Below are positions 1 through 64,000 of a stretch of 64,000 nt of DNA, piece after piece (within the stretch, counting starts at the first letter, position 1; each line of letters opens with the position of its first letter). The DNA comes from Escherichia coli (GTDB lineage Bacteria > Pseudomonadota > Gammaproteobacteria > Enterobacterales > Enterobacteriaceae), in NCBI RefSeq assembly GCF_044647545.1, contig NZ_CP172818.1; one strand, 5' to 3'. The notes beneath the pieces were generated by a model that ran no database searches, had not been told where the DNA came from, and saw only the letters and a list, made by a program, of their open reading frames with translations. Both the position numbers and the translations under genes were made by a program.

Positions 1-28008: not shown

Positions 28009-28818
28009 ATGAGATCGTTAGCTGATTTCGAATTTAATAAAGCGCCATTGTGCGAAGGCATGATCCTGGCTTGCGAAGCAATCCGCCGCGATTTTCCCTC
28101 GCAAGATGTTTACGACGAACTGGAGCGTCTCGTTAGTCTGGCGAAGGAAGAAATCAGCCAGCTTCTGCCTTTAGAAGAGCAGCTGGAAAAACTGATCGCG
28201 CTGTTTTACGGCGACTGGGGATTTAAAGCCTCACGCGGCGTTTATCGTCTTTCCGATGCATTATGGCTGGACCAGGTGTTAAAGAATCGACAGGGCAGTG
28301 CGGTATCATTAGGTGCCGTTTTATTATGGGTCGCGAATCGTCTCGATTTGCCACTGCTGCCGGTGATTTTCCCTACGCAGCTGATATTGCGCTTTGAATG
28401 TCCGGATGGCGAAATTTGGCTGATTAATCCTTTTAACGGTGAATCGTTAAGCGAACATATGCTGGACGTATGGTTAAAGGGAAATATCAGCCCGTCGGCG
28501 GAACTGTTTTATGAAGACCTTGATGAAGCTGATAACATTGAGGTAATCCGCAAATTGCTGGATACACTCAAAGCCTCGTTGATGGAAGAAAATCAGATGG
28601 AGCTGGCGCTACGTACCAGCGAAGCTTTATTACAATTTAACCCGGAAGATCCCTATGAAATTCGCGATCGCGGGTTGATTTATGCGCAACTGGATTGCGA
28701 ACACGTTGCGTTGAACGATTTAAGTTATTTCGTTGAACAGTGTCCGGAAGACCCGATCAGCGAAATGATCCGTGTGCAAATAAATAACATCGCGCATAAA
28801 CATATTGTGCTGCATTAA
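28009..28818 (+). CDS. sirB1: SirB1-family protein (transglutaminase-like / TPR-like)
   Basis: 269-aa ORF recognised as YchA/SirB1. Confidence 0.85.
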   Translation: MRSLADFEFNKAPLCEGMILACEAIRRDFPSQDVYDELERLVSLAKEEISQLLPLEEQLEKLIALFYGDWGFKASRGVYRLSDALWLDQVLKNRQGSAVSLGAVLLWVANRLDLPLLPVIFPTQLILRFECPDGEIWLINPFNGESLSEHMLDVWLKGNISPSAELFYEDLDEADNIEVIRKLLDTLKASLMEENQMELALRTSEALLQFNPEDPYEIRDRGLIYAQLDCEHVALNDLSYFVEQCPEDPISEMIRVQINNIAHKHIVLH

Positions 28819-28844
28819 TTAATCGACATTTTACTCAAGATTAA

Positions 28845-29708
<864 letters not shown>

Positions 29709-29731
29709 TCTTTTTTGCCTGAAAACTAAAG

Positions 29732-29759
29732 CCTTAGCGTTCTGCGTTAAGGTTTTTTT
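29732..29759 (+). terminator. Rho-independent terminator of kdsA
   Basis: Hairpin CCTTAGCG-TTCTG-CGTTAAGG (one G-U pair) followed by TTTTTTT. Confidence 0.7.
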
Positions 29760-29774
29760 CATGGGTGCCGGATA

Positions 29775-29813
29775 CAAAAAAGGCCGCAGGCTGTTACCCC
29801 TGCGGCCGTTTTC
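29775..29813 (-). terminator. Bidirectional-looking terminator hairpin at the 3' end of ldr copy 1 (part of the LDR unit)
   Basis: GGCCGCAGG-CTGTTACC-CCTGCGGCC flanked by an A-run and a T-run; repeated with one mismatch at about 30520-30557. Confidence 0.65.
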
Positions 29814-29856
29814 GGGCGCATATTGCCATCACGGCAGCCTGACGCCCGTTTTCACC

Positions 29857-29964
29857 TTACTTCCGGTTACGCCACCAGCTGACAATCACTGCGGTAATAA
29901 TTCCCGCCAGGATCGGTGCTGCCAGGTCGTGCCAGAAAGTCATGGCAAACTGCGCGAGCGTCAT
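29857..29964 (-). CDS. ldr: Type I toxin Ldr, 35 aa (MTLAQFAMTFWHDLAAPILAGIITAVIVSWWRNRK)
   Basis: Reverse-complemented and translated by hand; single hydrophobic helix with WWRNRK tail; the track's plus-strand ORF here is spurious. Confidence 0.85.
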   Translation of the reverse strand: MTLAQFAMTFWHDLAAPILAGIITAVIVSWWRNRK

Positions 29965-30015
29965 ATAGCCGCCTTGTTGTAATGACAACATTTTGCGGCT
30001 ATTCTTGAATTGTTC

Positions 30016-30081
30016 TGGTTCAAGATTAGCCCCCGTTCTGTTGTCAGGTTGTACCTCTCAACGTGCGGGGGGGTTCTCTTT
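30016..30081 (+). ncRNA. rdl: Candidate Rdl antisense RNA (antitoxin) opposite the ldr 5' leader, copy 1
   Basis: Position within the LDR unit plus terminator-like CCCCCG ... CGGGGGGG with U-rich tail; ends are approximate. Confidence 0.45.
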
Positions 30082-30289
30082 CCAGCAACCAATGCCACCA
30101 GGGATAAAGCCCCCGCAACATTGCGCCTCACCGGATAACGCCGGCTTGGTGTGGATACTACGTCTCAATTCATCTTCACTTCATCCCTGAAATGTTTGCA
30201 ATGAAGAGTGCATTCCGGTTTTTCAACAGCTGTTATTTCTTTTTACCCTTCCTTTCCCCCCCCTTTTTCCCACCTTTATGCCCTAAACA

Positions 30290-30450
30290 AATACTCATAC
30301 CCTTCAATCAAATTACCCTTATTTCCTCTCATCGGGTTCTCTCACAACAATCAGGATAAAGCCCCCCATTCCCTCCGGATACCCGGCTGGATATCGTCTC
30401 AATTCATCTCACTCATCCCAAATGTTCAAAATCATCCTCAACCCAGTCGT
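30290..30450. repeat. Degenerate partial LDR copy inside the spacer between the two intact units
   Basis: By-eye alignment to the distal part of the LDR unit (shared GGATAAAGCCCCC and CGTCTCAATTCATCT blocks); heavily substituted. Confidence 0.5.
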
Positions 30451-30599
30451 TTCATGAGTGCTCTGGATGATGCTTCCAGCTCGGGTTGCCAATATTTACT
30501 TGCAGAAGAGATAAAGACAAAAAGGGCCGCAGGCTGTTACCCCTACGGCCGGTTTCGGGCGCATATTGCCATCACGGCAGCCTGACGCCCGTTTTCACC

Positions 30600-30707
30600 T
30601 TACTTCCGGTTACGCCACCAGCTGACAATCACTGCGGTAATAATCCCCGCCAGGATCGGTGCCGCCAGGTCGTGCCAGAAAATCATGGCAAACTGCGCGA
30701 GCGTCAT
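30600..30707 (-). CDS. ldr: Type I toxin Ldr, 35 aa (MTLAQFAMIFWHDLAAPILAGIITAVIVSWWRNRK)
   Basis: Same frame and length as copy 1; one amino-acid difference (Ile9 instead of Thr9). Confidence 0.85.
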   Translation of the reverse strand: MTLAQFAMIFWHDLAAPILAGIITAVIVSWWRNRK

Positions 30708-30758
30708 ATAGCCGCCTTGTTGTAATGACAACATTTTGCGGCTATTCTTGAATTGTTG

Positions 30759-30825
30759 ATGGTTCAAGATTAGCCCCCGTTCTGTTGTCAGGTTTTACCT
30801 CTCAACGTGCGGGGGTTTTCTCTTT
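30759..30825 (+). ncRNA. rdl: Candidate Rdl antisense RNA, copy 2
   Basis: Same position in unit 2; terminator here is CGGGGG followed by UUUUCUCUUU; ends are approximate. Confidence 0.45.
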
Positions 30826-31112
30826 CCAGCAACCAATGCCACCAGGGATAAAGCCCCCGCAACATTGCGCCTCACCGGATAACGCCGGCTTGGTGTGGAT
30901 ATTACGTCTCAATTCATCTTCACTTCATCCCTGAAATGTTTGCAATAAAGAGTACATTCCGGCTTTTCAACAGCTGTTGCAGTGGTTTCGTGCAGGTTGT
31001 GGTACAGGCTCGCAATTCTGATTAACGACCTGTTCAGGTAGTATGAAGAAATACAATAAGCAGGAATTTATATTATCTCCCCCGATTTCTGTCATCAGAG
31101 GAGATATAACTG

Positions 31113-32213
31113 TCAGGCAAATATCGTCATCAAATAGGCGGCAAACAGTGCCAGATGCGCTGCGCCATTGAGCACGTTAGTTCGTCCGGTGGAGAAGGAG
31201 ATATGGCACAGTACTAAAGAGGCCACCATCACCACCATTTCTGGCGCACCAAGTGCAAACTGCAATTCGTTACCCGTCATAAAGGCAATTAGCGTGACGA
31301 CAGGTACGGTAAGCGAAATGGTTGCTAACACTGAACCAAAGAACAGATTCATCGCGCGCTGGACCTGGTTATTCAACACTGCTTTTAACGCACCTAAACC
31401 TTCCGGCGACAGAATCAACAGAGCCACCAGGAAGCCAGTAAAGGCGACAGGCGCATTCATGCTGTCGAGCAATGTCTCCAGCGGGCTGGCGTTCATTTTG
31501 GTGACTGCAATAACGGCAATCAGATGGATAATCAACCAGATAGCATGCCACAGGCTGCTATGGGCAGACGGTTTACCGTGGTGCGGGTCGTCATCATCAC
31601 TGTCATCTTCGTGCTCGTAGACAAACAAACTTTGATGCGTTTTGGTCTGGATCAGCAAAAATACGCCATACATTGCCGCAGAAATTAATGCTACCAGTAA
31701 CGCCTGACCGGTTGAAAAATTCGCCGCAGGCAGAGCCATTGGAAATACCAGTACGATTATCGCCAGGGGGAACAGCGCAATTAAATACTGCTTGATACCA
31801 AACAGATTCATATATTGGGTGGCAAACTTGCGTCCGCCCAACAATAATGAAAAGCCAACCAGCCCACCGGTAACAATCATAATGATTGAATAGAGCGTAT
31901 CACGCATTAGCGTTGGCGCGGCGTCGCCGGTTGCCATTAAAGCTGAAATCAAACTGACTTCAAGAATAACCACTGAAAGGCTAAGAATAAGCGAACCGTA
32001 AGGTTCTCCCAGGCGATGGGCTAATACGTCCGCATGACGGACAACACTAAAGGCGCTACTTAAAATACCAATAAGAGCAAGAAGATTGATGGCAATGACC
32101 ACTGGTAGTGTCTGGCTGCTTCCCCACAGGAACAGCACTACCAGCGCCAGAACCGGGAAAATAAGCGAAGTCTCCTTGTGGCGGGTTTTTACCGCCTCTT
32201 GAGCATTTGACAT
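31113..32213 (-). CDS. chaA: Ca2+/H+ (Na+/H+) antiporter, CaCA family
   Basis: ATG at 32213 (MSNAQEAVKTRHKE...) gives 366 aa; acidic DDSDDDD loop; longer track ORF rejected. Confidence 0.92.
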   Translation of the reverse strand: MSNAQEAVKTRHKETSLIFPVLALVVLFLWGSSQTLPVVIAINLLALIGILSSAFSVVRHADVLAHRLGEPYGSLILSLSVVILEVSLISALMATGDAAPTLMRDTLYSIIMIVTGGLVGFSLLLGGRKFATQYMNLFGIKQYLIALFPLAIIVLVFPMALPAANFSTGQALLVALISAAMYGVFLLIQTKTHQSLFVYEHEDDSDDDDPHHGKPSAHSSLWHAIWLIIHLIAVIAVTKMNASPLETLLDSMNAPVAFTGFLVALLILSPEGLGALKAVLNNQVQRAMNLFFGSVLATISLTVPVVTLIAFMTGNELQFALGAPEMVVMVASLVLCHISFSTGRTNVLNGAAHLALFAAYLMTIFA

Positions 32214-32482
32214 TATGGTTATCCCTTTGCAGATGAATTTATCGAAAATGTAAAAAATAGGTAGGAAAAATAACAGAAAGTGTCTGGATATCGGTAACAT
32301 TTTACGAATTTTTACCCCGCTGTCGATTTTTTACTCATCGGGCCATAAAAATAAGCAATGCGTTTAGACAATGTTTGTTTTAGCACTTCTTAAGAAGAGT
32401 CTGACATGAAAATTCTTATGTTTTGGCAAGAGTAGATGTTGTTGACCACACTTAATGTTCAACTTTGTAAAAGGAGTCAACG

Positions 32483-32713
32483 ATGCCGTATAAAACGAAA
32501 AGCGATCTGCCGGAAAGCGTAAAGCACGTGCTTCCGTCTCATGCTCAGGATATCTATAAAGAAGCGTTCAACAGCGCATGGGATCAATATAAAGATAAAG
32601 AAGATCGGCGTGATGACGCCAGTCGCGAAGAAACCGCGCATAAAGTGGCCTGGGCTGCTGTGAAGCATGAATATGCCAAAGGGGATGATGATAAATGGCA
32701 TAAAAAATCGTAA
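32483..32713 (+). CDS. chaB: Putative cation transport regulator ChaB
   Basis: 76-aa ORF recognised as ChaB; AAGGAG RBS upstream. Confidence 0.9.
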   Translation: MPYKTKSDLPESVKHVLPSHAQDIYKEAFNSAWDQYKDKEDRRDDASREETAHKVAWAAVKHEYAKGDDDKWHKKS

Positions 32714-32870
32714 AACCGGTAGCTTAGTTAAAGCTATTCGTGCGGTGTTGCCTTGCAAGTGGTCCGTGGATTGCATATTGTCCCGTTAGTGGTTTCAAAA
32801 TGAGCAGTAAAAATGTCCGGAAGACACCAAAAAGTTGTCGCAGGGAAGTATGCAGTGGCGGAGGTGTAAG

Positions 32871-33566
32871 GTGATAACGCGTGATTTCTTGATGAATGCC
32901 GATTGTAAAACGGCATTTGGTGCCATTGAAGAATCACTCTTATGGTCAGCAGAGCAACGGGCGGCTTCGCTGGCGGCGACGCTGGCTTGTCGACCTGATG
33001 AGGGACCGGTGTGGATCTTCGGTTATGGATCGTTGATGTGGAATCCGGCACTGGAGTTTACCGAGTCGTGCACCGGTACACTGGTTGGATGGCATCGCGC
33101 GTTTTGCCTGCGCCTGACCGCCGGGCGCGGGACTGCGCACCAGCCGGGACGGATGCTTGCACTGAAAGAGGGCGGACGCACCACAGGCGTCGCCTATCGA
33201 CTGCCAGAAGAGACGCTGGAGCAGGAACTAACCCTGTTGTGGAAGCGCGAGATGATTACCGGCTGTTATCTGCCAACCTGGTGTCAGCTTGATCTTGATG
33301 ATGGACGCACAGTAAACGCCATTGTGTTTATTATGGACCCGCGACATCCAGAATATGAATCTGACACTCGCGCTCAGGTCATCGCGCCGTTGATTGCGGC
33401 GGCGAGCGGTCCGCTGGGAACCAATGCACAATACCTGTTTTCACTGGAACAGGAGCTTATCAAACTGGGAATGCAGGACGATGGGCTGAATGATTTGCTG
33501 GTATCGGTAAAAAAACTGCTGGCGGAGAATTATCCGGATGCTGTGTTACGGCCGGGATTCGCCTGA
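32871..33566 (+). CDS. chaC: Glutathione-specific gamma-glutamylcyclotransferase (ChaC family)
   Basis: Start assigned to GTG at 32871 with GGAGGTG upstream, giving 231 aa; YGSL motif present. Confidence 0.85.
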   Translation: MITRDFLMNADCKTAFGAIEESLLWSAEQRAASLAATLACRPDEGPVWIFGYGSLMWNPALEFTESCTGTLVGWHRAFCLRLTAGRGTAHQPGRMLALKEGGRTTGVAYRLPEETLEQELTLLWKREMITGCYLPTWCQLDLDDGRTVNAIVFIMDPRHPEYESDTRAQVIAPLIAAASGPLGTNAQYLFSLEQELIKLGMQDDGLNDLLVSVKKLLAENYPDAVLRPGFA

Positions 33567-33609
33567 GTAAACTTCCCTCATAGTGGGGCGTCAGACGCCC
33601 CCTCAAACA

Positions 33610-33963
33610 TTAAAATGTGAGCACTTTATCGGCTGACAGCGTCCATTGCGCCAGTTCCACAAGAGTACCGATTTCCACCCCATCAATCAGAGGAAGTGTG
33701 CTAATCCCGCGTCCGTCAGTACAGGTTTTGCACAATTTCACCGGTACATTCTGAGCGGTAAGGATCTCCAGCATTTGCTGAATGTTGTAGCCTTCCCCTG
33801 GTTTTTGCCCGCGCAACCCGGCTGTGACCGCATCAGACATCAGGAACAGACGCAGATCCAGATTGTTCTCCTGCTCTCGTAACGCAATGGCCAGCCGCAA
33901 GCTGTTAAACAAGGATTCGCTCCCGTAAGGTGCGCCATTGGCAACGATCACGATTTTTTGCAT
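33610..33963 (-). CDS. ychN: DsrE/DsrF-like family protein
   Basis: 117-aa ORF recognised as YchN. Confidence 0.9.
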   Translation of the reverse strand: MQKIVIVANGAPYGSESLFNSLRLAIALREQENNLDLRLFLMSDAVTAGLRGQKPGEGYNIQQMLEILTAQNVPVKLCKTCTDGRGISTLPLIDGVEIGTLVELAQWTLSADKVLTF

Positions 33964-34011
33964 TATTTACTCCTGTATTCAGGGAATTAGACACTCATCT
34001 TCTATCTTACC

Positions 34012-34138
<127 letters not shown>

Positions 34139-34147
34139 ACCGACGTT

Positions 34148-35542
34148 TTGAGCCGTTTCGTTCCTCGCATTATTCCGTTTTATTTACTCTTGCTGGCGGC
34201 AGGCGGTACAGCTAACGCACAATCTACCTTCGAGCAAAAAGCGGCAAATCCCTTTGATAATAACAATGATGGTCTGCCGGATTTAGGCATGGCACCCGAA
34301 AATCATGATGGGGAAAAACACTTTGCTGAAATTGTGAAAGATTTCGGCGAAACCAGTATGAATGATAACGGGCTGGATACTGGCGAGCAGGCAAAAGCTT
34401 TCGCATTGGGAAAAGTCCGCGACGCGCTTAGTCAACAGGTTAATCAGCACGTTGAGTCGTGGCTATCACCGTGGGGAAATGCCAGTGTTGACGTCAAAGT
34501 GGATAACGAAGGACATTTCACCGGCAGTCGTGGAAGCTGGTTTGTGCCGTTACAAGATAATGATCGTTATCTCACCTGGAGCCAGCTTGGTCTTACTCAG
34601 CAGGATGATGGCTTGGTGAGCAATGTGGGCGTAGGGCAACGCTGGGCGCGCGGCAACTGGCTGGTGGGTTATAACACTTTTTATGACAACTTGCTGGACG
34701 AAAATCTTCAGCGAGCGGGCTTTGGTGCCGAAGCGTGGGGCGAATATTTGCGACTATCGGCAAACTTTTATCAGCCGTTTGCTGCATGGCATGAACAGAC
34801 AGCCACGCAGGAACAACGGATGGCGCGCGGGTACGACCTGACAGCCCGGATGCGCATGCCGTTCTATCAACACCTCAATACCAGTGTCAGCGTAGAACAG
34901 TATTTTGGTGATCGTGTTGATTTGTTTAACTCTGGTACGGGTTATCACAATCCCGTCGCGTTGAGTCTGGGATTAAATTACACCCCTGTGCCCTTAGTCA
35001 CTGTGACGGCCCAGCATAAACAGGGTGAAAGTGGCGAGAATCAAAATAACCTCGGGCTGAATCTTAACTACCGCTTTGGTGTACCGCTCAAAAAACAACT
35101 TTCTGCGGGCGAAGTTGCCGAAAGTCAGTCGTTACGTGGTAGTCGCTATGACAATCCGCAGCGAAATAATCTTCCGACTCTTGAGTACCGACAGCGAAAA
35201 ACCCTAACGGTGTTTCTGGCGACACCGCCGTGGGATCTAAAACCTGGCGAAACAGTGCCGCTGAAATTACAAATCCGCAGTCGTTACGGTATTCGGCAAC
35301 TGATTTGGCAGGGCGATACGCAGATATTAAGTTTGACGCCGGGCGCACAAGCCAACAGCGTGGAGGGCTGGACGCTGATCATGCCTGACTGGCAGAACGG
35401 GGAAGGGGCGAGCAATCACTGGCGATTGTCGGTGGTGGTGGAAGATAACCAGGGGCAGCGTGTCTCCTCCAATGAGATCACGCTAACGCTTGTCGAACCG
35501 TTCGATGCATTGTCAAACGACGAACTGCGCTGGGAACCGTAA
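34148..35542 (+). CDS. ychO: Invasin/intimin-family (inverse autotransporter-like) outer-membrane protein
   Basis: Longest ORF starts at TTG 34148 and encodes an N-terminal signal-peptide-like segment (LLLLAAGGTANA-Q); first in-frame ATG is at 34289. Start is uncertain. Confidence 0.75.
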   Translation: MSRFVPRIIPFYLLLLAAGGTANAQSTFEQKAANPFDNNNDGLPDLGMAPENHDGEKHFAEIVKDFGETSMNDNGLDTGEQAKAFALGKVRDALSQQVNQHVESWLSPWGNASVDVKVDNEGHFTGSRGSWFVPLQDNDRYLTWSQLGLTQQDDGLVSNVGVGQRWARGNWLVGYNTFYDNLLDENLQRAGFGAEAWGEYLRLSANFYQPFAAWHEQTATQEQRMARGYDLTARMRMPFYQHLNTSVSVEQYFGDRVDLFNSGTGYHNPVALSLGLNYTPVPLVTVTAQHKQGESGENQNNLGLNLNYRFGVPLKKQLSAGEVAESQSLRGSRYDNPQRNNLPTLEYRQRKTLTVFLATPPWDLKPGETVPLKLQIRSRYGIRQLIWQGDTQILSLTPGAQANSVEGWTLIMPDWQNGEGASNHWRLSVVVEDNQGQRVSSNEITLTLVEPFDALSNDELRWEP

Positions 35543-36193
35543 TCAGAAAATGCGCTCCTGATGCACCCATACCGCTGCTTCCACGCGAGACTTGAGCTTC
35601 ATTTTCTTCAGCATGTGCTTGACGTGCACTTTTACTGTGCTTTCGGTGATATCCAGGCGGCGGGCAATCATCTTGTTCGGCAAACCCTGGGCAATCAGCT
35701 TGAGAATATCGCGCTCGCGTGGGGTTAACTGGTTAACGTCGCGCTCAGTAGTGGCACGGTTTGCGCGCAAGCTGGCGGCCAGAACAGGCGTTAATGCTTC
35801 GCTTAATACCATTTCGCCAGCAGCTGCCTGATGTAACGCTTTCAGCAGATCTTCCGGTTCCATATCTTTTAACAGATAGCCATCCGCGCCGCGTTTCAGT
35901 GCGGTGACCACATCTTCTTCATGGTTAGAGACGCTGAATACCACAATGCGCCCTGAGAGGGACTTTTCGCGGAGTTTATCCAGCGTTTCCAGACCATTCA
36001 TGCCGGGCATATTGAGATCTAACAGGATCAGATCGGGATCAAGAGATTCCGCCAGTTCAATACCCTGTTCGCCATTACTCGCTTCGCCAACCACGGTGAT
36101 ATCTGGTGCCATACTGATAAGCTGTTTTACGCCAGTTCGCAGCATCGGGTGATCGTCGATCAGCAGGATAGTAGCCGGTTCCTGATTACTCAT
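35543..36193 (-). CDS. narL: Nitrate/nitrite response regulator (LuxR/FixJ family)
   Basis: ATG at 36193 gives 216 aa; start overlaps the 3' end of narX by 8 nt. Confidence 0.95.
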
Positions 36194-37982
36194 GGGTATC
36201 TCCTTGGACGTCTGTGAAAGTTTTTTCGGGAATAAAGGTGACAACCACTTCGGTGCCACCTGATTCACGACGGCGGACGCGGCAATCGCCTCGTAAACTT
36301 TGCGCACGGTCGCGCATTATTATCATGCCGTAGTGATTGCTGCGGATGGCATTTTCAGGCACGCCGCAGCCGTTATCCTGGACGGTCAGTTTGACCTGAT
36401 TATCGTTTTGCGCCACCGTCACCACGACCTCACTCGCTTGCGAATGTTTGAGGGCGTTACTTAATGCCTCACGGGCAATTTGCAACAAGTGGATTGCCTG
36501 ATGCGAAGGCACCAGACGAGGCGGCAATTGATAATCCAGCTTCACCGGGAAGCCAAATTTGGCGCTGTACTCTTCGCAACTCGCCTCCAGCGCCGGACGT
36601 AATCCAGGCTCGGTGAGCTGCAAGCGGAATGTGGTGAGCAATTCACGCAACTGCGCCCAGGATGCATTCAGTTCGTTACGGATCTGACTTAACAGTTCGC
36701 GGCTGCTTTCTGGCAGCGCATCGCCCTGCATCTGTAAACAACTCACCTGCATCTTCATGCAAGAGAGAGATTGGGCAATAGAATCATGCAGTTCGCGCGC
36801 AATGGTGGCACGCTCTTCCATCACGATCAACTGTTGCTGACGTTCCTGATGCCGATCCAGCGCCAGCGTGGCGGTGAGTTGTTCAACCAGGGTATCCACC
36901 AGTTGTTGTTGATCATGGCTAAGATGACGCCCCTGCGGCAGGGTCGCCAGCAAAATACCGTACTGCGTATGAGAGTCAGCCAGCCGCCACTTCAGGGTTG
37001 TACCGCGATCGCCAACGGGTAATACGCCGCGCGGGCAGAGCTGGCAGCCTTTATCATCACAAGTCATATCTGGCTGGCAGGTAAACTCCTGATGATTCTC
37101 TTCATCATCAGTATCATAAACCCGCAGTTCGATATCACGTAGCAGGGTTAAATTCTGTAAGCCGTTGAGTACCGGTGACAGGCGTTCACACAGCGGGGCG
37201 CGGGAATGCAAACGGCGGTTAGCCTGCCATAAAAAAGAGAGGATCTGATTTTTATGCTCCAGCCCGGCAGTTTTCTCCTGAACCCGCTGCTCAAGTACGG
37301 CATAACTTTCGGCCAGTTCTGCAGACATATTGTTCAATGCAGTTCCAAGCATCGCCATTTCGTTGCGCCCGCTGATGTTTGCGCGTTGGGTAAAATCGCG
37401 ATGGCTGACGGCACTCGCCATTGCCAGCAGTTGCCGCCACGGTTGTAGCAGTCGCGCCCGCAACCAGATAATAGTGAACACCAGTAAAAGTGCCATAAAT
37501 ACCGCCATTACCCGATGGACCAGTACCACTGTCTCAATGCGCATTTCCGTGGTGCGGTCAAAACCAGATACCAGCTGATCAAGCCCGGCAACAAACTGGC
37601 TGACATCCGCTGACACCGTTTCGCGGTTTTGTGCACGCATCAGCGCAGGGATCAGTTCATTACGCCAGTAATCTTGTAAACCCTGTAATTGCGCCAGTTG
37701 TCCGTCTCGTTCCGCTGCTCGAGTCAACTCGGCGCTAAATGCCGTTTGTTCCATTTCTTTAATTAAGGGCTTGTCTTTCTCGCTTAATGGCACTGCCGCC
37801 AACAGACGGTAACTTTGCATGCGCAGTGATCCCGCTTTGTTGATCGCATGGGCGCTGCCCTGAACGCCTTGCACTAGCCAGCCAGAAACTGCCATCCCTG
37901 CCAGTCCAATAGCAGTAGAAAGCAACACAATAAGCGCAACCTGATTAACCAGGGTGAGCGGAGAGAGACAACGTTTAAGCAT
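36186..37982 (-). CDS. narX: Nitrate/nitrite sensor histidine kinase
   Basis: 598-aa ORF with two TM segments, P-box, HAMP and HisKA_3/HATPase domains; recognised as NarX. Confidence 0.95.
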
Positions 37983-38247
37983 GTAAACCTCTTCCTTCAG
38001 GCTTTAAATGAGCAATAACCTTAATGAATGTGACGATACATTCTGGAATGGCAGTATTCTCGGCTATTGGCTGAAGTATACCCATACCCGGAAAGAGTTA
38101 CTCCTTATTTGCCGCGTGGTTAGTCGCTTTACATCGGTAAGGGTAGGGATTTTACAGCACCGTGAAAAATCTCATAATTTTTATGAAATCACTGTACTCA
38201 CTATGGGTAATGATAAATATCAATGATAGATAAAGTTATCTTATCGT

Positions 38248-38261
38248 TTGATTTACATCAA
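38248..38261 (+). promoter_or_regulatory. FNR box (TTGAT-TTAC-ATCAA) in the narK promoter
   Basis: Perfect match to the TTGAT-N4-ATCAA FNR consensus, about 60 bp upstream of the narK ATG. Confidence 0.8.
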
Positions 38262-38320
38262 ATTGCCTTTAGCTACAGACACTAAGGTGGCAGACATCGA
38301 AACGAGTATCAGAGGTGTCT

Positions 38321-64000: not shown

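What the first reader, a model, noticed from the sequence alone, without database searches (positions are those of the whole stretch)
29775..30980. LDR type I toxin-antitoxin array: two intact ldr/rdl units with a different copy number and spacing than I remember for K-12
Two ~460-bp units (29778-30236 and 30520-30976) each carry a 35-codon minus-strand ldr toxin ORF, a terminator hairpin and a plus-strand terminator-like structure where the Rdl antisense RNA should lie. The ldr ORFs are 743 bp apart. From memory, E. coli K-12 has three tandem units of roughly 530 bp here, so this locus may be a structural variant.
Basis: partly seen in the sequence, partly recalled or inferred. Interest (0 to 1): 0.5.

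Follow-up and report, generated by a model that had tools for sequence, protein, structure and literature searches.

The report
Known ldr/rdl toxin repeats, garbled spacer
This is the well-known E. coli ldr/rdl toxin-antitoxin repeat locus between kdsA and chaA with two intact copies, which is a common arrangement, and its odd 743-bp spacing comes from a 208-bp stretch that looks like a sequencing or assembly error rather than biology.

Summary
Two 462-bp LDR units (97-98% identical) lie between kdsA and chaA. Each has a 35-codon minus-strand ldr ORF (Pfam Ldr_toxin, E=1.8e-25), a terminator after it, and a plus-strand Rdl RNA above Rfam's gathering score. The ORFs are 743 bp apart; K-12 has three units at a 535-bp period.

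The copy-number difference is ordinary. In a spread sample of 60 complete E. coli genomes, 57 could be scored. The kdsA-chaA interval was about 661 bp (1 unit) in 11, about 1196 bp (2 units) in 19 and about 1731 bp (3 units) in 25. Two more carry an IS200C. The nearest relatives (ST648-like, 99.96% identical) have two units 535 bp apart.

The window differs from them only by an exact 208-bp insertion (30236-30443). It is absent from 5,426 complete E. coli genomes; a 24-mer from it is absent from the genome-representative and metagenome collections.

The insert is a perfect subsequence of one LDR period, with zero substitutions. Only 13% of G's are retained against 46-57% of the other bases, and the loss worsens from right to left. 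Natural decay does not look like this. It is most likely a base-calling or consensus artefact, possibly hiding a real third unit.

Verdict: a known system, a common polymorphism, a spurious spacing. Low interest.

The parts
28854..29708 (+). kdsA (left flank of the locus)
   Evidence: 284-aa ORF. Annotated kdsA in relatives that are 100% identical here.
29774..30235 (.). LDR unit 1 (closest to K-12 LDR-A)
   Evidence: Direct repeat with unit 2. Aligns with the K-12 LDR-A/B/C units at a mean column identity of 98% and shares LDR-A's variant positions.
29782..29807 (-). Terminator hairpin of ldr mRNA, unit 1
   Evidence: 9-pair stem (8 G-C) followed by TTTTTTGTAT.
29857..29964 (-). ldr toxin ORF of unit 1, 35 aa: MTLAQFAMTFWHDLAAPILAGIITAVIVSWWRNRK
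   Evidence: Pfam Ldr_toxin PF13940, E=1.8e-25, model 1-35/35. 94% identical to each of K-12 LdrA, LdrB and LdrC. Annotated as an Ldr family toxin in IMT16316.
30012..30079 (+). rdl antisense RNA of unit 1
   Evidence: Rfam RF01813 rdlD, 73.4 bits against gathering 50, full model. Folds at -25.2 kcal/mol, z=-3.1. Lies antisense to the ldr 5' leader and does not overlap the ORF.
30236..30443 (.). 208-bp private insertion: a thinned (deletion-only, G-poor) copy of one LDR period; probable assembly or base-calling artefact
   Evidence: Exact gap against IMT16316, with 100% identical flanks. No complete E. coli genome of 5,426 covers it. A 24-mer from it is absent from GTDB species representatives and JGI metagenomes. 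It is an exact subsequence of spacer+unit: 208/208, against 190 +/- 2.4 in shuffles. It embeds in 484 nt, where shuffles need at least 738. G retention is 0.13 against 0.46-0.57 for the other bases. It has no significant fold on either strand.
30444..30516 (.). Normal inter-unit spacer (part of the 535-bp period)
   Evidence: Identical to the spacer between the two units of IMT16316.
30517..30978 (.). LDR unit 2 (K-12 LDR-B/C-like)
30525..30550 (-). Terminator hairpin of ldr mRNA, unit 2
   Evidence: 9-pair stem (7 G-C) followed by CTTTTTGTCT.
30600..30707 (-). ldr toxin ORF of unit 2, 35 aa: MTLAQFAMIFWHDLAAPILAGIITAVIVSWWRNRK
   Evidence: Differs from the unit-1 peptide at one residue and from K-12 LdrA/LdrC at one residue. 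Annotated as an Ldr family toxin (WP_000170956.1) in relatives.
30756..30821 (+). rdl antisense RNA of unit 2
   Evidence: Rfam RF01813, 83.6 bits, full model. Folds at -27.3 kcal/mol, z=-4.5.
31113..32213 (-). chaA (right flank of the locus)
   Evidence: ORF 31113-32300. The annotated chaA is 1101 nt in relatives that are identical here.

Best explanation
The region is the canonical chromosomal LDR locus of E. coli between kdsA and chaA. It holds two complete ldr/rdl type I toxin-antitoxin units. From the literature, each unit makes a stable minus-strand mRNA for a 35-aa membrane-active Ldr peptide, and a ~66-nt plus-strand Rdl RNA that pairs with the mRNA's 5' leader and blocks toxin synthesis. 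Two units is one of three common states of this locus (1, 2 or 3 units on a 535-bp lattice). By inference, these states arise by unequal recombination between the repeats. The off-lattice 743-bp spacing is not a biological feature. It comes from 208 bp (30236-30443) that are a thinned read-out of one LDR period (spacer plus unit). Bases, above all G, have been dropped without any substitution, and the loss worsens from right to left. That pattern points to an error of base calling or consensus building in a tandem repeat. Candidates are a poor read tail used to close the repeat, or a consensus over reads that disagree in copy number. The true locus of the strain is probably either two units at 535 bp, as in its closest relatives, or three units with the middle one garbled.
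For: Identity of the system: Rfam rdlD hits above gathering, Pfam Ldr_toxin E=1.8e-25, peptides 94-97% identical to K-12 LdrA/B/C, units aligning with K-12 LDR-A/B/C at a mean column identity of 98%, terminators, and the same kdsA/chaA flanks as K-12. Common polymorphism: intervals of 661, 1196 and 1731 bp in 11, 19 and 25 of 57 scorable sampled genomes, plus IS200C and IS150 variants. Relatives with 100% identical flanks have 1 or 2 units. Insert is private: the window is 99.96% identical to IMT16316 over 46 kb but carries an exact 208-bp insertion. No complete E. coli genome of 5,426 covers the insert, and alone it gives only E~1 matches to LDR itself. A 24-mer from it has no exact match in GTDB representatives or JGI metagenomes. 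Unnatural relation to LDR: it is an exact subsequence, 208/208, of the 535-nt period against 190 +/- 2.4 in shuffles. It embeds in 484 nt where shuffles need at least 738, and the right 120 nt embed in 184 nt where shuffles need 510 +/- 37. The retained fraction falls from 0.6-0.87 on the right to 0.25 on the left. Retention by base is G 0.13 against A 0.46, C 0.57 and T 0.52, p=2e-12. In simulation, 3 or more substitutions in the right 120 nt would leave the exact-subsequence property in under 3% of cases, so about 64 deleted bases stand against 0-2 substitutions. The window's other four indels against its nearest relative are all deletions in the window. The three that were tested are shared by no other genome.
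Against: I have no reads, quality values or source record, so the artefact is inferred from the sequence pattern alone. The rest of the window is of high quality (7 SNPs and 4 small indels in 46 kb), so the assembly is not generally poor. The insert's two ends fall exactly on the unit/spacer boundaries, which a real unequal-recombination product would also show. The mode of action of Ldr and Rdl is taken from the literature on K-12 (PMC4147584, PMC8309996). It was not tested here, and the Rdl mechanism itself is unsettled in those reviews.
Confidence: 0.86

Rival explanations
1. The 208 bp are genuine DNA: a decayed relic of a third (middle) LDR unit that lost about 60% of its bases through many small deletions. 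On this reading the strain carries a real, private structural variant of the locus.
For: The insert is clearly LDR-derived and co-linear with a unit. It sits exactly where a middle unit would sit. Three units are the commonest state in E. coli.
Against: A relic old enough to decay this far should carry substitutions, and should be present in relatives whose flanks are 100% identical. Instead it shows 0-2 substitutions against about 64 deleted bases in the informative part, a four-fold base-specific loss of G, and a directional gradient of loss. It is absent from 5,426 genomes, including 82 whose 3.8-kb kdsA-side flank is at least 99% identical. All sampled genomes sit on the 661+535n lattice or carry a recognisable IS.
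Confidence: 0.07
2. The insertion is a foreign or mobile element (a miniature IS, MITE or similar) that landed between the two units.
For: IS150 and IS200C insertions do occur in this interval in other strains.
Against: The insert has no similarity to anything in E. coli other than LDR itself. No inverted repeats lie at or around the insert ends. It has no significant fold. The only ORF that spans it (125 aa) is not on record in the protein collection. The whole insert is an exact subsequence of the LDR period.
Confidence: 0.01
3. This is a sub-variant of the artefact reading. The sequenced culture was a mixture of cells with two and three LDR units, from ongoing unequal recombination. Consensus polishing kept only part of the columns of the extra 535-bp period.
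For: A pure deletion channel with no substitutions is what a consensus gives when each inserted column is supported by only some of the reads (inference). Close relatives with identical flanks already differ in unit number, 1 against 2, so the locus changes quickly.
Against: Partial support should thin all four bases alike, whereas G is lost four times more often. The right-to-left gradient looks more like a decaying read than like a mixed pile-up. This cannot be separated from a bad read tail without the reads.
Confidence: 0.25

Closest known systems
E. coli K-12 LDR-A/B/C (ldrA-rdlA, ldrB-rdlB, ldrC-rdlC) between kdsA and chaA. Source: Kawano et al. 2002, Mol Microbiol 45:333, as cited in PMC4147584.
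   Same: Same chromosomal position and flanks. The units align at a mean column identity of 98%. The peptides are 94-97% identical. The arrangement is the same: minus-strand ldr ORF, terminator, and plus-strand Rdl antisense to the 5' leader.
   Different: Two units instead of three. The units are 743 bp apart instead of 535 bp because of the 208-bp thinned insert. The Rdl of unit 1 has GG instead of UU at the start of its U-tract.
Two-unit LDR locus of ST648-like E. coli (for example IMT16316, NZ_CP023815.1; strain B1, NZ_CP157955.1)
   Same: Identical sequence across both units, the spacer and the flanks. Both Ldr proteins are the same (WP_022645587.1-type and WP_000170956.1).
   Different: Only the 208-bp insertion at 30236-30443.
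hok/sok and Fst/RNAII type I toxin-antitoxin systems
   Same: All have a small hydrophobic toxin with a stable, structured mRNA and a cis-encoded antisense RNA antitoxin. Ldr and Fst are reported as one superfamily (PMC2887945). Rdl has been proposed to act like Sok through a leader ORF (PMC4147584).
   Different: These are different families by sequence. Rdl lies opposite the 5' end of the toxin gene, whereas the RNAs of Fst-like systems lie opposite the 3' end (PMC2887945).

Membership tests
Ldr/Rdl (LDR) type I toxin-antitoxin | 35-aa hydrophobic Ldr peptide with a charged C-terminus that matches the family profile | tested here: met
   Pfam PF13940 Ldr_toxin, E=1.8e-25, 1-35/35, for the unit-1 peptide. 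The unit-2 peptide differs by one residue. Both are 94-97% identical to K-12 LdrA/B/C. The NCBIfam HMM library gave no hit.
Ldr/Rdl (LDR) type I toxin-antitoxin | Cis-encoded Rdl antisense RNA on the opposite strand, over the ldr 5' leader and not the ORF | tested here: met
   Rfam RF01813 gives 73.4 and 83.6 bits (gathering 50), full length, on the plus strand at 30012-30079 and 30756-30821. These lie 48 nt upstream of the ldr start codons at 29964 and 30707. Both folds are stable, z=-3.1 and z=-4.5.
Ldr/Rdl (LDR) type I toxin-antitoxin | Intrinsic terminator closing the ldr mRNA | tested here: met
   G+C-rich 9-pair hairpins followed by T-runs at 29807-29782 and 30550-30525 on the minus strand.
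Ldr/Rdl (LDR) type I toxin-antitoxin | Recognisable sigma-70 promoters for ldr and rdl | tested here: inconclusive
   The consensus scan found no promoter-like site in 29700-31120. However, the upstream regions are nearly identical to those of the expressed K-12 units.
Ldr/Rdl (LDR) type I toxin-antitoxin | Ldr overproduction is toxic and Rdl represses it; both RNAs are transcribed | not testable with these tools
   Known for K-12 LdrD/RdlD and LdrA from the literature (PMC4147584, PMC8309996). No expression data exist for this strain.
Tandem LDR array at kdsA-chaA (K-12 type) | Units repeated head to tail at a 535-bp period, giving a kdsA-chaA interval of 661+535n bp | tested here: not met
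   K-12 has a 535-bp period. Sampled genomes give 661, 1196 or 1731 bp. The window gives a 743-bp spacing and a 1404-bp interval. The deviation equals the 208-bp insert judged artefactual.
Genuine degenerate LDR relic (pseudo-unit) | Divergence by substitutions as well as indels, and presence in related genomes | tested here: not met
   The insert is an exact subsequence of the LDR period with zero required substitutions. It is absent from all 5,426 complete E. coli genomes, and a 24-mer from it is absent from the two contig collections.

The most novel reading that the evidence does not exclude
The 208-bp G-depleted, substitution-free shadow of an LDR unit is real DNA in this strain. It would then have been made by an unusual templated process that skips bases. 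One example would be error-prone copying of the structured ldr/rdl region during repair or recombination between the tandem units. That would make the LDR array a site of a mutational mechanism not described so far.
Probability: 0.04. Interest if true: 0.55.

Novelty: already known. Interest (0 to 1): 0.1.

Why it matters
The biological weight is small. The ldr/rdl locus, its tandem nature and its lineage-specific duplications and losses are all documented. This window adds only one more two-unit example. The practical value is a warning. An apparent structural variant in a tandem toxin-antitoxin array can be produced by a garbled consensus. A simple test exposes this: is the extra DNA an exact subsequence of the neighbouring repeat, with base-specific loss? 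The rough census made here (1, 2 or 3 units in about 19%, 33% and 44% of the 57 scorable sampled complete genomes, always on a 535-bp lattice) is a useful baseline for anyone comparing this locus across strains.

Tried and rejected
(1) Direct megablast of the locus against E. coli genomes. The tool's joining of repeated pieces made the coverage figures unusable for counting units. I replaced it with a query of concatenated unique flanks.

(2) Looking for the insert elsewhere. Distant blastn with the insert plus its edges and with the insert alone found only weak matches to LDR itself. An exact 24-mer scan of GTDB species representatives and of JGI metagenomes found nothing. An exact look-up of the 125-aa ORF that spans the insert found nothing.

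(3) NCBIfam HMMs for the 35-aa peptides gave no hit. Pfam did give a hit.

(4) The sigma-70 consensus scan found no promoter, so I could not place the ldr and rdl promoters.

(5) Folding the better-preserved right 144 nt of the insert (30300-30443) on both strands gave no structure beyond shuffles. I therefore rejected the idea that it encodes a diverged Rdl or another RNA.

(6) I tested whether the 952-bp difference at 53963-54914 is a second thinned segment, of IS4. It is not. It has no DNA similarity to the IS4 of IMT16316 and normal base composition.

(7) The Kawano et al. 2002 DNA Research paper on LDR distribution is not held in the library.

(8) The left 88 nt of the insert alone have no statistical power. 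Random sequences of that composition are also near-subsequences of the parent. The claim therefore rests on the right 120 nt and on the whole-insert embedding length.

Full report
**What is there.** The window between kdsA (28854-29708, +) and chaA (31113-32213, -) holds two direct repeats of about 462 bp. They are 29774-30235 and 30517-30978, 97-98% identical, with start-to-start spacing 743-744 bp.

Each repeat carries the following features:
- a 35-codon minus-strand ORF, at 29857-29964 and 30600-30707;
- a G+C-rich hairpin with a T-run just downstream of that ORF on the minus strand;
- a plus-strand element matched full-length by Rfam's rdlD model, at 30012-30079 (73.4 bits) and 30756-30821 (83.6 bits), against a gathering score of 50.

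The unit-1 peptide matches Pfam Ldr_toxin over its whole length (E=1.8e-25). The two peptides are 94-97% identical to K-12 LdrA/B/C. The units align with K-12 LDR-A/B/C at a mean column identity of 98%. Unit 1 shares LDR-A's variant positions and unit 2 is B/C-like. Both Rdl sequences fold into the expected long hairpin, with z=-3.1 and z=-4.5.

**Comparison with K-12 and other strains.** K-12 MG1655 has ldrA/rdlA, ldrB/rdlB and ldrC/rdlC at a strict 535-bp period in the same interval.

To see how unusual two units are, I searched the 5,426 complete E. coli genomes with a query made only of the unique flanks (2.5 kb on each side). I then read the kdsA-chaA interval from the span of each hit, in a spread sample of 60 genomes. 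Among the 57 that could be scored:
- about 661 bp (one unit) in 11 genomes;
- about 1196 bp (two units) in 19 genomes;
- about 1731 bp (three units) in 25 genomes;
- about 1905 bp in 2 genomes, which carry an IS200C.

Annotated examples confirm the meaning of each class. Strain ST648 has one unit, IMT16316 and B1 have two units 535 bp apart, K-12 has three, and CFSAN061771 has two units with an IS150 between them. Copy number at this locus is therefore a common polymorphism on a 661+535n lattice. This fits the lineage-specific duplications and losses of ldr reported by Fozo et al. (PMC2887945).

**The odd spacing.** The window's interval is 1404 bp, which is off that lattice. The window is 99.96% identical to E. 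coli IMT16316 over positions 17293-64000, and 100% identical to a set of ST648-like genomes over the 3.8 kb on the kdsA side. Against IMT16316 the locus differs by one thing only: an exact 208-bp insertion at 30236-30443. It sits between the end of unit 1 and the normal 73-bp spacer.

I looked for this insertion elsewhere and did not find it:
- No complete E. coli genome covers it. Coverage of a 361-bp query across it never reached 80%, and the top-ranked hits cover 42%. The insert alone gives only E~1 matches to LDR units.
- A 24-mer from it has no exact match in one genome per species of GTDB or in the JGI metagenome contigs.
- The 125-aa ORF that spans it is not on record.

**What the insert is.** It is LDR-derived, but in a peculiar way. 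A local alignment to unit 1 shows almost only deletions. The whole 208 nt form an exact subsequence of the 535-nt period (spacer plus unit): the longest common subsequence is 208 of 208, against 190 +/- 2.4 (maximum 195) for shuffled inserts. Anchored at the unit's end, the insert embeds in the last 484 nt, whereas shuffles need at least 738 nt. The right-hand 120 nt embed in 184 nt, whereas shuffles need 510 +/- 37 nt (minimum 396).

Three further properties stand out:
- The fraction of parent bases retained falls from 0.6-0.87 at the right end to about 0.25 at the left end.
- Retention is strongly base-specific: G 0.13 against A 0.46, C 0.57 and T 0.52 (chi-square p=2e-12).
- In simulation, three or more substitutions in the right 120 nt would leave the exact-subsequence property in under 3% of cases. 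So about 64 deleted bases stand against 0-2 substitutions.

The better-preserved right 144 nt of the insert show no fold beyond shuffles on either strand. The repeat scan found no inverted repeats at or around its ends.

**Interpretation.** A natural relic of an LDR unit old enough to have lost more than half its bases would carry substitutions. It would also be shared by relatives whose flanks are identical. A recent duplication would be a clean copy. Neither fits.

A substitution-free, base-specific and directionally worsening loss of bases is what a failing read or a poorly supported consensus produces. Two routes are plausible (inference). One is a poor read tail used to bridge the tandem repeat. 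The other is consensus polishing over reads that disagree in repeat number. The ends fall on the unit/spacer boundaries, and the insert spans at least 484 of the 535 nt of a period. So the most economical readings are two. Either the strain has two units at 535 bp, like its closest relatives, plus spurious sequence, or it has three units with the middle one garbled. I cannot tell these apart without the reads.

One supporting detail concerns the other indels. The window has four more indels against IMT16316, and all are deletions in the window: 1 nt at about 39716, 2 nt at about 46948, 1 nt at about 47065 and 4 nt at about 59019. The three that I tested are shared by none of the 5,426 genomes. 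Two of them lie right after the two tandem tRNA-Tyr genes, another repeat. Against this, the window is otherwise clean, and private deletions can be real. I put the artefact reading at about 0.86 and a genuine insertion at about 0.07.

**How the real part works.** This account comes from the literature and was not tested here. Each unit gives a stable ldr mRNA with a long 5' leader that encodes the 35-aa Ldr peptide. Overproduced LdrD causes rapid growth arrest and nucleoid condensation, and LdrA causes a fast ATP drop. Both peptides are alpha-helical and membrane-associated (PMC8309996). Rdl, of about 60 nt, is transcribed from the opposite strand over the leader and counteracts toxicity. It has been proposed to block a leader ORF (ldrX) that is translationally coupled to ldr, as Sok does for mok/hok, but this is unproven (PMC4147584).

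The sequence shows the parts of this system: the ORF, the terminator, and Rdl placed 48 nt upstream of the start codon. Expression and toxicity in this strain are inferred from near-identity to K-12. The simple sigma-70 scan found no promoter, so the promoters are not located.

**Verdict.** This is a known system at its known place, with a common copy-number state. The only unique trait, the 743-bp spacing, is most likely not real. Interest is low.

Noticed in passing
window 46940-47070: Against the nearest relative, 2 nt (about 46948) and 1 nt (about 47065) are missing immediately after the CCA end of each of the two tandem tRNA-Tyr genes (46951-47032 and 47069-47150, minus strand). None of 5,426 complete E. 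coli genomes shares this state; the best identity is 99.0%, with a span of 304 against 301 bp.
   Followed up: partly
window 59015-59022: A private 4-nt deletion (AGTG in relatives) lies in non-coding or hypothetical-protein sequence on the opp operon side. No complete E. coli genome matches the 241-bp query at more than 98.4%. A further 1-nt deletion at about 39716, just after narK, was not checked for uniqueness.
   Followed up: partly
window 53963-54914: About 950 bp between tdk and adhE hold several short broken ORFs that look to me like pieces of an IS4-family transposase; I ran no homology search on them. IMT16316 has an intact 1.39-kb IS4 at the same place, with no DNA similarity to this stretch. 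Base composition is normal, so it is not a second thinned segment.
   Followed up: partly
window 17293 (boundary): The ST648-like relatives carry an integrase-headed island next to ychF, with an AAA ATPase, a DEAD/DEAH helicase and an IS1182. The window lacks it and continues into the usual ycgV-dhaR-treA region, which is 97.9% identical to other E. coli lineages.
   Followed up: no
window 30073-30074: The Rdl of unit 1 has GG where unit 2 and all three K-12 Rdl genes have TT, at the start of the terminator U-tract (GGGGGGGUUCUCU against GGGGGUUUUCUCU). This lowers the Rfam score (73 against 84 bits). The change is shared with IMT16316, so it is real. It could weaken Rdl-1 termination.
   Followed up: partly
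window 29965-29991 and 30708-30767: In both units the ldr reading frame stays open upstream of the annotated ATG. An in-frame ATG in unit 1 gives 44 aa (MLSLQQGGY + Ldr), and an in-frame TTG in unit 2 gives 55 aa. I did not examine whether these relate to the proposed leader ORF ldrX.
   Followed up: no

What the first reader, a model, noticed from the sequence alone, without database searches (positions are those of the whole stretch)
29857..30825. The two Ldr toxin copies and their putative Rdl terminators are not identical
Copy 1 encodes Thr at residue 9 (ATGACT), copy 2 encodes Ile (ATGATT). In the candidate Rdl terminator, copy 1 has a G7 run followed by TTCTCTTT, while copy 2 has G5 followed by TTTTCTCTTT, i.e. 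a better U-tract. Differences in toxin sequence and antitoxin RNA termination could mean the two modules are differently regulated or one is partly inactive.
Basis: seen in the sequence. Interest (0 to 1): 0.3.

Follow-up and report, generated by a model that had tools for sequence, protein, structure and literature searches.

The report
Two known Ldr/Rdl toxin-antitoxin copies
These are two tandem copies of E. coli's well-known Ldr toxin / Rdl antisense-RNA module, and their differences are real but mostly ordinary variation between copies, apart from one lineage-specific change in an otherwise invariant antitoxin terminator and an odd 208-base insert that looks like a sequencing artefact.

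Summary
The window holds the E. coli kdsA–chaA "long direct repeat" (LDR) locus with two Ldr/Rdl type I toxin-antitoxin modules.

- **Toxin:** ldr copy 1 (29857-29964, −) encodes Thr9 and copy 2 (30600-30707, −) encodes Ile9. This is the same polymorphism that separates K-12 LdrB from LdrA/C. Both peptides are full-length Pfam Ldr_toxin matches and common in public data, so nothing suggests inactivation.
- **Antitoxin mapping:** Rfam rdlD hits lie at 30012-30079 and 30756-30821 (+), both above threshold.
- **G7 versus G5:** this is a length-neutral TT→GG substitution at 30072-30073, not an indel. It is derived and confined to about 82 of 5,396 complete E. coli records (ST648-type lineage). It hits a site that is TT in 57 of 59 Rdl copies from several enterobacterial genera. 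It shortens the outer stem from 9 to 7 pairs and removes the two stem-proximal U's, so weaker Rdl-1 termination is plausible but untested.
an apical-loop G/U difference, a 1-nt indel at the Rdl 5' end that changes the frame of an upstream ORF, and a private 208-nt insert (30236-30443). The insert is an LDR unit with about 60% of its bases dropped and no substitutions, most likely an assembly artefact.

Verdict: a known system, low interest.

The parts
29700..30235 (.). LDR unit 1, the kdsA-proximal ('LDR-A position') unit of 536 nt
   Evidence: 100% identical to NZ_CP033850.1 (FDAARGOS_497) over these 536 nt. Direct-repeat families D1 and D2.
29857..29964 (-). ldr copy 1 CDS, 35 aa, Thr9/Val26: MTLAQFAMTFWHDLAAPILAGIITAVIVSWWRNRK
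   Evidence: Pfam PF13940 at 89.2 bits, full length. RefSeq WP_022645587.1 'Ldr family protein' in the near-identical genome. The exact sequence is on 999 contigs.
29782..29807 (-). Terminator-like hairpin of the ldr-1 mRNA (9 pairs, followed by TTTTTT)
30012..30079 (+). rdl copy 1, the antisense antitoxin RNA. It equals K-12 rdlA except for TT→GG at 30072-30073. The apical loop is UUGUA with G at 30051.
   Evidence: Rfam RF01813 at 73.4 bits, E=1.2e-14. Comparison with K-12 and IAI39.
30072..30073 (+). Derived GG (ancestral TT) in the Rdl-1 terminator. It turns G5+UUUU into G7+UU.
   Evidence: The exact allele is in 82 of 5,396 records. TT is present in 57 of 59 copies across genera and GG in none.
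29961..30023 (-). Upstream TTG-initiated ORF of 20 codons. It starts inside the Rdl-complementary stretch, and its TGA overlaps the ldr-1 ATG (ATATGA). It is a candidate leader ORF and is not proven to be translated.
   Evidence: The same layout occurs in K-12 ldrA/B/C.
30236..30443 (.). Private 208-nt insert, G-depleted. It is a perfect subsequence of an LDR unit, that is, a unit with about 60% of its bases missing and no substitutions. Probably an assembly or base-calling artefact.
30444..30979 (.). LDR unit 2, the chaA-proximal unit
   Evidence: 100% identical to NZ_CP033850.1. Repeat families.
30525..30550 (-). Terminator-like hairpin of the ldr-2 mRNA (one G·U pair, tail CTTTTT)
30600..30707 (-). 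ldr copy 2 CDS, 35 aa, Ile9/Val26: MTLAQFAMIFWHDLAAPILAGIITAVIVSWWRNRK. The upstream TTG at 30767 is in frame with it, giving a 55-aa extended ORF at 30600-30767.
   Evidence: Pfam PF13940 at 85.3 bits. RefSeq WP_000170956.1. On at least 1000 contigs.
30756..30821 (+). rdl copy 2, with the canonical G5+UUUUCUCUUU terminator and apical loop UUUUA (T at 30795)
   Evidence: Rfam RF01813 at 83.6 bits, E=2.4e-17.

Best explanation
**What it is.** The region is the E. coli kdsA–chaA long-direct-repeat locus. It carries two tandem, intact Ldr/Rdl type I toxin-antitoxin modules.

**How each module works (from the literature, not tested here).**
- Each unit makes a stable ldr mRNA from the − strand, with a long 5' UTR, encoding a 35-aa membrane toxin.
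- From the + strand it makes a roughly 66-nt unstable antisense RNA, Rdl, ending in an intrinsic terminator.
- Rdl is fully complementary to part of the ldr 5' UTR.
- It is thought to block toxin synthesis indirectly, by preventing translation of a leader ORF coupled to ldr, as in hok/sok. RNase III cleaves the duplex.

**Why the copies differ.** The differences are the usual divergence and gene-conversion mosaic of LDR paralogues.
- Thr9/Ile9 is the K-12 LdrB versus LdrA/C polymorphism and is most likely neutral for toxicity.
- The Rdl loop G/U difference and the 5'-end indel are also shared with K-12 paralogues.
- One difference is unusual. TT→GG in the Rdl-1 terminator is a derived allele of the ST648-type lineage at a nearly invariant position.

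**Predicted effect of TT→GG (inferred).** It should lower termination efficiency and so shift or lengthen Rdl-1 3' ends. It should not abolish antitoxin function, because the promoter, the main hairpin and the perfect cis-complementarity all remain.

**The 208-nt insert.** The insert between the units is most likely a sequencing or assembly artefact, not biology.
For: **Identity of the locus**
- Flanking kdsA and chaA, and 96-98% identity to K-12 ldrA/rdlA–ldrC/rdlC.
- Rfam rdlD hits above the gathering score. Pfam Ldr_toxin full-length hits.
- RefSeq annotates both ORFs as Ldr family toxins in the near-identical genome.

**Ordinary paralogue variation**
- Thr9 is in K-12 LdrB and IAI39 copy 1. 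Ile9 is in K-12 LdrA/C.
- Both exact peptides are on about 1000 contigs.
- The loop G occurs in K-12 rdlA and the loop T in rdlB/C.
- The in-frame versus −1-frame upstream TTG ORF occurs in K-12 ldrD versus ldrA/B/C.

**Derived GG**
- K-12 and IAI39 kdsA-proximal Rdl are otherwise identical to window copy 1 but carry TT.
- The exact allele is in 82 of 5,396 records. These include many of the records whose flanks are 100% identical to the window; 88 records reach at least 99%.
- 57 of 59 Rdl-like copies in species representatives have G5+TTTT, and none has GG. The genera are Escherichia, Citrobacter, Klebsiella, Kluyvera, Pseudocitrobacter, Pluralibacter and Salmonella.

**Predicted terminator weakening**
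- The outer stem drops from 9 to 7 pairs, and the MFE from −27.7 to −25.2 kcal/mol.
- A slipped register is only 1.9 kcal/mol worse.
- The weighted U-tract score falls from 3.97 to 1.0 in the MFE register, or to 2.79 in the slipped register.

**Mechanism from the literature:** PMC4147584, PMC8167048, PMC7373196.

**Artefact reading of the insert**
- It is absent from all 5,426 complete E. coli genomes and from metagenome contigs.
- Its longest common subsequence with an LDR unit is 208 of 208. Random 536-nt window segments give 190±2.9, with a maximum of 196.
- The best-aligned 113 nt show 56 deletions, no substitutions and no insertions.
Against: - No expression, 3'-end or toxicity data exist for these alleles. 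The effect of GG on termination is a prediction from folding and a U-tract heuristic.
- The GG allele is fixed in about 82 genomes of a globally successful lineage, so any defect is tolerated. The change may be neutral or even compensated.
- The same two bases also change the ldr-1 mRNA (AA→CC). The cross-genus conservation could therefore reflect an mRNA-side function rather than the Rdl terminator.
- The leader-ORF (ldrX) model is a literature proposal described as needing confirmation (PMC4147584). I could not access the papers that define ldrX, so my TTG ORF may not be ldrX.
- The artefact reading of the insert cannot be proven without reads.
Confidence: 0.85

Rival explanations
1. Module 1 is functionally altered. 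The TT→GG change substantially impairs Rdl-1 termination or stability, so ldr-1 is regulated differently from ldr-2. Possible outcomes are a read-through antisense RNA extending over the ldr-1 promoter, a lower level of mature Rdl-1, or dependence on cross-repression by Rdl-2.
For: - The change hits a position that is TT in 57 of 59 copies across several genera, which argues for constraint.
- The 2 nt that would pair with it vary (AG 46, GG 8, CA 3, TA 1, CG 1). The constraint is therefore more likely U-tract than stem.
- The U-tract weight drops from 3.97 to 1.0-2.79.
- The Rfam score drops by 10 bits.
- Non-cognate Rdl/ldr duplexes are still very stable at −122 to −125 kcal/mol, so cross-repression is physically possible.
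Against: - The main hairpin, the promoter region and the cis-complementarity are intact.
- A slipped register restores a stem directly abutting UUCUCUUU at a cost of only 1.9 kcal/mol.
- The allele is fixed in a thriving lineage with an intact ldr-1 ORF.
- There are no expression data.
Confidence: 0.3
2. The differences between the copies, namely the apical loop G/U, the 5' tail and the 3' GG/UU, act as specificity determinants. Each Rdl would then repress only its own ldr mRNA, as shown for the Sib/Ibs paralogues.
For: - The differences cluster in the parts of Rdl expected to be single-stranded: the 5' tail, the centre of the 5-nt apical loop and the 3' tail.
- Cognate duplexes are 13-26 kcal/mol more stable than non-cognate ones.
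- Sib RNAs discriminate between near-identical ibs targets (PMC2943612 abstract).
Against: - Only about 5-6 of 68 positions differ.
- No experimental data on Rdl cross-talk were found in the searched literature.
- The same loop variants are shuffled among paralogues by gene conversion and crossover, which argues against tight co-adaptation.
Confidence: 0.25
3. The 208-nt insert is a real genomic feature: a heavily decayed third LDR copy, comparable to the three copies in K-12.
For: - K-12 carries three tandem LDR units at this locus.
- The insert is collinear and in register with an LDR unit and sits exactly at the unit boundary.
- Copy number at this locus changes by unequal crossover. Strain ST648 (CP008697) has one hybrid unit.
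Against: - Natural decay produces substitutions. Here there are none: the longest common subsequence is 208/208, against 190±2.9 for random segments.
- About 60% of the unit's bases are missing in dozens of tiny deletions biased to G.
- The insert is absent from all 5,426 complete genomes, including about 88 near-identical relatives, and from metagenome contigs.
- It is the only 100-nt stretch in the 64 kb with so few of any one base.
Confidence: 0.1

Closest known systems
E. coli K-12 LDR-A/B/C (ldrA-rdlA, ldrB-rdlB, ldrC-rdlC) between kdsA and chaA
   Same: - Same locus and same orientation.
- 96-98% DNA identity per unit.
- Same 35-aa toxin with the Thr9 (LdrB) / Ile9 (LdrA/C) polymorphism.
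- Same Rdl promoter region, hairpin and position.
- Window Rdl-1 equals K-12 rdlA except for two bases.
   Different: - Two units instead of three.
- Val26 instead of Ala26 in both peptides.
- TT→GG in the Rdl-1 terminator.
- Copy 2 has the upstream TTG in frame with ldr, as in K-12 ldrD and unlike ldrA/B/C.
- A 208-nt anomalous insert lies between the units.
ldrD-rdlD of E. coli K-12 (the experimentally characterised member; Rfam RF01813 seed)
   Same: - Same family and architecture.
- The block CAACGTGCGGGGGTTTTCTC is identical in rdlD and window Rdl-2.
- The toxin shares the WHDLAAP…G motif and the C-terminal W + basic cluster.
   Different: - About 81% DNA identity only.
- Different locus (bcsG–yhjV).
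- The peptide differs at many positions.
hok/sok (with the mok leader ORF)
   Same: The proposed regulatory logic is shared. An antisense RNA targets the 5' UTR rather than the toxin's ribosome-binding site, and toxin translation is coupled to an overlapping leader ORF (PMC4147584, PMC8167048).
   Different: - The toxins and RNAs are unrelated. The Rfam sok model scores only 26-27 bits against a threshold of 59.
- The leader-ORF mechanism is unproven for ldr.
Ibs/Sib tandem type I modules
   Same: Tandemly duplicated type I modules in one intergenic region. The paralogues differ at a few bases, and these set cognate specificity (PMC2943612, PMC2887945).
   Different: A different toxin and RNA family. 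Specificity has been demonstrated for Sib but not for Rdl.

Membership tests
Ldr toxin family (Pfam PF13940; Fst/Ldr superfamily) | Full-length match to the 35-position Ldr_toxin profile above the curated cutoff | tested here: met
   Copy 1 scores 89.2 bits and copy 2 scores 85.3 bits, against a cutoff of 27. Both cover positions 1-35 of 35.
Ldr toxin family (Pfam PF13940; Fst/Ldr superfamily) | Superfamily signature: a hydrophobic TM helix with a PxxxG motif, a conserved Trp after the helix, and a charged C-terminus (PMC7472228, PMC2887945) | tested here: met
   Both peptides have P17-I-L-A-G21, W30-W31 and the C-terminal RNRK (read directly).
Ldr toxin family (Pfam PF13940; Fst/Ldr superfamily) | Overexpression is toxic to the host | not testable with these tools
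   Only literature on K-12 LdrA, LdrB and LdrD is available (PMC12643268, PMC7472228, PMC6678987). The Val26 alleles found here have not been tested.
Rdl antitoxin RNA (Rfam RF01813 rdlD) | Covariance-model match (sequence plus structure) above the gathering score | tested here: met
   73.4 and 83.6 bits against 50. Both hits cover model positions 1-66 of 66.
Rdl antitoxin RNA (Rfam RF01813 rdlD) | Encoded antisense to the 5' UTR of ldr, upstream of and not overlapping the ldr start codon | tested here: met
   Rdl-1 lies at 30012-30079 (+) and the ldr-1 ATG at 29964 (−). Rdl-2 lies at 30756-30821 (+) and the ldr-2 ATG at 30707 (−). Both leave a 48-nt gap, as in K-12.
Rdl antitoxin RNA (Rfam RF01813 rdlD) | Intrinsic terminator: a GC-rich stem followed directly by a U-run (canonical G5+UUUUCUC) | tested here: inconclusive
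   Copy 2 meets it. In copy 1 the two stem-proximal U's are replaced by G. A hairpin plus UUCUCUUU remains, and the pattern scan still lists terminator-like sites. Efficiency is unknown.
Rdl antitoxin RNA (Rfam RF01813 rdlD) | The RNA is expressed and represses Ldr synthesis | not testable with these tools
   Shown only for K-12 RdlD in the literature (PMC4147584).
LDR (long direct repeat) locus kdsA–chaA | Tandem units of about 535 bp between kdsA and chaA, each with one ldr and one rdl | tested here: met
   The units are 29700-30235 and 30444-30979. Spacing is 535 bp in the closest genomes. In the window it is 743 bp, solely because of the 208-nt insert.

The most novel reading that the evidence does not exclude
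The ST648-lineage TT→GG substitution removes the stem-proximal U's of an Rdl terminator that is otherwise invariant across enterobacterial genera. If it matters, it creates a naturally 'terminator-weakened' antitoxin allele. Module 1 would then make read-through or less abundant Rdl and become a differently tuned, more easily triggered toxin copy in a pandemic ExPEC lineage.
Probability: 0.2. Interest if true: 0.3.

Novelty: already known. Interest (0 to 1): 0.12.

Why it matters
It matters little beyond annotation.

- **Annotation.** The locus should be labelled as two intact Ldr/Rdl type I toxin-antitoxin modules. RefSeq annotation of the closest genome lists the toxins but not the Rdl RNAs.
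- **A possible small experiment.** The TT→GG allele offers a natural variant for testing how much the stem-proximal U's of the Rdl terminator matter. It could also show whether tandem Rdl copies back each other up.
- **A caution.** The 208-nt insert should not be interpreted biologically before it is verified. It inflates the spacing between the copies and creates spurious ORFs.

Tried and rejected
- **Finding the 208-nt insert elsewhere.** All attempts failed, so the insert is private to this sequence.
  - blastn in 'distant' mode against 5,426 complete E. coli genomes gave no match.
  - An exact 33-mer was not found in metagenome contigs.
  - Exact-protein look-ups of the two ORFs spanning the insert found nothing on record.
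- **Reading the insert as natural decay.** Rejected, because it is a perfect subsequence of the LDR unit.
- **The papers that define ldrX.** I could not obtain Kawano 2012 (RNA Biology) by DOI or PubMed id. The leader-ORF assignment therefore stays tentative.
- **NCBIfam.** It has no model that hits the 35-aa peptides.
- **The sigma-70 consensus scan.** It found no promoter in 29700-31120. This is uninformative, because the rdl and ldr promoters do not fit its strict criteria.
- **Weak Rfam hits.** The sok model (26-27 bits against 59) and the rnk_leader model (23.6 against 50) fall below threshold and were disregarded.
- **The source strain.** I checked whether the window is simply FDAARGOS_497. 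It is not, because it lacks that strain's integrase island and IS4. The source strain was not identified.
Full report
**1. What is at the coordinates**

The stretch 29700-31120 lies between kdsA (28854-29708, +) and chaA (on the − strand, from 31113). It contains two direct repeats that are 97-98% identical.

Each repeat carries a 35-codon ORF on the − strand.
- Copy 1 (29857-29964) encodes MTLAQFAMTFWHDLAAPILAGIITAVIVSWWRNRK.
- Copy 2 (30600-30707) is identical except Ile at residue 9.
- Both are full-length matches to Pfam PF13940 Ldr_toxin, at 89.2 and 85.3 bits against a cutoff of 27.

On the + strand, 48 nt beyond each ldr start codon, Rfam RF01813 (rdlD antitoxin) matches 30012-30079 (73.4 bits) and 30756-30821 (83.6 bits). 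The gathering score is 50 and both hits cover the whole model.

The locus is collinear with K-12 kdsA–ldrA/rdlA–ldrB/rdlB–ldrC/rdlC–chaA at 96-98% identity per unit.

**2. Checking the observation**

- Codon 9 is ACT (Thr) in copy 1 and ATT (Ile) in copy 2.
- G7+TTCTCTTT occupies 30067-30081, and G5+TTTTCTCTTT occupies 30811-30825.
- One refinement is needed. The pairwise alignment has no gap there. The difference is GG (30072-30073) against TT (30816-30817), a length-neutral double substitution.

**3. All differences between the two units**

- Three differences lie in the ORF. Two are synonymous and one is the Thr9/Ile9 change.
- Three lie in the ldr terminator region. Copy 2 has one G·U pair and a CTTTTT tail.
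- A 1-nt indel plus one substitution lie at the Rdl 5' end (GTT-CTGG against GTTGATGG).
- The centre of the 5-nt apical loop of Rdl differs (G30051 against T30795).
- GG/TT differs in the Rdl terminator.
- Four substitutions lie further upstream in the ldr 5' region.

The indel changes how the only upstream ORF that starts inside the Rdl-complementary stretch relates to ldr.
- In copy 1 a TTG ORF (29961-30023, −) runs 20 codons and stops at a TGA overlapping the ldr ATG (ATATGA).
- In copy 2 the same TTG (30767) is in frame with ldr and gives a 55-aa extended product.
- Both layouts occur among the K-12 paralogues. ldrA/B/C are out of frame and ldrD is in frame, so neither layout signals a defect.
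- Whether this ORF is the 'ldrX' of the literature could not be checked.

**4. The Thr/Ile difference is ordinary**

- Thr9 is the K-12 LdrB state and Ile9 the LdrA/LdrC state. IAI39 has the same Thr-then-Ile order.
- Both exact window peptides are already in public collections on about 1000 contigs each. They sit alongside several other Thr9 and Ile9 alleles.
- LdrA is an established membrane toxin (PMC12643268, PMC7472228), and LdrB is described as killing on overexpression (PMC6678987).
- Nothing points to an inactive toxin.

**5. The GG in Rdl-1 is the one unusual difference**

*It is derived and lineage-restricted.*
- The kdsA-proximal Rdl of K-12 and of IAI39 (phylogroup F by my own knowledge) is identical to window Rdl-1 except that it has TT.
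- All K-12 copies, including the roughly 19% diverged rdlD, have CGGGGGTTTTCTC.
- A 62-nt query centred on the site is matched exactly in only 82 of 5,396 E. coli records.
- Among the records listed, many also have flanks 100% identical to the window: FDAARGOS_497, MS6198, ECONIH1, Ecol_881 and IMT16316. In all, 88 records reach at least 99%. My reading of these as ST648-type strains rests on my own knowledge of the strain names.

*The site is nearly invariant across genera.*
- A scan of one genome per species used the pattern CAACGTGCGGGGGNNTTCTC.
- It returned 59 Rdl-like copies (42 distinct sequences) from Escherichia, Citrobacter, Klebsiella, Kluyvera, Pseudocitrobacter, Pluralibacter and Salmonella.
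- NN is TT in 57, CT in one and AT in one, and never GG.
- The two bases that would pair with these U's vary (AG 46, GG 8, CA 3, TA 1, CG 1). The conservation therefore looks like a U-tract (or mRNA-side) constraint rather than a stem constraint.

**6. Predicted consequence**

- In the Rfam structure the outer stem is AGCCCCCGU/GCGGGGGUU, 9 pairs, followed by UUCU.
- With GG the A·U and G·U pairs are lost. The MFE stem has 7 pairs followed by GG-UUCUCUUU, and the MFE is −25.2 against −27.7 kcal/mol.
- A slipped register, in which the five C's pair with the last five G's, costs only 1.9 kcal/mol more. It places UUCUCUUU next to the G-C core of the stem, although the predicted fold then also pairs the first two U's.
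- I computed a distance-weighted U-tract score. Its weighting scheme is recalled from d'Aubenton-Carafa et al. 1990 and is marked as my own knowledge.
  - The score is 3.97 for the canonical tail.
  - It falls to 1.0 in the MFE register and to 2.79 in the slipped register.
- Weaker termination of Rdl-1 is thus a reasonable but unproven prediction.
- The Rdl promoter region is identical in the two copies, the main hairpin is intact, and cis-complementarity is perfect by construction. Loss of antitoxin function is therefore unlikely, and the allele is fixed in a successful lineage.
- Full-length non-cognate duplexes remain very stable at −122 to −125 kcal/mol, against −138 to −148 for cognate pairs. 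Any discrimination between copies would be kinetic.

**7. Mechanism (literature)**

- Rdl overlaps the long 5' UTR of ldr, not its ribosome-binding site.
- It is proposed to block a leader ORF (ldrX) whose translation is coupled to ldr, as in hok/mok/sok. That proposal is described as still needing confirmation (PMC4147584, PMC8167048).
- RNase III-dependent dsRNA forms in the rdlD/ldrD overlap (PMC7373196).
- Tandem duplication of ldr-rdl and lineage-specific copy-number change are documented (PMC2887945).

**8. An anomaly inside the finding's coordinates**

The window is 100% identical to NZ_CP033850.1 over 29700-30235 and 30444-31120, but it has 208 extra bases at 30236-30443. This makes the ldr spacing 743 bp instead of 535 bp.

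*Composition and occurrence.*
- The insert has only 15 G's in 208 nt, with GC skew down to −0.81.
- It is the only place in the 64 kb where any base falls to 6 or fewer per 100 nt.
- It has no match in 5,426 complete E. coli genomes or in metagenome contigs.

*Relation to the LDR unit.*
- It aligns collinearly and in register with an LDR unit, scoring 134 against 44±6 for shuffles.
- Its best-aligned 113 nt show 112 matches, 56 deletions, no substitutions and no insertions. Of the 57 G's in the aligned LDR segment as a whole, 39 are deleted.
- The whole insert is a perfect subsequence of either flanking 536-nt unit, with a longest common subsequence of 208/208.
- Controls give 190±2.1 for shuffles, 190±2.9 (maximum 196) for 55 random segments, and 182 for the reverse complement.

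A whole unit with about 60% of its bases dropped and not one substitution is not what sequence decay looks like. I regard it as an assembly or base-calling artefact, possibly a mangled consensus of a repeat copy. Without reads this cannot be proven.

**9. Verdict**

This is a known system at a known locus. The 'partly inactive toxin' idea is not supported, and the 'different Rdl termination' idea is plausible for copy 1 but untested. Novelty: already known. Interest: low.

Noticed in passing
window 30236-30443: A private 208-nt G-depleted insert lies between the two LDR units. It is a perfect subsequence (208/208) of an LDR unit, with no substitutions. It is absent from 5,426 complete E. coli genomes and from metagenome contigs. 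It is probably an assembly or base-calling artefact, and it creates spurious ORFs such as 30208-30585 (+) and 30192-30359 (+).
   Followed up: yes
window 29961-30023 (−) and 30600-30767 (−): A TTG-initiated upstream ORF starts inside the Rdl-complementary stretch. In copy 1 it is out of frame: 20 codons, with its stop overlapping the ldr ATG. In copy 2 it is in frame with ldr, giving a 55-aa extended Ldr that older annotations used (for example E. coli 536 ECP_1264). K-12 ldrA/B/C have the first layout and ldrD the second.
   Followed up: partly
L002 (NZ_CP008697.1, strain ST648) 1575-2178, against window 29920-29939: This close relative has a single hybrid LDR unit. It carries copy-1 variants up to 29920 and copy-2 variants from 29939 on. 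That is a deletion by unequal crossover between the two copies, which also removed the G7 Rdl allele.
   Followed up: partly
window 29961-30131 (−), against 30795-30875 (−): The Rdl apical-loop G/T polymorphism also decides whether a long GTG-initiated ORF in the ldr 5' UTR stays open. In copy 1 it reads TAC and the ORF runs 56 codons to the ldr ATG. In copy 2 it reads TAA and the ORF stops after 26 codons. Whether this ORF is ever translated is unknown.
   Followed up: no
window 1-17292 and about 17293: The closest complete genome (FDAARGOS_497) carries an island of roughly 17 kb next to ychF. The island holds a tyrosine integrase, a DEAD/DEAH helicase, an AAA ATPase and an IS1182. The window has the ordinary core genes there instead (ycgV, dhaR, dhaKLM, treA, cvrA).
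   Followed up: partly
window 53963-54914: The window holds 952 nt where FDAARGOS_497 has a different 1,390-nt stretch annotated as IS4, between tdk and adhE. The two stretches share no detectable similarity. Other E. coli genomes match the window version at about 98% and annotate an 'IS4 family transposase' there.
   Followed up: partly
window 46947, 47065 and 59019: There are small indels relative to FDAARGOS_497. Two of them, of 2 nt and 1 nt, each lie just before a GGTGGTGGGG motif in the tRNA-Tyr region. The third is a 4-nt deletion at 59019.
   Followed up: no
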